A stretch of 64,000 nucleotides of DNA from Methanotrichaceae archaeon (GTDB lineage: Archaea; Halobacteriota; Methanosarcinia; Methanotrichales; Methanotrichaceae): contig CAWDLW010000011.1 in the NCBI GenBank assembly GCA_963803145.1, positions 1 through 64,000 of the forward strand, read 5' to 3'. The translations under genes were made by a program, and so were the position numbers. Shown here one piece after another: positions 1 to 64,000 of the stretch. The stretch's first letter is position 1. Each line of letters opens with the position of its first letter. The notes beneath the pieces are model-generated. The model was not told the origin of the DNA and did no database searches. It saw only the letters and a program-made list of their open reading frames with translations.

Positions 1-1208
1 CCCGTAAAGAGCGGGAATCCCGCCAGGGATAGTCCGCCGATGAGCATTGTGTAGGCAGTCCACTTCATGTACTTCGATACGCCGCCCATCTCACGCATAT
101 CGTTTGTATTCACTGCGTGGATCACTGAGCCTGCGCAGAGGAAGAGCAGCGCTTTGAAGAACGAGTGGCCGATAAGGTGGAACATTGAAACTCCCACAGC
201 AGCAGCGCCGACTGCAGCTCCGGTACCAAGTCCTGCCATCATGAATCCGAGCTGTGAAACAGTCGAAAATGCCAGAACTCTCTTGATATCGAATGCTGTG
301 AGGCCCATCGTGGCTGCAAACAGCGCTGTGAATGCGCCAACTGCCGCAACTGCCGTAAGCCCGTAGGGCGCGGCATAGAACAGCGGGAACATTCTGGCGA
401 CCAGGTAGACACCTGCAGTAACCATCGTTGCTGCGTGGATCATAGCAGAGACGGTTGTAGGTCCTTCCATTGCATCAGGCAGCCAGACGTGCAGCGGGAA
501 CTGACCTGACTTGCCTATCGCACCACCCAGAATGCCCAGAGCTATGAACGTCAGCTGAGCCGGCGGGATTTGAGCGATATGGGCATAGATCACTGGGAAC
601 TGAAGCAGGAACTCGTCCGGCTTCAAGGGTATGTTCAGGGCTGCAAGGTTGTTGTACAGTAGTACAATTCCTGCCAGGAACAGAACATCGCCCACCCTCG
701 TTGTCAGGAATGCCTTCTTCGCTGCGGCCGCTGCAGATGGTTTCCTGTACCAGAATCCGATGAGCAGATATGAGCACAGGCCTACAAGCTCCCAGAATAT
801 AAAGAGCTGCAAAATGTTATCTGAGTAGACTAATCCCAGCATTGCAGCTGTGAAAAGGCCAGCTTCTGCGAAGTATCTGGCTGCTCCCGGATCGCCATTC
901 ATGTAACCCAGGGCATAGGTGTGGATCAATGTAACCACGAAGGTTACCATCAGAAGCATCACCAATGCCAATGGATCTATCAGGATTCCTACGTTGAATG
1001 TGGCGAACCAGGGTATCGATTGGTGAACGATCTCGTTCTTAGGGAATATTTCAGAGGTTATCCCTAGAGATAGTATAAGCCCTGCAAATGTCGCCAGAAC
1101 CGTCAGGAATCCTCCGCCCCTGGGCAGGTGCCATCCGACGAATATGCATAGCACGAAGGCGAGAACTGGCAGTGCTACTATCAAATAGGCATAATCGGAG
1201 TACAACAT
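1..1208 (-). CDS. fpoL: Fpo/complex I-like subunit L (NuoL-like), runs off the window at its 3' end
   Basis: Absent from the ORF track; translated by hand from ATG at 1208: [14 protein letters not shown]...RYFAEAGLF...FWELVGLCSYLLIGFWY...AAKKAFLTTRVGD, the NuoL signature. Start overlaps the fpoK stop (TGATG). Confidence 0.95.
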   Translation of the reverse strand, partial: MLYSDYAYLIVALPVLAFVLCIFVGWHLPRGGGFLTVLATFAGLILSLGITSEIFPKNEIVHQSIPWFATFNVGILIDPLALVMLLMVTFVVTLIHTYALGYMNGDPGAARYFAEAGLFTAAMLGLVYSDNILQLFIFWELVGLCSYLLIGFWYRKPSAAAAAKKAFLTTRVGDVLFLAGIVLLYNNLAALNIPLKPDEFLLQFPVIYAHIAQIPPAQLTFIALGILGGAIGKSGQFPLHVWLPDAMEGPTTVSAMIHAATMVTAGVYLVARMFPLFYAAPYGLTAVAAVGAFTALFAATMGLTAFDIKRVLAFSTVSQLGFMMAGLGTGAAVGAAAVGVSMFHLIGHSFFKALLFLCAGSVIHAVNTNDMREMGGVSKYMKWTAYTMLIGGLSLAGFPLFT

Positions 1209-1510
1209 CACCACCTCAGTGCATTTATGTTATCCAGGTCAATGGTTCCATACAGCCTGTACAGCGATATTAGTATAGCAAATCCTACGCCTGCTTCAGC
1301 TGCAGCCAGTGCTATAGAGAACAGAGCAAAGACTTGGCCGTTCACATTTGGCTGGTAAGCCGAGAAGGCGACCAGGTTTATGTTGGCGCTGTTGAGCAGA
1401 AGCTCAATACACATCATCAGCTTGACACCGTTTCTCTGTGTTACAAGCCCATACAAGCCGATGGTGAACATTATGGATGAAAGCAATAGGAAAAGCTCCA
1501 GCGGGATCAT
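1208..1510 (-). CDS. fpoK: Fpo subunit K (NuoK-like)
   Basis: 100 aa, hydrophobic; [16 protein letters not shown] and AAEAGVG motifs; operon position. Confidence 0.95.
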
Positions 1511-1549
1511 TGTTTTACTTCCCTCCTTGTCATTGTCCTCATCTCCTCC

Positions 1550-1816
1550 TCAGGCTACCTCTTTTCTAGCGACATAAACTGCTCCTACCAGGGCTGCTGT
1601 CAGCACCAAAGCGAGTATCTCAAATGCAAAGACGTATGTGGTAAATATTTCCATACCGACATCGCCTATTCTGCTTTCAGGCAATCTCTCTCCTGGATTC
1701 TGCTCAAATGGGAGCGGCTGCGCCACACCAGTGCTTTTCCAGGGCGTGAGTGAGAGAGACGCAAAGAGCACAGCCAGGAAAGCTAGGGCCAAAATAACAA
1801 CCTTATATTTCACCAT
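1550..1816 (-). CDS. fpoJ2: Fpo subunit J2 (C-terminal half of NuoJ)
   Basis: YVFAFEILALVLTAALVGAVYVA is the NuoJ C-terminal motif. Confidence 0.88.
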   Translation of the reverse strand: MVKYKVVILALAFLAVLFASLSLTPWKSTGVAQPLPFEQNPGERLPESRIGDVGMEIFTTYVFAFEILALVLTAALVGAVYVARKEVA

Positions 1817-2234
1817 GGGATTCCTCCATGATCGTCTTTCTCGTGAGCATCACTGCGAATAGTATCAGAACTCCGACTGCTCCAATATAGACCAGCACTT
1901 GGGCAACTCCCAGGAAGGTAGCGTTCAGGAATATGTAAATAGCTGCCACACATGCAAAAGTTCCCAGAAGATAAAGGGCGCTGTGGACTATGTTCCTGGA
2001 GTAGACTGTAAGTATTGATAGCAATACGACCAATGCTGCTATGATTAAGTAGGCGATAAGCTCTACTGCGAATGCTATATCATAGGCCAGAAATCTTTCC
2101 AAGACCGTTCTAGACCAGGGCGACAGTGCCACGATCAGTGCAATACCGCCGAATATTATGAAGATCGCTGCGAAGAGCACAATCACTTCAAAGATCGACC
2201 GGATGACGTTAGGGTTTTCCTTTCCTTCAGCCAT
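1803..2234 (-). CDS. fpoJ1: Fpo subunit J1 (N-terminal half of NuoJ)
   Basis: NIVHSALYL...AQVLVYIGAVGVLILFAVML motif. Confidence 0.9.
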   Translation of the reverse strand: MAEGKENPNVIRSIFEVIVLFAAIFIIFGGIALIVALSPWSRTVLERFLAYDIAFAVELIAYLIIAALVVLLSILTVYSRNIVHSALYLLGTFACVAAIYIFLNATFLGVAQVLVYIGAVGVLILFAVMLTRKTIMEESHGEI

Positions 2235-2896
2235 CAGGATGCACCTCCTTCCTTTGTCGCTTCTGTTTTGTTTTCGGCAGCTTTATCAACAGCCTCTTCA
2301 GCTTTGGCCGTCTCCTTCTTCTTGGCAGCCACTTTCGTGGCCTTTCCGGCTCCTTCCGCGGGAGCAGCCTTTTTGGCAGCTCCTGCCCCTTCGGTTCCCT
2401 CTTTGGCAGCAGCCTTCTTCTTCGCTGCTGCAGCAGCGGCCTTCTCTGATGCGACCCTCTTGGCCTCAGCCTCTAGTTCTGCCACTTCTTTGGGAGAGAA
2501 TTTCTTTACTGCCAGATCTCCCGGGCCCTTGATGATGTCCTTTCTTTCCCAGCCTGCCATGGTAACTTTCTTGCCCATCTTCAGGCATTCTACAGGACAC
2601 TCATCCACACACAGGCCGCAGAACATGCACCTTCCATAATCAATCTGAGGCATCTGCAGCTTTTTGTTCTTCATTGGATTCCCGAACTTGTAGGAAACCA
2701 TTTCAATACAGGAGTTAGGACAAATTCTGGCACAGGATGCACACCCGATACATTTGGTGGCATCCAGCTCGTGAATACCGCGCTCGGCAGCAGGCAGCTC
2801 CATCATCACCTCTGGATATAGCCTGGTGACTTCGGTCCCGCGAGTGGCGGTCTTCAAAGGCCAGCTGAAGTTTTTAATCATCTTTCTCTTCAACAT
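2234..2896 (-). CDS. fpoI: Fpo subunit I, 2x[4Fe-4S], with Lys/Ala-rich C-terminal extension
   Basis: CIGCASCARICP and CMFCGLCVDECP ferredoxin motifs. Confidence 0.95.
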   Translation of the reverse strand: MLKRKMIKNFSWPLKTATRGTEVTRLYPEVMMELPAAERGIHELDATKCIGCASCARICPNSCIEMVSYKFGNPMKNKKLQMPQIDYGRCMFCGLCVDECPVECLKMGKKVTMAGWERKDIIKGPGDLAVKKFSPKEVAELEAEAKRVASEKAAAAAAKKKAAAKEGTEGAGAAKKAAPAEGAGKATKVAAKKKETAKAEEAVDKAAENKTEATKEGGAS

Positions 2897-2908
2897 CTTA
2901 GTGCCACC

Positions 2909-3961
2909 TCATGCGAAGTAAGATCCGATCAACACCGCCCATCCCAGATTCACAAGAGAGAGCGGAAGCATCCATTTCCATCCAAGGTCAGTTACCTGGT
3001 CAATCCTGAGCCTGAACAGAGAGCTTCTGACCCAGATGAAGAACCACATAACTATTACCATCTTCATGAACATCCAAATCAGCGGGGAGATAATATCAAG
3101 AACCGGTATTGGTATAATCGGCCCCTGCCAGCCGCCCAAGAACAGCAGTGACAGAAGTATGGACCCCAGGAGAAAGTTATTGTACTCCTGGAAGTACAGT
3201 AGGCCAAACCGAATTCCGCTGTATTCGGTATTGTAACCGGATATGATTTCCTCTTCAGCCTCACTCTGATCGAAGGGGATTCTTCCAAGGTCAGTTATCA
3301 GGGCGATAAGGAATATCAAAAATCCCAGAGGCTGAGCGAAGGCATACCAGAGGGTTTGTTTCTGTACTATCTCGACCAGGTTCAGGCTATGAGCCATGAT
3401 GGCTACGGAAATAACGCAGATGCCCATAGGCACCTCGTAGGCGATCATCCTGGCAATGCCCCTAAAGGCCCCCAGCATCGAATACTTGTTGTTTGAGCTG
3501 TAGCCTGCCATGAAGACTGCTATAGACATCAGGCTTAGGGCCGCTTCTACATATAAGGCGCTGATGTCCATGTTGGCAACAACCAGAGGATAATCCTTGC
3601 CATTGATATGCAGAGCTCCGAAGGGAATGGCGGCCGCTACAAGCATAGTGGCTATCGAGGCCACAATTGGCGCCCAGACGTAGACCGCTTTATCCGCTCC
3701 CCCAGGAATAATATCCTCTTTTGTGAAGAACTTGATGGCATCGGCACCGAGCTGAAGTATGCCCCACCTTCCGCCTACCCTGTTCGGCCCATACCTGGCA
3801 GCGAAATCTCCAAGAACTTTTCTTTCGCCCCAGATCAATAGCATAGCTCCGACGTTCACTACTGCTGAGATTATCGCAGCACCGATTATGCCTATGATCA
3901 GAGCGAAGATTGCTGGCTGCTGGGCCGCAAATTGAGTAATGCTATCTATTATTCCGTCCAA
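2909..3961 (-). CDS. fpoH: Fpo subunit H (NuoH-like)
   Basis: ERK...RYGPNRVG...DAIKFFTKED and RIPFDQSEAEEEIISGYNTEYSG motifs. Confidence 0.96.
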   Translation of the reverse strand: MDGIIDSITQFAAQQPAIFALIIGIIGAAIISAVVNVGAMLLIWGERKVLGDFAARYGPNRVGGRWGILQLGADAIKFFTKEDIIPGGADKAVYVWAPIVASIATMLVAAAIPFGALHINGKDYPLVVANMDISALYVEAALSLMSIAVFMAGYSSNNKYSMLGAFRGIARMIAYEVPMGICVISVAIMAHSLNLVEIVQKQTLWYAFAQPLGFLIFLIALITDLGRIPFDQSEAEEEIISGYNTEYSGIRFGLLYFQEYNNFLLGSILLSLLFLGGWQGPIIPIPVLDIISPLIWMFMKMVIVMWFFIWVRSSLFRLRIDQVTDLGWKWMLPLSLVNLGWAVLIGSYFA

Positions 3962-3973
3962 ATCCTCTCCCTC

Positions 3974-5686
3974 CTATCTATCAGCCTCAGACGGACAGCC
4001 GTCCATGCTGCCTGCAATGGCAACCACATCTGCTATGTAGACGCCCTCCAATAGCGGAGGCAGAGTCTGGAAGGTAGCGTAAAATGGTCCTCTTACCTTC
4101 ACTCTGTAGGGCTTGTCGCCGCCATCGCTGACCACGTACATTCCCATCTCGCCTCTGGGGTCCTCGACCCTATAGTAGGCCTCGCCGGCAGGGACCTTCT
4201 TTGGAACCTTGGTTTCAGTCCTGATAGGTCCTGCGGGGATACGATCCAGGCACTGCTCGATGATATGGATGCTCTCTAAAATCTCTCTCAGCCTGACATC
4301 GATCCTGTCATGGCAATCTCCATTTGTTCCAGTTATCACGTTGAAGTCAAGCTCGGGGTAGACCAGTATTGGATCTTCCTTTCTCATATCGTAAGCAACA
4401 CCGGTAGCCCTCAGCGGCGGTCCAGAAAGGCCAATCCGTTTAGCATTGTCAGGTCTGATTGTGCCCACGTTATCCATTCTCAGGTGGTATATCGGGTCCT
4501 GCTTGAAGAGTGCCAGAAATTCATTTGCCTCTGACTCCATATATTTCAGAGTCTCTCTGCACTTCTCGCTGAAGCCCTCAGGCAGATCGTTTCTGACGCC
4601 TCCAAAGCGCACAAAAGTATGGGTAAGCCTGGCGCCGGTAACGCTCTCAATAAGTGAGATGATGCGTTCCCTATCTATGATCATGTACTGCCATGGCGCA
4701 TAACCGACGCCTGCGATCAGCGTCAGGAACTCGCCCGTGCCTATCAGATGGCTCTGAATCCTGGAAAGCTCTTCCAGAATGACACGGATGTACTGCGCTC
4801 TCAGTGGAACTTCGAGTCCAAGGATTTTTTCTACGGCTCCGCAGTAGCATTCGTTATTGGAAAGTGAAGCCACATAGCACATTCTGTCGGTGTAGGTTAT
4901 GCCCTGTAGCCACGTTCTATTCTCCATGATCTTTTCAATGCCTTTGTGGATGTAGCCCAGATCAAGGTAGGCCTTCCTTACACGCTCGCCCTCCACAAGC
5001 ACATCTAGCAGGAAAGGACCTGGAACCATCGCGTGCTGTGGTCCCATGTGCATGATCATTTCAGAATCTGATTTGATATCTTTCTCCTCTCGTTCACGGA
5101 GGGACGGGTATTTTGGCCGCTCCTTCGGAACAGTTCCTGCCTCAATTTCCGCCGGTGTTGGTGGAAAATAGTATTTTGTGTAGCCGTCGGAAGTAAGCCT
5201 TTCAACAGCTCTCTGGCCTGTTGTCAGGTCAGGGTAACCCTTGAAATCCTTTCTCCAGGGCCAGGAGCCTACAAGCTCATCAGGCAGAAGCAAGGGATAA
5301 AGCTCCGGATGCCCCTCGAAGTTGATGCCGAACATCTCCCAGGCCTCACGCTCATACCAGTTGGCATTCCAGTAGAGGCCTGTGAGGGATTTTACGGATG
5401 GATTTTCACGGGGTGTTCTGACTTTGAGCATAGCCACAACCTGATGAGCGCCATGGCTGGCCATAATCTCAACAACTTCCAGCTCATTTTTGGCAATCCA
5501 GTCTAGGCCTGCAGTACCAGAGTAATGGTCGAAATTCAGCTTATCACTCAGATATTTGCATACATCTACAATTTTATTTGGATCGATTGTGGCCCAAAGC
5601 CTACGGTCCGACTCCACCCGGGATTCAAGGACTGCTCCAGGGATGGCGGACTCTACCGAGCTTAGAACCTCGTTAGCAGTAGTCAA
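3974..5686 (-). CDS. fpoCD: Fused Fpo subunit C/D (NuoCD-like)
   Basis: N-terminal NuoC motif ANWYEREAWEMFGINFEGHP; NuoD motifs GPQH, GYIHKGIEK and EDPRGEMG in the same ORF. Confidence 0.95.
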   Translation of the reverse strand: MTTANEVLSSVESAIPGAVLESRVESDRRLWATIDPNKIVDVCKYLSDKLNFDHYSGTAGLDWIAKNELEVVEIMASHGAHQVVAMLKVRTPRENPSVKSLTGLYWNANWYEREAWEMFGINFEGHPELYPLLLPDELVGSWPWRKDFKGYPDLTTGQRAVERLTSDGYTKYYFPPTPAEIEAGTVPKERPKYPSLREREEKDIKSDSEMIMHMGPQHAMVPGPFLLDVLVEGERVRKAYLDLGYIHKGIEKIMENRTWLQGITYTDRMCYVASLSNNECYCGAVEKILGLEVPLRAQYIRVILEELSRIQSHLIGTGEFLTLIAGVGYAPWQYMIIDRERIISLIESVTGARLTHTFVRFGGVRNDLPEGFSEKCRETLKYMESEANEFLALFKQDPIYHLRMDNVGTIRPDNAKRIGLSGPPLRATGVAYDMRKEDPILVYPELDFNVITGTNGDCHDRIDVRLREILESIHIIEQCLDRIPAGPIRTETKVPKKVPAGEAYYRVEDPRGEMGMYVVSDGGDKPYRVKVRGPFYATFQTLPPLLEGVYIADVVAIAGSMDGCPSEADR

Positions 5687-5701
5687 GAAAAGATTCCTCC
5701 T

Positions 5702-6274
5702 TTAGTAACCTCGCTTGTCCTTCCGCTGCTTGATCTTCTCCTGGAGATTGAGTAAGCCCTCCAGGAACTGCTCGGGCCTGGGGGGGCATCCAGGGATGAA
5801 GACATCTATCGGGAAGTAATCGGCCGTATTTTGAATGATATTATAGGAATCATAGAATGGCCCGCCAGATATAGCGCATTCGCCAATGGCTACTACCCAC
5901 TTGGGCTCAGGCATCTGTTCCCAGAGGCTTTTGAAGACCGGTAGGTATTTCCTGGTAATGTAGCCTGAGATGATCATGACATCGGTCTGGCGCGGTGTGT
6001 TTCTGGGTATGCACCCAAATCGGTCACTGTCATAAGGCGCAGCACCGAAAACGAACATCTCCACACCGCAGCATCCCATAGGCTGCATCAAAAAGTATAC
6101 TGAGTTCTTTCTGCCCCAATTGAATAGATTTTTTATTGGGCCCATCTCTATGATCTGATGGATTTTCTCAGTAGTTGTAAACCAGACATCAGCCACGGGC
6201 TGGCCGAAGATCGTCCACTTCTCAAGCTCTTCATCAATTGCCGCAGGCACGGGTATTACATCGCTTATACCCAA
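5702..6274 (-). CDS. fpoB: Fpo subunit B (NuoB-like)
   Basis: GCCGVEM, GECAISGG and IPGCPPRPE motifs. Confidence 0.96.
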   Translation of the reverse strand: MGISDVIPVPAAIDEELEKWTIFGQPVADVWFTTTEKIHQIIEMGPIKNLFNWGRKNSVYFLMQPMGCCGVEMFVFGAAPYDSDRFGCIPRNTPRQTDVMIISGYITRKYLPVFKSLWEQMPEPKWVVAIGECAISGGPFYDSYNIIQNTADYFPIDVFIPGCPPRPEQFLEGLLNLQEKIKQRKDKRGY

Positions 6275-6669
6275 CGCAAAGCCTCCTTCTTGATAGCATA
6301 TATTAATCCAATTATCAGCACTATAACAAACAGAATCATCTCGAATACTGCGATGTTAATGGTTCCAATAACAGCCATCTGCTTCATGAAAGCATTAGCG
6401 TAAACATAAACCCAGGGATATAAGAAAAGAACCTCAACATCGAATATCACAAAGACGATTGCGAATAGATAATATTGCACGCTGTATTGAACTCGGGCGT
6501 CGCGGATGGGGATCAGACCGCCCTCATATGTTGATGCTTTGCGACGGCTCGGCCTCAGCGGCGATATAATCTTAACGACAGCTAAAGCGCCTATTGGCAC
6601 GATAGCTCCCATTACTATAAACACAATAAGTGGTATATAATAATCCACTGCCATCGGTTCGCCAGCCAT
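6265..6669 (-). CDS. fpoA: Fpo subunit A (NuoA-like)
   Basis: YEGG...QYYLFAIVFVIFDVEVLFLYPW. Start placed at ATG 6669, behind a GGAGGAG RBS and downstream of the TATA box. Confidence 0.95.
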   Translation of the reverse strand: MAGEPMAVDYYIPLIVFIVMGAIVPIGALAVVKIISPLRPSRRKASTYEGGLIPIRDARVQYSVQYYLFAIVFVIFDVEVLFLYPWVYVYANAFMKQMAVIGTINIAVFEMILFVIVLIIGLIYAIKKEALRWV

Positions 6670-6705
6670 TGTTTCTCCTCCGTAAAAGCTAAACATAAGG
6701 TCTGG

Positions 6706-6719
6706 TATAAAAGGTTTAT
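6706..6719 (-). promoter_or_regulatory. Putative BRE/TATA promoter of the fpo operon
   Basis: Minus strand reads ATAAACC-TTTTATA, about 37 nt upstream of the fpoA ATG. Confidence 0.55.
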
Positions 6720-6802
6720 GAGAAAATATTTCGCGTTGCCAGGGTTAAATCACAAATTTTTAAAAAAGATTGGAAACAATTTGTCATCATTAAGGTGATC
6801 AG

Positions 6803-7735
6803 ATGGACGTTGTACATCAAATTGAGATAGTGCCTGGGATGAGCGTCGAAACACTCATCGCCGCGATGGAGCATTGCGGCTTTGGGGCAAGGAGGCTTTC
6901 CGAAGCCGCTCGCATTTATGAGCAGATGCTCTCAGGAGATTATATGAAGTTCCTAACGCTCTCAGGCGCAATGGTGCCTGCGGGCATGAGGAACATAGTC
7001 TCGGATCTGATAAGGCAGGGGCATGTAAATGTTCTCGTGACGACAGGCGCGAATCTTGTTCACGATATAATCGAGTCCTTCGGCATCCATTGCATGGGCA
7101 CGCCTGAATCCGACGATGCAGCCCTTAGGGAGGCAGGCATAAGCCGAATCTATGATGTCTATCTCCGGGATGATGATTTCATCAAGTTCGAGGAGCTGAT
7201 GCAGAGGATACTGCCAGACCAAGCAGAAACCCTTTCTGGAACAGAATTTCTTAGAATCCTCGGATCTAAGATAACAGATAGCAAATCCATACTGCGCTCA
7301 GCATATGACTGTAACGTGCCTGTATTCTGTCCTGCCTTATCCGATTCCATGATCGGTCTTCAGGCATGGCTACACAGTCAGACAAAGCGGTTAACAGTTG
7401 ATGCCTTTGCCGATATAAAGCAGATCGTTGACATCTGTTATGAGTCGCCCAACGCGGGGATAGTAATCATAGGTGGTGGCGTGCCCAAGAACTTCGCCCT
7501 ACAATCGATGCTTGTCACGCCGAATAGCTTCAAGCTTGCAATCCAGCTGACTACTGATACCCCTGAGAACGGCGGGCTTTCTGGAGCTACGCTATCTGAG
7601 GCAATCTCCTGGGGTAAGGTGTCTGCAGAGGCGAGATATGTGACAGTTTATGGAGATGCTACAATAACATTTCCGCTAATGGTGGCATCCACTCTAACAA
7701 AGCTGGAGGAGAATCCGAGCCGAAAAGCGATCTGA
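6803..7735 (+). CDS. dys: Deoxyhypusine synthase
   Basis: TTGANLVHD, GGGVPKNF and GGLSGATLSEAISWGKV motifs. Confidence 0.95.
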   Translation: MDVVHQIEIVPGMSVETLIAAMEHCGFGARRLSEAARIYEQMLSGDYMKFLTLSGAMVPAGMRNIVSDLIRQGHVNVLVTTGANLVHDIIESFGIHCMGTPESDDAALREAGISRIYDVYLRDDDFIKFEELMQRILPDQAETLSGTEFLRILGSKITDSKSILRSAYDCNVPVFCPALSDSMIGLQAWLHSQTKRLTVDAFADIKQIVDICYESPNAGIVIIGGGVPKNFALQSMLVTPNSFKLAIQLTTDTPENGGLSGATLSEAISWGKVSAEARYVTVYGDATITFPLMVASTLTKLEENPSRKAI

Positions 7736-7782
7736 AACTCTGAATGTAGGTTATGATTATGCCCTTCTAGCCCTAGTTACTC

Positions 7783-9177
7783 CTAGTAACCTACCTTAGA
7801 GAGGGCTCTTGAGCCGAAATGCAGGTATTTGATTCTGCCATCCTTACCCGGAATAAACCCTATATACATTGGGTCTGGCTTGCCTGGCGTATAAATAGCG
7901 AATAGATCGCTGCCTACCTTCTCCATAGGAATCTCGCGGCCGTTGGCATTTAACAATAGCTCGCCATTCTTTACTATGACACTGCAGTTTGTCTCCGGGT
8001 CCAGGTTCTGCATGAAGATGCCCGCATACCTGGCCATCTCAGGTTCGTTCATGCTAATAGGCTTAAGCCTGATTTCGGGCTTCAAGGGCAGCATCATCTC
8101 GAAAGCCTTCTTTGTAGAGTTGGGCATTTCTCTGCTTACGCCGTTGTCCAGGATTACAAGGGCGAACTTATGCTCAGGCACCATCTTGAAGATGCAGGTG
8201 AAGCTGTCAAGATTTCCTTCATGCTCGACTACATCAACGCCGCGGTAGCTATGCATCATCAGGCCGTAGCCGTAGCTAATATTTCCCTCAGCCATGTCAG
8301 CATGGGGAGTACACATCTCTTTTATTACCTCGGGAGAGAGAACCTGCCTGCCATCCAAGGTGCCGTTGTTCATCATGGCCGTTGCATACCTTGCCATATC
8401 CAGGACGTTTGAGAAGAGGAAACCAGAAGGCCACTCTGTGGCATATTCCTGGAAGGGCCTCAAGACCGTTAAATTCTCTGATGCTCTGCCAATATATCCC
8501 ATAGCCATGGGATGGGTCACGGCCATCTCAAGGTAGAAGGTTGTGCTGTTCATGCCTACTGGTTTGAGGACCCTGTCCTCAACAGCATCTGCGTAGGGCA
8601 TTCCTCCCACAACCTGGGCCAGGTAACCTGCCAGGTTATATCCATCGTTTGAGTAGGAGAAGACCTCTCCCGGCTCAGCAAGGAAGATGCTGTCATTAAG
8701 CGTCCTCACTCCCTTCTCCAGGCCGGACTGGAAGTCCCATTTAATATCCTCGGGCCATGGGTCCAAATCTTTCAGGCCCGCTGTGTGGCTGAGAAGCTGG
8801 CTAGCTGTTACATTTGATAGCTTTGGGCTCAGCCCTTTTATGTAGCTGCCAATGGGCGTGTTGATCTCCAGCTTTCCCTCCTCTGCCATAGAGAGAACTG
8901 TGTAGGCGGTGAACTGCTTGACAGTGGAGCCTATCAAGAACAGGGTATCTGGCGTCACTGGCTGTCCGGTCTCAATGCTGGCTATACCAAAGCCTTTGGC
9001 ATATACTAACTTATTATCGCTGACTATAGCCACGGCACATCCTGGAGTGTTAGTTGCCTTAAGCTCATCCTGAATGACCTTATCCAGGGCGCTGAAGTCC
9101 GTCATGCTAGAAGCAGATGCTGATGATGCTATCATGGCTATCATCAGCGCTGCAAACAAAATCTCTATTCCCTTCAT
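7783..9177 (-). CDS. Secreted serine hydrolase, beta-lactamase/AmpC-like family
   Basis: Signal peptide; SxxK (STVK), LLSHTAGL, YSN and HEG motifs. Confidence 0.9.
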   Translation of the reverse strand: MKGIEILFAALMIAMIASSASASSMTDFSALDKVIQDELKATNTPGCAVAIVSDNKLVYAKGFGIASIETGQPVTPDTLFLIGSTVKQFTAYTVLSMAEEGKLEINTPIGSYIKGLSPKLSNVTASQLLSHTAGLKDLDPWPEDIKWDFQSGLEKGVRTLNDSIFLAEPGEVFSYSNDGYNLAGYLAQVVGGMPYADAVEDRVLKPVGMNSTTFYLEMAVTHPMAMGYIGRASENLTVLRPFQEYATEWPSGFLFSNVLDMARYATAMMNNGTLDGRQVLSPEVIKEMCTPHADMAEGNISYGYGLMMHSYRGVDVVEHEGNLDSFTCIFKMVPEHKFALVILDNGVSREMPNSTKKAFEMMLPLKPEIRLKPISMNEPEMARYAGIFMQNLDPETNCSVIVKNGELLLNANGREIPMEKVGSDLFAIYTPGKPDPMYIGFIPGKDGRIKYLHFGSRALSKVGY

Positions 9178-9322
9178 ATTTCCTGCTCCTAACTGATCCC
9201 TATATCAGCGGATGGCTCAGTTAACTTATCTGTTAAGATCAACTATGAAATTGATTAAGTATTTATATTTATTTTATGTTCTTCAACTAGCAAGGTCAAT
9301 TAGATGATCATGAGGGGATATT

Positions 9323-11392
9323 GTGATGAGAATTTTGAAGAATTCTAAGGGATCGTCCCTTAATGCGATATCAGCGGCATTTCTCTTGGCTCTGGTTCTG
9401 CATGCAATGCTGGCATCCATGGCAGTTGATGCAAAAGCCACAACCTCAGAAAATGAAGGATCAAAGGTCGCGTGGACTGTCAACGATACCTTCAATGTAT
9501 CCCAGATCACCACTGTGGGCGTATCCCCTGACTGCAGGAGGATAGTCTATGCAGTAAAGAGTGCCGTCATGGATAAGAGCGAGTATCAGACCCAGATTTA
9601 TCTGGCAGATGTTCAGGGCAATAGCACCTTACAGCTCACACAAGATGGGTCATCCAACAGCGACCCCAGGTGGTCTCCCGATGGGAAGAGCATAGCCTTC
9701 ATATCGACCAGGTCAGGCGTGCCTGAGATCTGGCTGATACCAGTGGATGGCGGAGAGGCCATCCAGCTTACGGATGTTGAGACTGGAGTAGGAGCCTTTA
9801 AGTGGTCCCCCGATGGGAAGCGATTAGGCTTCCTGGCCCAGGACCCCATGACCGAGGCGGAGAAGAGATTTCAGGCTGAGAAAGATGATGCGATAGTCGT
9901 GGACGGTGATCAGAAGCTCACACGCCTCTGGTCGGTCTCTCTTGAGGAGAACTCCACCGGCGGGCATGATGTCAGAAGAATCACTAACGGTAACTTCACA
10001 GTCATGGACTGGGACTTGTCTCCCGATGGCAAGTCAGTGGCTCTCTGTATAGCCCCAGGATCCAGGGATGAAGATGGCTACAAGTCCAATATCTCTAGGC
10101 TGGACCTTGATACTGGAAAGATCACGCTCCTTGTGGGTAATGCCACCAATCACTCCGCGAGAGCAAATGTTCTCTACTCGCCCGATGGTAAATGGATCGC
10201 TTACTCTACCTTTGCCCTATTCAATTTGGTCGATATCTCAATCGTACCTGCCCGGGGCGGCAAGCCAAAAGACCTCGCAAAAAAGCTCGACCAGGGAATG
10301 CTTGAGCCGGTAGGGATTCCTGGCTGGTCTGGTGACAGCAAGCTGATCTATATCCCCGAGTCGAGAGGTACCAGGGCCGCAATTACTGTTCTGCCAGTCG
10401 ATGGAAGCGCTCCAAAGGATGTCCTAAACTTCGGGTATATCGGCTTCGCCAGGGTAAACAGCCGAGGGACGATGCTCGGGTTCACGGCGGAGAACAGCTC
10501 AGACCCCCAGGAGGTCTATGTCACAGACCTGGAGAGCTTCAAGCCAGTGAAGATAAGCCATGTGAACTCATACCTTCCCATAGCAGGCATCGGAAAGACT
10601 GAGGCTATCCAGTGGAACTCGACCGATGGAAGGAAGATAGAGGGACTTCTGACATACCCTGTGGACTACAAGCCAGGGAAGAAGTACCCCCTCCTGGTGG
10701 AGATCCACGGAGGGCCTTCTGCTGGCTACTTCCAGTTCTTCGTGGGGGGTTTAAGCTGGCCTATCTGTCCTGCTGGGGCATTCTCATCCTGGGGCTACGC
10801 TCTGCTCAGGCCCAATCCGCGGGGATCCACAGGGTACGGGCCTGAGTTTACAGTCGCCAACTTAAGAGACTGGGGAGGTATGGACTTCCAGGATGTAATC
10901 TCAGGGATAGATCACCTGGTAAAGGCCGGAATAGCTGATCCCGACCGCCTGGGAATCTTGGGCCAGAGCTACGGAGGCTATATGACTGCCTGGGCAATCA
11001 CCCAGACCAACAGGTTCAAGGGCGCGGTAATGATCGACGGGGAATCGGATCTCATAAGCCTCGACGGCACCCACGATATACCGGACGATCTGCCGGATAA
11101 CTTCGGGGTCAATTTCTGGGATAATTATAGCCTATACCTTGAGCACTCCCCTATCTACCATATCAAGAACGCCACCACACCGACCCTTATTCTCCACGGA
11201 GCCGAGGACGTCAGATGTCCAACCGACCAGGGAAGGGAGCTCTACAGCGCCCTCAAGAAGAGAGGCGTGGCAGTCCAGATGGTGCTGTATCCCCGCTCAG
11301 GGCACTTCCCAGGAGAGCCCAAGCTGCAGAGGGATATGCACAAGAGAGAGCTGGATTGGTTCAGCAAGTATGTCCCTGTGAATGTTTCATAG
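9323..11392 (+). CDS. Secreted S9 family peptidase (acylaminoacyl-peptidase-like) with PD40 propeller
   Basis: WSPDG repeats; IHGGP, GQSYGG nucleophile, HGAEDVRC and GH motifs. Confidence 0.93.
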   Translation: MMRILKNSKGSSLNAISAAFLLALVLHAMLASMAVDAKATTSENEGSKVAWTVNDTFNVSQITTVGVSPDCRRIVYAVKSAVMDKSEYQTQIYLADVQGNSTLQLTQDGSSNSDPRWSPDGKSIAFISTRSGVPEIWLIPVDGGEAIQLTDVETGVGAFKWSPDGKRLGFLAQDPMTEAEKRFQAEKDDAIVVDGDQKLTRLWSVSLEENSTGGHDVRRITNGNFTVMDWDLSPDGKSVALCIAPGSRDEDGYKSNISRLDLDTGKITLLVGNATNHSARANVLYSPDGKWIAYSTFALFNLVDISIVPARGGKPKDLAKKLDQGMLEPVGIPGWSGDSKLIYIPESRGTRAAITVLPVDGSAPKDVLNFGYIGFARVNSRGTMLGFTAENSSDPQEVYVTDLESFKPVKISHVNSYLPIAGIGKTEAIQWNSTDGRKIEGLLTYPVDYKPGKKYPLLVEIHGGPSAGYFQFFVGGLSWPICPAGAFSSWGYALLRPNPRGSTGYGPEFTVANLRDWGGMDFQDVISGIDHLVKAGIADPDRLGILGQSYGGYMTAWAITQTNRFKGAVMIDGESDLISLDGTHDIPDDLPDNFGVNFWDNYSLYLEHSPIYHIKNATTPTLILHGAEDVRCPTDQGRELYSALKKRGVAVQMVLYPRSGHFPGEPKLQRDMHKRELDWFSKYVPVNVS

Positions 11393-11467
11393 ATTCCTCA
11401 ATTAGTTTTTCAGATAAATTGATAATAAAGTGAATCGATATACAGGAAGAGGAGCGAGGTAGTTTCC

Positions 11468-12031
11468 TTGGAGATCGTTGTGGGCATCAGCGGGGCATCG
11501 GGTGTAGTCTATGGCATAAGATTACTGCAGGTCTTGCAGGGCTGCGCAACTCACCTGGTCATGAGCGATTCTGCGCGAAAGATAATAGAAATAGAGACCG
11601 ACTTCAAGCCTGAGGATGTTGAAGAATTGGCGGACTACGCGTACGCGCCTGATGATTTTACAGCCCCTATAGCCAGCGGCTCTCATATCTTTGATGCCAT
11701 GGTCGTGATCCCTTGCAGCATGGGAACCCTCTCAGGTATCGCATCGGGCAGCTCCAATACCCTTATTACAAGGGCAGCAGATGTCTGCCTTAAGGAAAAG
11801 AGAAGGCTGATACTTGTCCCCAGAGAAACGCCTTTGAGTTTAGTCCAATTAAAAAATATGGTCTCCACAGCCGAGGCTGGCGCGATAGTTCTGCCCGCTA
11901 GCCCTGCTTTCTATTCAAGGCCCGATACTATAGCCGATGTAGTAGATGTTCTCGTTGGCCGTGTGCTTGATCTCTTAGGGCTCGAAAACAACCTTTATGA
12001 GAGGTGGAGAGGAAACGCTTATAACGGATAG
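11468..12031 (+). CDS. ubiX: Flavin prenyltransferase UbiX
   Basis: GISGASG, PIASGS, PCSMGTL, RETP and PAFY motifs. Confidence 0.95.
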   Translation: MEIVVGISGASGVVYGIRLLQVLQGCATHLVMSDSARKIIEIETDFKPEDVEELADYAYAPDDFTAPIASGSHIFDAMVVIPCSMGTLSGIASGSSNTLITRAADVCLKEKRRLILVPRETPLSLVQLKNMVSTAEAGAIVLPASPAFYSRPDTIADVVDVLVGRVLDLLGLENNLYERWRGNAYNG

Positions 12032-12057
12032 GATCAGACGAAGGCGAGGTGAATTAG

Positions 12058-12273
12058 ATGAAGTGTGCACTGTGCGGTGTAGACAAGGAGACTGTGCCGG
12101 TGAAGCTCAACTTGGCGACAATCCACGGCACAAAAGATGAAAACTTCCCTATTTGCAAAGAATGCCTTGACCTCGCCCATCAAGCATATCTCGATAAGGA
12201 TTTCCTGGCCGTCAAGGCCGGTACCGGCGCGGCTCCACATGGAGCGCATGATGCTCATAGCGAGCATCATTAG
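12058..12273 (+). CDS. Small zinc-finger-like protein with His-rich tail
   Basis: CALC...CKEC; GAGGTG RBS upstream; ends HGAHDAHSEHH. Confidence 0.7.
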   Translation: MKCALCGVDKETVPVKLNLATIHGTKDENFPICKECLDLAHQAYLDKDFLAVKAGTGAAPHGAHDAHSEHH

Positions 12274-12418
12274 AAATTCAATCTTTTCTATTGCCCAAGA
12301 GCTTTTCGTGGAAGGAATGGTTGGGCCGGTTGCCTAGCTCGAGCATGAAAGGGCCTTAAGCTGAGCTTTAAAACGTTACAAAGCTTGAAATTATCAGAGA
12401 TAATATAGCAGCAATCTT

Positions 12419-12745
12419 ATGAGATCGTCTTTAAACAGCGACCAGGTCAAAGCCCTCTTTGCATCTTGCTCGAGCCAATATGATGTTCTGATCGGGCTCT
12501 ACAGGCTGGCGCTTAAGGATTGGGATAAGATCGAGTACATCCTTGATGGCAGGCCTCATATTGGGAGTACGGGCTGGCGAACGATCTACGACCTGTTCAT
12601 CAAATTCGATAAGGAACACCATGAGAAAGAGGATATCTTCCCAGGCGTCATGTGGCTCGGCCAAGGATTTATAGAGGATGATAGTTTGGGTGATTGGGAA
12701 GTTGACACTTCGAAGATGAAGATCATCTTGAAGACTGAATACTGA
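12419..12745 (+). CDS. Hypothetical protein
   Basis: 108-aa ORF with ATG start, co-oriented with its neighbours; no motif recognised. Confidence 0.65.
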   Translation: MRSSLNSDQVKALFASCSSQYDVLIGLYRLALKDWDKIEYILDGRPHIGSTGWRTIYDLFIKFDKEHHEKEDIFPGVMWLGQGFIEDDSLGDWEVDTSKMKIILKTEY

Positions 12746-12793
12746 GCCAGAGAATTCAGATATTTGCTTAAATCCAATCAAAAGGAGAAAAAA

Positions 12794-13969
12794 ATGAACA
12801 GCATATTCGCCGATAGAATGTTTTCAGTTCATAAGTCATTCATCAGAGAAATATTGAAGGTAACTGAGGACCCGAAGATAATCTCCTTTGCAGGCGGGCT
12901 CCCAAATCCGAAGTTCTTCCCAATACGCGAGGTGGCAGAGGCAGCCCAAAAGGTCCTCAGCGATTGTGGAGCGGCCGCTCTTCAGTACAGCACTACAGAG
13001 GGCCATCCTCCCTTAAGGGAGTACATCGCTCATAGATACGCAAAAAAAGGCCTCAAAGTTAGCCCTGAGGAGATCTTGATCACAACAGGTTCTCAGCAGG
13101 GCCTAGATCTGGCAGGAAAGGTCTTCCTGAACAAGGGCGATCAGGTCATCGTAGAGAGACCAACTTACCTGGCGGCGATACAGTCCTTCGGAATGTTCGA
13201 GCCTCAGTTCATGTCGGTTCCCTTATACCAGGACGGGATGGATACAGATGCGCTAAAAGAAGCTCTTTCTCAGTCGCGAGTGAAGCTCGTCTACGCTGTT
13301 ACCAACTTCCAGAACCCAACAGGCATTACCTACTCACACAGGAAGCGGCAGGAGATTGCAGATGTGTTGGAGGATCATAATGTGGCGTTTATCGAGGATA
13401 ACCCATATGGAGATCTGAGGTTCATGGGCGAGGAGGTGCCGTCCATGAGGGCATTCCTCGGAGATCAAACTCTGCTGTTGGGATCTTTCTCTAAGATCGT
13501 CTCGCCTGGTTTCAGACTGGGCTGGATATGCGCTCGGGAAGAGGTTATGGAAAAACTCATAGTAGCCAAGCAAGCCGCGGATCTGCACTCAAGCTGTTTT
13601 GCTCAAAGGGTGGTGCACCAATATCTTGTGGATAATGATATTGATAGCCATGTAACAAAGATCCGCGCGGCTTATAGGAGGCAGAGGGATTGCATGGTTG
13701 GGGCCATAGAGAAGAGCTTCCCAGAAGGCATAGAGCATACCCGGCCTGAGGGCGGCATGTTCCTCTGGGTCACTCTTCCTGAAGGTATGTCGACTCTTGA
13801 ACTTTTCCAGCAAGCGTTAAAAGAGAATGTGGCCTTTGTGCCGGGACAGGCATTCTTCGCCAATGGCGGCGGGGAAAACACTATGAGGCTGAACTTCTCT
13901 AACTCAGATGAGGAAAGGATCATAGAGGGAATAGGAAGGCTTGGAAGAGCGATCAAGTCAATGATGTGA
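12794..13969 (+). CDS. PLP-dependent aminotransferase class I/II (LysN/2-aminoadipate type)
   Basis: ISFAGGLP, DNPYGDL, SFSKIVSPGFRLGW and PEGGMFLW motifs; start moved to ATG 12794 after GGAG. Confidence 0.93.
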   Translation: MNSIFADRMFSVHKSFIREILKVTEDPKIISFAGGLPNPKFFPIREVAEAAQKVLSDCGAAALQYSTTEGHPPLREYIAHRYAKKGLKVSPEEILITTGSQQGLDLAGKVFLNKGDQVIVERPTYLAAIQSFGMFEPQFMSVPLYQDGMDTDALKEALSQSRVKLVYAVTNFQNPTGITYSHRKRQEIADVLEDHNVAFIEDNPYGDLRFMGEEVPSMRAFLGDQTLLLGSFSKIVSPGFRLGWICAREEVMEKLIVAKQAADLHSSCFAQRVVHQYLVDNDIDSHVTKIRAAYRRQRDCMVGAIEKSFPEGIEHTRPEGGMFLWVTLPEGMSTLELFQQALKENVAFVPGQAFFANGGGENTMRLNFSNSDEERIIEGIGRLGRAIKSMM

Positions 13970-14092
13970 GCCATTATGCCGCGGATCGCTCGTCACGCAG
14001 GCTTTCCGAAGTGGTCACAGCGCAAAGCAAGGCGCAGAGTATATTTCATTTGACTAATTATTTGCAACATCATACCGAGGTGGCTGAAGGAT

Positions 14093-15172
14093 ATGGCTGT
14101 ATCAGTGGTCAAAGTAGTACTGTTATGTTCGTTTTTATTCATTGGGATGGTCTTGGGAGGAGTTCTCATGCAGCCCAAGACTTCTGTCGATGTCTGGAAT
14201 GTCAAGGAAAGCGATTTTCCAAGCAGTGGGGATAAGCTGAGTTTTCTTCTGAACTATGCAATTTTAGCTCCCTCAAGCCAAAACAGCCAGCCCTGGAAGT
14301 TCAACGCCTCAGGAGATGAGATCAGGCTTTTCGCAGATAAGACGAGGTGGCTTGCAGTGTCAGATGCAGATCAGCGGGAGCTTTACATCAGCCAGGGCAC
14401 TGCTCTAGAGAATCTGCTGGTGGCTGCAGATCATTTCGGCTACGGCTACAACGTCACGTACCCTTCGGGCAATGGATCTCTTGTGGCAGTCATTAAATTA
14501 ACTCCAGGCAGCGGGCATTCACAAGATCCAAAGCTCTTCAAAGCAATCGTAGACCTTCGCACCAACCAAAATCCGTATGAGGCAAAGGAGATCCCGGAAA
14601 GCTCTCTGCAAGCGCTCGAGAACACCAGCCTAAACAAAGATGTTAAGCTGGTCCTTGCCTCCGATGCAAATACCCGAAACGAGTTCCGCAATCTTACATT
14701 AAGTGCAGATCAAAAACAGTATACAGATCCAAATTACAAGAGCGAGCTGGGACACTCGATTGGCGAGGGAATGATGGGGCCTACGAGCATCCAGGCTGTA
14801 CTTGCGCAGCTCAGGGTACTATTCCTGGATATAAGCGCTGATCAGACTAAGAAAGATTCAGATCTGGTGAACAGCACGCCAACCTTGGGTTTCATAATCT
14901 CCGATGGGAACGATCGAGTCTCTCAAATCAAGTCTGGGCAGCTTCTAGAGAGAATTTGGCTTGAGGCCACAGCTATGGGCATTAGTCTCCAGCCTATGAG
15001 CCAGGCACTGGAGATGCCAGATACGAAGGCGGAGCTAGCTAAGCTATTGTCTCCGGATTCTGGAAATATTCAACAGGTCTTCACGCTCGGATATGCCTCA
15101 TCTGTGGAGGATTTCATGCCCAGGACATCTGTGCAGGATTCAATTGTTCCAGTGAATTGGTCTCAAAAATAA
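14093..15172 (+). CDS. Acg-family FMN-binding nitroreductase-like protein with N-terminal signal/anchor
   Basis: LAPSSQNSQPWKF, SQGTALENL and GQLLERIWLEATAMG motifs. Confidence 0.85.
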   Translation: MAVSVVKVVLLCSFLFIGMVLGGVLMQPKTSVDVWNVKESDFPSSGDKLSFLLNYAILAPSSQNSQPWKFNASGDEIRLFADKTRWLAVSDADQRELYISQGTALENLLVAADHFGYGYNVTYPSGNGSLVAVIKLTPGSGHSQDPKLFKAIVDLRTNQNPYEAKEIPESSLQALENTSLNKDVKLVLASDANTRNEFRNLTLSADQKQYTDPNYKSELGHSIGEGMMGPTSIQAVLAQLRVLFLDISADQTKKDSDLVNSTPTLGFIISDGNDRVSQIKSGQLLERIWLEATAMGISLQPMSQALEMPDTKAELAKLLSPDSGNIQQVFTLGYASSVEDFMPRTSVQDSIVPVNWSQK

Positions 15173-15239
15173 GTGATCAACTCCAATGCGGAATATGATA
15201 TGGTCTTTGGACATAAGATATGGCGAATAAGATACGGCG

Positions 15240-15437
15240 ATGAAAATACTGGCAATAATTGGCAGCCCTAGAAGAAAGGGCAATACGTACAAGGTAGTAT
15301 CACTGATTGAGGAGAGGATGAAGGCATTAGGGGATGCCGAGTTCAGCTACCTCTTCCTAAAGGATGCAAATCTGGAACTATACCAGGGATGCTGGCAGTG
15401 CCTCTCCTGGGGCGAGTTCAGGATAAAACACCGGTAA
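15240..15437 (+). pseudogene. Truncated flavodoxin / iron-sulfur flavoprotein family gene
   Basis: MKILAIIGSPRRKGNT start typical of the family; Cys motif degenerate (YQGCWQC); stops at 65 aa. Confidence 0.75.
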
Positions 15438-15712
15438 TAAATAGCTTTGATTACATGGAGTATTCCGAAGAAGGGAGGCGCCTTTTACTGGTTAGCCATC
15501 TTTGAGACTTGAATCCTTACTGCATTTGTATCTATCCTTAATCGCTTCCCAAGAAGTGTTTTTGCACATTTCCACCCTTACATCGCGATGCCATTCGGGC
15601 CATGTGGAGAGTCGAGAAGCTTTGTCTAGCTTTCTATGTGGCATAACTCTCAACGATAGGTTACAAAAGGGAATACTTTTAATAGGAGGTACTAAAAGTA
15701 CTGACTTAAGAT

Positions 15713-15946
15713 ATCAAGAGGCGAAGTAAAGGAAAGGTTATAGCCAAAATCTTAGAGGTCTGTTTAACTGGACCTAGTAAGACGGATGTAGCCTATGGGA
15801 GCAATCTAAATTTTAGAACCGTAGTGCCTTACCTTGATACGCTAATGAAAAATGGATTTATCCTCGCAATGGATGGAACGTATAAGACCACAGACAAAGG
15901 AAAGGAGCTTCTAGACAAGCTCAATGAGGTTCATGAATGGCTGTAA
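15713..15946 (+). CDS. Archaeal winged-helix protein with ATC in place of a start codon (non-canonical start or pseudogene)
   Basis: Hand translation: (I)KRRSKGKVIAKILEVCLTGPSKTDVAYGSNLNFRTVVPYLDTLMKNGFI...YKTTDKGKELL; an in-frame TAA lies two codons upstream. Confidence 0.7.
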   Translation: MKRRSKGKVIAKILEVCLTGPSKTDVAYGSNLNFRTVVPYLDTLMKNGFILAMDGTYKTTDKGKELLDKLNEVHEWL

Positions 15947-16280
15947 TTTCTTGCGCGGATTCCCAGGTGAACAATGAATTGTAAAATCATCTGTAAAGTA
16001 TCAAATCAAAGTTTTTACAGCGATATCTGGTCGAGAATGCGGCTCCCTATTTGCAATTTTCTTCCGACTCCTATTAGTAGCCTGGAATCCACATACTCGA
16101 TTTATATCTATACGAAGTACGAATAGCTCTATGTGTTCTCTCATTATTGATCCTTCTATCTAACCGTAGGAGCAAAATTAATGGATATTCATCTAATACG
16201 ACATCTTTAATTAAAAAGCTTTTGGTATCAAAGTATTAAGATAACATAATCTACATAAACTTAAAGCTTAATAAATCAAT

Positions 16281-16439
16281 ATGATGTCCAGGACTACATT
16301 GACATTATCTGAACCGGTGGCAAAAGCCCTGAAGGTTTATACCGTACAAACCAAAAGCAGCATGCATGCTCAAAGCCTGGTGGTCGAAGAGGCCCTGAGA
16401 GAGTTCTTCGAGAGGCGTGGTATTAAAGTCGAAGGATAA
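16281..16439 (+). CDS. Ribbon-helix-helix (CopG-like) DNA-binding protein, 52 aa
   Basis: Below the ORF-track cutoff: MMSRTTLTLSEPVAKALKVY...QSLVVEEALREFFERRG, an alternating beta strand followed by two helices. Confidence 0.7.
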   Translation: MMSRTTLTLSEPVAKALKVYTVQTKSSMHAQSLVVEEALREFFERRGIKVEG

Positions 16440-16508
16440 CTCCCTTCACAGACCAGTCATACCACAGCCTTTTTGTTATCTGTGAGCATGTGCTATTTCT
16501 CATCAGCC

Positions 16509-16564
16509 AGGGAGATTTTCGATCCTGGGGTATTATAGAAAATAATTTTCTTGGGTTTATGAAA
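16509..16564 (+). repeat. Imperfect ~56-bp direct repeat, copy 1 (copy 2 at 18699-18755)
   Basis: AGGGAGA...GGGGTATTATAGAAAATAATTTTCTTGGGTTTATGAAA, with core palindrome GAAAAT-A-ATTTTC. Confidence 0.85.
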
Positions 16565-16601
16565 ATAGCATTAAGCCTTTTATGATGTAAGGATCAGTTG
16601 C

Positions 16602-16802
16602 TTAAATTAATGATATGATATTTCCATCTATCCTGATCTTGCCTTCTCTTTCCAGGTCCTCTAGGATGGGGGCAATCTCGTACATCATCAACCCAGTTTG
16701 CCGCCTCAGCACGCGCTTCTTCATACTTCGGCCATAGTTGCTTAGTATCCGCAGGATTTCATCACGTGGGCTTTGATTTGTCATTTCCAGAACTGCCACC
16801 AT
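16602..16802 (-). CDS. Small winged-helix-like protein (paralog of 17104-17295)
   Basis: QSPRDEILRILSNYGRSMKKRVLRRQTGL...PILEDLEREGKIRI. Confidence 0.7.
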   Translation of the reverse strand: MVAVLEMTNQSPRDEILRILSNYGRSMKKRVLRRQTGLMMYEIAPILEDLEREGKIRIDGNIISLI

Positions 16803-16984
16803 CGCTTAGTCCTCAGGAGGTTAGGTTTGATCGCAAACAATAATAAGAGAATACCAACCGCTAGCAGGACCACCCCAAGGACGTTGATGTTATGCGTATT
16901 TATCATCATAGTTAGCTGTCCTAGCTGTGACCACACTAGCCAAACTCCAACGATTGCCAATATAGCCCTAACGATCAAGTTCAT
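16781..16984 (-). CDS. Small membrane protein (2 TM) ending RWWQFWK
   Basis: Two hydrophobic segments; ATG preceded by GGAAGGAG. Confidence 0.6.
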   Translation of the reverse strand: MNLIVRAILAIVGVWLVWSQLGQLTMMINTHNINVLGVVLLAVGILLLLFAIKPNLLRTKRWWQFWK

Positions 16985-17103
16985 TTTCGTACTCCTTCCT
17001 TAACTCACTTATATAATATGAGTGATCTAACGAAAAAGTTTTGGATGCATAGGCTGGTTATTTCCAGAATTGCCACCATCCCTTTTCTTAATAGCTTCTG
17101 CGC

Positions 17104-17295
17104 CTAAATTAATGATACGATGTCTTTTGAGTCTATCCTGATTTTGCCTTCCTTCTCCAGCTCCTCAAGGATAGGATTCATCTCTTGTATCCTTAACCCA
17201 GTGCGCCGCCTAAGCTCACTTCGCTTCATCCTTCGGCCATTGTTGTTTAGTGTCCACAGGATTTTATCACGCGGGCTCTGAGAGGCATCTTTCAT
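17104..17295 (-). CDS. Small winged-helix-like protein (paralog of 16602-16802)
   Basis: QSPRDKILWTLNNNGRRMKRSELRRRTGL...PILEELEKEGKIRI. Confidence 0.72.
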   Translation of the reverse strand: MKDASQSPRDKILWTLNNNGRRMKRSELRRRTGLRIQEMNPILEELEKEGKIRIDSKDIVSLI

Positions 17296-17329
17296 TTGTA
17301 GATCATAGGGTTAACGCTTATAGGATATA

Positions 17330-17560
17330 ATGCCAAGGCGAGCACAGGGCGAAGGTAATAGAATCTGCATTATCAGAGTCAGTAAAACGATTGCAGTCTA
17401 TGAGAGCAATCTGAACCTTAAAACGGTGAATCCCTACCTCGATTCTCTAATGATGAATGGGCATATCATCAAGACTGATGAGAAAATGCCAAGATATAAG
17501 ACCACAGACAAGGGAAAGGAGCTTCTAGCTATAATCAAGGAATCTCATGAGTTTTTCTAA
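17330..17560 (+). CDS. Winged-helix protein, probably degenerate (paralog of 15713-15946)
   Basis: VYESNLNLKTVNPYLDSL...YKTTDKGKELL; the first helix looks deleted relative to the paralog. Confidence 0.6.
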   Translation: MPRRAQGEGNRICIIRVSKTIAVYESNLNLKTVNPYLDSLMMNGHIIKTDEKMPRYKTTDKGKELLAIIKESHEFF

Positions 17561-17654
17561 CCCTAATGTCTTATATGTAATTCCACAAACGCTATGAGGA
17601 TCAGTACATATAAGACGGTGAGCATATCGCAGGTTAAGCCTGCCAGCCCTCATT

Positions 17655-17704
17655 AGTAGTACCACATCCCCTAAATAATTCTCTGCAATGTGGTACTACT
17701 TTTT
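17655..17704 (+). terminator. 13-bp perfect hairpin followed by a T run
   Basis: AGTAGTACCACAT (17655-17667) / ATGTGGTACTACT (17688-17700), then TTTT. Confidence 0.5.
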
Positions 17705-17709
17705 ATGGA

Positions 17710-18351
17710 CTCTTGCAATGGCCTCCCTATCTTACATAGGTTTGAAGATGGCCTATATGCCATTTAAGCCCTTAAGCCAATTTTTTATACTTTGGGAGAG
17801 TTGTATTTCCAAGAACAGTGTAATTTGGTGGCATTGCATTTCCCAGCACAGCATAGTTTAAAATCTTCTTGATCGATAAATTACTTGTTGCGTTTATAGG
17901 CATGGTTACATTTGGGGTATTGGTCAAATTCTTAGTTGTATTTATCGAGCTAGTAGCATTCATTTTGTCTTTGGATACTTCAGCAATGACCACTCCGAGA
18001 GAGAGCACAGATAGGATGGATATAAGGATCAATCCGATAGCTATGGAGTTCTTCATTTTTTCCTTCCTTGTTTTTATGGCAGCATTAGCTGTTTGAACTT
18101 AAAGGTTTCTAGGAGCTAATTTCTTCATGGCTCTTGCAATGGCCTCAAATCCAATGCTTATGACCTAAGTGCAACCCATAAAAAGAGGATGGCCAGCCCT
18201 AGAATCGCTATAACTATAATAACGATATCTGTTTTCGATTCAATGTCGAACCTATTCCGCAAATTCACGTGTCCCGCTCCCATAGATAGCGCCATTCTGA
18301 TTTTAAATAGTTATTTATGAAAAATCAATAACATTGCTCTTGCAATGGCCT
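17710..18351 (+). repeat. Three exact copies of CTCTTGCAATGGCCT
   Basis: Copies at 17710-17724, 18131-18145 and 18337-18351. Confidence 0.85.
17772..18056 (-). CDS. Small exported Asn/Thr-rich protein
   Basis: Signal peptide; many N-x-T sequons; internal repeat NYAVLGN/NYTVLGN. Confidence 0.65.
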   Translation of the reverse strand: MKNSIAIGLILISILSVLSLGVVIAEVSKDKMNATSSINTTKNLTNTPNVTMPINATSNLSIKKILNYAVLGNAMPPNYTVLGNTTLPKYKKLA

Positions 18352-18698
18352 TTAAGTTGAATCATTGATTGCAATACCAGCTCTCTAAATATTCCTAATA
18401 CAATGTGCAAGTTTCAAGCGAAGGGGAAACCCCTTTGGATGCTACCCGTTCATATCTTACCCCTTCGCTTACTTGACCAACGCCTATTAAGCGATATATA
18501 TACAAGAAAAACTATTTACTCTTATAATTATTATAGGTAGATAGCGAAGGGATGTTTGATTCTTTGAATAAGCTGCCCACTCTCCTTTTTCATTGCAGTC
18601 ATTACTTCCTTTGCTCCCTCTTATTATCGCTTAGCCCTTCATGGCCATAGGCCCCCGTCTAAAATCTGCCCTTCCTAGGTGAAGTTGATAGTAAAAAA

Positions 18699-18755
18699 AG
18701 GGAGACCGGCGATTCTAGGGGCATTATCGAAAATAATTTTCTTGGATTTATGAAA
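18699..18755 (+). repeat. Imperfect ~56-bp direct repeat, copy 2
   Basis: AGGGAGA...GGGGCATTATCGAAAATAATTTTCTTGGATTTATGAAA; ends 3 bp before the IS1 left end. Confidence 0.85.
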
Positions 18756-18758
18756 TCG

Positions 18759-19930
18759 GGTAGTCTACCTTAGATAAGTTGTTATATTATCAACTGCAAT
18801 CATATAATTGGAGGAATACAATGATGAATGAACAATTGGTTCCTCCAAGCACGTTTTGCTGGAACCAAGAGTGTATCGACTATTGCAAAGTAAAAAATGA
18901 AAACATCATAAAATTTGGCCGAACCGCCAAAGGAACACAACGCTATCGATGTAAGACCTGTGGGAAGACATTCGTTGAAAACATAGGTACAGTATTCTAT
19001 GGTCGCCATCATAGCCAGGATACAATTCTAAAATGCTTAGCCTTGCTGGCCGAACGCAATAGTCTGGCATCCATCCATCGGGTTATGGGGATTAAAGAAG
19101 AAACAGTTATGGATTGGCTTCACGAAGCAGCTAGCCACGTTGAAGAGCTAGAGGCTCTAATGCTTGCAAACTATAAACTGACTCGTGTTCAACTGGATGC
19201 TATGTGGTCATACGTAGGAAATAAAGGCGAAAAGGGGGCTATCCAGAAGAGAACGATCGTGGTAGCTTCTGGCGCGGTACAACGATAGATATGGATACTC
19301 GCCTTAGAGTTGGGCGGTCAATCAGGAAGAGTGAAAGCGAAGTCTCTATGGAATTGATGGCCCAGTTGAAGGCTCGTGGTAATCCGGATAAACCTCCTGC
19401 TATCGCTACTGATGGCTATGATAGTTATCCGGAGGATATGCTTGAGACTTGGGGGAAAGTACCTGAATACTCTGGTAGAGGAAGACCGCCTACTCGAAAG
19501 AAGTCTGAGCCTGATTGGAAATGCATTCAGATAATCAAAACACGATCTGGAGGGCATCTTGTTAGTATCCACTACAAAGTTGTCTTTGGTGATACGAAAG
19601 GGGTCTGTGATCTAATGGGCACCCATACTGCCTATATCGAGAGGACTCATCTAACATCCAGACAGATGAATGGGCGATTTGTTAGAAAGACCATTTCTTT
19701 CTCTAAAGAGATCGAGATGCATAGGGTTTCTTGTGCCTGGGAAGATTGGGTTTATAATTTGGCCAGGCCTAACAAGTCGTTACGAATCGATTCAGCAGAA
19801 TCAAAGCGACGCTGGACGCAAAGATCTCCAGCTATGGCTGCAGGTTTGACTGATCATATTTGGACTATAAAAGAAATCCTTATGAATGTCGTGGTTCCAG
19901 ACGGGAGCAACATGAAATAGGTAGACTACC
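18759..19930 (+). mobile_element. IS1-family insertion sequence
   Basis: 12-bp perfect terminal inverted repeats GGTAGTCTACCT / AGGTAGACTACC; no matching target duplication on the flanks. Confidence 0.9.
18821..19920 (+). CDS. IS1-family transposase in two ORFs (to 19288; 19291-19920), joined by a probable -1 frameshift
   Basis: Zn ribbon (CWNQEC...QRYRCKTCGKTF) plus HTH; DDE part QLDAMWSYVG / IATDG / YIER; slippery A AAG GGG at 19230-19236. Confidence 0.88.
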
Positions 19931-20761
19931 GGTGATCGTTCTGGAACAAAATGGATGGGCGATAATGATATTCGTTTCCTTGTAGGATTAGGTTTACGAT
20001 TACTAATAGAAATTTGTTGGCAGAAAAAAGTGCTTCTAATTGGAATAGCAAAGGATAGTAATTCAAGATATTTCTTTAAAAATTTTCTATCCGTAATGCA
20101 TGCGAGCCAAATTATAAACGTGCCAAGTGCTCCTATAATTACAGGTACCGATCGTAGCATCTTGGAGATGCTGCCGAGAATTGATAGTAATCTCTCCGCA
20201 CCATGGAGTACGATTGAATTTGATGCTATATTCATGACACTTCGAGCTCTATTGGATGCGGATACAAGGCGCCCAAGAATTCAGGGTGTTCGAGGAGATG
20301 TTTTAGCTCCAAGCGATGGCCTCATTATGAGAAGTCTTGTTCAATTATTTTTATTGCATAGACCAAATAAAGATACGCCATTGATGGGGCATGTACTTTT
20401 TATGGACAGACTTGCATATCCCTACTTCGATTCTCCACATAGATATCGAGATTATATTGAAACTTGGAGAACCACTGATGAAGATATCATTAAGGGCGGA
20501 TCTAAAATCAAGCCAATGATATTTTTAAGCAACCAAGAATTAAATATAGCTCAAGAAATTTCTGCAATTTTAACTGAATTCTTAACGAAGAATTTTTTCC
20601 CAGAAGCTATTGGTCAACCTGATCCGCTACATCGAGCAGATCAAGGTGCCAAAGCATTAGGAAAGCAGATTCGCAGCCTTATTCTTGCAAGTACAATTTA
20701 TTTTAATAAAAATCCACTGGCTTTAAGTTTTCGCGATATGAGAGATAGGAGGGCACGATGA
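19931..20761 (+). pseudogene. NurA-like nuclease, 5'-truncated by IS1
   Basis: Frame is open right up to the IS end; LIGIAKDS and GQPDPLHRADQGAK match NurA motifs; the N-terminal catalytic DGS region is missing. Confidence 0.75.
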
Positions 20762-22773
20762 CTTCGCAATGGAGAGACGAAGCATGGAGCCGAGGAATAT
20801 TACTCGGATTGAAAGTTGACCCAAACACCGGATATAGGGCGATAGTATGGTTCGAATATACGCGTTATCTTTTTAATGAAATTCGGGAAGGAAGTCTAAT
20901 AGCGGTTCGTAATTTCTGTGATCAACGGCGAAATCCTGACGGGAGTCCGTGTGGAGGACGGAATGCCAGGGATGTGGGCTACGAAGGATATAGTATTCTC
21001 CAAATAGATCAGATTTATCCATGGCACTATGCCATGCAAGGTGATGGCGAACAAGGATATCCTGGATTTACTGTTCCTGCCACAGAAAGTGCAAGAACAG
21101 ATTGGATAGAAATGGATACAGAAAACCGTGATGATGTATCAAGGATTAAATGTGAAGCGATACCGCTAAGAATGGCGTTTGAAAATAATCCAAGTATCGT
21201 TGGCGTTCCAGAGGTTTTTTTCGATTATTCTATGCCCATGCCTGGCTTCGAGGCGAGACTCCTCACATCAGATATGACAAAAGAAATTCTAAATAAAGAT
21301 ATTGATAGGCTAGAAGCTCTAGAGCTTGGAAAACATATCGTTCAATATGATGTACCTATATTTATCCATCGAGGCGATCTATTAAGATTGCATTTCGGAA
21401 TATTTGGCTACACTGGCGCGGGAAAAAGCAATCTAGTAAGCAACTTAGTTCACAATCTTTTAGCTATTGTCCCAAAACCAAGTGATCAAGGTGCAAAAGT
21501 ATTTAGAATTGTTTTAATTGATCTAATGGATGAATATACAGGCCTTTTAATTGATAATCTATTAGGGCATAGGGATAGCCGCCTCATTGTCTGTGGCCGT
21601 AACGAATTGCCGAGAGCGGTACAAGAGGCATGTATCAGAGCAGCCTTCGATATGGGTGATAGAGCCCAAGTGGAACAACAAGCTAGAGATGCGGCAAATG
21701 ATTGGAGCCGGAGATTAATTCTGCCCGACGAATTGAAGTCGCTAAGCGAACGATATGCTGAAGCCCTAACAAATCTTATTCTTGAACGACGAGTTTTGTT
21801 TTACGAATCAGATCAAGAACAAGGACTCGCATTTAGCATAGATCCTAATATCTTGAATGCGCTTATTGGTCAACAGGCTTACGGATCTGGTGCTCCAGGG
21901 ACGGCTACACGAAATCAAAGAGTACCGGCATTAATCAATGAATTGACTCAACCGATTCGAAATGCGAGGAGGGTTCAAGGATATGAAAGAGATCAGGTGC
22001 TCGAATTTGTAATAAGGCGCTTAGAGACCGAAAAACAATTCATGCCCGCTAAAAATGCCAGAGATGCAATCGATAATTTTATACATACAGTTGAAGCTCA
22101 TATGCATACTAGAGGCGCACTCCCTCAGAATATCGCTATAACTCCTTCTGATTTATCTGCTCAACTAAATGTCCGTCCTAATAATCAAGACCCCTTGATT
22201 CATCCATCCCTGACTATTGTTATTGGCGAAGATGAAAGCCACATAGCTAATTTTATTAGCCAGCTTGTTGATGATTGTTTTGAACAGAGAAGAGACGAAA
22301 GCATCCTCTACCCTACAATTAGTTTCATTTTCGATGAAGCGGATGTCTTTATTGGCCAAGGAAATCCCATTCTAGAAGATCAAACGACAATGCTAGCTAG
22401 ACGAGGACGCAAGTTTGGCTTAGGGATTGGTATAGCAACCCAACGGATTGCTTATTTAAATACATCGATCATGGCTCAACCCCACACGTATTTTATAAGC
22501 AAACTCCCAAGAAAATCAGATAGAAGCATAATTGCCGAAGCATTTGCGATTTCAGAAGAGACCCTCAAGCAGACTTTCAGTTTTACAAAAGGTCAGTGGT
22601 TGGTCACAAGTCATGATGCAACAGGCTTGAAAAGTATACCGTTCCCTGTACAAGCGCCAAATGCTAATGAAAGGGTTAGGGTTTGGCTTGATCCTACTGT
22701 ATCTCAGGAGATATTCGATAGATTAGAACCAAATGGACGCCAACAACTGCCATGGTTAAATTATTTGGGATAG
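20758..22773 (+). CDS. HerA/FtsK-family ATPase (DUF87 type), intact
   Basis: HFGIFGYTGAGKS Walker A, FIFDEAD Walker B, RRGRKFGLGIGIATQR; N-terminal barrel-like region; ATGA overlap with the nurA-like stop. Confidence 0.92.
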   Translation: MTSQWRDEAWSRGILLGLKVDPNTGYRAIVWFEYTRYLFNEIREGSLIAVRNFCDQRRNPDGSPCGGRNARDVGYEGYSILQIDQIYPWHYAMQGDGEQGYPGFTVPATESARTDWIEMDTENRDDVSRIKCEAIPLRMAFENNPSIVGVPEVFFDYSMPMPGFEARLLTSDMTKEILNKDIDRLEALELGKHIVQYDVPIFIHRGDLLRLHFGIFGYTGAGKSNLVSNLVHNLLAIVPKPSDQGAKVFRIVLIDLMDEYTGLLIDNLLGHRDSRLIVCGRNELPRAVQEACIRAAFDMGDRAQVEQQARDAANDWSRRLILPDELKSLSERYAEALTNLILERRVLFYESDQEQGLAFSIDPNILNALIGQQAYGSGAPGTATRNQRVPALINELTQPIRNARRVQGYERDQVLEFVIRRLETEKQFMPAKNARDAIDNFIHTVEAHMHTRGALPQNIAITPSDLSAQLNVRPNNQDPLIHPSLTIVIGEDESHIANFISQLVDDCFEQRRDESILYPTISFIFDEADVFIGQGNPILEDQTTMLARRGRKFGLGIGIATQRIAYLNTSIMAQPHTYFISKLPRKSDRSIIAEAFAISEETLKQTFSFTKGQWLVTSHDATGLKSIPFPVQAPNANERVRVWLDPTVSQEIFDRLEPNGRQQLPWLNYLG

Positions 22774-23000
22774 ATCAGAATGATTCCATTTTTAGTTGTA
22801 GATAGACCCGCATCATTACGAATCATTAAGGGATCAAATCCAAATGGCCCGATCGGCCTAATGAGTCATGCAAATGCGAGCCCTCTATTTATAAAACTTT
22901 TCAAGAGCTATCCCTGTGGGGAAGGATTTTGCCATGCCCTTGATAAAAACGGGGAAAAAAATTGTCCATATTCAAGTGAATTTATTAGATGTAGACAAGC

Positions 23001-24138
23001 GAGGATTCCTATTTACTTGTATCCTAAGGGCGGTTTTTTTAAATCGACTCTAGATTTGCCTTACGATGTTCGCTATTCTTGGTCTAACCTGTTTTTTTTC
23101 AGTTAATTCTCGATAGCATCCGCTATCCCTAAATGACATTTGCCTTTTTAAGAGTACAAAGCTGATACAAGTTAAAAGCGAAAGCGGTAACTATCATTTT
23201 CACATGCACTCTTCTGACTGATGTAACAAGCACTCTTCCAGCCTCGAAAACCCTCTTGATTACAGCATGGGGCCTTTCGCCAGGCGATCTGAGGATACTG
23301 ATCAACTGATTGCGTTCTTTATCAAGATCAGAAAGAGGTTTATCAGTAGTCCTGCGCTTCATTGTAAAATCAATACCTTTGGCCTTCACACCGAAATATC
23401 CTCTATCTCTGAAAACTGGCACGCCAGGGATAGAGAGATCAACCTGACTGTCATGCAGTGATGCAGTCGAGGTCTCTATATCACGTATTAGGCTGTAATC
23501 GATATCAGTTATTTGATGTAACTTATATCCGAAGTGAGTTTCATTGCCTTTCTTAGCCCATGTGCCATCCTTGCTGCGACGTGTCTTAGCCTCATCGCCA
23601 CGTGGTTTCTTTGACTCCGATGATCCTGGATCTGCTTCTATAAAGGTAGCATCCTGAACAATTCCGCGTCTGATCTTCAATCCTTTTGCATCCAACTGTC
23701 TTTGAAGTTCAGCCCAAACAAGCCTATCTGTTCCTGTCTCCGCCATTCGTTCTTTGAATGACCATATAGTTCTGGAATCAGGGAACTGATCAGGAAAACC
23801 AAGAAATGCCATAAATGATATGCGATCAGCCATTTGCCGTTCAACAGCCAGATCGCTCAGGCCATACCACTGCTGGAGAATCAGGATCCTGAACATTAGA
23901 ATAACATCACAGTTGGGCCTTCCGCCCTTCTCGGTCTTATTAGTATACATCCCTTCCAGAAGAGGACGAAAGGGAACCCAATTGATCAATCCAGATACTT
24001 GAGCTAATTTAGACTCCTCTTGCTTTGCATTTAGACCTTTCAATACCCAAGTAGTAAAAGAATCCATAACAATAAATACTATTTGCTGTATTTAACACTT
24101 TCGATGCTAAAGCAGGGGGTAGGTTTATAGGAATCCTC
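23001..24138 (-). mobile_element. IS5-family insertion sequence
   Basis: Terminal inverted repeats GAGGATTCCTAT / ATAGGAATCCTC; 4-bp target duplication AAGC at 22997-23000 and 24139-24142. Confidence 0.95.
23129..24067 (-). CDS. IS5-family transposase
   Basis: LQQWYGLSD, QDATFIEA, FGYKLH, DRGYFG and RSPGERPHAVIK motifs. Confidence 0.95.
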   Translation of the reverse strand: MDSFTTWVLKGLNAKQEESKLAQVSGLINWVPFRPLLEGMYTNKTEKGGRPNCDVILMFRILILQQWYGLSDLAVERQMADRISFMAFLGFPDQFPDSRTIWSFKERMAETGTDRLVWAELQRQLDAKGLKIRRGIVQDATFIEADPGSSESKKPRGDEAKTRRSKDGTWAKKGNETHFGYKLHQITDIDYSLIRDIETSTASLHDSQVDLSIPGVPVFRDRGYFGVKAKGIDFTMKRRTTDKPLSDLDKERNQLISILRSPGERPHAVIKRVFEAGRVLVTSVRRVHVKMIVTAFAFNLYQLCTLKKANVI

Positions 24139-25399
24139 AAGCAGAGCATATAATAAAAAACACCATAAAAATATGCGATTGTGGTATGTTCACAAAGGAA
24201 GGCGCTAGGTTTTCCTATGAAGATCTATTTAGCATATACGAAAAAATGGGCGCAGATTATGGTATCATGATAGATGTCTTTAAAGATAGAGAAGCAACTT
24301 TGAAAAGTGCGAGAAATGCAATTGATATTTATAACAAGCATAATTATAAATTTAAATTGGTTTTAGTTGCCCAGGGGACTAGTGTAGAAGAATATGTTAA
24401 ATCGTATGAGGATCTATTAAACCTAGGAAGCGATTTTATTGCCGTAGGTGGTCTTCTTAAGAGACGCAAGAATACTGCGAGATATGTATATGTAGAAAGC
24501 TTGGGATTTATGAGCGATGTTCTTAAGTCGTTACGCAATGAATTTGATCCCAGTTGGCTATTTGCGTTAGGATGCTATCACCCTAAAAGGCATAAGATGT
24601 TCGAAGAATATGGGGTATGGGGTAGCGATTATAAAGGATGGATTTTTCAATATAAAAAGCGTGAGCGCTTGATACAAATTCATTGGGAAAATATAATTAA
24701 ACAGCTTAACGAAGTAGTTGGGGAAAATAGTGAGGCTACATTATCTTCATTTGCAGTTGAGATAAAAAAAAGGCGTGCAAAATTAATTAAGTACGAAAAG
24801 AAAGATTATAATAAATCGCGAAGGAATTTACCTGTTAAAGACAGAAATCCATTGTTCATAAAATTAGATTCTAAATTAATCCATGTGTTAAGTGATATTC
24901 AATCAGTATTATATTTGGATGGGTCTAGTTCTGTCATTGAAAATGAATTGAATTCTATAATATTACTAGCATCAACATCCGAACAACAAATTAGGTTTAA
25001 TCAATTGAGAAATTTAATCCGAAATCTCTCTTCAGTTAGGTCTAACATATAATCCAAAGCAAAGACCCTTATAAGAACTAGGATTTATTAAACAGGTACG
25101 AAGAACATCCTAATTTTAAAAAAATAATATTTTATCCCATATTTCGCAGTATTGATTTTCAAAATCTATAATTTTCATGAAACTTAGGTCAAATTAATAT
25201 TTACAATTTGCTGGTCAAATCGCTATTTCACACAAAAAAGAGGTGCCAAGATAACTGGCTCAAATAGTTTCTATTTTTCAAGTTGTTTACTTAAATTCGT
25301 TATTAGGATTCAATGTGCAAATTTAAATTAGCTTGAAAATTATTTTTGCTTGAAATGAAAGTGCGGAATGTGGGTTTTATCGATTTAAGAGGGCACAAA

Positions 25400-25475
25400 A
25401 ACGTGCGAGGGTTCACTTTATCCCCGAACTTTAGGTCGTGGTATTCGTTACCCTCGGCGTTCCAGAAGTAATAAA
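25400..25475. mobile_element. Possible IS200/IS605-type end or MITE remnant (nested hairpin)
   Basis: CGAGGGT (25406-25412) / ACCCTCG (25450-25456) enclose an imperfect inner hairpin; no transposase nearby. Confidence 0.3.
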
Positions 25476-25956
25476 TATATCATATGGAGTTAATACATAT
25501 AAATCTATTTAATCTTCATTGATATAGAATCCCCCCTATACCGATCAACATTGTCCACAATATGAGGAGATCCCCAAAGCCTCAGCCTTCAGCTTTCTTG
25601 CCTTCTTCAGTGCCTCAGACTGACTCATCTTTCCACAACTCCCTAAATATCTAGTGATAATCCTATTGCCTCCTGCCAGGAGCAAACCCACTTGAGATAA
25701 TTTCGATCGCCTTTCTTACCCTCTATCCAGCAATCTTCTCATCAATCGCTGATATCTCAAAGATTCGAATTTTGTAGCCGTTACACTATTCGCGATAACC
25801 ACACGATCGATCATATCATTTACCGCACTTTCAGGCTTGAAATCATTGGCGGTAACTATGCCGCAGCTCCTATTCACGCCTATGGTAAAATAAAGTGCAT
25901 AATAAATAGGAACATAGATCTTTAAACCAGTAAAGCCAGTAATTAAGGGGATATTA

Positions 25957-26466
25957 TTGAAGATAGAATCAATATTGTGTATAGTGCTAGTATCGCTAAT
26001 GTTCCCTACTGCTATGGCGGCAATAGGTTCTACAAGTGATACCACGCCGCCGAGCGTTATTAGTTTCAATTTTGGACCGAGGTTGGTAGATATATATAGC
26101 GGATCTCAGAATATCACATTCACAGTAAGATTGAAAGATGACTTAAGTGGTATTTCTGACGGAGAACTAGATGGAAATCCAGTAATCCCATCACAGGCAC
26201 GTTTCTATAGTGAATCGGGCGATAATTATCTTACTGTTGATTTTCGGTCACCGTCTAATGATCCCAAGTTTAACAATTCCAACCTTGTTTCGGGGAATAA
26301 GTTAGACGGTACTTATATTAGTAACATGGTTGTGCCAAGAGATGCTGAGCCTGGCAATTGGACACTCGAATACCTCTCGGTAGTTGATGAGGCGAACAAC
26401 AAGAGGGAATACGACACATACAAAATGTTTACGATGGGATTTCCAATCGAATTTTGGGTTGTATAA
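25957..26466 (+). CDS. Exported hypothetical protein (beta-rich, Ig-like)
   Basis: Signal peptide followed by DTTPP...DDLSG...GNWTLEYLSVVDEANN. Confidence 0.75.
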   Translation: MKIESILCIVLVSLMFPTAMAAIGSTSDTTPPSVISFNFGPRLVDIYSGSQNITFTVRLKDDLSGISDGELDGNPVIPSQARFYSESGDNYLTVDFRSPSNDPKFNNSNLVSGNKLDGTYISNMVVPRDAEPGNWTLEYLSVVDEANNKREYDTYKMFTMGFPIEFWVV

Positions 26467-26854
26467 GGAAATCGCATATAGCGGTTTCCTTTGTTTTGGA
26501 TAATATTGTAAACTCGATATGCTTTGACTACGAACTATGAACCTTTTGAAGTTGTATGTAGTAATCCTGTATGTTATGTATAGCAAATTGTACAACTTGC
26601 AGACCTCTGCAAAATCGGCCTAACGTCTATTCTACCTAGCCAATCATTCACATGCTTTATGGAATAAATTTTCGACAATTGCCCGAATACGATTTTTCGG
26701 CAGCGACTAAAACAAAAATGCGCTGTATAATCCGGAGCGCACACTCATGCCTTCACAGGTCGGATAGATGTTTATAAAAATGTGATACGGCTTCGAAGAT
26801 GCCAAAAATTGAAGGGACGGGCTTACAGGTTACGCGTACCCATGGGAGGTAGGG

Positions 26855-27187
26855 TCAGCCTGTATACCCCAAATCCTTGGCCTTGGCATAGGCTTCATTA
26901 GCTTCTTCGGTGCGGCCTAATGTATTGAGGATCATGGCTTTGCCGCTCCAGGCGTATGTATATTGGGGATCAATCTTCATGGCCTGATCAAAAGCTTGGT
27001 CATCAAAGAACAGAAAAGCGGTAGTTCCTCTTGATGTCTGCCAGCCTGTTGGATATTCAACTGTAAAGAATGGTCCATCCTAAATGGAATATTCGATCGC
27101 TTTCGCAATGGAAATAGGCGTTATATATAAAGCCAAAATCGAACATATACATAACGCCAAAGCTAAAATCCTCTTTCTGCGTTCCAC
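26855..27187 (-). pseudogene. Decayed exported TPR protein (internal TAG, probable internal deletion)
   Basis: GTG start, signal peptide, TAG at 27080-27082, then FTVEYPTGW and one TPR (AFDQAMKIDPQYTYAWSGKA...AKAKDLGYTG*). Confidence 0.7.
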
Positions 27188-27330
27188 GAATTATCCCTCT
27201 GGGTTTTAGGTATCACCCTGGCAATTCACTTTCCAAAGATAAATACTTTCAAGCCTTTTGCAGTTACCAGTAATCAGATATGAACAAGAATGGATAGAAA
27301 ATTAGAGAATGAAACAATAGTACTGTGAGG

Positions 27331-27671
27331 TTTTAGGCGAGCCAAACGCAGATTCACAGCGCCCTCCTCAGAGGGATCAACCACGGTAGTGGCGATCTTG
27401 AGACTCGCCTCGCACCTTCACACAGGCAATGCGAGACAGCACTGGTATCTGGCACAGCGCCCTTATTACAGGGACTCATTCATCAAGGATGAGGAGCCTG
27501 CACCCGCCTCGCCTGCACACATTCGATTCTCGCCGCGTTTATATACGAACTGAACGATGTATGCCTTAACTCGCTTTCGCCGAAAACTTCGCTGTTAAGC
27601 AAGGCGCTCCATTGAGGGTGGACATACGGCCCTCGGAACTTAATCGGCTACAGCCCTGTATCGCGGCAAAC
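27331..27671 (-). ncRNA. Candidate structured non-coding RNA of unknown family (~340 nt)
   Basis: GC-rich, no long ORF, two closed domains with at least 7 hairpins; BRE/TATA about 22 nt upstream on the minus strand. Confidence 0.6.
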
Positions 27672-27692
27672 TAACTATATTATCGTTATAGA

Positions 27693-27707
27693 TATTTATA
27701 CTTTTTG
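27693..27707 (-). promoter_or_regulatory. BRE/TATA promoter for the ncRNA candidate
   Basis: Minus strand reads CAAAAAG-TATAAATA. Confidence 0.6.
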
Positions 27708-27789
27708 GTAGAGTTTTAAATTTCCGCTTATAATGGAAATCAGAAATTAAGCAGCCACCCATGTGAAAGATTTCTCCATAATAGTACCG

Positions 27790-27977
27790 AAGAAGTCAGT
27801 TGAAGGATCTGAAGTCTAGAGCGAAGGTTCCGCAGGTTTGCAAAGGCTCAAGCCAGAAAAGCGAAGTTGGACAAGTGGATCTGGATAAGCTTGAGCGTGA
27901 TATCGAGGAAGAAGGCAATCGGGTTGCGCGAGAGAAGTACAAGATTTTTGCTGGACACTAATGTCTTTAGACTATAA
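27790..27977 (+). pseudogene. Remnant of an antitoxin/PIN-toxin (VapBC-like) pair
   Basis: Acidic antitoxin-like tail ...LDKLERDIEEEGNRVAREKYKIFAGH* overlaps a TTG-started RERSTRFLLDTNVF (PIN N-terminus) that stops two codons later. Confidence 0.55.
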
Positions 27978-28047
27978 TCGCTTAAATTTTCAGATAACAC
28001 ATTTATAGCAAATGCCATCATTTTCTAAAAGTACGAAGTGATAATAA

Positions 28048-28923
28048 ATGAGTATAAAGAAAAATACAGAAAAGAGCATATTCAGCCTTGTCGCAGTGAC
28101 GATCGCAGCCTCTCTATTTTTTTGCACCATCGCCGCCTCAGGCCAGGCTGTACCTAACGGCAATGCATCGGCTGCAAATAATTCTGCCGCCGATATGACC
28201 TTCAAGCTCCTTCAGATCCAGGCGGATGTGCAGGGGAGCCTGAACGATTTGGATGCAGATGTGGCAAATGCATCTCAGAATCTCTCGGCAACGGGCCTTG
28301 AGGGCGACGCAGCTCGTGGAGTTCTGAGCAAGCTGATGGAAACTAACACAAACCTGGTCGAAGCAGTGACGGTCAGCAAGAATGGAACGATCGCTGTGGC
28401 TGAATGCAAAGACTGCGAGGGCGGCGAAGGCGCTAACATAAGCAACCAGGAGCATATAGCCCATATTCTGAAGGATAAAACACCAGCGTTCAGCGACGAG
28501 TTCCTGCTTGTGGAAGGATATAATGGCACTGCTCTCGCATATCCAGTCTTCTCTCCGCAAGGTGAGCTATTGGGCGGCATCAGCACAATCATCAAGCCTG
28601 ATAGTCTGGTAAATGCCAACGTGGCTCCAAAGCTGAACGGCACAAACTACAGCTTCTGGGTGATGCAGCTGGATGGCCTGATTGCCTACGACAGAGATTC
28701 AAGCCAGATTGGGAAATATCTATTCGAAGATCCGCTTTATAAATCATTCACAAGCCTTCTGGCCTTGGGACATACTATGGTGGCTGAGAGGTCGGGGCAT
28801 GGCAACTACAGCTTCCAGGTCACTGAGGGCAATAAGACTGTAGTAACCAAGGATGTCTACTGGACTACTGTTGGGCTTCATGGGAAGGAATGGCGGCTTG
28901 CCATCACCAGGATAATGAGCTGA
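28048..28923 (+). CDS. Exported Cache-domain protein
   Basis: Signal peptide; AYPVFSPQGELLGGIS, WVMQLDGLIAYD and EWRLAIT motifs. Confidence 0.8.
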   Translation: MSIKKNTEKSIFSLVAVTIAASLFFCTIAASGQAVPNGNASAANNSAADMTFKLLQIQADVQGSLNDLDADVANASQNLSATGLEGDAARGVLSKLMETNTNLVEAVTVSKNGTIAVAECKDCEGGEGANISNQEHIAHILKDKTPAFSDEFLLVEGYNGTALAYPVFSPQGELLGGISTIIKPDSLVNANVAPKLNGTNYSFWVMQLDGLIAYDRDSSQIGKYLFEDPLYKSFTSLLALGHTMVAERSGHGNYSFQVTEGNKTVVTKDVYWTTVGLHGKEWRLAITRIMS

Positions 28924-29197
28924 GGCTTCTCTACTATTTTTTACTAAAAGCCTTCAGCATCCTTGAATTCTTTTTCTCAGAATACACAACATCATCAGAA
29001 TACACTGCGGCATCTGAAGCTTCCTCTTTGATCTCTTGTTAGCCGCTGTGTCTCTTGCACTGTCTTCTCTGCCCCAATAGGCAAAGGGCTTCCTAGAATT
29101 TGGGCATGAAGAAGCAAGGATTACTAGCCTTGCAAAAGGGCAGATTCAAATATGTTTTATATAGATCCAGTGCATCCTCATCCTACGGGTACATATC

Positions 29198-29653
29198 GTG
29201 AGTTTACATAGCGGTGGCGTTTTATTATATAGGTTTAGAGGCGATGAACTTCAGATCTTGCTCGTTCACCCCGGAGGCCCATTTTGGAAGAAAAAGGATG
29301 AGGGAGCTTGGTCGATACCCAAAGGGCAGTTTGAAGAGAACGAAAGCCCGCTTGATGCTGCCAAAAGAGAATTCAAGGAAGAAACCGGCTTTGACGCTGA
29401 TGGGAACTTTGTTGATCTTGGATCGATAAAGCAATCCAGCAAAAAGATAATACATGCCTGGGCGCTGGAAAGCGATTTAGATGAAACAAAGATCGTCAGC
29501 AATAACTTTGAGCTTGAATGGCCCAAAAATTCAGGACGTATGAAAGAATTCCCTGAAATAGATAAAGCAGGCTGGTTCAATATAGAACAGGCTAAGAAAA
29601 AGATGCAGAAAGGCCAGCTTGGCTTTATTAATAGACTTATGTCGAAATTATAA
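29198..29653 (+). CDS. NUDIX hydrolase
   Basis: LLVHPGGPFW...WSIPKG...AAKREFKEETG Nudix box. Confidence 0.93.
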   Translation: MSLHSGGVLLYRFRGDELQILLVHPGGPFWKKKDEGAWSIPKGQFEENESPLDAAKREFKEETGFDADGNFVDLGSIKQSSKKIIHAWALESDLDETKIVSNNFELEWPKNSGRMKEFPEIDKAGWFNIEQAKKKMQKGQLGFINRLMSKL

Positions 29654-29696
29654 CTTGCCTGTCTATCTTATACAACTTCCTAATTGCTACATCTAT

Positions 29697-30281
29697 CTAT
29701 TTTCCCTTGATCTCCCCACCAATTGAGAATGCTCTGCCCAAAGATTTCCCTATGCCGTTGTATTTGCGGCCCTCTGGAGAGAATATAATGGGCATTACCT
29801 TTTCTATATCCGGAACTCCATCTGTGCCCAAAACGGTTTCATCGGCCTTGACATCCATGACTTCGCCTATGAACTCTGTATGCAGCCCAATCTCAATATG
29901 GCGGAGCAATTTGCACTCAAGGATCAGAGGGAACTCTTTGACATAAGGAGCATCCACAAGATCGCTCTTGACAGGGTTAAGACCCGTCGCCTTGAACTTA
30001 TCCATATCACGTCCAGATACTATGCCGAAGTAATCTGCCTCCTTTACATGCCTCTCTGAAGGTATGCTCACTGTGAATGCTTTGCGTTCCAGAATATTTC
30101 CGTAGGTGTAAGTCGCCTTCCTAAGGGAAACATAGATGCAGGGAGGGACAGAGCAGCATATTCCAGCCCAGGCTGCGGTCATAACGTTGGGCTTTCCATT
30201 TTTGTCGTATGTCCCCACAACGAAGACGGGCGTAGGGTATACTATTGTTTTTGCTCCCAGGGATTTCTTCATGAAGGTCAT
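29697..30281 (-). CDS. Flavin reductase family protein (flavoredoxin-like)
   Basis: [11 protein letters not shown]...NVMTAAW...[10 protein letters not shown]...LECK...HTEFIGEV. Confidence 0.9.
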
Positions 30282-30445
30282 CTCATTATTATGAAGGCGT
30301 CATATCCATAAATTTGTGGCGATACCTTCCTTTCCTCAGGATTTTTGGAAATTTTGTACAAAATCCACAACCTTTTTCGTCAAGGATAACATATAGAGTC
30401 ATAGATATTTGGTTCTCGGAGCATGATCGTAGGAGAAGTACATCC

Positions 30446-30883
30446 ATGGGAGAAATACAACCAGGTGAAGACACTGCTAGCCACTGGTTCAAGCTTGGCA
30501 ATGCACTGGCCAGTGGAGGTCAGTATGAAGAAGCAGTTAAGGCGTTGGATAAGGCAATCGAGCTTAATCCTAAGGATTCAGAAGTCTGGAACAACAGGGG
30601 AATCGTTCTTTTTTTCCTGAAAAAGAGTAAAGAGGCCATCTGGTCTTTTGAGAGGTCTACAACGATTGACCCAAGGAATGCAGAAGCCTGGTACAATCGA
30701 GGCATTGTGCTTTGCAGCCTGGAAAGGTACGAGGATGCTGTAGTCTCCCTGGAAAAGGCTCTGGAGATTGATCCACAGAGTGCAATCGTCTGGCACAACA
30801 AAGGAGTTGCTCTCAAGCACCTTGGCAGGGATAATGAGGCCAGGTTTGCTTTTATGTGTGCTGGCAGGCTTGGGATGAGCTAA
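30446..30883 (+). CDS. TPR protein
   Basis: Four TPR-like repeats (WNNRG, WYNRG, WHNKG); start moved to ATG 30446 after AGGAG. Confidence 0.88.
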   Translation: MGEIQPGEDTASHWFKLGNALASGGQYEEAVKALDKAIELNPKDSEVWNNRGIVLFFLKKSKEAIWSFERSTTIDPRNAEAWYNRGIVLCSLERYEDAVVSLEKALEIDPQSAIVWHNKGVALKHLGRDNEARFAFMCAGRLGMS

Positions 30884-31063
30884 GGATGGAGTTTGCGTGA
30901 TGCTTCTAAAGTTGTAGTGAAGTCTTGTAGTGAAGCCGCAATAGGGGTTCATGAGTTCGATCCTCACCAAAAGCATATAGCGAGTATAAAGTGAACCACG
31001 ATATGCAAGCGCAGTCTCTGTCATGTTCCACCATATTTTCTTTTCAGCAGAAGTCAGCGACCT

Positions 31064-32224
31064 TTAACGAAAATCAGCGATTATCAGGCTAAGCTCATCG
31101 GCATGAGCGGCATTTTCCAGAACATCTCTTATCTCATCGCTGTTCTGGGGATCATGGATATAGCTTACATGCTCCTCGTAGCCCTTGATTATATGCTCCA
31201 GTGATCCATCCGGAATCCTCTGGCCGCCTGTAGTCTCCGATCTTCCGTTATAAAGCACGAGAACCTTGATAGGTATATTTCTTTGTACGGCCTCCAGCAG
31301 CCCTATATGGCCGGCAGCGATGAAGGCAAAGTCGCCCGTGACCGCCCAGGCAGGACTGCATCCGGCCAGATATGCGCCTATCGCCAGAGGAACGCTTCCA
31401 CCCATGTACGTTGTCACATCGATGCAGTTGTAAGGAGGCAAAGCGAAAAGCGTAGACATTCCTGTGTCGCCAGTCACAATCGGGCCTCTCATGGATTTGA
31501 GTGCATCGAAAAGCTTGGCGTACTTCTCGGCAATCGGTCTCCATTTCTCAGGCAGCGATTCTGGAATCGGCGAGATAGAAGGCTTCGGGATGCTTGTCCA
31601 GTCGCCTCGCTGGTTTTTGCAGCGCAGAACTTGGCTCTGGTAATTGCAAAATGGTGGACAAAGAACATGCTGGGTTATGTCTCTGCTGTAAATGCGCTGA
31701 CAAACGCTTGCCCTCCTCTGTTCTGGAACTTGTGAAGACCTACTCACATCACTTGCATCTATGACTATTGCGTAGGGAAGATGGTATCTTTCAGAGATCT
31801 CAAAGCCTTCCAGAACATCTTCATATACGTTTTCCAAATCCGCAGATTTATGAGGGATGCCTATTCCCTTTACAAAGGCCAGAGTATCGAGAATACAGTC
31901 AGATTGTATCCCTTTGATATCATCTACTACAATTGCAACGAATCCTGCGTTCGTCCCAGAGTAAAGAGAATCGCTTACGCTGTTTCCTGCCTTGATGAAT
32001 CCATGGGCCTTGAGGGCTGTGAATGCCCTTTTGCCCGCCAGGGCAGCGCCATGAGCAATTGTGTATGCTACCTCCTCATGGAATGATATAACCGGCCTCT
32101 GGCCTGAAGTGATGCAATAATCATAGTATACTTCTGTAGCTCCGAGGCCCGGCACATAGGTCGCGATATCAACGCCCATATCCTGCATCGCCAGACCGAT
32201 TGCCTCTGAGACCTTCGCTCTCAT
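31064..32224 (-). CDS. TPP-dependent enzyme, compact IorA-like
   Basis: HEEVAY...KAHG; YMGGSVPLAIG; TPP motif GDFAF...N and TTGGQ. Confidence 0.8.
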   Translation of the reverse strand: MRAKVSEAIGLAMQDMGVDIATYVPGLGATEVYYDYCITSGQRPVISFHEEVAYTIAHGAALAGKRAFTALKAHGFIKAGNSVSDSLYSGTNAGFVAIVVDDIKGIQSDCILDTLAFVKGIGIPHKSADLENVYEDVLEGFEISERYHLPYAIVIDASDVSRSSQVPEQRRASVCQRIYSRDITQHVLCPPFCNYQSQVLRCKNQRGDWTSIPKPSISPIPESLPEKWRPIAEKYAKLFDALKSMRGPIVTGDTGMSTLFALPPYNCIDVTTYMGGSVPLAIGAYLAGCSPAWAVTGDFAFIAAGHIGLLEAVQRNIPIKVLVLYNGRSETTGGQRIPDGSLEHIIKGYEEHVSYIHDPQNSDEIRDVLENAAHADELSLIIADFR

Positions 32225-32280
32225 ATTGCAAGCAGTTTCACGATCATTTTATAAACTTTTGCATTTTATCTTCGGAGATT

Positions 32281-33306
32281 TCAGAACTTGCGCAGATGTA
32301 CAATCGTTCTGTAGCCCGCAAGCACAAGCCCATAGACTGCAGGACCAACGATAACACCTGATGGCCCTATTATGAATATGGGTGCGGTAAAGGCCAGTAT
32401 CGTAAGCAACGGATGAACTGATGCTCCAATCATCACCAGCCGCGGGCGAAGCAGATATTCTGGAAAGGCGACTAGGAAAATCTCGCCAAAAAAGAGCAGT
32501 TCAAATGCTCTTGTGTAGTCATGGATGATTAAATAGTAGATGGCCATTGGCACAAAGAGCGTTGCTGGCCCAAGCTCTGGAAGCAGAGCAAAGAAGCCAA
32601 GCACTATGCCCCATGTTATAGGAAAGGGTATCCCTATAAGAAAGAAGCCTATTATAGCTATGATTGCGCTTACTACTGCTATAAGAAAATGGACACGAAA
32701 AAAAATGTTATAGATAATGTTTAACTCCTCGAGAAAATTATGAACGATTGTTTTTTGAGGTATAATTTCAAAAATTCTGTTAACTAGGCCTCTACCCTCG
32801 GTAAAAAGATAGTACGTGAAGATTACTAGCAGCACAAGTTGAGCAAGATATACAGGAATATTGGGAACGAACCCAGAGATATTCTCCTTCAAAATTTCGG
32901 TGACTGAAGAGGCAATCGATGAAGGGGCGACGCCTAGAAGAGAGACCCATGGTGCTGGAAGGACTCTTTCCATAAACATCTCAATTGCCTGGGAAAGGCT
33001 CGATTCCCGGATATAGGTTGCACCTCCAGAGCTTATCTGGCCTGATACCTCGGCAAGCAAGCGGCTTACAACAAAGAGAACAAGATACAAAATTAGGGAT
33101 GATGCCGAAAATATAGTGATCAACGATGAGATTTGCTTATTCCCGGTAAGGCGTAGAAGATAAGCATAGATTGGATAAAGAAGATACGTCATAAAAATGC
33201 TAAAAAGAAATGTGGTCAGGAACACCTTCGTCAGGTATACGGCTGCAATTAGCGATATGATAAAAAGGGCTACGGCAATCGTATAGAATCTAGCGCGAAG
33301 GTTCAT
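32281..33306 (-). CDS. AI-2E family transporter
   Basis: Multi-TM; YLLRPRL...VHPLLTILAF...GVIVGP. Confidence 0.88.
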   Translation of the reverse strand: MNLRARFYTIAVALFIISLIAAVYLTKVFLTTFLFSIFMTYLLYPIYAYLLRLTGNKQISSLITIFSASSLILYLVLFVVSRLLAEVSGQISSGGATYIRESSLSQAIEMFMERVLPAPWVSLLGVAPSSIASSVTEILKENISGFVPNIPVYLAQLVLLVIFTYYLFTEGRGLVNRIFEIIPQKTIVHNFLEELNIIYNIFFRVHFLIAVVSAIIAIIGFFLIGIPFPITWGIVLGFFALLPELGPATLFVPMAIYYLIIHDYTRAFELLFFGEIFLVAFPEYLLRPRLVMIGASVHPLLTILAFTAPIFIIGPSGVIVGPAVYGLVLAGYRTIVHLRKF

Positions 33307-33372
33307 AGATATTAATTGGCGCCAGTTCTGATATACTTTTTGTTTTAATTAATAAAGTATCCAAGTGGTATA

Positions 33373-33834
33373 ATGAGAAGAAGTGATAGGGAGATCGTCG
33401 ATCGGGCGGATATGGAATCGATAATCTTGAAGTCTCCGATCTGCAGATTGGCTATGTGCGAAGGCGGCATCCCTTATGTGGTTCCCCTTTGCTTCGGCTA
33501 TGAAGAGGGAACTCTGTATTTCCATTCTGCATCTGTTGGCAGGAAGCTGGAGATGCTCAGGAGAAATAATAAAGTCTGCTTTGAGATGGATATAGACCAG
33601 GAGCTTATTAGGCCTCGTGATAGCAGCAGCAGTTGCAGTATGAGATATAGGAGCGTTATAGGATATGGAGAGGCCTCTTTTATCGATGATCCTGCCGAGA
33701 AGCGGAAGGCTCTGGATGTAATCATGCGCCATTATTCCCAGGCGCCGCTTGCATATCCTGAGGATATACTTGTTCGCACCACTATTTTCAAGGTTAGGGT
33801 TGAAAGCATGACCGGAAAGAAATCTGGGTATTAA
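33373..33834 (+). CDS. Pyridoxamine 5'-phosphate oxidase-like / NimA family protein
   Basis: MRRSDREI, PYVVPLCFGY, YFHSA..GRK and YRSVIGYG motifs. Confidence 0.9.
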   Translation: MRRSDREIVDRADMESIILKSPICRLAMCEGGIPYVVPLCFGYEEGTLYFHSASVGRKLEMLRRNNKVCFEMDIDQELIRPRDSSSSCSMRYRSVIGYGEASFIDDPAEKRKALDVIMRHYSQAPLAYPEDILVRTTIFKVRVESMTGKKSGY

Positions 33835-34098
33835 TTTATGTAAATTTGAACTGACTTCTATAGATCCATTATAACCTTTGGCAACGACGAAAAGCGGCTT
33901 CCTGCGCAGTCTTCTAGTAGGCATCATGCCAGGCTTTATGGCCATTATCGCTCTGCCAGATCACAATCTACCTAGCCTCAATTTTTTAATCCCCTGAGGA
34001 TTCTGGCAACACTCCCTAATGCAAAAGTATAGCCATTTCTTACTGAGCAGCATCAGAAACAACCTATATATTACCAAGACCTATAGGAAAGATCAGGA

Positions 34099-34848
34099 AT
34101 GAAGAAATTGGCCTTAGCTGGGTTAAATCTTGCCTGCATAATCCTGATTGTCTCTTGCGTCGGCCTCAGTGGGGCAAAGAGTGTCTCCTCGCCGTATGCA
34201 TCTCTATATAATAACTCAAATATCAATGACTCAGGTATAGATTGGTTTCCACGAATAAACACAACAACCCTTGAGATCTCGAAAAATGTCGATTTCATCT
34301 CCGGCTTGAAGGGCTATCAGCAGACAACCGATTATACCTGCGGTCCGGCAGCCCTGCTCTCTCTGGCCAAGTTCTATGGAATGCCGGGCATCGAGGAGAA
34401 TGCAGCGACAGAAATGCGGATCGCTAAAGAGGTGGGCAGTAGGGATCTGAACTCCTCCCAGCCTGGCACCAAGCCCCAGGAGATGGTGGCCTGGCTCGAG
34501 AAGAACGGCTTCAATGCGCGATTTGAGTTTGAGAATAAGGGCGATGGATCTGCACTACAGCGGTTGAGAGATAATATTCATCGCGGCATCCCAACCATTA
34601 TCGAGTGGATCGATCTTGGCGGACATTGGGCAATAGCAGTCGGATATGATTATCGCAACGTAAGCGATCCTTGGGATGACGTTCTTATTCTGGCAGATCC
34701 TTACGATAGGTATGACGATTACCAGGACGGGTACTCTTTCGTGAATGCTAATCGCTTTTACTGGATGTGGTTCGATGCTCTGTACTTCGGTAACGTTACT
34801 TGGAGAACCATGATTACTGCCACGCCGAAGGTGCCTTTCAGGCGATAA
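34099..34848 (+). CDS. Exported C39-like cysteine peptidase
   Basis: QQTTDYTCGPAAL, GHW and LADP triad; signal peptide. Confidence 0.85.
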   Translation: MKKLALAGLNLACIILIVSCVGLSGAKSVSSPYASLYNNSNINDSGIDWFPRINTTTLEISKNVDFISGLKGYQQTTDYTCGPAALLSLAKFYGMPGIEENAATEMRIAKEVGSRDLNSSQPGTKPQEMVAWLEKNGFNARFEFENKGDGSALQRLRDNIHRGIPTIIEWIDLGGHWAIAVGYDYRNVSDPWDDVLILADPYDRYDDYQDGYSFVNANRFYWMWFDALYFGNVTWRTMITATPKVPFRR

Positions 34849-35244
34849 CTAGTGATGTCGATTATGTGTACTGTTGCATTGGAGGTGGTGACAGTTAAAA
34901 CCCTTATCCTTTAACCACTACCTTTGCTGCGAAGCACCCTAGTGCAACAGTACAGCCTCTATCTCTGCATAAAAGCTATAGATGCATACTGGATATTATC
35001 GCGACGTTAAAATCAGGGTTGCGAGCCTTATCTACCCATCCTAGAAATGTTCGCTAAGGAAGCAGTTAAAGAATGCAACAGATGAGAATTATAACTATAA
35101 ATAAGGCCCGATCCTCGATTTCGGAAAACTTTTTCGCCGATCCTGTAACAATCGTTATCGGCTGTTCAAATAGTTTCTTGGATAAACTTAAGTATCATCA
35201 TTCTAAGGAGGTATATCGCATGAAATTCGAGTTACACTTAGTCC

Positions 35245-36861
35245 ATGGAGCTTGATAGTTTGGCACCTTTTATAGAGATTAGGGATCTAAAAGTTCGATT
35301 TGGTGATGTTGAAGTCCTGCGCAACATCAATTTAGTCATCGAGGAGGGAGAATCTGTAGGCATTTTAGGCAGAAGCGGCTCAGGCAAAAGCGTTTTGATG
35401 CACGTTCTGCGTGGAGTTGAGTCCTTCCCTGGCATCAGCGGGAGCGTGATATATCATGTGGCCAGATGCAAGAAGTGCAGACAGGTCGAGCCTCCCAGCC
35501 AGGCTGGCCAAAAGTGCAGGTGCGGAGGAATACTTGAGCCTGTTGATGTCGATATTGTAGCCCTTGATGTAAATGATCCATTGCGGCGAGATGTCGCCCG
35601 AAGGATCGCAATAATGCTGCAGAGAACATTTGCTCTCTATGGCGATGAGCGTGTGATAATCAACGTTATGAGGGCTGTCGAGGAGTCGGGCGGCACTATA
35701 AGCGTTAATCGTGCGGCCGATCTATTGGATGAAGTGAACATGTCCCATAGAATGATGCACGTTGCACGTGAGCTTTCAGGCGGCGAGAAACAGCGCGTCG
35801 TTCTGGCAAGACAGCTCGCAAAATCGCCCATGATCCTCCTTGCAGACGAGCCCACAGGAACTCTTGATCCATCGACTGCAAAGGTGGTTCACGATTCCAT
35901 CAGGCACGCAGTCAAGGATTTCAATATGACGCTGATCATCACCAGCCACTGGGAGGATGTGATGATCGATCTTGCTGACAGAGCAATCTTTCTAGATCAG
36001 GGAGAAATCAAGGCTGTCGGAGCGCCGAAGGATGTAGCAGCTCAATTCCTTTCAATGGCGGGCGAGCTTGGACTGCGCAAGGCTGTTGAGGTAGGAGAGC
36101 CCATAATCACGGTCAAAAATGTCTCCAAACGTTACATCAGCATAGATCGTGGCGTCGTCAAGGCTGTGGATAACGTAAGCTTCGATGTTTATGAAGGCGA
36201 GATATTTGGCCTTGTGGGCGTCAGCGGCGGCGGCAAAACCACACTATCTAGGCTCATAAGCGGGCTAGTCGCACCGACCACCGGAAACATATCCGTTAGA
36301 GTCGGAGATGATTGGGTAGATATGACGGTTCTCGGTTCTGGTGGCAGAGGAAGGGCCACAAAATATATCGGAGTGCTTCACCAGGAGTATACGCTTTATC
36401 CCTCCAGATCTGTTATCGAAAATCTGACAGAGTCAATAGGCTTATCGCTTCCATTCGAGCTTGCGGAAAGAAAGGCAATTCATACACTCACTACAGTTGG
36501 CTTTACAGAAGAACAGGCTGAGGTAGTGCTGGCCAAAATGCCTGATGAGCTGAGTGAAGGCGAGCGTCACAGGGTTGCCATGGCTCAGGTGCTGATAAAA
36601 GAGCCCAGCATAATTATTCTGGATGAGCCGACTGGAACCATGGATGCCATAACCAAGGTCGAGGTAACGAAATCTATCCTCAGCGCTCGCGAAGAGCTGG
36701 GTGAGACATTTGTCATAGTCAGCCATGATATGGACTTCGTGAAAAACGTATGCGATAGGGCTATGCTCATACGGAATGGGAAGACCGTATTCACTGGCAA
36801 TCCTGATGAAGTCCTGGCCAAGATTACTGAAGAGGAAGAGAAGGAGCTGCTGGGGAGTTGA
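35245..36861 (+). CDS. atwA: Methyl-coenzyme M reductase system component A2
   Basis: Two ABC ATPase domains, a Zn insert and RIAIMLQRTFALYG; heads the marker cluster. Confidence 0.95.
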   Translation: MELDSLAPFIEIRDLKVRFGDVEVLRNINLVIEEGESVGILGRSGSGKSVLMHVLRGVESFPGISGSVIYHVARCKKCRQVEPPSQAGQKCRCGGILEPVDVDIVALDVNDPLRRDVARRIAIMLQRTFALYGDERVIINVMRAVEESGGTISVNRAADLLDEVNMSHRMMHVARELSGGEKQRVVLARQLAKSPMILLADEPTGTLDPSTAKVVHDSIRHAVKDFNMTLIITSHWEDVMIDLADRAIFLDQGEIKAVGAPKDVAAQFLSMAGELGLRKAVEVGEPIITVKNVSKRYISIDRGVVKAVDNVSFDVYEGEIFGLVGVSGGGKTTLSRLISGLVAPTTGNISVRVGDDWVDMTVLGSGGRGRATKYIGVLHQEYTLYPSRSVIENLTESIGLSLPFELAERKAIHTLTTVGFTEEQAEVVLAKMPDELSEGERHRVAMAQVLIKEPSIIILDEPTGTMDAITKVEVTKSILSAREELGETFVIVSHDMDFVKNVCDRAMLIRNGKTVFTGNPDEVLAKITEEEEKELLGS

Positions 36862-36862
36862 A

Positions 36863-38395
36863 TTGAAGGTTTTTGTTGACGGAAAGGAGATCGATCTTGC
36901 CCGGGATGCTAGCCTAGGCGATGCACTGAGTAAGGCCGGCGCCCGGACTGCCGAAGGCTCAATAGTTGGGATCATTCGGGGCCGAGGTGAAAAGGCGCGT
37001 CAGACCAACTCTTACTGGCTAAATACCACAAAGGGCAAGCTTAGGATAGAGCTCTTGGATACTGAGCTCACGAAGATCTGGCATGATAATCTGGACAAGA
37101 TACAGGGCCTGGAGGTAAGATGGGCATCTCAGGATGGCATGTCCTTCGGCCCATTTGCGACAAAGCTTGCCTGGACTAGAGAGGCTTATGAGTATAACCG
37201 CTGGGAAATCGTTCTTGGAGCAGCTGGATTCGAGGCAGAAAGAACACAGCTTATATTCGTTAGAAGAAGGCATACAGCGGCTTATGGAGCCCCCGTCAAA
37301 GGCGGAGTCTTTGCTCACGTAGTCGGCGGCAAGAACACCCTTGATAGACTGGGGTCAGGAGACAAGATACTTGGCATAGAGCCGATAGTCGAGTGGGAGG
37401 ATCTAACGGAAAAGCTTGCCACACAGGATTTGAACGTTTCTCTGACAGACGGCATGGAGATAATTACGCATCTCGATATTGAGCTTATAGAGGATGCCCC
37501 ATTAGGCTCAGAATTCTTCCTTGCCCTGACCAGAGATGGTACCTTCAAAGTCGATTCTGTTTCAAGCTCCTATATCTCCTCAGATGATCTTTTGGGCGAA
37601 CCCATAAGCTATGAGCACAGGGAGCCGCGGCTTGAAGGTATTGTAACTATACGCACCAGCGGCCGGGGCCACGGCAGAATCTTTCTGTATAAAGCAGATA
37701 GGACCTCAAACCCAGGCCATTCTGTTGTAGCACGCGTTACTGCGGGCATGGATATGGTAAAGCTCGCACGCGCTGGGGATCTTCTTACTGCACATGTTAA
37801 GCCTGAAAGAATCATGCTGATGGGGGAGAGGCTAAACCAAGCTTTAGAGCCCCTAAAGAAGCAAGGCATCGAGGCAGAAATAAACGGATATTCGGGCGAA
37901 GATGCAGTCATTATAAAACAAAATCCCGGTACAACGATGGAGGTAATCAGGGATAAACGGGTCGAATTAACGACAATGCCTGCTAACCGCTTAGTTGCTA
38001 TAGAGCTTTATTATGATAAAGCCCCGAAGACCCTGGATTACTTCAGGCATATCACAGGTTTGAAAGAGCGACCTGTGGGACCATTACCCGTCTACTTTGT
38101 CTATGAAAACACTTTGCTCTTCAAGCCGGAGATTGATGCAGTCAGCTATAAGGAGTTGCTTCCTGAAAATAAGCCTACAGGTCCGGTTCCGGCCGGCTCA
38201 ATAGCGGTATCCAATCAGGTAGCTAAAAAAATAGGGCTGGTGGGAACTCGGCTTGTAGAAGATAAGCGTTATGGGCCTTCTGGAGAAAAGTTTGAGGCAA
38301 CGAATATCATAGGCAGAGTCCTCGAGCCTGATAAATTGAAAGATGTTAAGGAGGGAGAGACAGTTTATGTCCTGGAGGTGCGAAAATTAAGGTAA
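36863..38395 (+). CDS. mmp3: Methanogenesis marker protein 3
   Basis: Cyclophilin-like halves; APKTLDYFRHITGL...YGPSGEKFEATNIIG; TTG start just after the atwA stop. Confidence 0.9.
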   Translation: MKVFVDGKEIDLARDASLGDALSKAGARTAEGSIVGIIRGRGEKARQTNSYWLNTTKGKLRIELLDTELTKIWHDNLDKIQGLEVRWASQDGMSFGPFATKLAWTREAYEYNRWEIVLGAAGFEAERTQLIFVRRRHTAAYGAPVKGGVFAHVVGGKNTLDRLGSGDKILGIEPIVEWEDLTEKLATQDLNVSLTDGMEIITHLDIELIEDAPLGSEFFLALTRDGTFKVDSVSSSYISSDDLLGEPISYEHREPRLEGIVTIRTSGRGHGRIFLYKADRTSNPGHSVVARVTAGMDMVKLARAGDLLTAHVKPERIMLMGERLNQALEPLKKQGIEAEINGYSGEDAVIIKQNPGTTMEVIRDKRVELTTMPANRLVAIELYYDKAPKTLDYFRHITGLKERPVGPLPVYFVYENTLLFKPEIDAVSYKELLPENKPTGPVPAGSIAVSNQVAKKIGLVGTRLVEDKRYGPSGEKFEATNIIGRVLEPDKLKDVKEGETVYVLEVRKLR

Positions 38396-38805
38396 CGAAG
38401 TATGTAATAACCTCCCCCGAATCTGATGTCCTCCCGGCAGATATCGCTATGAAAATCTACGGCTCAAAGCATGATGTGAATGTTAAAGAAACCTGCTTTG
38501 GAGTCATCATCAATGGCGAAGAAGATGTGATTGGCGAGGTTATCAAGGAGCTCAGGGCTTTGGACCCTGTTGGAATATTTATTAAGGACAGAGGATTCCC
38601 CCCCGGAGACCGCAGGCGCTGCCGCGGCATTCGTGGCGGAGGACCCAGGCCCGGGTTTTACATGCTTGAATCTGAGTCCAAGATGCTTCCTATGATATCC
38701 AAGGCTCTGGCTTCTGAGGGGAAGGTACCTATGACGGGAGAGGCTCAGAGGAAGAAACCTCTTCCACCTAAGAGGCTTGAAGAGATTGTAAAAGAGGAGT
38801 TATAA
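38386..38805 (+). CDS. mmp6: Methanogenesis marker protein 6 (probable ATT start)
   Basis: KETCFG...KDRGFPPGDRRRCR...GGPRPGF; frame open upstream of ATG 38449, with GGAGGTG 5 nt before ATT 38386. Confidence 0.85.
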   Translation: MKVTKYVITSPESDVLPADIAMKIYGSKHDVNVKETCFGVIINGEEDVIGEVIKELRALDPVGIFIKDRGFPPGDRRRCRGIRGGGPRPGFYMLESESKMLPMISKALASEGKVPMTGEAQRKKPLPPKRLEEIVKEEL

Positions 38806-38833
38806 TTATTTTGAATTTATTCAGAGGTATTTC

Positions 38834-39271
38834 ATGGCTAAAGTCATAGTATATCCTCCAACCAGCATGATACTTGCAGATCTCGTGGAGAGGATGGGCC
38901 ATAAGGCGCTTGTTGTGCCAGAAAAGGTCAGGGAATTGGTGACTGCCGGGAAGGTCGAGTCGCCACCCCTGAACATCACTCCTGAAGAGCCCAAGAAAGG
39001 GCTACGCTATGCTGCTGTAGATGTTCCATCCGGTGTACGTGGGCGAATGGCTCTCATCGGGCCTATGATCGAGGAGGCTCAGGCTGCGATAATCGTCGAA
39101 GACCCCGGCTGGCTTACAGGCTGCGCAGGATGCTCCCGTACAAATGAGCTTGTACGGCTGCTGATAAAAACTAAGGGCATACCAATTCTTGAGCTGAGCT
39201 ATCCAAAGGATGATGCGGAGGCCAGGGTGTTTGTGCATAAGATCAAGGAGTTTCTGGAGGGGTTGAAGTGA
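38834..39271 (+). CDS. mmp5: Methanogenesis marker protein 5
   Basis: [17 protein letters not shown]...[11 protein letters not shown]. Confidence 0.9.
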
Positions 39272-40494
39272 TCCGCATCGCGGAGCTTGCCTGCGGCCCC
39301 GAATATAGCGGCATACAAAAGGAGATAGAGCGTGCGGCCGTTACTGTCGGAGCTAAAATAATCTATCCCGAGGTCTCTTTAGAGGATATCCTTGATGTCG
39401 AGAAGAAGTTCGGAGTAAAGGTCGCCTCAGGAGATCTAAACCTCGCTATAGCTAGAGCTGTTCGGATCGTAGAGAATCCTGATTTGGCTGACGCCGTAAT
39501 AGTCATGACCTGCTTCCGTTGTGCCGAAGCAGCCATCATCAGATCCGAGATACGGAAGTTCATACATGAGCGGTCGAAGATTCCCGTTCTGAGCTATTCC
39601 TTCACCGAGAGGACTACCGCTGAGACGCTTCTCACAAGGATGGAGGCTCTTGTCACAACTGTGAAATACCGAAGCCTTCTCGCACGAGAGAGCCAGAAGG
39701 GCTTAACTGCTGGAATCGATTCTGGATCTACAACCACCAAATCCGTTGTAATGAGGGATAACCAGGTTATAGGCACAGGCTGGGTTCCCACGACAGAGGT
39801 GCTAAAGAGCGCTGAGGATGCCTATAACGCTGCCCTCAATGAGGCAGGCATCAAGAGAGAGGATGTGCAGGCCATTGGAGTAACGGGCTATGGACGTTTC
39901 CTCGTCGGCAAACACTTCAATGCGAGGCTAATTCAGGAGGAGATCACAGTCAACTCGAAGGGTGCCGTTTTCCTGGCTGATACCCAGAAAGGTCCATCAA
40001 CTGTCATAGATATCGGCGGAATGGATAACAAGGCAATCTCTGTTCAGGATGGAATACCTGGGGGATTCACTATGGGCGGAATCTGCGCCGGGGCCTCAGG
40101 AAGATTCCTTGAGCTGACGGCCCGCAGATTAGGCGTAGATATAACAGAGCTTGGAAAGCTTGCCTTAAAGGGCAATTATGAGAACGTTGTCATGAACAGC
40201 TACTGTATAGTCTTCGGCACTCAAAGCCTTGTTAACAGCCTATCCATGGGCTGCAAGCCTGAGGATGTGGCCATGGCTGCCTGCCATAGCGTGGCAGAGC
40301 AGGTTTATGAGCAGCAGCTCCAAGAAGTCGAGGTCAAAGAGCCAGTAATAATGGTGGGCGGAACTTCCTTAATAGAGGGACTGCCAAAGGCCATGGAGCA
40401 GCTTCTCGGCATCAAGGTAATAGTGCCAAAGTATGCCCAGTATATTGGAGCTGTAGGCGCCGCACTCCTCGTCTCAGGGCTGCTGGAGGGCTGA
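39268..40494 (+). CDS. mmp15: Methanogenesis marker protein 15 (ASKHA activase-like)
   Basis: [32 protein letters not shown] and [10 protein letters not shown] motifs. Confidence 0.92.
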
Positions 40495-40495
40495 G

Positions 40496-41077
40496 ATGGC
40501 TGAGATGGAGCCGATGGAGGTCTTCAAAGTCGAAGTAAATGGCGATGAGGAGTTCGGGAAGAGGAAGTACAGAGAGCTGATCATGGATATCCTCCAGGAT
40601 CTGGGAATCATCAGGTCGATCGGCCGACTTTATGTTTACATTGATATAAAACGTCCTGCGTTTGCTGTTTACGGCATCCTTCGAGGCGGTATACCACCTC
40701 TCCGCATCATAGACGTGGGAGATGTTGTGAAGTATGGGGCAGGTTATCAAATAAAAGTCAATGATGAGGAGCATATGGCAGATTTACTCAAGGCCCTCTG
40801 GGCGAACTATGGCAGAGAGCGCGTTGATCAACCTGCCAGGGATACGGTGATCATAGCCTCGGATACTTCGCCCTCCGATCTTGTTGTTGCAGATGTTGAG
40901 TCCGAGTTTCGTCAGGATCTGACTGATGCGCTCATCAGGGTGGCTCCTGAAGGCTTCCGCAACAGAAGGAATGAGATGGGTGATAGGAACTTCTTCTTTA
41001 TAGCTGCCGAGGAAACTCTGACGCCTGAGCTGATTTCTGATATAAAAGAGAAGATCAGGAGCATGGAGAATGCTTGA
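40496..41077 (+). CDS. mmp17: Methanogenesis marker protein 17
   Basis: YGRERVDQPAR...RVAPEGFR; cluster position. Confidence 0.85.
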   Translation: MAEMEPMEVFKVEVNGDEEFGKRKYRELIMDILQDLGIIRSIGRLYVYIDIKRPAFAVYGILRGGIPPLRIIDVGDVVKYGAGYQIKVNDEEHMADLLKALWANYGRERVDQPARDTVIIASDTSPSDLVVADVESEFRQDLTDALIRVAPEGFRNRRNEMGDRNFFFIAAEETLTPELISDIKEKIRSMENA

Positions 41078-41993
41078 GCCTGTAATGTTCACCGGGGGGG
41101 TGTACAAACACGACCTGGTCATGGAACTGGTCGATGATTTAGGGGGCTACATTCTTCAGAAAAATGTAGCACAAAGCGAGGTGATACTGCTATTACTGGT
41201 TCCCTCTGAGGACATGCAGACTCTGGAGGCTTTATCAAAGGAGCTAAGAGGAGAGCTTGTTAGGGCACCTCTTGCGGGAACTGAAGTGGCAGTCGTTACG
41301 CCAACGCTTGCCATTCATCATTTGCCTCATACTGCATGCGATATTGCCGAATACCTGCGCAGGAATGGCGCCAAATCGAATATGATCGGCCTAGCCCGCG
41401 GAGTCGGCCGCGAGATCGCCCAGATAAACGAGTACGAGGCGGCTCTAATAAATGAGCACGATGCGGCAGTCTTCATATTCGGAAACTTCGCCGAATGCAT
41501 CCGAAAAAAGGAAAATCTCTACAGAAATATCAGCGTGCCTGTCGTTGTCACAGGCGGTCCAGAGATCCCTAAGGAGGATATGCCATATGCCTTCGAGTAC
41601 GTGCCATCTGTTGGAAGGATAGCCCATAGGGCCAGGAAGGCGACGGAAATAGGCACACTTGACCTGATCATAGATGCAGCCGGACACGCTTTGGATAAGA
41701 CAAGAGCTGATATCGCCAAGGATCCTTTGACCACATCGCCTCCACGTGTCATGAATGCCGTACGGGAGCAGGTTCCTGAGGTGGAGTACTCATTCTCGCC
41801 ACTGCCTATTGCGCTCAATCTTACGGGCGTAAGGGTAAAGCTGCCATTTGGAGAATACGTGGATCGCGTAAAGGCTGTCAGGTTCGATGAAGGCTTGACA
41901 TTGGGCGAGATCGCTACGATAAAACCCTCCCGGATGAAAAGCTATATACTCGTGAGAATATTGCCTGCATCCGAGACTGGCTTTGTGTTTTAA
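41070..41993 (+). CDS. mmp7: Methanogenesis marker protein 7
   Basis: FTGGVYKH, HHLPHTACDIAEYLRR and GLARGVGR motifs. Confidence 0.92.
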   Translation: MLEPVMFTGGVYKHDLVMELVDDLGGYILQKNVAQSEVILLLLVPSEDMQTLEALSKELRGELVRAPLAGTEVAVVTPTLAIHHLPHTACDIAEYLRRNGAKSNMIGLARGVGREIAQINEYEAALINEHDAAVFIFGNFAECIRKKENLYRNISVPVVVTGGPEIPKEDMPYAFEYVPSVGRIAHRARKATEIGTLDLIIDAAGHALDKTRADIAKDPLTTSPPRVMNAVREQVPEVEYSFSPLPIALNLTGVRVKLPFGEYVDRVKAVRFDEGLTLGEIATIKPSRMKSYILVRILPASETGFVF

Positions 41994-42014
41994 AAGGCCA
42001 CAATAGGTGAGACA

Positions 42015-42455
42015 ATGAGCTTTGAGGATGACCTAGATCGCATTCTAGAGAAAGGGGTTGAAAAATCAGCAGATGACATGATCAATGCCGTGGAGAGCGC
42101 CTACGGAGAGGTCCCTTATGTTTTCCACTTCATGAAGGATCACCCTGAGCTTCTGATAACCAAAATCCTTCACAATAATGCCATCCTTAGGAGCTCAACC
42201 CTTGATGCGAAGACGGTGGAGCTGATATCTGTAGCAGTAAGTGCAGCTTTGCGATGCACTCACTGCCTGAGGCTTCATATCCATGTTGCTTCAAACCTGG
42301 GGATTCCTGATGACCAGATCGCTGCAGTGATATTCCTAGCAGGGAATCTTGTGAACGCAAGTGTCCTCGCGACTGCCACACGTCACTTAGATGAGGAACG
42401 TGAGATCTGCAGGGACTGTGAGATGGGGACTTGCGGGGTTCATTTGGATAAGTAG
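42015..42455 (+). CDS. Carboxymuconolactone decarboxylase/AhpD family protein
   Basis: ELISVAVSAALRCTHCLRLH motif. Confidence 0.88.
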   Translation: MSFEDDLDRILEKGVEKSADDMINAVESAYGEVPYVFHFMKDHPELLITKILHNNAILRSSTLDAKTVELISVAVSAALRCTHCLRLHIHVASNLGIPDDQIAAVIFLAGNLVNASVLATATRHLDEEREICRDCEMGTCGVHLDK

Positions 42456-42494
42456 AATTTACTAGGTAATTACTATTTTTATAGTTCTGCTATC

Positions 42495-42788
42495 ATGGGC
42501 TCAGATAACCAAAATTTTCCTAATGCCAAATGGTGGGAGTCAGCTGAAGACCATAGATTCGCACTTGAGGTTTTGCAGCTCAGGATGAGACGCCAAATAC
42601 TGAAGTTCATTGGTTCAAGCATTAGGACAAAAGAGGAGATAGCAAAAGAATTTGGCCTAAGTGCTGAGCAGGCCGAGTATCATTTGGCTTTGTTGGAAAA
42701 GGCATTAGCGATCGAGCATATTGAATGCTGTTACAGGGCCACGCCTACTGGCATTCTTTATCTGGAAAATGTAGAATCAAAGCGTTAA
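42495..42788 (+). CDS. ArsR-like winged-helix protein
   Basis: RRQILKFI...EEIAKEFGLS...YHLALLEKA...YRATPTG. Confidence 0.8.
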   Translation: MGSDNQNFPNAKWWESAEDHRFALEVLQLRMRRQILKFIGSSIRTKEEIAKEFGLSAEQAEYHLALLEKALAIEHIECCYRATPTGILYLENVESKR

Positions 42789-42905
42789 TCTAGTGTATCC
42801 CCGTCTCTTTATTACTATTCCTATTATCGTTCATGGCCAAAAGAAATTTATATTTGGCAGTAGTAAAAATTGATTAAATTCAAATTTCTAGGCAAGTGAG
42901 GGATC

Positions 42906-43346
42906 ATGGGATTCATAAGCGAATTCAAAGAGTTCGCCATGAAGGGCAATGTCCTGGATATGGCTATTGGCATCATCATTGGAATAGCCTTTGGAAGCAT
43001 CATCAGCTCTCTGGTGAAAGATATTATTATGCCTCCGTTAGGATTGATTTTAGGCAATGTTGACTTCACTGATTTGTTCATCTCCCTAAATGGGCAAAGC
43101 TACCCATCATTGGCAGCGGCACAGGCGGCAGGCGCACCAACAATAAACTACGGAGTCTTCATCAATACGATCATCAACTTTCTGATAATTGCCCTTGCCA
43201 TATTCCTGGTCATAAGACAGATCAACGCCATGAAGAAAAAGCCTGAGGAAAAGGCTCCAGATACAAAAAAATGTCCATATTGCAAGGAAAGCATATCCAA
43301 GGATGCAGTTCGCTGCCCTCACTGCACATCTGATTTGAAGGCGTGA
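42906..43346 (+). CDS. mscL: Large-conductance mechanosensitive channel with C-terminal Zn ribbon
   Basis: [21 protein letters not shown]; CPYC...RCPHC tail. Confidence 0.95.
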
Positions 43347-43640
43347 ATCTTAAATTCTATATTTCTAGCATCTATATTTTCAATATTACTCTTTGAGATT
43401 TATTCTTAGTTCTAGCTTTTATAATAACCCTCTTTTCATGGGTTCGCCATAATATAAAATCAAATTCGTTTCTTGATAAAAGCAAGCAGATAAATTATAT
43501 ATCTGTATCTTTTTCGGCATGAGTCGATTGTTCTTTTGTTAATTTATCGCCAAATCTTCTTATAGTTTTAAACATATAAAAAGATATTTAGTTGTTTATA
43601 CAACCAAAAGCTCTAAGTGTGATCATGTTTTACCCATCTG

Positions 43641-46337
43641 TTGTACATGGCGACAGAGATTATTGCAGATACCTCTCTTCACAGCGGCAAAAATAGCCTT
43701 AAAGATGGAGAGATCTTGGACCTACTTGATGAGATCATCCGAGAATGGTGGATGAGATCTTTTTCGAGGTACGATGAGCTTTTCACCCCGCCTCAGCGCT
43801 TAGCAGTTCCTCTCATCCATGAGGGGAAAAATGTTCTCATCTGCTCACCCACAGGCTCAGGAAAAACCCTTTCAGCTTTCATCTCCATATTAAACCAGCT
43901 CTTTCTGCTTGCGAAGGACGAGGAGCTGGAGAATAGCGTTTACTGTCTTTATATATCTCCACTCAAATCCCTGGCCAACGACATTCATAAGAATCTGGAG
44001 CGTCCCCTTGCCGAGATTCGGGCATTGGCACGCGAGAAAGGAATCGAACCTCAGGAGATAAGGCACGCCATCAGGCATGGCGATATCTCCGCTCAGGATA
44101 AAGGCAAAATGTTGAGAAAGACGCCGCATATCCTGAACACGACACCTGAGAGCCTAGGAATCCTCCTAAGTGCTCCCCAGTTCAGAAAGAAGCTGAAGAC
44201 CGTTCGCTGGGTCATAGTTGACGAGATTCATTCTCTGGCAGGCTCAAAAAGGGGTGTTCATCTATCTGTAAGCCTTGAGCGGCTAGAGGAACTTAAATCT
44301 GAGCTTGTTCCAGAGATGGATCCTGGTGCAGGGAGCTTCGTTCGCATAGGCTGCTCTGCAACGATAGAACCGCTTGACGAAATAGCAGCATTCCTGGCTG
44401 GGAGCGGTAGGCCGGTTGAGATCGTCGATACCCGTTTCTCCCGGCAGTTCGATCTAAAGCTGCTCTGCCCTGTTCCAGATCTTATTTTCACGACTGCACG
44501 AGAGCTGAGCGATGGGCTCTACAGGATAGTTCATGAGCATATCCAGGAGCATAAGAATACTCTTATTTTTACTAACACCAGAAATGGCGCAGAGCGCGTT
44601 CTTTACAATTTGCGCTCCCGATACCCTGGATTCTACAACGAGCAAAACACAGGCTGTCATCACGGCTCAATGGGAAAGGAGGGCAGGCTTGAGACCGAGG
44701 ACAGACTGAAGGCAGGCTCTCTTAAGGTCGTTTGCTCCTCAACATCCCTGGAGCTTGGCATAGATATGCCTCATATCGATCTTGTGCTGCAGATCGGCTC
44801 GCCTAAATCTGTGGCAGCTCTACTTCAGCGAATAGGAAGGGCCGGTCACAGCTTGGATCAGGTTGTCAAGGGCAGGATAATTGTGCTAGACAGAGATGAG
44901 CTAATCGAGTGCGCTGTGATGCTCGAGAAGGGAAGATCGGGCTTCGTAGATAAAATCCATATTCCAACAAACTGTCTCGACGCGCTCTGCCAGCATCTTC
45001 TGGGCATGGTGCTGGAGAAGCCCTGGGATCTGGATGATGTCAGGCGGGTTGTAAGAAGATCCTATTGCTACCGCTACCTGAAGGAGGAGGATTTCAAAAG
45101 CGTTATCGATTACCTCTCAGGCAAGCACACAGGCCTTGCTGAGCGGCATATCTACGCCAAGATCTGGCATGATGACGCCTCAAATAAAATAGGCAAACGG
45201 GGCCGTAATGCCCGGATGATCTATTACACCAATACAGGAATGATCCCGGACCAGTTCTCCTGTGATGTCTTGACACGCGAGGGCCAATGGGTTGGAAGCC
45301 TTGACGAGAAGTATATGGAGAAGCTGGATAAGGGAGATGTGTTTGTAATCGGCGGAAGATCCTACCGCTTCTGCTATCGACGGGGAGGAAATGTTTACGT
45401 TGATTTAACTGCAGATCGGCCCAACATTCCTTCTTGGGTTTCAGAGAAGCTTCCGCTTTCATTCGATCTTGGGAATAACGTCCTCCGCTTCAAGAACGAT
45501 ATGGTCTGGATGATGAGAGCAAATGACAGCAATCACGTGATCCGCTGGCTTCTTGGGCAGTATCCTATAGATGATAACAGCGCCCGGTCGATCTATGAGA
45601 TCTTTCTTCACCAGATTGGCTATCTGGGAGAGGACTCCGTCTCCACTGATTGGCGATTGGTAATCGAGGAAGGTCGAGATCCCGAGAACGATCGAAGGGT
45701 ATTTTATTTCATGACCAATTACGGGGTGCGGTTCAATGACGGCTTCTCACGAATGGTTGCCTATTTGATCTCCAGGGAGAAGACGAGCAACGTCTATGTC
45801 TCAATCGTTGATTCGGGCTTTATGGTCTCTGTTCCGAAGACCAAAAAGGTGGACATCCGGGAGATACTGACGTCCATAGATGATGATAACTGTGAGGCTC
45901 TGCTGCATATGGCAATAGAGAACACGCATCTTCTGAAAAGCCTATTCAGAGTCAACGCATGCAGATGCTTCATGATTCTGCGAAACTACATGGGAAGGAG
46001 GAAGAGCGCCCGGAGGCAGCAGGTCAGTGCTGATATGCTTATTTACTTCGCTCGCAAGCTCGATAGGTTTGCAGTCCTAGAGGAGAGCTACCGGGAAATA
46101 ATAGAGGATAGGTTCGAAGTTGAGAATATCAAGGAGATCCTTCGCGGCATACAGTCGGGCGATATTCAGGTTGTGCTGAAAAAGGCTGATTCGCCAAGCC
46201 CAATGGCCTTCGGAATAGCGACAGTTGGCGCGAGCGATGTCATCCTCGCAGAGGACAGGCTCTCACTTCTAAAGGAGTTCCATAAACGGGTCATGGAGAA
46301 GATCGGCAATGGTGATGCAATAGAGGGCATGAGCTAG
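43641..46337 (+). CDS. lhr: Lhr-like ATP-dependent helicase (Lhr-core)
   Basis: SPTGSGKT, DEIH, SAT, HHGS, SLELGID and QRIGRAGH motifs. Confidence 0.92.
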   Translation: MYMATEIIADTSLHSGKNSLKDGEILDLLDEIIREWWMRSFSRYDELFTPPQRLAVPLIHEGKNVLICSPTGSGKTLSAFISILNQLFLLAKDEELENSVYCLYISPLKSLANDIHKNLERPLAEIRALAREKGIEPQEIRHAIRHGDISAQDKGKMLRKTPHILNTTPESLGILLSAPQFRKKLKTVRWVIVDEIHSLAGSKRGVHLSVSLERLEELKSELVPEMDPGAGSFVRIGCSATIEPLDEIAAFLAGSGRPVEIVDTRFSRQFDLKLLCPVPDLIFTTARELSDGLYRIVHEHIQEHKNTLIFTNTRNGAERVLYNLRSRYPGFYNEQNTGCHHGSMGKEGRLETEDRLKAGSLKVVCSSTSLELGIDMPHIDLVLQIGSPKSVAALLQRIGRAGHSLDQVVKGRIIVLDRDELIECAVMLEKGRSGFVDKIHIPTNCLDALCQHLLGMVLEKPWDLDDVRRVVRRSYCYRYLKEEDFKSVIDYLSGKHTGLAERHIYAKIWHDDASNKIGKRGRNARMIYYTNTGMIPDQFSCDVLTREGQWVGSLDEKYMEKLDKGDVFVIGGRSYRFCYRRGGNVYVDLTADRPNIPSWVSEKLPLSFDLGNNVLRFKNDMVWMMRANDSNHVIRWLLGQYPIDDNSARSIYEIFLHQIGYLGEDSVSTDWRLVIEEGRDPENDRRVFYFMTNYGVRFNDGFSRMVAYLISREKTSNVYVSIVDSGFMVSVPKTKKVDIREILTSIDDDNCEALLHMAIENTHLLKSLFRVNACRCFMILRNYMGRRKSARRQQVSADMLIYFARKLDRFAVLEESYREIIEDRFEVENIKEILRGIQSGDIQVVLKKADSPSPMAFGIATVGASDVILAEDRLSLLKEFHKRVMEKIGNGDAIEGMS

Positions 46338-46350
46338 AGGGCTTGAGCTA

Positions 46351-47052
46351 ATGGATTTTGAGAAGCGCTTCGGCTTCCTAAACGGCTGCCTTTTTATTCG
46401 TGAGGCAGGGATCTGTGTTGCTTCCGACCTTCATATCGGCCTTGAGGATGAGCTTCGTCGCCAAGGACTCGCATTTCCTTTGAAGGAGAAGCAAATGCTT
46501 TTGGGCCGGCTTGAGGAGGCACTGATTGCGTTCAAGCCCTCCGTGTTCGTTCTGGCAGGAGATATCTTCCATTCTTTTGATAGATTGGATAACCATGTGA
46601 AGGATAAGTTCGATTCGATAATGAGCATGCTTGAAGGGCAATGCAAGGTTATACTGCTGCGAGGATCTCACGACACGATGCTCTCCTCATTGAGCCTGGA
46701 ATCCTTAGAGCGGTATGATGCGGACGGCTTCACATTCATTCATGGGCATGATATTATTAGTAATCATAGTAATATCGTCCTTGGCCATGAGCATCCTGTG
46801 ATCCAGATCGAAATGGAGCGTCTGCCCTGCTTCCTTTTCGGAGAGAAGGTGATCAATGGCAAAGATCTCTTTGTTCTGCCTGCCTTCAATCCTCTCTGCC
46901 AGGGTGTGATGATAAACCATGTGGAAGGCAGGGATATGCTTTCGCCTCTGCTCAAAAAAGTGAATGTTGAGGAGCTTTGTCCAATTGTCGAGGTGCAGGG
47001 GGAGGTGCTGGCATTTCCGAAGCTGCGAGGGCTGAGAAGACATATTGGATAA
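46351..47052 (+). CDS. Metallophosphoesterase (Lhr-associated MPE)
   Basis: DLHIG, GDIFH, GSHD, HGH, GHEHP and LPAFNP motifs. Confidence 0.9.
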   Translation: MDFEKRFGFLNGCLFIREAGICVASDLHIGLEDELRRQGLAFPLKEKQMLLGRLEEALIAFKPSVFVLAGDIFHSFDRLDNHVKDKFDSIMSMLEGQCKVILLRGSHDTMLSSLSLESLERYDADGFTFIHGHDIISNHSNIVLGHEHPVIQIEMERLPCFLFGEKVINGKDLFVLPAFNPLCQGVMINHVEGRDMLSPLLKKVNVEELCPIVEVQGEVLAFPKLRGLRRHIG

Positions 47053-47145
47053 TAATTTGTTAGAGCATTTACAAATCTTTTTATGCTATAATACGTAACA
47101 AACAAAAATAGCTCTGTTAAGAGACTGAGTTAGGAACGATATGTA

Positions 47146-48213
47146 ATGGTTGCTGATGCGCAATCTGCCGATGAATCAAATCAGGAAGAAATTGAGCGAG
47201 GCAAGCAATTAATTAAAGAGTTGGCGAAAATACTTAGAATGCTTCCTGATCAAGATATAGGTAAATTACTGGGTATAGGGGAGATAGAAGATCTTTTGGT
47301 GGCAATCCTAGATCCATCAACCGTGGAGAATTATCCTACCTATGCAGAATTCTTTTTCAAAAATAAGAGAAGATCTGTTATTTTCGCCCATATGTCGTAT
47401 ATTATTAATCAGAGGTTTTGCTTTAGGGGCAAAAAAGACGGAAATGTGCGTTATATTTCACCAGATATCCACCAATGGTTCGATGACGGAATTATGCTTT
47501 TAATAGGCAAAGAGCCTTTTACTAGATTTATTACTCTATATCGCAATAAGGAACTGCGTGTCGCTATTGCAAGCCGCGATATCGAAAAAGGCGAGGATAT
47601 TAGGCCTGAAGATCTTAAATTTATAAAAATCAACGAATTAAAAGAGTATGTTAAGACTATACCCCCTAAGCAAATTAACGATTTAGAGAGGCCAATCAGG
47701 GAGTTAATGAAGCTGATCGATAGAAATGAGAGTGATGAATCAAGATATCAAAGATTACTCGAAGAATATCCTTGGGTATTTGGCGCTGAATACTCAGCAA
47801 TACAGAGACATGAGTACCTCGATGATGAAAACATACCTGATTTTACCGGAATTAAGGTAAGCGATAGTTCTAGAGATATCTTTGAACTCAAGCCTCCAAC
47901 GATGAAAATCTTTACCAAGAGCGGAGATTTTGCGTTAGATTTCTATAATGCGTGGAACCAGGCGGAAAGGTATTTGGATTTTACTCATCGAAATGATGAT
48001 TATCTTCGAAAAGAAAAAGGAAGAATCTTTGATAATCCCAAATGCTATTTGATTCTCGGTTGGAATCTTTCTAAAGTAGAGCTCGAAAAGATACGTATTA
48101 AAGAAAGAGGGAATCCCTCAATACGCCTGCTTACCTATAACGATCTTATTGCCTTTATGGAATCAACAGTAACTCTCATAAAAGGATTAATCAGCAATAC
48201 TCAAACCCCATAA
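47146..48213 (+). CDS. sduA: Shedu-like anti-virus nuclease (DUF4263) with N-terminal extension
   Basis: ESRYQRLLEEYPWVFG, IPDF, ELKPP, NQAERY, LILG and LLTYNDL motifs; AT-rich relative to neighbours. Confidence 0.8.
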   Translation: MVADAQSADESNQEEIERGKQLIKELAKILRMLPDQDIGKLLGIGEIEDLLVAILDPSTVENYPTYAEFFFKNKRRSVIFAHMSYIINQRFCFRGKKDGNVRYISPDIHQWFDDGIMLLIGKEPFTRFITLYRNKELRVAIASRDIEKGEDIRPEDLKFIKINELKEYVKTIPPKQINDLERPIRELMKLIDRNESDESRYQRLLEEYPWVFGAEYSAIQRHEYLDDENIPDFTGIKVSDSSRDIFELKPPTMKIFTKSGDFALDFYNAWNQAERYLDFTHRNDDYLRKEKGRIFDNPKCYLILGWNLSKVELEKIRIKERGNPSIRLLTYNDLIAFMESTVTLIKGLISNTQTP

Positions 48214-48291
48214 AGCTAAGCGTAGCATAACGATAGTATAGCTTCGTTATTAGAGTATCGTGTCAGCTCCAGGGATGACTTGACCAAAAAC

Positions 48292-49278
48292 CTATGGACT
48301 CACACTACTACTCTCAGCGCCTTTATCCTCTATCGATTTCACCAGTGCATAAAGCGTTTCATTCGCTGGGACGCTTATCGCATGCTTCTTTGCAAGCCTG
48401 ATCACGTAGCCGTTTATGGAGTCTATCTCGGTCCTCCTTCCTTTGAGCACATCCTGAAGCATGCTCGATGTGTTCGTCGAAGTCTTTGAGGCAACAGAGT
48501 AAACAAACTTCCGAATCTTGCTTCTATCGAAATTTAGTCCTTCCTTTTCGGAAACGGCAACACATTCGTCTATAATCCTTTCCACAGTTCCTTCAAGGTG
48601 CTTTGAGAGCATAATGCCATTCTTTTCCCTTGTTATTGCAGTTATGGGATTTATTACAGCATTTGCGAAGAGCTTGTTCCATTGCTGGCTTCTGAAATCT
48701 TGGGCGAACTCAATTTCAAAGCCCTTCTCCTCAAATCGTGCCTTCATAAACTGCTTTATTTCTTCAGGGATCCTGTCCTCAAAAATAGTCAATCCTTTGC
48801 CCTTAAGCTCTATCAGACCGTCCTCCGAAAACACGACGCCGTTTGAAGTTACGCCCTCGAAGATCCTAACTGGAAGATTGAAGGTTTCTGCATTGCCCAT
48901 GCCGTTCATTAGCAGGATGAAGATGGAGTCTTTCAGCTTACTGCCAAGCATTCCAGATTCAATTACTTCCTGGCGAACTTTGGGAAGCGAATGGGTCTTA
49001 ACGCATACAACGACTACATCAGGGGAGAAGTCTGATTTCTCAAGTTCGTCGAGGCTGGAGAAGCAATGCTTAAATCTGAATGCTCTTCGCTCCTCAAAGA
49101 AGTTTATTTTAAGGCCCATCTCTTTTATCTTTTGGGTATGGCCTTTTCTTCCAAAGAGGCCTACATTCTCGATGGCTTTATCTTCAAGCTCATCGATCTC
49201 TGAGAGCAAATATCCAACAAGGGAGCCTATTGCGCCGGAGCCGTAAACCAGAACATTTGCCATGTAATCTCTTTTCAC
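48292..49278 (-). CDS. panE: 2-dehydropantoate 2-reductase (ketopantoate reductase)
   Basis: GSGAIG, WNKLFANAVINPITA and SSMLQDV...RTEIDSING motifs. Confidence 0.9.
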   Translation of the reverse strand: MKRDYMANVLVYGSGAIGSLVGYLLSEIDELEDKAIENVGLFGRKGHTQKIKEMGLKINFFEERRAFRFKHCFSSLDELEKSDFSPDVVVVCVKTHSLPKVRQEVIESGMLGSKLKDSIFILLMNGMGNAETFNLPVRIFEGVTSNGVVFSEDGLIELKGKGLTIFEDRIPEEIKQFMKARFEEKGFEIEFAQDFRSQQWNKLFANAVINPITAITREKNGIMLSKHLEGTVERIIDECVAVSEKEGLNFDRSKIRKFVYSVASKTSTNTSSMLQDVLKGRRTEIDSINGYVIRLAKKHAISVPANETLYALVKSIEDKGAESSSVSP

Positions 49279-49478
49279 TAGTCATTTACTTTTCTTTATA
49301 TAAATCTCATTAATGGCTCTGATGACACATTATATCGATAATAATAGTACTATTAAGTTTCTCCCCTTAAGCTCAATCAATTTGCGATAGATAGATAAAT
49401 GATCCGTTACATTCCAAGGAGCAAAGGCGGCAAATTAGGCTGCAATTAGACCGCAGCAGCGGCATATTTCTGGAGAGT

Positions 49479-51611
49479 GTGGTTATGGCAAAGGTCAGGA
49501 TGGCTATGTTCCTTGTAGCTATTGGATTATCGTTTTCTTTTCCCGGCTCAGGATTGAACTCTTCATCATCAGATGGTAGCGACCAGGGATATAGCTTGTA
49601 TATGTCAGAGGCTCCAAAGGATGTTAGCCAGCTAACGGATGAAGAACAGCTATCTGCGCAGAATTTAGGAAACGGCTTACTAATTGTCGATTCAAATGGA
49701 AATGGCAGCAAGACATCACTGGATGTTCCACCTGGGGCGTTTGTCAGGCTAAGGCTGCAGCCAGCAGCCAGTGGCGATCTGAAGCTCTACTGCCGCTTCC
49801 CCACAGGATCGACGGATCTGCTGCTTACTGGCAGAGCGGAGAAGGGCCACAGCTATCGGGCATGGTACCAGACGGAGCTGGAGGGTAATTATGAAGTCTG
49901 GTATACGGTTGACGAGTCCAAGAGCAATTCCGTTCTCTTCAACACCAGCAGCGTTTTGCCTGCTGAGTTTGTAACGGGAATCAGCGCATCCGGAGGTGCC
50001 ATCTCGTCTGCGCCACCAACAATGGCCAGAAGCGGCGGCATATTGGCGGGATATGCACCCGCGGCTGCTCCCAGCATTGGCTTTTCCGCCGGTGGTGCCA
50101 AGGATATCAACAACTTCAGAGAGAATATAAAGCAGAATTACCTGCCTTTACCTACGGACATAACCTATGAGGGGCTCTTTTATGATTACTACTTCGATAC
50201 AGGCCAAGCAAAGGAATGCAACAAGCTCTTCTGCCCTTCGTATAGCTATGCTATCTCTCGTGATCCGTTCTCCAATGAGCCGCAGTATTATCTCTCTGTC
50301 GGCCTCAACTCAGGTATAACCGACTTCAAGCGGAAGAAGTTGAACCTAGTTGTGGTATTGGATTACTCAGGCTCGATGGGCAGCCCATTCGATAGCTACT
50401 ACTACGATCGATTCGGAAACCAGGGTCAGCTAATTAGTGAGGACTCCGGAAAGACAAAGATGGAGATCGCAGATAAGGCGGTTGTATCAATGCTGGATCA
50501 TCTGAATGCAGATGATCGATTTGGCATGGTCATCTTCAGCGATGATGCTTTTGTAGTGGATCCGCTGACACCTGTTGGGGATAAAAATCTAGGGATGCTG
50601 AAGATGCAGATCCTCAAGATCAAGGAGGATGGCTCGACAAATATGGAGGCTGGAATGAAGCGGGCCAACAAGCTCATTGCCAGATATCTGGATGCAGATC
50701 CTTCCGAGTACGAGAACAGGATAATTTTCCTGACGGATGCAATGCCTAATATCGGAGATACTGGCGAGGGAGATTTATCTCAAATTCTGGAGGATAATGC
50801 GGCCCATAGGATCTATACCACATTCATAGGCATAGGCGTGGACTTCAACACAGAGCTTGTAAATCAGATAACCAAGATACGTGGAGCGAACTATTACTCA
50901 GTCCACTCGGCCATTGAGTTCAAACAGCGTATGGACGATGAGTTTGACTTCATGGTCACACCTCTCGTCTTTGATCTGCAGTTGAACTTAAATGCTCCAG
51001 GCTACAGTATCGAGAAGGTCTACGGTTCCCCTGAGGCAGATGAGGCCACAGGTGAGCTGATGAAGGTCAACACGCTATTCCCATCCAAGACGGAAGAGGG
51101 CGCGGTCAAGGGTGGTGTAGTACTAGTGAAGCTCAAAAAGCTTTCACAGGAAAGCAATCCCTCACAAGATAGCAGTATGAGATTAAAGGTGAGCTACACC
51201 GATCGCAATGGAGTGCCGGATAGCGATGAGGCGGTTGTAGATCTGCAGAGTAAAGATCCAGATTATTACCAGAATAGCGGGATTCGCAAGGCTATACTGC
51301 TCTCAAGGTATGCAGATCTTCTCAAAGACTGGACCCTGGATGAGCGGAAGGCTTTGGATACGGGCGTGCGGGTTGTGCCAGCTGTGAACTCCGAGCGCGG
51401 GATCGTTGTGCCTGTGATATTGGGCGAGTGGGAACGCCAGTCTCAGCCTCTACAGGTATCTGAGCCTTATCGCAAGCTCTTCTCAGTATTCGGTTCGTAC
51501 TTCACGGAGGAGAAAGCAGCAATAGGTGACGATACACTGCAGCAGGAGCAGGATATTCTCGATAAGCTCAAGACATATGAGGGCTCAGGCCAGATTCAAA
51601 ATAGTGCATAA
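49479..51611 (+). CDS. Exported vWA-domain protein
   Basis: Signal peptide; MIDAS DYSGS, FLTDAMPN and IGIGVDFN motifs. Confidence 0.88.
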   Translation: MVMAKVRMAMFLVAIGLSFSFPGSGLNSSSSDGSDQGYSLYMSEAPKDVSQLTDEEQLSAQNLGNGLLIVDSNGNGSKTSLDVPPGAFVRLRLQPAASGDLKLYCRFPTGSTDLLLTGRAEKGHSYRAWYQTELEGNYEVWYTVDESKSNSVLFNTSSVLPAEFVTGISASGGAISSAPPTMARSGGILAGYAPAAAPSIGFSAGGAKDINNFRENIKQNYLPLPTDITYEGLFYDYYFDTGQAKECNKLFCPSYSYAISRDPFSNEPQYYLSVGLNSGITDFKRKKLNLVVVLDYSGSMGSPFDSYYYDRFGNQGQLISEDSGKTKMEIADKAVVSMLDHLNADDRFGMVIFSDDAFVVDPLTPVGDKNLGMLKMQILKIKEDGSTNMEAGMKRANKLIARYLDADPSEYENRIIFLTDAMPNIGDTGEGDLSQILEDNAAHRIYTTFIGIGVDFNTELVNQITKIRGANYYSVHSAIEFKQRMDDEFDFMVTPLVFDLQLNLNAPGYSIEKVYGSPEADEATGELMKVNTLFPSKTEEGAVKGGVVLVKLKKLSQESNPSQDSSMRLKVSYTDRNGVPDSDEAVVDLQSKDPDYYQNSGIRKAILLSRYADLLKDWTLDERKALDTGVRVVPAVNSERGIVVPVILGEWERQSQPLQVSEPYRKLFSVFGSYFTEEKAAIGDDTLQQEQDILDKLKTYEGSGQIQNSA

Positions 51612-51701
51612 ATCTCTGCTGGCATAGGGGGTGGCTTTAACAATACAATGCCATCTCCATATATTTTATGGATATAACCAAAGAAGGCTGGTGTTATTTG
51701 G

Positions 51702-52298
51702 ATGGATTACTTCGATGCCGTTCTGGATAAAGTCCAAGCTCTTATAAACAATGATAACCAGTCCGTTGCACATAGGATGGATCATGTTCAAAGGGTCCTC
51801 TTAAATGCCTGCGACATAGCTGGCCATTATCCTGAGGCTGATCTTGAAGTCCTCAAGCTCTCAGTGTTGCTGCATGACGTCTGCCAGCCCTTCGACCGCA
51901 AGGAAGAACATGTGAAGCTGAGCGTGGATATGGCAAGAGAGATTCTTCGGGAGGTCGGATATCCTATTGAGAGAGCAGAGAAGGTTTTACGCATAATATC
52001 TGAGCACTCGACTGAATGCTTAAGTGTAAGCAGGCCGACGTCTATCGAGGCCAGGATACTCTTTGATGCCGACAAGCTTGATGGCCTAGGTGCAAGTGGA
52101 ATTGCCAGAGTCTTCGCCCTCTTCGGCCAGCGCGGAATGACTCCACTTGAGGCAGTGCCCTGGTATCTTCATAAGATGATGGTGGCAGGAGAGAACATCC
52201 AGACAGAGCAGGGAAGGTGTATGGCGATGGAGCGGTCGAAATACGTTCTGGACTTCATAGAAAGAATAAAAGCCGAAAATAAGCTTGGGGATCAATGA
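51702..52298 (+). CDS. HD-domain phosphohydrolase
   Basis: HRMDHVQRV, LLHDV and DADKLDGLGASG motifs. Confidence 0.9.
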   Translation: MDYFDAVLDKVQALINNDNQSVAHRMDHVQRVLLNACDIAGHYPEADLEVLKLSVLLHDVCQPFDRKEEHVKLSVDMAREILREVGYPIERAEKVLRIISEHSTECLSVSRPTSIEARILFDADKLDGLGASGIARVFALFGQRGMTPLEAVPWYLHKMMVAGENIQTEQGRCMAMERSKYVLDFIERIKAENKLGDQ

Positions 52299-52828
52299 TG
52301 CAGCAAGTTCAACAAAGATCTCTTTCCGAATTCATAAAAGCCCTCCAGATCCAGGCGGATTTTAAGTGCCTGCAGTGCGGAAGATGCTGTTGTTTGTCTG
52401 ATCCGATATCGATAACTGCCAGAGATGCAGAGAGGATATCTCAGTACCTGGATATTACGATGGAACAGTTTCTGGAGAAGTTTGCGAAGAGGACAAATGC
52501 ATCAGATAGCGGCCTTTCCTTATCGTCGCAGCCTTGCATATTTTTCAAGGAAGGCACGGGATGTATAGTTTATCAGGCCAGGCCAATGATCTGCAGGATG
52601 TATCCGCCGATAGCGCTGTTCGTCCATGGACGGCTTAAGGACAGCAAATGCCCCGGAATGGAAGCATCCAATAGACTCTGCAAAGAGTATCCATTAGAAG
52701 ACGACGATTGCTCTTACACATCTCTTCTTGGGATAGTCGAGGCCGTCCAGGCGCAGGGTATACCTGTTAATATCGAGAGAAATGAAGATGGATCGATTGA
52801 GCTGAAGCTTGTCCGATACTTTATGTAA
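52295..52828 (+). CDS. YkgJ-family CxxCxxCC cysteine-cluster protein
   Basis: CLQCGRCC...PCIF...CIVYQARPMICRMYP. Confidence 0.9.
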   Translation: MMQQVQQRSLSEFIKALQIQADFKCLQCGRCCCLSDPISITARDAERISQYLDITMEQFLEKFAKRTNASDSGLSLSSQPCIFFKEGTGCIVYQARPMICRMYPPIALFVHGRLKDSKCPGMEASNRLCKEYPLEDDDCSYTSLLGIVEAVQAQGIPVNIERNEDGSIELKLVRYFM

Positions 52829-52890
52829 TCTACAGTTTTATGGCAGGTGCAGGGTGGCCGGTGAGATATGCTTGGCCCATTTATGGGCGT

Positions 52891-53023
52891 GAGCCAAAAG
52901 GGTAGATTCCAGACCAAACAGGTAAGAGAAGTGCCTGAACAGGTCAACTCTAATTCCTATTCACGTCGTCCCTCCCGTAGGGTAGCCCGTCGCGGCGATT
53001 GAGCGACAGCCCCGTTTTAGCTC
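52891..53023. ncRNA. Candidate structured RNA motif, copy A (related to 58452-58587)
   Basis: Shared ordered blocks TCCAGAC, CAGGTAA, TGAAC and TAGCCYGTCGCGGC-n-GCGACAGCCCCGT, with a closing stem. Confidence 0.45.
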
Positions 53024-53232
53024 TTGTTATCACCCCAAAAGAGGCGTTAGATGAATTGTAAATTGGTTCCAACAATAGCTATCCCTTGGCGGATTCATGC
53101 GGATTTCAAGGAATAGTCGTAGGGAGAAGGCAGAGTGGCAGATCAATAGTCTTGCTTACGGAAATGGGTCATGGCCCGATATCAGCAGATGTGAATTTTG
53201 GGATGCTTTCAAGTTTATTTCAAAGGGTTAAT

Positions 53233-53637
53233 CTATAGTGAGTCATCGAATCCTATCTTGGCATGTGATCCATCGCAGAAAGGCTTCTTCTTCGATCCTC
53301 CGCACCTGCACAGGGCAAAGGGGCCGCAGCTTGCAATCTCCTTATCATCGCGATCAATGAGTGCGCAATTGCCTTTAACCAGTAGCGGTCCGTTCTTCAT
53401 CACCTTAATCTCAGCCGAAGGATTTTGGATCGATTCTGATTTTTTATATGATAAGGCCCCCGAAGGGCATTTATCGATCGCCTTCATGATCTCTTCGGAG
53501 CTCGCACCTTTCATGTTTATCCATGGCCTTTTATTGCGGTCGAAGACCTGAGGCAAGCCGTTCACGCAACTCCTTGAATGAATGCATTTTTCCGGGTCCC
53601 AGTAAACCGTTATCTCCTCGTTTGTATACTCTTTCAT
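53233..53637 (-). CDS. Divergent 4Fe-4S domain plus CDGSH iron-sulfur protein
   Basis: CIHSRSC...CPSGAL and LCRCGGSKKKPFCDGSH motifs. Confidence 0.92.
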   Translation of the reverse strand: MKEYTNEEITVYWDPEKCIHSRSCVNGLPQVFDRNKRPWINMKGASSEEIMKAIDKCPSGALSYKKSESIQNPSAEIKVMKNGPLLVKGNCALIDRDDKEIASCGPFALCRCGGSKKKPFCDGSHAKIGFDDSL

Positions 53638-54106
53638 CGCATATGGAGTAATTGTAGTACTACTAAGCTTTTCTGCTGATAATTGCTTTGAAGCAGTATT
53701 AGAGTGGTAAATATCTCGTCCCTTCGGCCATTGTATTGTATCCCATGTAGTGATCTAAATTTTCATCATAAAAGAACTCTGATAATAATCATAAGAATAC
53801 TATCGATTGTTCAATATCACGGATATTACTATGATGACTATTCCCGGCGATTAATTAGGCCGCAGCACAATTAATTAAATTTAAATACTTTAAAATCCTG
53901 TTAGCTTATAGAGGGCCTCGATGTATTCTTCCCCCTGACTCGAAGGCTCTACTCCCTTTCAATCATTGCTGTATTTCGCCTTATATCCTTCTTAAGGCAG
54001 CAGACTGACACCCGACCACCGTGAAACTCATAAAAAATAGTTGAGACTTCGCATGACAAGATTAGTTGAATCTGAAAGGATGAACGAAATAGACTAATTG
54101 TCCTAT

Positions 54107-54817
54107 CTAGGCTGCAGATATAGCCTCATTTTTGCAGTTTTGTTCTGCCAATGCCAGATCTTGGCTGGCGCTAGGCATCTCAGGCCAGGGAAGACTATAA
54201 TTTGGGTCCAACGATATCGATTTCCTAAAGGCGAAAATGGCTCCAGTGCAATTTCCCTGCTTCTGATAAATCGATCCCTTTATATGCCAGTAGTGGGCCG
54301 AATCTGGCTCCAGAGAGAGGGCCTGTTCTATGGCAGATTCTGCTTCATTTATCTGACCTAATGATAGGCAAGATAGAGCTTTGATACCATATGCAGTGGC
54401 ATACGATGGATCCATGGTTGTAGCCTTTTCTGCGTCCATTAATGCAGCAGTTGCATTGTCCCTAGCCAGGTAAGCATATCCTCTGCTGGCAAATCTTACT
54501 GGATTTGGCTCTATGGCTATGGCTTTATTGAGGAGCGCTATAGCATCGATGGGTTTGCTTATCTTCCGCAGCGAATAAGCCTTCATGCATAGAAGTCTTG
54601 GATCGTCTGGATATTTTGCCAGGCCCTCATCGGTAGTCTTGATGGACATATCCCAGTTTCCTTCAGCGATATACTCCTGGCCTTGGGCTATACATTGATT
54701 TATGTTGGACTCTCCGCTGGTTAGGCAAGAATCATTAGTTGCACAAGCAATCCCGACAATAGCTACAAAAACTAAAATAGATGCCGACTTATTCCATGAA
54801 ACCAAAAACCCCAACAT
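54107..54817 (-). CDS. Exported TPR protein (start approximate)
   Basis: TPR repeats and a hydrophobic leader; the longer ORF-track start overlaps the neighbouring gene and is unlikely. Confidence 0.8.
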   Translation of the reverse strand: MLGFLVSWNKSASILVFVAIVGIACATNDSCLTSGESNINQCIAQGQEYIAEGNWDMSIKTTDEGLAKYPDDPRLLCMKAYSLRKISKPIDAIALLNKAIAIEPNPVRFASRGYAYLARDNATAALMDAEKATTMDPSYATAYGIKALSCLSLGQINEAESAIEQALSLEPDSAHYWHIKGSIYQKQGNCTGAIFAFRKSISLDPNYSLPWPEMPSASQDLALAEQNCKNEAISAA

Positions 54818-54891
54818 ATACAATCCCACTGATGCTATCATTAAATATAGATTATATAAAACTTCCAGATCTTCTTTGCCGATATTAGCAT

Positions 54892-56301
54892 CTAGCACCA
54901 CTCCTCGCCTTTCCTCAGCCACGCGTCCATATCCTTTGCCGCTATCTTTCCTGCACCCATTGCACTGATGACTGTGGCTCCGCCCGTGGTGATATCACCG
55001 CCAGCCCAGACTCCTTTCATCGTAGTCCTTCCGCGCTCATCAACTGCCAGAGTTCCCCATTTCGTTGTCTTCAGCTCAGGCGTGCTGGATGGTATAAGTG
55101 GATTCGGTATTGTCCCGACTGCGATGATGACAGTATCGACCTCAATGGAATGCTCTGAGCCTTTTTTGACTCTTGGGCTCCTCCTGCCGCTCTCATCCGG
55201 CTCCCCAAGCTCCATATCCACTAGCTCCATAGCCCTGACTCCACCACGTTCATTGCCCAGGAACCTTGTCGGATTGGTTAGGAAATCGAAGACGACGCCC
55301 TCCTCTAAAGCGTTCTCCACCTCTTCCAGCCGGGCGGGCATCTCTTCGCGAGAGCGACGATAAATAATATGCACATCTTCCGCTCCCAGACGAAGCGCAC
55401 AACGAGCTGAATCCATTGCTACATTTCCTCCGCCGATCACAGCCACCTTTTTGCCCAATCTCACCGGCGTGTCATACTCGGGGAACCTGTAAGCCTTCAT
55501 CAAGTTGATTCTTGTGAGATATTCATTGGCAGAATAAATGCCGCTCAGGTTTTCTCCCGGGATATTCATGAACCTCGGAGCACCTGCACCGATCCCCAGA
55601 AATACAGCATCAAATCCGTCATCGATTAACTCTTTCACCTGCGTTTGTCTGCCTACGACAGAATCGAGTTCAAGATCTGCGCCCAGAGATTGAACGTAGT
55701 CGACCTCAGATTTGACGATGCTTTTGGGAAGCCTGAACTCGGGTATTCCGTAGACTAAGACCCCACCGGCTTCATGCAGTGCCTCGAAGATTACTACGCT
55801 ATGGCCCATCCTTACAAGCTCAGCTGCACAGGTCAGACCTGCAGGGCCTGAGCCGACGATTGCAATCCTTTTCCCAGTAGATGAATGAATTTCGGGGCGA
55901 CACCGCTCATTGCTCAGCTCCCAGTCAGCAACGTAGCGCTCCAGCCGGCCTATGGCAATAGGTGATTTCTTCTTTGCAAGGACACATTTGCACTCGCACT
56001 GGTCCTCCTGCGGGCAGACCCTTCCGCATACTCCGGGCAAGCTATTCTTTCTTTTTAATATCCTGGCGGCCTCGGCCATATCGCCATCCCTTAGCGCCTT
56101 GATAAATTGCGGAATCTCTATGCCCACAGGACAGCCTTCGATACATTTAGGCTTCTTACACTGGAGGCATCTGTTTGCCTCTTCAAGCGCCTGCTTCTCG
56201 GAATAGCCCAATGCGACCTCTTCGAAGTTCCATCTCCTCTCCTCTGGAGATTGCTTGGGCATCTCGACCCTGCTCAAGTTCATCTTAGACATAACACTCA
56301 T
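54892..56301 (-). CDS. GltD/SudA/NfnB-like NADPH-dependent Fe-S flavoprotein (often annotated as homotetrameric glutamate synthase)
   Basis: RCLQCKKPKCIEGCPV, CGRVCPQEDQCE, GSGPAG, GGGNVAMD and GATVISAMGAG motifs. Confidence 0.92.
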   Translation of the reverse strand: MSVMSKMNLSRVEMPKQSPEERRWNFEEVALGYSEKQALEEANRCLQCKKPKCIEGCPVGIEIPQFIKALRDGDMAEAARILKRKNSLPGVCGRVCPQEDQCECKCVLAKKKSPIAIGRLERYVADWELSNERCRPEIHSSTGKRIAIVGSGPAGLTCAAELVRMGHSVVIFEALHEAGGVLVYGIPEFRLPKSIVKSEVDYVQSLGADLELDSVVGRQTQVKELIDDGFDAVFLGIGAGAPRFMNIPGENLSGIYSANEYLTRINLMKAYRFPEYDTPVRLGKKVAVIGGGNVAMDSARCALRLGAEDVHIIYRRSREEMPARLEEVENALEEGVVFDFLTNPTRFLGNERGGVRAMELVDMELGEPDESGRRSPRVKKGSEHSIEVDTVIIAVGTIPNPLIPSSTPELKTTKWGTLAVDERGRTTMKGVWAGGDITTGGATVISAMGAGKIAAKDMDAWLRKGEEWC

Positions 56302-56599
56302 TATTACGGCTTTAGGGATTGAGTGCCTTTCTCAATCACCTTTTGCTAAATACATTCGTTTCCAGCTGCTTGCGATAGTTCTTCGATTCGACCTCTTCTA
56401 TGCGACTGTCACCGTTGATAATAAATAACTTATTGCCCGATCGCATAAGATGCAGGGTAGCCTTTGAGAATGATAAGAATTATGGAGATCAATCCACAAC
56501 TTGTATTGGGCCTGGAATAGCAAAGATGCTGCTTTAGGTCAGCAGGGCAAATACGGGTCATGGGTGTGTGCCACTGAAAAGATTATTATGAATCGAAAG

Positions 56600-56830
56600 C
56601 AATAGTCAATTTATCGGAATATCGTCAAGAGAAGAGAAGTGAAAAGAGCTTTAATTGCTTTAGGACACCATATGCTCAGGGATATTTATCGAGTGTTGAG
56701 CACAGGCGAACCTTATCATGACGTTGGAGCTGAAGCGGTTATCAGCTTCTCCTCAAAAAAGAAAGAGCAAAGGATGATAAGGTTGCTTGAGCGTGCAGGT
56801 TATACGGTAACAAGGGCAGCTGCTGCATAG
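56600..56830 (+). pseudogene. IS110-family transposase C-terminal remnant
   Basis: KRALIALGHHMLRDIYRVLSTGEPYHDVG...LERAGYTV resembles IS110 C-termini; no N-terminal part. Confidence 0.7.
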
Positions 56831-56893
56831 ACCATGCATGATGTATTTTCATATCAAGGCACAAAGATAATATAACGGTACCTTTAGCTCATA

Positions 56894-58255
56894 TTGATGT
56901 CCCTAAAGCCTATTATAATAGGATCGATAACAATAATTCTGGTGCTTTTTATCACCTCTGCTGCAGAGGTGGCCAAGATGAATGTTACTGAATCGAATAC
57001 ATCAACTTCAGGAAACTCCGCCATTGCAAAGGATGAGATCATCATCGCCAAGGAGAACGGAATCCAGGTGGAGTGGCGGCACATCGTCCTGAAAGGGAAC
57101 AACACCCAGATAGGCATGGCTCTTGGCCAGATAGCTCAGAGAGATTATGGTATCAAATCTCTGTCGAGATACGCCGATCCTATATACGGCAAGGCTAGAC
57201 AGGTGTATATGGAGAGGAACTATCCCATCATGAGCGAAAGGATGAAGGGCATAGCTATGGCCTATGGCCTCTCTCCAGATAATGCCACCTTCGATACTAA
57301 TACCCTGCCCTATGATACAGGATCTTTAACCTGCTCCATGATCTACTTCCCCCCTGATACGATGGCCAATGGCCACGCCATAACCTCCAGGAATATGGAA
57401 TGGTATCTGGTTCCTCTGGATGTCTACCTTAACAAGACTGAGAAGAGTGTCGGCAATGCGGTATTCTCTCGAGACTTCATAATGGAGATATATCCTGATA
57501 AGGGTTACTCGACTTTAGCAATTGGTACCAGTGACCTCAGCACAGTTACCGATGGTCTGAACTCCGCAGGTTTGGGTATATCATTGCTAGAGGATTCTTG
57601 GATGGAACCGGTCCTGAATGTGCCCTTTGCAGGCAGTAGAGACAGCGGCATTGCTAGCGTGCAGATAACGCGGCTCATCCTGGAGACCTGCAAGACTGTG
57701 GGAGAAGCAAAGATAGCTTTCCTGGCCAACAAAGAGTTCCTTCCTGCGATGGGGGTTCACTACATGGTCTATGATAGCCAGGGAAATTCCACAATAATCG
57801 AGTGGAACAAGACGGATGGAAACCTGTACTTCACAGACGGCAACAATAGCAAGCCTAATATCATGACAAATCACCCCATGTACCTTTTCTCCAAATACGC
57901 CATAAAAGATCTGCCGAGGGAGAAGAATCTGATCCCATACAACGACCCATATGATACCTTCAACCGCTATATAACTCTGTATAACATCACCAGCAGCCAT
58001 AAGGGCAAGTTCTCTGAGATGGACGCTGCCAATGCATTGAGTGCAGTCTCAGCCAACAAAGTGATCGCAGCCGAAGGCGCTATGAAACCGCTTCCCATCA
58101 ATACGATCTATCATGTCCTTATGGATCTTACTAATAGAAGCATGAATGTGAAATTCTACCTCAAGAACGGGCCTATTGATCCAAAGACAAAGGAGAACAC
58201 TTCGATCTACTCGCCGTACTTTGCCTTCAGTATGGGCAATTCAACTCTGAGGTAA
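56894..58255 (+). CDS. Exported Ntn-hydrolase (C45 / choloylglycine hydrolase-like)
   Basis: TCSM nucleophile, RNMEW, DGLNSAGL, HYMVYD and MTNH motifs. Confidence 0.85.
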   Translation: MMSLKPIIIGSITIILVLFITSAAEVAKMNVTESNTSTSGNSAIAKDEIIIAKENGIQVEWRHIVLKGNNTQIGMALGQIAQRDYGIKSLSRYADPIYGKARQVYMERNYPIMSERMKGIAMAYGLSPDNATFDTNTLPYDTGSLTCSMIYFPPDTMANGHAITSRNMEWYLVPLDVYLNKTEKSVGNAVFSRDFIMEIYPDKGYSTLAIGTSDLSTVTDGLNSAGLGISLLEDSWMEPVLNVPFAGSRDSGIASVQITRLILETCKTVGEAKIAFLANKEFLPAMGVHYMVYDSQGNSTIIEWNKTDGNLYFTDGNNSKPNIMTNHPMYLFSKYAIKDLPREKNLIPYNDPYDTFNRYITLYNITSSHKGKFSEMDAANALSAVSANKVIAAEGAMKPLPINTIYHVLMDLTNRSMNVKFYLKNGPIDPKTKENTSIYSPYFAFSMGNSTLR

Positions 58256-58267
58256 TAGTGTAATGGT

Positions 58268-58307
58268 GCCAGGGAATCCCCATCATAAAGGATGGGGATA
58301 ATTTGGC
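58268..58307. other. Hairpin: terminator or IS200/IS605-like end
   Basis: ATCCCCATC (58276-58284) / GATGGGGAT (58291-58299), flanked by GCCA/TGGC. Confidence 0.4.
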
Positions 58308-58451
58308 CCTTTGCAACAACCCTATATGTAACCAACATCTTCTGCCTTAATCTGGGTCATTTCGCCTACATGCAGGCCAGCTCCCGCCAGCAGTAATAGT
58401 ATGCATCTTTCTCTGTCTTCCTCGGCAGCCTTCAGCAAGGCATTGAACTGC

Positions 58452-58621
58452 GGCTGGAGTCGGCGCATATGTCCAGACAAATCGAGGAGACAGGTAATCA
58501 ATCAGCCGTTTGTTACCTCCTCGTGTGAACCGTCCCGGAGGGCGTTAGCCTGTCGCGGCTGCTTTCGCGACAGCCCCGTAAACAGCCAGCGCGGGAGCGG
58601 AGCGACTCGCGGGCACTCCAG
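58452..58621. ncRNA. Candidate structured RNA motif, copy B
   Basis: Same ordered blocks as copy A; stems GGCTG/CAGCC, AGGTAA/TTACCT, TGTCGC/GCGACA and alternative CTGGAGT/ACTCCAG. Confidence 0.45.
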
Positions 58622-58703
58622 AATGTGAGGTTGAAAATGAATAGAACGTCTTCAAGTGAATAGCTAATTAATAATACTAGTATTGACAATCACCCAATAA
58701 AGT

Positions 58704-59564
58704 ATGATACCAGAGCCATTCGTCGATACTGAAACAGATAGGACAAAGTCCAGGTGGGTGGCCAAAGCATACCAGGAATTCATTAGAGAGACCGGCAGAC
58801 AGAGGACCACACTTAGGGGACTTTTCTATTATGCGCTTAAGAGAAAAGAGCAAGATTATCCCATTTGTGGCAAATTTGTTGGTGAGATCAGGATTACCAG
58901 ACCCTACCACGAGAGCGATGGAGAGCGCCTTCCGAAATGGGTCAACAGGGCTAGGAAGCTCGGCTTCATACATGCAGATGCTATCTTAGACGAAGTTCCG
59001 GGAGAGCACTTCTTCCTGCCTGAATCTGAGGGGAATATGCCTTATCGAGTCGAAGTATGGCTGAACAAATCAGCCTTTAATCCGATCCTGCAGCCGGTAT
59101 GCGATAAGCATAGTGCAACACTCGTTTCAGTTGATGGCAAGCCATCGAAGACGGCTATTGATGATCTTTACCAGCGCTCTGTTGGACATGCTACTATTAT
59201 CATATGCCTTTCCGATCTAAGCGCTTCCAGCCTTTCCTTCTGCAGAGATCTCGCAGTAGAAATCGCAAAAGGAAAGCCAGCAGGCGAATGGGATATCCGC
59301 CTGAAGAGAATCGGCCTTACTCCCAAGCAGGTTCTGAATTTGGATATCCCTCAAGTTACTGGTGAGCGGAGCGGAAATGTTGATGAGGCCGAATATAGAA
59401 AATATGTGGAGCCCTTTAGGCTGAACCCAAGAAAAATGTCAGAGCTTGATGCACTGGAGGCGCATTATCCGGGAGGCATTGCAGGTTTCATCGATGATGC
59501 TTTATCGAAAACTAATGGGTCCGATAATGAGCAGCTAATGCTTGATCTTAAGGGGGGACATTAG
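58704..59564 (+). CDS. Hypothetical wHTH plus Toprim-like protein (Topo VI-A/JetD-like, degenerate)
   Basis: TTLRGLFYY, VEVWLNKS, LSDLS, RIGLTPKQV and ELDALE motifs. Confidence 0.65.
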   Translation: MIPEPFVDTETDRTKSRWVAKAYQEFIRETGRQRTTLRGLFYYALKRKEQDYPICGKFVGEIRITRPYHESDGERLPKWVNRARKLGFIHADAILDEVPGEHFFLPESEGNMPYRVEVWLNKSAFNPILQPVCDKHSATLVSVDGKPSKTAIDDLYQRSVGHATIIICLSDLSASSLSFCRDLAVEIAKGKPAGEWDIRLKRIGLTPKQVLNLDIPQVTGERSGNVDEAEYRKYVEPFRLNPRKMSELDALEAHYPGGIAGFIDDALSKTNGSDNEQLMLDLKGGH

Positions 59565-59620
59565 CTCCCGGAAAGATAGAGATGGATATAGATTTAGATT
59601 CTGCATTAAAATAAGGCAAG

Positions 59621-60160
59621 CTATCCTACTCTTTCAACATGTCTTATAAGATCCCATCCTATTACAAAGCTCTCATCTACAGCTGAGAGGAGCTCGTCAT
59701 GGATGGAGCTTGGGGAGTAGTATAGTACGGCAAGCACTCCCGCATCCTTTGCGGATTCGATTGCTGGCACAAAGTCGCTATCGCCCGTCACAATGACTGC
59801 TTTTGAGATCGACCGCTCACAGCTTAGCTTCACAAGATCCACAGCGAGTGCGATATCCACTCGCTTCTGAACAAATTCGCCGCCTACACAGCCAAGTCTA
59901 CCAAGTTTTACCTCGAATCTGGGAAGCTTTTTAAGTGTGTAGACAAATTTATCCATGGCTGCAAATCTCTTGCGCTCGTCGTCTGTCGGAGGACAGCTCT
60001 GGTAAGGCATGCAGTTATAGTAGTATGTTCTCAATCGCTCATAATCACCGCAAAGCACGTCTGAAAACTTGGCAAGATCTATCTTTGGCTTGCCGAAATC
60101 GATATCCAGAACCTTCGTTAAGTAGGCACCATCTATGAATACAGCAGCACGGTTATACAA
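59621..60160 (-). CDS. NYN-domain (LabA/DUF88) protein
   Basis: VFIDGAY, QKRVDIALAVD and TGDSDFVPAI motifs. Confidence 0.93.
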   Translation of the reverse strand: MYNRAAVFIDGAYLTKVLDIDFGKPKIDLAKFSDVLCGDYERLRTYYYNCMPYQSCPPTDDERKRFAAMDKFVYTLKKLPRFEVKLGRLGCVGGEFVQKRVDIALAVDLVKLSCERSISKAVIVTGDSDFVPAIESAKDAGVLAVLYYSPSSIHDELLSAVDESFVIGWDLIRHVERVG

Positions 60161-60377
60161 AACAGTCCCTCTTAGAACCTATTATTTACTGCCATCCACG
60201 TGAACGGCAGTGTTTATTATAATCCTAACTTTCCCGGCTTCGGTATATTTAACTTACGCTAGCCTGAATCAGTACTAATTCTTCTTAGCTTTGATCATTA
60301 GATCTTCAAATAATTTATTTACCTGTACTCTACGCCACTTTCAATTATAAATTTTTTGAGATCCGTCATAAGAAGCT

Positions 60378-60650
60378 TCAACTGCTGTCATTGCTAATCT
60401 TATTGCCTTTCTTGGGCTCTTTGCTAAAGCTCTTATAGATGGTTTCAAGCAATTCATCGCCGCGTGACTCAGGTAGATCTCTCTTCTCGACTTCAGCATA
60501 GCAAATCCAGACTCCGATAGCATCCTTGATCTCCTTAAGTGCTTCCTCCTCCGTCTCACCGAAGGCCGAACATCCTCGCAGCTCAGGTGCAACAGCAATA
60601 TATCCATTGGCCTTTTCGCTATAAACTATCTCGATTGCATATTTATTCAT
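60378..60650 (-). CDS. hicB: HicB-family antitoxin (no adjacent hicA seen)
   Basis: YIAVAPELRGCSAFGETEEEALKEIKDAI. Confidence 0.85.
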   Translation of the reverse strand: MNKYAIEIVYSEKANGYIAVAPELRGCSAFGETEEEALKEIKDAIGVWICYAEVEKRDLPESRGDELLETIYKSFSKEPKKGNKISNDSS

Positions 60651-60665
60651 TGGATCAATCCGAGC

Positions 60666-61109
60666 CTATTTAATCGCTTCCTTCACAATCTCCAAAAGCT
60701 GAATGTCGAATGTCAGGGTTTGCTCTGAAAGAGGATGGTTTGCATCAAGGGTGACAGTATTCTCATCCATGTCGGTTATCATTACTGGAACCACCTGGTC
60801 GTTAGACGCACAGACCTCTAGGGTCATTCCCAATTCGGGCTTTACGTCCTCTGGAAGGTCCTTTTTATCTATGGTTATAACTCTGTCTTCTCTATATTTT
60901 CCATATGCTTTCTCTGGAGGTAACTTTACTGTCTTCGATTCTCCTGGGCTCATACCTATTACCGCCTCCTCGAAGCCGGGTATGAACTTGCCTGAGCCGA
61001 TTTCGAACTCCAATGGCTCTTCCCCTTTTGACGTGTCGAAAGGTACGCCGGTGTCAAGCTTGCCTGTGTAATGCACCTTTACAGTATCTCCTTTCTTTGC
61101 AGTTGCCAT
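60666..61109 (-). CDS. slyD: FKBP-type peptidyl-prolyl isomerase (SlyD-like)
   Basis: GDTVKVHYTGKL...FIPGFEEA...LDANHPL; start at ATG 61109. Confidence 0.92.
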   Translation of the reverse strand: MATAKKGDTVKVHYTGKLDTGVPFDTSKGEEPLEFEIGSGKFIPGFEEAVIGMSPGESKTVKLPPEKAYGKYREDRVITIDKKDLPEDVKPELGMTLEVCASNDQVVPVMITDMDENTVTLDANHPLSEQTLTFDIQLLEIVKEAIK

Positions 61110-61230
61110 TTTTACGCCTCTTAAATCGCTGAAATTACTTGAAATAAAAAATGCTGCTTCAACTATATAGCTGATATGCCAGTAGGAGCCATCCACATAG
61201 CACCCGAGAAAGATCTCGCTTCAGCTGCTC

Positions 61231-61416
61231 ATGGTTATCGAGGAGAACGCCAACATAAAGGTTATCCGTGCCTCTGATGCAGAAGGGGCACTCGAAAAGA
61301 TTAAGGAACTGATACATAAAGGCGCCGAAGCCATGAACGGCTCATCAACTACGTTTAAAGAAATAGGCCGTCAGAATCTATTGAATCGTGGCTGTTTGGG
61401 TTGGAAGAACCTATAA
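61231..61416 (+). pseudogene. LUD-domain (lactate utilisation) protein fragment
   Basis: ALEKIKELI...MNGSSTTFKEIG resembles a LUD N-terminus; truncated. Confidence 0.55.
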
Positions 61417-61596
61417 AAAATTATTACATCAATGTCTGATGGCAAATCAAAATTACAAAGCCTTTTGACCAACAGGTATATCATCCAGAGAGACCATTTA
61501 GTGGTGCTGCATATGCGTCGATTCAAAGAGATTTGTTGAGATGTTTTTTGTGGCAGGTTCGATTCTTTGAATCGATACAAAAGGTAAGTGAATTAA

Positions 61597-61797
61597 ATGT
61601 TCGAGAGAAAGTATGGAAGCAGCAGTGGCGGCAGCAGAGGCGGCTACAGCAGCGGTCCGAGAGAGATGACAGACGTAACATGTTCAGAATGCGGGAAGCA
61701 GACACAAGTCCCCTTCAAGCCAGACGGAACAAGGCCCGTTTACTGCAGCGAGTGCTATCAGAAGCATAAGCCTGCAAGGCCATCCAGAAGATACTAA
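61597..61797 (+). CDS. CxxC-x17-CxxC domain protein
   Basis: CSECGKQTQVPFKPDGTRPVYCSECY with a Gly/Ser/Arg-rich leader. Confidence 0.92.
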   Translation: MFERKYGSSSGGSRGGYSSGPREMTDVTCSECGKQTQVPFKPDGTRPVYCSECYQKHKPARPSRRY

Positions 61798-61963
61798 ACC
61801 GATTTGATTATTACTTAATCGATCTGTTAATCAGACTGTAACCGCAACAGCGGAAAAGACTATGCAGGGCAATTTTATGCCCCGCCAAATTTTTAGGCCC
61901 TCGCCATCTTGTGCGACTCTTCAAATGCTGTTCTGACGCGAGTGGCTGGCAGACTATGCCAAA

Positions 61964-62482
61964 ATGCGCATACGATGCCAGAATAGATCAAAAAAGCAAC
62001 TTGAAGCCGAGATTTCCATGGTCACAATGGATAAAAATAGAATGAGTGAGCACAAGCAGGTGATGATTTTTAATTCAGTATTAAACGAAATGATTGAGGT
62101 TGATGAGGGAATAGCTCCCTTGCTCAAGGCGATATGGAATTTAGGAATTGCAACATGTAATTCCTGCCAGGAAAACAAGCCTGGAATTATATGGATAGAA
62201 TTCTCTAGGGCCGAAGACGCAGAAATATTTTTGACCCGCATAGCATCATGCCTCGATCCTGTTAATAGCCCTGCAGCGGATAACTGGCTATATTCCAGAA
62301 TAATAGGCCAAAACGAGGGCTGGCGATATAGCGCACACCCCCATGATTCCAGAGAATATATCGATGAGGAAAACGGCACATTAGAATTGAACGCCTCTGA
62401 ACGATGTAGAATTGCACTATCGATATCGATTCGCTTTCCAGTCAAAGACTACGAAAGACTGCTCGATCTGGTGGGAAGATAG
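61964..62482 (+). CDS. Hypothetical protein (start may lie downstream, about 62018-62042)
   Basis: VDEGIAPLLKAIWNLGIATCNSCQ...IWIEF motif; long ORF. Confidence 0.7.
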   Translation: MRIRCQNRSKKQLEAEISMVTMDKNRMSEHKQVMIFNSVLNEMIEVDEGIAPLLKAIWNLGIATCNSCQENKPGIIWIEFSRAEDAEIFLTRIASCLDPVNSPAADNWLYSRIIGQNEGWRYSAHPHDSREYIDEENGTLELNASERCRIALSISIRFPVKDYERLLDLVGR

Positions 62483-62601
62483 CTAATGATGAGTAGCTAC
62501 AATAATTGCACAGAATAATGAAATTATGAATAATAAAAAATTATTATAATAGTATAAACGATAATGGGAAAATTATCTCTGAGATAAGGTGAATTCGCTT
62601 C

Positions 62602-62946
62602 GTGGAGGAATCTAAAATTGACCAATCTATAGCTACAGAGACGAAAAAATTCGATAATATAGTCTCGGAGCTGAGGCGGAGGGGGATTGTAGTACTGATG
62701 CATCGCTCTACAAGGTGGGGCTATGTTGTAGATGCTGTTATCCCCTCGGCAAAGGTGGTTATTCTGAAGACGCCAGATCTGAGCAGACAATTTAAAATGG
62801 CACTGAGCATGTTCCATGATATGGTAAATAGACTTGAAGGCGATGGATATCGAGTCCTTGTAGTGCCAAAAAGCAGCATGAATGAGGCACAGATAAACGC
62901 CTTCTGTGACCAGGTTACCGCTGAACAACCCCTTGCTGCTGCATGA
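62602..62946 (+). CDS. Hypothetical protein, weak DUF559/Vsr-like fold
   Basis: AGGTGA RBS; GYVVDAVIPSAKVVI...LEGDGYRVLVV. Confidence 0.6.
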   Translation: MEESKIDQSIATETKKFDNIVSELRRRGIVVLMHRSTRWGYVVDAVIPSAKVVILKTPDLSRQFKMALSMFHDMVNRLEGDGYRVLVVPKSSMNEAQINAFCDQVTAEQPLAAA

Positions 62947-63187
62947 TTCATTTCATGCCCCTCCATGATATAACCGTGCTTGTCAAGAGAAAAAACAGGA
63001 AGACGGCAAGGCAATAGGCGGTAAGGTAGCAGCACATGATATGAGGCTGAGGGGATTTCTTGCCCTTAATGAGTTCATCTAATGTAGAACTCTTATATCG
63101 CAAGGAGTCGGTCCAGCTTTCTTACATTCTGGTATAGTAATCCCAAAGATAGCTTTCCAGAGGCCAAGATAAGATAGGCATTAGCGT

Positions 63188-63484
63188 TTGAAGCCTCTGA
63201 GGAATATAGCAAATCAAAGCGAGGAGCCGATAATGACTTGTGATCGTTGCACTAGAGCACCTGTTGGTGCATGCGTAGGCGAGGCGTTCTGTGCCGCCAT
63301 CCATCTGACTGATGAGGATGCCTGCGTGCTGGCAGCTGATGACTGCCTTTCCTGGTGGCAGAAAAGAGACATTGAGATAAAAATAGATGATACACTCTGG
63401 ATGATGTCCGAGCAGAGAATAAACGAGTTGTCAAACGACCCAAAGATAGCCAGAGCGTATCTTGCAGATAGGATTATTGACTGA
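63188..63484 (+). CDS. Hypothetical Cys-rich protein (start possibly ATG 63233)
   Basis: GAGGAG precedes MTCDRC; no family recognised. Confidence 0.5.
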   Translation: MKPLRNIANQSEEPIMTCDRCTRAPVGACVGEAFCAAIHLTDEDACVLAADDCLSWWQKRDIEIKIDDTLWMMSEQRINELSNDPKIARAYLADRIID

Positions 63485-64000
63485 ATGGTTTCCGGGTGTT
63501 TCTCAATTTTCTCGGAACTATTCTAGTAGAAGACTTCATTAAATACTCTTTTATACAATTTGGAGTTTCTAACACTATGAATTCTGCATCTATATCCCGC
63601 TAACTACGCCTGGTTCTCCTAATTCTTTTAGGCGATTAGTAGTGGGGACCATGTAAATTACTATCTGCGGATTTCCCTTTCAGCCTTGCTATGAGCGTTT
63701 CATCTGCCATTAGTTCTCACCTTATCATCAAATACGCACCAAACTTTAATTTGCAGCAATACCTGAGGCAGATAGCTGAGTATATCGAATCATAGTGGAA
63801 TCATCACTGTGGTTAACGTGGAGAAGATACTCAAACAAACTCGTGATATACAAGATATACAAAAATAGATAACGGCTATTCGATTACTGAATAGCCTCTC
63901 AAGCGTTTACAGCCCTCAATAGATTACCAATGCCTGACAGTATGTGGCTTACGAAGGCCTGGTTTGCTCATGCTCTCCTGCCTGAAACTTCTAGATAAGG

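Follow-up and report, generated by a model that had tools for sequence, protein, structure and literature searches.

An insertion-disrupted archaeal copy of a four-gene DUF6884-NurA-HerA-transglycosylase cassette with a predicted role in DNA marking and restriction

The catalytic aspartate in the N-terminal part of the nuclease NurA sits in an (I/V)DG(S/T) motif, and the DISARM system consists of DrmA, DrmB and DrmC plus a methylase. In the Dpd system (dpdA-K), found in Salmonella enterica serovar Montevideo and other bacteria, the activity of the transglycosylase DpdA in Salmonella requires DpdB, as reported in PMC10164549. The same source places D95, F99, D130, H181-G182, G206-G207 and D256 in the active site of DpdA and describes a structural zinc site (a Cys/His cluster) common to tRNA-guanine transglycosylases (TGTs) and DpdA. 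A HerA/FtsK translocase and a TGT also occur together, along with a GNAT protein, in BRC, presented in PMC12839542 as a system of seven components.

Here, we describe a locus of a Methanotrichaceae archaeon (GCA_963803145.1), situated in a stretch of 64,000 nt (contig CAWDLW010000011.1, positions 1-64,000, forward strand), which as a whole is called the window. We consider it probable that this locus represents a four-gene cassette which has spread horizontally and whose copy here was inactivated recently; intact copies most likely form a Dpd-related defence of the restriction-modification type, a function that is predicted. A first-pass annotation of the sequence had recognized three co-oriented, tightly coupled and AT-rich genes in a mobile island. 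The layout is indeed present in the ORF list of the window (Table 1), where the transglycosylase gene appears as ORFs 22780-23106 plus 24186-25052: the NurA-like gene and herA share an ATGA overlap (20758-20761), and herA is separated from the TGT-like gene by 6 nt (22774-22779). The low GC content is equally clear, with values of 0.33-0.43 at 20-25 kb compared to 0.47-0.55 across kb 1-14, where a single interval (0.446) is the exception. The mobile island stands in part. Neither an integrase nor a tRNA was found marking a border, and the term thus rests on the low GC, the IS elements and the absence from relatives, the TGT-like gene being present in 2 of 40 related genomes and in none of the 24 within the same family. 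No mre11 or rad50 gene lies among the window ORFs scanned, as had been noted.

Table 1. Features of the inactivated cassette and its insertion sequences (window coordinates).
Feature	Position	Strand	Remarks
IS1-like insertion sequence	18758..19930	+	InsA-like ORF 18779-19288, InsB-like ORF 19291-19920; abuts/truncates NurA-like gene
NurA-like nuclease gene, 3' remnant	19931..20761	+	ORF 19955-20761, 268 aa; without N-terminal catalytic part
HerA-family ATPase gene, intact	20758..22773	+	671 aa; PF01935, Walker A/B
DpdA/TGT-like transglycosylase gene, 5' part	22780..23000	+	codons 1-73 plus 2 nt; aligns to homologue N-termini
IS5-family insertion sequence	23001..24138	-	transposase 23129-24067; inside TGT-like gene; AAGC duplication
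DpdA/TGT-like gene, 3' part	24143..25052	+	conserved motifs and C-terminal helical domain; in frame with 5' part once the IS is removed

Two insertion sequences have left herA as the sole intact gene of the cassette in this genome. The IS1-like element took the place of the DUF6884 gene and of the initial ~370 nurA codons. It shows weak Pfam matches to Zn_ribbon_InsA and DDE_Tnp_IS1, has 11-nt inverted ends (18759-18769 and 19920-19930) and is present in six genome copies including this one (identity at least 99%), which are equal in extent within 1-2 bases except for one longer copy. The second element, which splits the transglycosylase gene, displays all hallmarks of the IS5 family: a DDE transposase (PF05598, PF01609) on the minus strand, terminal inverted repeats (12/12 at 23001-23012 and 24127-24138), a short target duplication (AAGC at 22997-23000 and 24139-24142) and several copies, 13 in the genome including this one (identity 98-100%), most of which extend as 23001-24138 with a few bases' leeway. 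Its removal in silico (22780-23000 joined to 24143-25052) yields 1131 nt, i.e., 376 codons and a single terminal stop, in agreement with the 376-aa protein of the first-pass annotation, and the rejoined product is 55% identical to an intact 374-aa homologue over 370 columns with one gap. The cassette in this genome is dead, and the local system cannot be functional.

The NurA-like nuclease that had been assigned to the first ORF exists as a family, but the copy in the window has lost its catalytic part. When six full-length relatives were used in tblastn, the match was confined to 19931-20731, corresponding to their residues about 346-628, and the homology begins at 19931-19937, immediately 3' of the IS1-like element. 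The 268-aa remnant corresponds to residues about 373-638 of relatives of 600-640 aa and is 68% identical to the C-terminus of one of them (L029:4140-6041). The whole genome contains a single match, and the N-terminal part is absent from the window and from the entire genome. In the full-length relatives the motif reads IDGT or IDES and its Asp is invariant (D83 in L029), and the family has the catalytic-Asp feature; the window copy begins about 290 residues past D83 and therefore misses this residue. The window fragment itself is without any Pfam match, and Pfam NurA (PF09376) gives weak matches in nine of ten full-length relatives, with only L005 (26.9 bits) above the 21-bit cut-off, while the family profile had no match among PDB sequences. 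The fold was examined on L029:4140-6041, the closest of the full-length relatives, modeled with AF2 from 37 aligned sequences (pLDDT 83.9, pTM 0.88). All ten PDB matches at E <= 0.001 were NurA (1.7e-8 to 4.2e-6), followed by a match at E 0.016. The model, of which the window fragment covers only the C-terminal 42%, indicates a NurA (RNase H-like) fold for the family.

HerA was correctly described as intact. The ORF matches PF01935 (E 4.7e-13; 50.2 bits vs. a cut-off of 23.2), the PADLOC model PDLC01055 (HerA) as its best one (E 4.3e-55) and the solved chains 9x1l (5.9e-15), 8j4u and 4d2i, and it has preserved Walker A (GYTGAGKS at 217) and Walker B (FIFDEA at 523). It shares 58-62% full-length identity with the HerA proteins of three intact cassettes (L029, L056, L058). 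The housekeeping copy is a different one: a second, separate herA-nurA pair of adjacent genes is located on contig C17 of the same genome.

Also the TGT-like nature of the third protein is corroborated. A family profile (A2) matches the gene at 22777-22962 (E 4.3e-19) and 24132-25031 (E 1.2e-119), and the 3' part encodes the motifs K-I-C-D-C-G-M-F, VAQG, AVGGL and WGSDYKGW, followed by the C-terminal helical domain. The PADLOC DpdA model PDLC02807 matches the window fragment (E 1e-7) and, at E <= 0.01, also 11 of the 18 relatives, with 1.7e-10 as the best value. Pfam TGT (PF01702) gives weak matches in four of eight relatives, the best of which (17 bits, E 0.0033) is below the cut-off of 26.3, and a search of PDB sequences with a family profile brought up neither a TGT nor a DpdA. 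A model was built for homologue P0006, which is 68% identical to the C-terminal fragment in the window (pLDDT 84.1, pTM 0.79). Its top match by Foldseek in the PDB was DpdA 7ui4 (E 3.1e-8), with a TM-score of only 0.40/0.37. Bacterial TGT chains ranked 7th and 9th, interspersed with unrelated TIM barrels, and generic TIM barrels (PEP mutase, aldolases) came close behind DpdA in E-value, which weakens the main reading. As modeled, the protein adopts a TIM-barrel fold closest to TGT or DpdA.

Across 36 TGT-like sequences, D86, F90, D118, Q151-G152, G176-G177 and D236 are invariant and follow the DpdA series in order and motif context (D86/D95 through D236/D256); the window copy retains D86, D118, D236 and G176-G177. 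The hhalign comparison with this genome's own TGTs was non-significant (probabilities of 1.8 and 0.7%) and served only for the motif register, in which D86, D118, VAQG and AVGGL fall on corresponding TGT motifs. D236, which lies outside these TGT alignments, is a putative nucleophile based on its order and spacing. No Cys is invariant across 18 or 36 sequences; the structural zinc site of DpdA and TGTs is thus not conserved in this family. A Cys-rich insert (residues about 45-72) occurs in the subgroup of the window only and is modeled with a pLDDT below 50.

The proposed three-gene architecture has to be revised, since relatives have four genes, and the first-pass annotation had overlooked DUF6884, which is absent from this genome. 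The true unit comprises DUF6884, NurA (600-640 aa), HerA and the DpdA-like transglycosylase. In 12 of the 20 genome loci and 45 of the 80 metagenome loci, NurA-like, HerA and TGT-like genes are neighbors (57 of 100 without de-replication, at least nine loci being near-duplicates of others), and co-occurrence outside this genome is thereby confirmed in archaea and bacteria. The genome loci belong to Bathyarchaeia, Methanobacteriota, Thermococcaceae, Thermoplasmatota, cyanobacteria, Aquificales, Pirellulaceae, Chloroflexota and Sedimenticola. In eight further metagenome loci HerA and TGT are present and a contig edge truncates the locus, and two others are near-identical HerA-TGT fusion ORFs. 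Less in line with the main reading, the TGT-like gene lacks HerA-NurA in 7 of the 20 and 13 of the 80 loci, each with at least 4 kb of upstream sequence.

DUF6884 is present in 50 of the 57 three-gene loci: 32 have it as a gene of its own and 18 as a fusion with the TGT-like protein; contig ends cut five of the remaining seven. The relatives match DUF6884 (PF21818; E down to 1.1e-23 for L004:4903-5370) and, weakly, PF03883. With C10, K14, S54 and G58 invariant in 14 sequences, they, and they only, combine the Pfam match with the CxxxK and LSAxxG motifs given for DUF6884 in PMC11701544. This genome, with a completeness of 99.3%, has no DUF6884 match at E <= 0.1. Consistent with the initial view that no named system has such an architecture, no description of the cassette was found in the literature searched and no named system in PADLOC v2.0. 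There is no clear defence-island signal in the 138 other neighboring ORFs, with at most four matches per Pfam family and no control set for comparison.

The TGT-DUF6884 pair also occurs with other partners. It adjoins DrmA (1.3e-77), DrmB (1.6e-24) and DrmC (1e-25) in L010, and clustering places DrmABC-like neighbors in L009, L020, L060 and L070 as well. In L040 it adjoins a DpdJ-like helicase (3.5e-45), which is confined to loci without HerA-NurA (the L040 group), and elsewhere a SIR2-ORC/Cdc6 protein plus a CARF6-like protein (14 and 12 loci, respectively). Genes for the supply of deazaguanines are linked too. QueC (3.1e-67) and QueD (8.4e-23) are encoded immediately upstream of the TGT-like gene in L020, and Q_salvage (1.9e-15) immediately upstream of nurA in L001. 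In L015, a member of PF02592 (3.2e-52), a known preQ1/preQ0 transporter family according to PMC11130926, precedes the DUF6884 gene by about 0.7 kb; the PF02592 cluster occurs in five cassette loci. QueC is present in the genome of the window.

The following model builds on direct observations, namely the identities and folds of the genes and their products, the synteny, the fusions, the linkage to other genes and the breaks. The transglycosylase would replace guanines of the host DNA by a 7-deazaguanine (preQ0 or a derivative), drawn from the queuosine/archaeosine precursor pathway of the cell or from the linked biosynthesis, salvage and transport genes. The small DUF6884 enzyme, YaaA/DpdC-like with an invariant Cys-x3-Lys, may then complete or change the mark, and the HerA hexamer would feed DNA to the NurA nuclease, leading to destruction of unmarked DNA. 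We infer DNA rather than tRNA as substrate only from the context; the nature of the mark and the discrimination by HerA-NurA are equally part of the prediction. Two mechanisms had been put forward earlier, marking of self DNA and sensing or excision of modified guanines in invader DNA. The first is favored because queC, queD, queuosine-salvage and preQ0-transporter genes are linked, and the second is less likely. The missed Pfam TGT threshold, the family profile without a TGT or DpdA among PDB sequences, the non-significant hhalign comparison, the non-conserved zinc site and the neighborhoods without a clear defence-island signal speak against the main reading. So do two further results: no ParB-like DpdB occurs among the conserved neighbors or the 25 commonest Pfam families of the 138 neighboring ORFs, and no mark-reading domain was identified.

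The natural HerA-TGT fusion in combination with the lack of a DpdB-like gene leaves room for an extension, which we regard as tentative and rather unlikely: HerA might double as the ATPase that gives the transglycosylase access to guanines in duplex DNA, replacing DpdB. If so, a single ring translocase would bear both the writer (TGT-DUF6884) and the eraser (NurA) and would choose between marking and destruction of the threaded DNA, a restriction-modification machine on one hexameric pump.

Unlikely, in our view, is that the TGT-like enzyme acts as an effector, excising guanines or phage 7-deazaguanines from invader DNA instead of marking self DNA, with the resulting abasic sites or covalent adducts being recognized by DUF6884 and the DNA degraded by HerA-NurA. 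The TGT mechanism does start by excising a base and forming a covalent intermediate between enzyme and nucleic acid (PMC10164549), the DUF6884 member YfjM is reported among binders of abasic and RNA-base lesions (PMC11701544), phages use 7-deazaguanines against restriction according to PMC6884629, and the HerA-TGT fusion ORFs are suggestive of an enzyme carried by the motor. Yet, the linkage of QueC, QueD, Q_salvage and preQ0 transporters argues for a source of free deazaguanine base, a substrate that insertion requires and excision does not. Moreover, TGT-DUF6884 is found beside DrmABC where the DISARM methylase normally sits, the two flanking ORFs having no PADLOC match (L010 only).

Even less probable is a repair or maintenance cassette of a mobile element, in which HerA-NurA resects ends and the TGT-like protein and DUF6884 replace or process damaged guanines, with no role in immunity. 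Archaeal HerA-NurA is described in the literature as a resection machine, the Pfam paper puts forward a repair role for DUF6884 and YaaA, and the neighborhoods have no obvious defence-island character. This explanation is disfavored by the patchy distribution (2 of 40 related genomes), the occurrence of the cassette in unrelated phyla, the swapping of the TGT-DUF6884 pair among DISARM-like, DpdJ-like and SIR2 partners, the separate housekeeping herA-nurA pair kept by the same genome and the loss of the cassette here via IS insertions. Finally, a divergent tRNA-guanine transglycosylase or queuosine-salvage enzyme, linked to HerA-NurA without joint function, would accord with the weak Pfam TGT matches and the queuosine precursor genes, but is very improbable. 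HerA and NurA accompany the gene in 57 of 100 loci, with genes that overlap or lie close together, and a HerA-TGT fusion occurs (one protein, two near-identical copies). In addition, the model is matched best by the DNA enzyme DpdA, three PF01702 genes are already present in the genome, and the family is small (292 clusters at E <= 0.001 out of 1.84 billion representatives).

Compared to known systems, the cassette combines familiar elements in a distinct way. Type III CRISPR-cas loci can carry HerA/NurA as accessory genes (clusters 57 and 58 in PMC6546367), which are related in that PDLC01055, the best PADLOC match of the window HerA, was built from that cluster; the main text of that paper has no mention of a TGT or transglycosylase, and no cas family is among the conserved neighbors of the cassette or the 25 commonest Pfam families. 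In BRC, too, a HerA/FtsK translocase is accompanied by a TGT homologue, for which marking of self DNA has been proposed (PMC12839542, the main text of which does not contain 'NurA'), whereas the cassette lacks PglZ, a BrxC-like protein, a STAND NTPase, DUF4007 and GNAT. Described Sir2-HerA and DUF4297-HerA systems join a HerA-type motor to an effector, which in the cassette is NurA. DISARM and the Dpd-like YprA-helicase systems of bioRxiv 10.1101/2025.09.15.676423 resemble the loci with TGT-DUF6884 beside DrmABC-like genes or a DpdJ-like helicase. These are separate cassettes with the marking module alone in common, the window cassette contains neither a YprA-type helicase nor a PLD nuclease, and HerA, NurA, TGT and DUF6884 are absent from the main text of that preprint. 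With the HerA-NurA end-resection complex of archaea and bacteria (9x1m, 2ygk, 3taz) the cassette shares the NurA fold, the HerA Walker motifs and adjacent, translationally coupled genes, but its NurA measures 600-640 aa, contains large inserts and in most relatives stays under the Pfam NurA threshold, and the pair is accessory, patchy and tied to TGT-DUF6884.

Whereas Dpd consists of DpdA with the DpdB ATPase, DpdC and DpdD-K, the conserved neighbors here are DUF6884, NurA and HerA. Neither the ParB-like DpdB nor DpdD-K was seen, and HerA-NurA fills the restriction slot. The transglycosylase belongs to a separate small family, below the Pfam TGT threshold, with no invariant zinc-site Cys and with an extra C-terminal helical domain, and its partner is DUF6884 instead of DUF328. 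The likeness to Dpd lies in the plan as a whole: a TGT-fold transglycosylase related to DpdA (PMC10164549), a partner of the YaaA superfamily (DpdC being DUF328/PF03883 in PMC12839542, the family that the cassette's DUF6884 weakly matches), linkage to preQ0 genes and a modification module coupled to a restriction module.

The linkage of a NurA-like nuclease, a HerA ATPase and a TGT/DpdA-like transglycosylase defines a gene cassette that belongs to the Dpd kind in a new variant form, and the copy in the window is a recent pseudogene relic of it in which herA alone is intact. Scanning one genome per species gave 20 loci, 12 of which, from archaea and bacteria, carry the three genes on one strand, and the co-occurrence elsewhere that the first-pass annotation set as a check is thus borne out. 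A metagenome scan, from which 80 loci were kept, added 45 loci with NurA-like protein, HerA and TGT, eight with HerA and TGT in which a contig end cuts the locus, two with near-identical HerA-TGT fusion ORFs, one with a HerA fragment and TGT, one with a NurA fragment and TGT, 13 with TGT alone and at least 4 kb visible upstream, and ten that are uninformative; the locus counts include repeats, since at least nine loci duplicate others.

The three-gene architecture originally claimed has to be extended, since clustering of the neighbours adds a fourth gene encoding a DUF6884 protein of ~155 aa with an invariant Cys-x3-Lys. Among the 57 three-gene loci, 32 have it as a separate protein and 18 as a fusion with the TGT-like protein; seven lack it, and in five of these a contig end truncates the locus. 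The closest intact locus is L029, whose three proteins share 68%, 58.5% and 58% identity with those of the window, and there the DUF6884 gene lies directly upstream of nurA. DUF6884 is also found at the N-terminus of a TGT-like protein of ~610 aa (L041:4537-6378, L049:5065-6894, L051:3040-4869); such fusions exist besides the C-terminal ones, and both domain orders have therefore been joined. A scan of viral contigs returned four weak partial matches among 128 candidate stretches, and an uncontrolled tally of 138 neighbouring ORFs gave no strong defence-island signal.

In the window, the three genes were correctly described as co-oriented ORFs on one strand (19955-25052), with an ATGA overlap where the herA start at 20758 meets the end of gene 1 at 20761 and a 6-nt gap between herA and the TGT-like gene at 22780. 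The low GC content is likewise real, at 0.33-0.43 across 20-25 kb vs 0.47-0.55 in kb 1-14 (0.446 in one window there). Beyond about 15-28 kb the flanking genes are ordinary metabolic ones according to a domain scan of the window ORFs, and neither a tRNA nor an integrase marking an island border was found around the locus. The genome is archaeal: against the archaeal model its RNase P RNA reaches 214.8 bits, and only the four archaea among the control genomes passed the cut-off of that model. The assembly contains three RNase P RNA genes of the archaeal type, all full-length (contig positions C9:3971-4272, C38:46773-47074 and C17:254301-254602), two of which score identically. With contamination estimated at 6.8%, some contigs may be duplicates or several strains may be mixed in the assembly.

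Coordinates of the cassette genes and insertion elements in the window
Feature	Coordinates	Size	Basis or detail
Gene 1, NurA-like ORF	19955-20761	268 aa	ORF call
Gene 2, HerA ORF	20758-22773	671 aa	ORF call
Gene 3, TGT-like ORF, two pieces	22780-23106 + 24186-25052		ORF call
IS1-like element	18758-19930		11-nt inverted ends
IS5-family transposase	23129-24067		minus strand; PF05598 + PF01609
IS5-family inverted ends	23001-23012 and 24127-24138	12 nt	perfect

Two insertion elements, whose other genomic copies are 98-100% identical, have shaped the locus. The IS5-family element proposed to interrupt the third gene is indeed there; it is flanked by an AAGC target duplication and occurs at 13 places in the genome including this one (98-100% identity), most copies spanning the equivalent of 23001-24138 to within a few bases. 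Joining 22780-23000 to 24143-25052 by script yields 1131 nt with 376 codons and one stop, which is terminal, and the product aligns at 55% identity with an intact homologue of 374 aa, with a single gap in 370 columns. Since the rejoined halves are open in frame and align to an intact homologue, the proposed 376-aa reconstruction is right. The IS1-like element has six genomic copies including this one (at least 99% identity), and the homology of gene 1 starts directly behind this element, at 19931-19937. Given that DUF6884 has no match in this genome and that its gene directly precedes nurA in L029, the simplest history would be that DUF6884 and the 5' part of nurA were lost together in association with IS1. 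That this part was merely displaced by the IS1-like element is ruled out, as it was not found anywhere else in the window or genome. A stretch of ~56 bp immediately left of the element (18700-18757) is a short dispersed repeat that recurs genome-wide at about nine other places with 80-90% identity, one of them at 16520-16564 of the window.

In the case of gene 1, the assignment to a NurA-like nuclease stands for the family, by the fold of a relative, while the window itself retains a C-terminal remnant only. The homologues measure 600-640 aa, and six full-length ones match the window solely at 19931-20731 via their residues about 346-628, by which an intact short NurA is ruled out. Pfam NurA matches are weak (nine of ten relatives, one over the cut-off), and the sequence profile found no related solved structure; the fold comparison alone found one. 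The model of the closest full-length relative, from L029 (pLDDT 83.9, pTM 0.88), matches NurA alone among solved structures at E <= 0.001 (10 matches, best 1.7e-8), the next match following at E 0.016. An invariant Asp within an IDG[TS]-type motif and the blocks GIVKDSxS and GxPDPLHxAD stand out in the alignment; the motif names are those of the NurA literature, and the window keeps the last two blocks only.

HerA was rightly called an intact ATPase: Walker A and Walker B are whole, PF01935 scores above cut-off, PADLOC HerA models match (best PDLC01055 at 4.3e-55) and solved HerA chains are matched. A linkage to type III CRISPR, suggested by a PADLOC label, was rejected for lack of cas genes among the conserved neighbours and the 25 most frequent Pfam families around the loci. 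A separate, housekeeping herA-nurA pair lies on contig C17 of the same genome, in which a search for a Rad50 zinc hook gave no match. Two metagenome loci (L087:3-2501, 832 aa; L088:121-2673, 850 aa) encode HerA, residues about 1-551, and a TGT-like barrel, residues about 593-849, in single ORFs; as their contigs are near-identical, they represent one natural fusion seen twice. This fusion raises the idea that HerA itself may power base exchange.

The TGT-like family is small, with 292 clusters reaching E <= 0.001 in a search of 1.84 billion representatives, and its gene is present in only two of 40 related genomes. It scores under the Pfam TGT threshold, its sequence profile found no related solved structure, the fold comparison alone finding one, and hhalign to the TGT genes of the same genome gave no significance and served for motif register only. 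PADLOC DpdA models match the window fragment (1e-7) and 11 of 18 relatives. The TGT fold claimed for gene 3 is supported by the model of a close homologue, P0006 (68% identity to the C-terminal fragment in the window, pLDDT 84.1), whose top solved match is DpdA 7ui4 at E 3.1e-8, but the TM-score is a modest 0.40 and generic TIM barrels rank close behind. All 36 sequences compared share D86, F90, D118, Q151-G152, G176-G177 and D236, which parallel in order D95, F99, D130, H181-G182, G206-G207 and D256 of DpdA (excerpt of PMC10164549). The zinc-site cysteines are not conserved in these 36 sequences, and from residue about 247 on the model has a helical domain that TGTs lack. A Cys/His-rich insert (window 22915-23000, residues about 45-72, modelled at pLDDT below 50) is confined to the subgroup of the window, namely its own copy and six of ten aligned full-length relatives, and may be a zinc knuckle that stands in for the missing TGT zinc site. 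The end of this insert is exactly where the IS5-family element has landed. Elsewhere, the genome encodes a third PF01702 protein (C15:239650-240795, also L112:1390-2658; 422 aa, TGT E 7.7e-126), an extra, strongly TGT-like paralogue in an archaeon, which outscores C8:351347-352309 (3.1e-92); the latter adjoins a further partial TGT-like gene, C8:353085-353519.

The TGT-DUF6884 pair is associated with other partners as well. It lies beside homologues of DrmA (1.3e-77), DrmB (1.6e-24) and DrmC (1e-25) in L010, a Heimdallarchaeota record in which these three precede a TGT-DUF6884 fusion (L010:2104-9470), and beside a DpdJ-like helicase in L040 (3.5e-45). No methylase was found in the two flanking ORFs checked at the L010 DrmABC cluster. 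In L020, a Nitrosopumilus record, QueC and QueD genes directly precede the TGT-like gene, and a DrmA-like helicase lies downstream (L020:6904-9397). Both loci may represent a DISARM-like system in which a mark of the deazaguanine type takes the place of the methylase. A SIR2-ORC/Cdc6-like protein (850 aa in L008:4443-7004) accompanies the pair in 14 loci and a CARF6-like protein (348 aa in L007:2259-3305) in 12; the set looks like another candidate cassette built around the same marking module, and in four loci (L032, L036, L081, L095) its genes stand between herA and the TGT-like gene. Linked genes of 7-deazaguanine supply include, besides QueC and QueD of L020, a Q_salvage protein gene that directly precedes nurA in L001 and a PF02592 gene, whose cluster occurs in five cassette loci; in L015 the latter stands upstream of the DUF6884 gene at a distance of ~0.7 kb. 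PF02592 is a preQ1/preQ0 transporter family (excerpt of PMC11130926). QueC is encoded in the genome of the window.

An exchangeable marking pair with alternative killing modules follows a restriction-modification-like pattern, and the TGT-like enzyme is therefore read as a DNA guanine transglycosylase. It would insert a 7-deazaguanine into DNA, DUF6884, with its invariant Cys-x3-Lys, would process the mark, and HerA-NurA would degrade DNA without it; these roles are predicted. DUF6884 is related to YaaA (excerpt of PMC11701544), and the YaaA family PF03883 includes DpdC (excerpt of PMC12839542). Against this Dpd-like reading stand the sub-threshold sequence similarity to TGT and, as a weak point, the lack of a DpdB-like ATPase among the conserved neighbours of the cassette. 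The defence or base-modification system first suggested is upheld in part, as probable Dpd-like self-marking, with the local copy being a relic.

If this is true, the large bacterial Dpd islands are not the only place where cellular DNA is marked with 7-deazaguanine: two enzymes would form a portable module that archaea and numerous bacterial phyla combine with one killing module or another, be it HerA-NurA, a DISARM-like or a SIR2-based one. The chemistry of self-marking in archaea would be wider, HerA-NurA would gain an immune role besides DNA repair, and the compact DpdB-free transglycosylase could find use in the site-specific exchange of DNA bases. The window copy matters less than the cassette type; it illustrates the fast loss of such a cassette, here through two IS elements, and offers a natural knock-out for comparison.

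That no named system has this architecture agrees with both searches. The NurA-like protein is not covered by any model in PADLOC v2.0, which labels the others only as generic HerA, weak DpdA and, for DUF6884, the candidate 'PDC-M57A'; full-text searches of the literature yielded no relevant paper joining HerA and NurA with TGT, DpdA, transglycosylase or preQ0. As described in excerpts of the respective papers, the nearest known systems are BRC, in which HerA/FtsK, GNAT and TGT are among seven genes (PMC12839542), the type III CRISPR-linked HerA/NurA (PMC6546367) and the Dpd-like YprA-helicase systems (bioRxiv 10.1101/2025.09.15.676423).

Follow-up and report, generated by a model that had tools for sequence, protein, structure and literature searches.

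A modular family of predicted large structured RNAs in Methanotrichaceae archaea

A structured RNA gene on the minus strand

Comparative sequence analysis indicates that the minus strand of the window (the whole 64-kb stretch of DNA under study) carries, from approximately position 27,670 to 27,324, a real and independently transcribed non-coding RNA gene of about 345 nt. This RNA, which we call the S class, was delimited by the conserved block and the structure shared across 34 orthologues, giving putative ends at 27324 and 27670. A preliminary description of the same DNA had placed an RNA gene at 27331..27671; the gene stands but its left edge was set too short, as the RNA continues for approximately 7 nt, to about 27324. 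The same description had reported a GC-rich stretch with no long open reading frame (ORF), in agreement with a local GC content of 0.515-0.53 versus approximately 0.37-0.42 in the flanks. All ORFs across the stretch are short (54 amino acids at most) and unconserved, the internal ones being intact in just 3, 8 and 9 of the 34 orthologues.

The minus strand of this stretch folds at -132.9 kcal/mol (z = -2.41) with none of 100 shuffles as stable, versus a z of -1.08 and 14 of 100 shuffles as stable for the plus strand. We assigned the RNA to the minus strand because of the G-U pairs in the S-class consensus. The preliminary description had the closing stem of domain 1 extend by G-U pairs only on this strand; the consensus pairs of the 34 orthologues include 499 G-U cells, and reading the opposite strand lowers pairing to 81.4% (2928/3596 cells). 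The alifold energy of the S class is likewise -193.5 kcal/mol on the minus strand versus -144.4 kcal/mol on the opposite one.

Domain and module architecture

The S-class RNA consists of a 5' domain, an unpaired linker and two four-way-junction modules of approximately 95 nt each, all given here on the minus strand. The 5' domain (27530..27669) comprises helices 1-7, which are 87.5-98% paired and show both-side changes in every one. It is closed by helix P1, formed by UUGCCGCG (27662-27669) with CGCGGCGA (27530-27537), which is also found in larger paralogues; the closure described previously, GCCGCG (27532-27537) with CGCGGC (27662-27667), is indeed present, and P1 covaries. The interior of the domain is a multi-helix junction with the conserved segments GCCGAUUAAG and GUCUUCGG, and the linker that leads to module 1 (27517..27529) is unpaired in the consensus structure.

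Module 1 (27422..27516; S-class helices 8-12, paralogue helices 1-5) is a four-way junction with a long closing stem, from which emerge the variable hairpin A1 (27473-27498), hairpin B1 (27460-27473, CCCU-GUAAUA-AGGG) and hairpin C1 (27439-27460, GCGCUG(U)G-loop-CCAGUGC). Module 2 (27324..27421; S-class helices 13-17, paralogue helices 6-11) repeats this design, with an outer stem (27416-27421 with 27324-27329), a closing stem (27404-27410 with 27335-27341) and hairpins A2 (27375-27400, with a UACC loop), B2 (27361-27374, CCCUC-UGAG-GAGGG) and C2 (27345-27360). Two neighbouring hairpins, CCCY-GUAARA-RGGG and GCGCUG...CAGYGC, hardly vary in either module.

The module that had been noticed twice in the sequence, CACAGCG-CCCT-n6-AGGGA, is present at 27355 and 27453 as described, and so are the hairpins near 27362-27375, 27460-27473 and 27475-27493. 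The proposed closure of a single second domain by AGGCGAG (27335) with CTCGCCT (27508) proved, in contrast, not to be a conserved pairing. Positions 27335-27341 covary instead with the CTCGCCT at 27404-27410, so that this "domain 2" splits into two distinct four-way junctions (27422-27516 and 27324-27421).

Covariation and conservation

The comparison with homologues shows that the stems covary both in the 34 orthologues and in an alignment of 86 paralogues. The S-class consensus contains 108 pairs, with 93.6% of cells paired in the 34 orthologues versus 34-45% when the 3' partners are slid, and both-side changes occur at 32 of the 108; no shuffle out of 500 attained four of the five covariation measures, and a single one attained the fifth. 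Among the 86 paralogues, 53 pairs could be followed, 90.5% paired versus 37-47% when slid, with both-side changes at 36 of them and none of 500 shuffles attaining any measure. Many both-side changes fall in the helices of module 2, where one pair, for example, is found as AU (35), CG (20), GC (8) and GU (20). Such strong covariation across genera implies selection acting on the RNA itself. No convincing pseudoknot or loop-loop contact emerged from a scan for covariation between further column pairs; the pairs with the highest mutual information, considered as candidate pseudoknots, were all known helices or class-level (phylogenetic) signals.

Within the 86 paralogues, the columns that are at least 95% identical concentrate in the CCC-GUAA-A-GGGCGCUGUG...CCAGUGCUG hairpin pair, and no part of the family is better conserved than hairpins B1 and C1, loop positions included. 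The GUAA loop positions of hairpin B are invariant. In C1, the G-C pair closing the loop of approximately 7-8 nt is retained in 84 of the 86 paralogues, and an invariant A lies in the loop three nucleotides before this pair. Mean conservation over the same paralogues is 0.82 in stems and 0.61 in loops; this excess of stems over loops would also suit a purely RNA-based architecture, and in that respect speaks against a scaffold for proteins.

Promoter, flanking sequence and RNA-library contigs

Upstream of the RNA lies a predicted family-specific archaeal promoter block (27685..27708, minus strand), conserved across an alignment of 14 copies that come from 12 genomes, which bears out the earlier proposal of an own BRE/TATA promoter. 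The block is composed of a BRE-like A-rich stretch and two TATA-like elements, and ends approximately 15 nt upstream of the predicted UUUGCCGCG start. Across the 14 copies the promoter and the RNA are conserved as a block, conservation extending between the TATA element and the start, which suggests common regulation. The same block precedes paralogous RNAs of the source genome, and the short BLAST matches to the promoter that were fetched as loci all lie beside another family member, except one (L023). On the other side, a T-rich tract at 27290..27318 (minus strand) reads as a possible archaeal oligo-T terminator, and T-rich tails also occur downstream of other family copies. An imperfect palindrome upstream of the promoter (27716..27749) is a separate short repeat outside the RNA; the C2 and C18 copies have it too, and it has 12 further short BLAST matches in same-genus genomes.

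Contigs from RNA libraries also cover the locus. From four metatranscriptome runs, belonging to four studies on soil and sediment, 133 contigs fall on 27316-27693, 16 of them at 99% identity or more, and those on the RNA itself fall within 27346-27669. These runs were identified by matching this stretch itself; the contigs are uninformative on strand, ends and expression level, and may derive from DNA in the RNA libraries. No contig covers 27100-27315 or 27694-27900, where the flanks of relatives would mismatch, and this boundary is hence uninformative on the RNA ends. One contig carries a back-joint in which 27419 is joined to 27655, leaving room for permuted or circular forms of the RNA.

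An RNA family that appears confined to the Methanotrichaceae

The S-class RNA is one class of a previously undescribed modular RNA family. We searched for this family with a covariance model built on the 3' half (R1), and for the 5' domain by BLAST and nhmmer only. The source genome holds three S-class copies and 14 R1 matches, and R1 also matches 56 of 74 other Methanotrichaceae genomes (1-14 matches each), so the term "orphan" used previously doesn't apply. Full-length S-class relatives were recovered by BLAST in 11 of 60 other related genomes, and one single-contig genome carries an S-class gene at C1:2887539-2887920.

By the R1 tally the family is present in 12 genera. Its copy number ranges from 0 to 14 across genomes and its distribution is patchy across genera; BLAST did not detect the S class in the two genomes of the same genus. 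Such variation in copy number and presence counts against a scaffold role. At E <= 0.001, R1 matched none of the 76 genomes of four sister families and none of 146 non-family genomes elsewhere in the phylum; a marginal phylum match of 18 bits falls in an apparent coding sequence and was discarded. To judge from these searches, the modular family is restricted to the Methanotrichaceae among the genomes covered.

Most members examined share one layout: the common promoter, then a 5' domain closed by GCCGCG/CGCGGC, then two modules. The interior of the 5' domain varies in size with the class, from approximately 140 to 320 nt. One-module "mini" RNAs also exist, and a single candidate member has the 5' domain only.

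In sum, the stems, the duplicated module, the promoter and the absence of long ORFs in the preliminary description stand, while the closure of its second domain, its left edge and the label "orphan" do not. Its interpretation as an independently transcribed, structured minus-strand RNA is in agreement with the conserved promoter, the covarying stems, the unconserved ORFs and the lack of a conserved neighbour; the "orphan" and "guide units" parts of that interpretation are not supported.

Proposed role and alternative explanations

The best explanation for this modular, family-restricted RNA gene is, in our view, a trans-acting role as a ribonucleoprotein (RNP) scaffold, to which we give a probability of roughly 0.5. 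The RNA would act in trans as a stable RNP scaffold, in which the invariant hairpin pair, found twice per RNA, would serve as a protein docking site or a fixed tertiary contact. Each paralogue would owe a role of its own to its class-specific 5' domain, and the shared promoter would place the whole family under common control. The conservation of B1 and C1, loops included, together with the C1 closing pair, suggests a sequence-specific site and not mere structure. The data are compatible with the earlier suggestion that the duplicated module represents two protein-binding units, which is the reading we prefer.

Among protein neighbours, only DUF1699, which looks DNA-binding, recurs in any class. 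We rejected it as a partner given its presence in 76 of 76 family genomes, RNA-negative genera included, and retain it as a lead only; that this sole recurrent neighbour also occurs in genomes lacking the RNA speaks against a scaffold role. The source genome has seven DUF1699 copies, none adjacent to any RNA copy of the family. A sequence search of the PDB with DUF1699 returned chance hits only (E approximately 0.4), and in one DUF1699-related cluster of the Atlas 27% of the members carry a resolvase-type HTH, with a score of 0.79, below the 0.9 threshold for a lead.

An unlikely alternative is that the RNA folds and works with no dedicated protein, as a large ribozyme or as a self-assembling architectural RNA of the bacterial "large ornate" type. 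The loops of hairpins B and C, which we take to be GNRA-like and T-loop-like, respectively, would then form tertiary or intermolecular contacts, and the repeated modules could multimerise. The elaborate covarying multi-junction fold, the invariant loop positions (GUAA in hairpin B and the A in C1) and the metatranscriptome contigs of four runs that cover the RNA are all in line with this proposal. However, we know of no catalytic signature or cleavage site in the family, the scan for extra covariation yielded no convincing pseudoknot or loop-loop pair, and the GNRA-like and T-loop-like labels are tentative resemblances to these motifs.

We also hold it unlikely that the family is a protein-titrating regulator of the Csr/Rsm or 6S kind, in which co-regulated paralogues would sequester an RNA-binding protein or a tRNA-handling enzyme. 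Such a regulator would account for an invariant module that is repeated, with paralogues carrying 1, 2 or 0 modules, for a shared promoter conserved even between TATA and start, and for the T-arm-like hairpin C. Stress-related genes also lie near the RNA at 3 of 14 loci (Hsp20, an M48 peptidase with PspAB, and an HrcA-like regulator), but of these links just that to Hsp20 is kept from genome to genome, where it sits within a wider synteny. No candidate protein is known, and a structured class-specific 5' domain of 140-320 nt exceeds the needs of a sponge.

The RNA gene could instead have been spread by, or derived from, mobile DNA as viral or integrative cargo or a SINE-like repeat with no host role, which we consider decidedly unlikely. 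Two of the three S-class copies in the source genome lie near mobile-element genes: the window copy, set in a mosaic of repeats, is 3.3 kb from an IS5-like transposase, and approximately 530 nt separate the C18 copy from a phage-integrase-family gene, with an IS1-like ORF also nearby. This proximity is a hint of turnover that would be unusual for a core RNP. The patchy range of 0-14 copies, the three S-class copies here as against none found in two same-genus genomes, and one family member that lies close to an ArdC-like gene on a predicted viral contig point the same way, as does a duplicated DUF1699 cassette of one genus, some copies of which carry a promoter-plus-RNA unit of approximately 550 nt that others lack. 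Against this origin, the surroundings of the copies showed neither terminal repeats nor target duplications, no match was found in 72,556 plasmid and 50,697 phage records, and the viral contig collection gave only 1 true match. In addition, the genes flanking the S class in 11 other genomes have housekeeping roles and include no integrase, one class keeps a stable chromosomal synteny over 32 loci, and the structure covaries across genera.

It is very improbable that the RNA guides a nuclease or recombinase, as omega RNA, HEARO or bridge RNA do, with its modules binding target and donor. Two similar modules in a single RNA, the multi-copy nature of the family and the mobile-element genes near some copies would fit, but no TnpB, IscB, Cas or IS110-type ORF or Pfam domain adjoins the window copy, the 13 other loci of the source genome or the 11 S-class loci elsewhere (the only Cas gene seen is a Cas1 approximately 1.3 kb from one paralogue), and no Rfam model, HEARO included, was matched. 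The preliminary description had suggested that the duplicated module might reflect guide units; within the modules it is instead the loops and internal positions that are best conserved, and neither the 86 paralogues nor the three copies of the source genome show a hypervariable segment or loop. The conserved loops make the modules unlike guides.

Hardly credible is a role in cis as leader or thermosensor for a gene downstream, such as Hsp20, although one class precedes Hsp20 on the same strand at 32 loci, with the 3' domain mostly starting approximately 270-500 nt before the ORF. T-runs lie between that RNA and Hsp20, whose link to the RNA is part of a wider conserved order (Trm5-like, MBL hydrolase, RNA, Hsp20, GlyRS) across the 32 loci; S-class loci have no conserved neighbouring gene, downstream or otherwise, and the 2.3 kb downstream of the window RNA holds only repeat fragments and short ORFs. 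Finally, the remnant of a decayed coding or insertion sequence that folds by coincidence, which the ORF-poor, repeat-rich 3-kb stretch around the window copy might have suggested, is ruled out by unconserved reading frames and stem covariation, along with the conserved promoter and the presence of the RNA in 12 genera.

Significance

Beyond the RNP-scaffold role that we favour, a possible though doubtful reading is that the Methanotrichaceae own a private "kit" of RNA parts, the four-way-junction module with its T-arm-like hairpin and the P1-closed 5' domain, with the module acting as a tRNA-elbow mimic or docking unit. These parts would be combined into as many as 14 separately transcribed RNAs per cell, and the module would dock a lineage-specific RNP machine or higher-order RNA assemblies. 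If so, one of the principal archaeal lineages that make methane would possess a cellular RNP of a new class. Much of the biological methane of wetlands, rice fields and digesters comes from a few main sources, Methanothrix and its relatives among them, and to our knowledge their RNA biology is almost unexplored. The family offers lineage-restricted, covarying, promoter-bearing large RNAs with up to 14 genes per genome; its natural one-module, two-module and 5'-domain-only versions are ready deletion variants for biochemical and structural work, and it could serve as a specific Methanotrichaceae transcript marker in metatranscriptomes.

Comparison with known RNAs

The preliminary description had recognised no signature of RNase P, SRP, tRNA or group I/II introns, and no Rfam family was matched: the 4227 families of Rfam 15 gave no match to the 64-kb window at gathering score, nothing overlapping the RNA at E <= 10 over 26800-28100, and, on the paralogue loci, just two tRNA genes outside the paralogue RNAs. 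The archaeal RNase P RNA model (RF00373) had no match in the window at gathering score and none at E <= 10 over 26800-28100, and the archaeal SRP RNA model (RF01857) had none in the window; the true RNase P RNA matches at three other places in the source genome (208-215 bits) and the true SRP RNA at one place, on contig C34 (181 bits). A profile of the window RNA in turn matched neither the RNase P nor the SRP RNA loci. ARAGORN found no tRNA gene in the window, and there was no tRNA-clan match at E <= 10 and no match to the group I/II intron models. C/D-box and H/ACA models gave just three chance-level matches at E <= 10, which score 12.7-18.1 bits where the cut-offs are 36-90 and fall outside 27324-27670. 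No downstream gene is conserved at S-class loci, and the Hsp20-linked class is separated from Hsp20 by T-runs, unlike a cis leader or riboswitch. The literature, as far as it was covered, describes no Methanothrix or Methanosaeta non-coding RNA of this kind, which the supplementary tables of ncRNA-discovery papers could list. The family is without an Rfam counterpart.

The RNA resembles RNase P and SRP RNA in its similar size, its GC-rich fold in AT-richer DNA, its four-way junctions and its stand-alone gene with a strong promoter. Like tRNA, each module is a cloverleaf-like four-way junction; only C1 among the hairpins is T-arm-like, and, unlike tRNA, the modules have other stem lengths, no linker nucleotides and no anticodon-type 7-nt loop. 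With omega RNA/HEARO and IS110 bridge RNA it shares a structured, multi-copy RNA of a few hundred nucleotides, and bridge RNA likewise has two similar units; it differs from them in having no adjacent nuclease or recombinase gene and no variable guide loops, and, unlike IS-encoded guide RNAs, some classes hold conserved chromosomal positions.

CsrB/C and RsmX/Y/Z are multi-paralogue sponge RNAs of the Csr/Rsm type. They too have a repeated, sequence-conserved hairpin unit and several co-regulated paralogues with a conserved promoter region, in a copy number that differs between species. Here, however, the unit is a four-way junction of approximately 95 nt occurring just 1-2 times per RNA, instead of a short GGA hairpin, and the modular RNA includes a large structured 5' domain.

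OLE, GOLLD, ROOL and raiA are large structured bacterial RNAs, all in Rfam, whose functions are unknown or have begun to emerge only lately, and no Rfam model of them matched. Our family differs from them in being archaeal, in its repeated four-way-junction module, in showing no match in sequence or structure, and in having up to 14 paralogues per genome with a shared promoter, compared with one or few copies. It is like them in its length (350-520 nt), its intricate, covarying multi-junction fold, its stand-alone gene without an obvious partner, its narrow phylogenetic range and its contigs in RNA libraries; among bacteria, comparable finds have opened the way to new ribozymes, RNP machines and RNA architectures.

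A structured, promoter-bearing RNA on the minus strand

The region from ~27,670 to 27,324 on the minus strand of the window is a promoter-bearing, covarying non-coding RNA gene of ~345 nt, here called the S class. The preliminary description had proposed a structured RNA from the sequence, and its basic observations hold: GC content is 0.515-0.53 over 27300-27600 compared with ~0.37-0.42 on both flanks, overlapping ORFs are all 54 aa or shorter, the closing strands GCCGCG (27532-27537) and CGCGGC (27662-27667) are in place, both copies of the unit CACAGCG-CCCT-n6-AGGGA (27355 and 27453) and several short hairpins can be seen, and a TATA/BRE-like block lies on the minus strand immediately past 27671. 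Folded alone, the minus strand reached -132.9 kcal/mol (z = -2.41, equalled by 0 of 100 shuffles) and the plus strand z = -1.08, a value that 14 of the 100 shuffles equalled. This single-sequence signal is modest, and it is the comparative evidence that is decisive.

An alignment of 34 distinct full-length orthologues (A5) gave a consensus structure with 108 pairs in 17 helices, in which 93.6% of cells are paired, against 34-45% when the 3' partners were slid by 1-3 columns. Both sides have changed at 32 pairs, so the covariation anticipated among homologues was found; none of 500 column shuffles attained four of the five measures and a single one attained the fifth. The RNA strand is the minus strand, because 499 cells of these pairs are G-U, reading the pairs as the opposite strand lowers pairing to 81.4% (2928/3596 cells, compared with 3367 cells), and the alifold energy is -193.5 compared with -144.4 kcal/mol on the opposite strand. 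The three short internal ORFs survive intact in no more than 3, 8 and 9 of the 34 orthologues, and the stretch is therefore not coding.

Projected on the window, this structure begins with helix P1 (27662-27669 paired with 27530-27537), which closes a multi-helix 5' domain, followed by a 13-nt linker and by module 1 (27422-27516), a long stem bearing a four-way junction. The design of module 1 is repeated, with a more variable sequence, in the four-way junction of module 2 (27324-27421); all these parts lie on the minus strand. A second domain had been described as closed by 27335 with 27508, but the conserved pairing differs, and 27335-27341 covaries with the other CTCGCCT at 27404-27410.

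As had been supposed for RNase P, SRP, tRNA and group I/II introns, no known RNA family accounts for the gene: Rfam 15 matched nowhere in the 64-kb window, nothing overlapped the RNA at E <= 10, and ARAGORN detected no tRNA in the window. At the paralogue loci discussed below, Rfam recognised only two tRNA genes, both outside the paralogous RNAs. Genuine SRP RNA (one place) and RNase P RNA lie elsewhere in the genome, the latter at C9:3971-4272, C38:46773-47074 and C17:254301-254602, two of them with identical scores. The three places may reflect genuine paralogy or strain duplication, and contamination of the assembly is rated at 6.77%. The literature searched, supplements excluded, yielded no relative, and with respect to Rfam and to that literature the RNA family is new.

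A modular family with many paralogues

The gene had been regarded as an orphan, which it is not. A ~375-nt block is present three times in the genome (the window, C2:11413-11786 and C18:43384-43755) with 87% identity, and of 60 other related genomes searched by BLAST, 11, all in the same family, carry full-length relatives at 68-81% identity. BLAST returned no S-class copy in the two genomes of the same genus and no match to the block in any of 24 genomes from two sister families. In a pattern scan covering one genome per prokaryote species, the carriers were labelled Methanothrix, Methanosaeta or Methanotrichaceae, apart from a few contigs; one small contig labelled bacterial held a full copy. 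Conservation in a 14-copy alignment begins at the promoter block, spans the RNA and ends past ...CUCAC.

A profile of the 3' half matched many loci that BLAST had matched only at the promoter or at one module. The additional loci are paralogous RNAs, and the promoter, the UUUGCCGCG start and the P1 closure of the S class recur in most of the ones inspected. Larger paralogues carry a bigger 5' domain, with a P1-to-module span of ~250-320 nt compared with ~140-160 nt in the S class, and then both modules. The alignment of 86 distinct paralogue 3' halves (A4) supports 53 pairs, with 90.5% of cells paired against 37-47% when slid and 36 pairs altered on both sides; 0 of 500 shuffles attained any measure.

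The covariance model built from A4, R1, matched 14 places in the genome: the three S-class copies, six larger paralogues and five mini RNAs (C14:1448-1591, C20:66229-66388, C18:45611-45754, C42:46597-46749 and C17:87104-87241; 26-52 bits), most of which have a single module. The C14 copy, the only mini RNA whose upstream sequence was examined, has its own promoter-like sequence. One mini RNA sits between an HrcA-like regulator gene and gatC/gatA. Elsewhere in the genome (locus L180, C18:125300-135000), a gene for the chromatin protein MC1 lies in the 1.4 kb that separates two large paralogues of like orientation, and a Cas1 gene is found ~1.3 kb beyond the pair.

R1 matched 56 of 74 other Methanotrichaceae genomes, at 1-12 places apiece, and none of 76 genomes from four other families of the class nor, at E <= 0.001, any of 146 non-family genomes sampled across the phylum, where a lone 18-bit match fell inside an apparent coding sequence and was rejected. 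Within the family, four genera were negative (g6, 0/7; g5, 0/3; g12, 0/2; g3, 0/1), and looser filters on five negative genomes yielded nothing beyond 15-bit noise. One of these five, G022, carries a candidate RNA on the minus strand (L023:1290-1530), in which the family promoter is followed by a 5' domain of ~190 nt closed by P1, with no four-way-junction module after it. Mini RNAs, two-module RNAs and this module-less candidate show that the parts combine differently. What had been noticed is real, and larger than first thought: a new structured-RNA family that is modular, multi-paralogue and lineage-restricted.

Genomic context and the DUF1699 cassette

Near the window copy lie an IS5-like transposase gene (23129-24067), a fragmentary DUF7743/DUF7035 ORF and an ORF-poor mosaic of ~2.2 kb (25060-27310) whose fragments recur at other sites in this genome and in its sister genomes; 25127-25385, for instance, recurs at three further places with 95-98% identity, and 26724-27253 matches C18:58973-59855 at 88%. 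On the opposite side are genes for a sensor-domain protein, a NUDIX protein and a flavin reductase, the first of which also neighbours the S-class locus of genome G032. An imperfect palindrome of the AATTTCTGATT ... AATCAGAAATT type (27716-27749), directly upstream of the promoter, is also present at the C2 and C18 copies, with 12 additional short matches (query positions 410-461) across the three genomes in this genus; it may be a site that binds a protein or else a small repeat.

The C18 copy lies ~530 nt from a phage-integrase-family gene. Apart from the sensor-domain gene at the G032 locus, S-class loci in the 11 other genomes have unrelated housekeeping neighbours, with no integrase found, and a separate class is stably syntenic over 32 loci (Trm5-like, MBL hydrolase, RNA, Hsp20, GlyRS). 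Of two pattern matches in predicted viral contigs, one was a true family member at 119 bits (L188:1-139, cut by the locus end, on a 37.8-kb contig), possibly from the flank of a provirus or carried as cargo by an element; an ArdC-like anti-restriction/metallopeptidase gene lies ~5.5 kb away. Plasmid and phage collections contained no match to the RNA.

In genus g2, members of another class of the RNA directly follow a DUF1699 gene of like orientation; at least 17 such pairs, read by eye, are among the matches listed (gaps of 20-591 nt). The ~1.2-kb cassette, comprising the DUF1699 gene, promoter plus family RNA and a ~150-nt tail, has been multiplied within genomes (L192, L197-L203), and the promoter-plus-RNA unit (~550 nt) is in some copies and missing from others. 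In the L200 copy, deletion of the RNA 5' domain has brought the stop codon of DUF1699 up against the 3' strand of P1. DUF1699 looks like a DNA-binding protein; one related Atlas cluster has a resolvase-type HTH in 27% of members, with a score of 0.79 against a lead threshold of 0.9. Every one of the 76 family genomes searched, RNA-negative ones included, has DUF1699, which adjoins no RNA in the genome of the window. It is a lead, possibly regulating the shared promoter, rather than a demonstrated partner.

Presence in RNA libraries

Part of the stretch is found in 23 RNA runs on record, from 13 studies. Four runs of four studies gave 133 contigs on 27316-27693, 16 of them at least 99% alike; as products of assembly, the contigs document only that the sequence occurs in RNA libraries, not strand, ends or level, and DNA contamination is possible. 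In one metatranscriptome contig (run X3), 27419, where the two modules meet, is joined back to 27655, which lies just within P1, and a single extra letter separates them. A permuted relative or paralogue from some other organism, a circular RNA or an error of assembly could each explain this joint.

A near-invariant hairpin pair and the possible role of the family

Columns with at least 95% identity among the 86 paralogues cluster in two neighbouring hairpins of module 1, CCC-GUAA-A-GGG and GCGCUGUG...CCAGUGCUG, and this near-invariant pair occurs once or twice in each RNA. In the loop of the second hairpin, the closing G-C pair is retained in 84 of 86 sequences, and an invariant A stands three nt ahead of the closing C.

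We give about one chance in three to a trans-acting RNP scaffold, in which the hairpin pair would serve as a protein dock or a fixed tertiary contact, specificity would come from the 5' domain peculiar to each class, and joint regulation of the family from the common promoter. Two rivals come close: an RNA-only ribozyme or architectural RNA, for which the same pair could be the tertiary contact, and a regulator that titrates a protein. An origin of the family in mobile DNA would account for the patchy copy number and leaves both the syntenic class and the selection on structure unaccounted for. The duplicated module had suggested guide units, a reading that is disfavoured because the three copies in the genome and the 86 paralogues show no evident hypervariable loop. 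A leader acting in cis and a decayed gene are also disfavoured by the foregoing results.

Whatever its role, the family is of high interest to RNA biologists and to those studying this globally important lineage of methanogens. With its closing G-C pair and invariant A, the second hairpin of module 1 bears a resemblance to a T-arm. Of note in the light of this likeness, the S-class RNA at locus L008, in one genome only (G026), is flanked by genes for a SAM-dependent RNA methyltransferase (PF04013) and the pseudouridine synthase Pus10.
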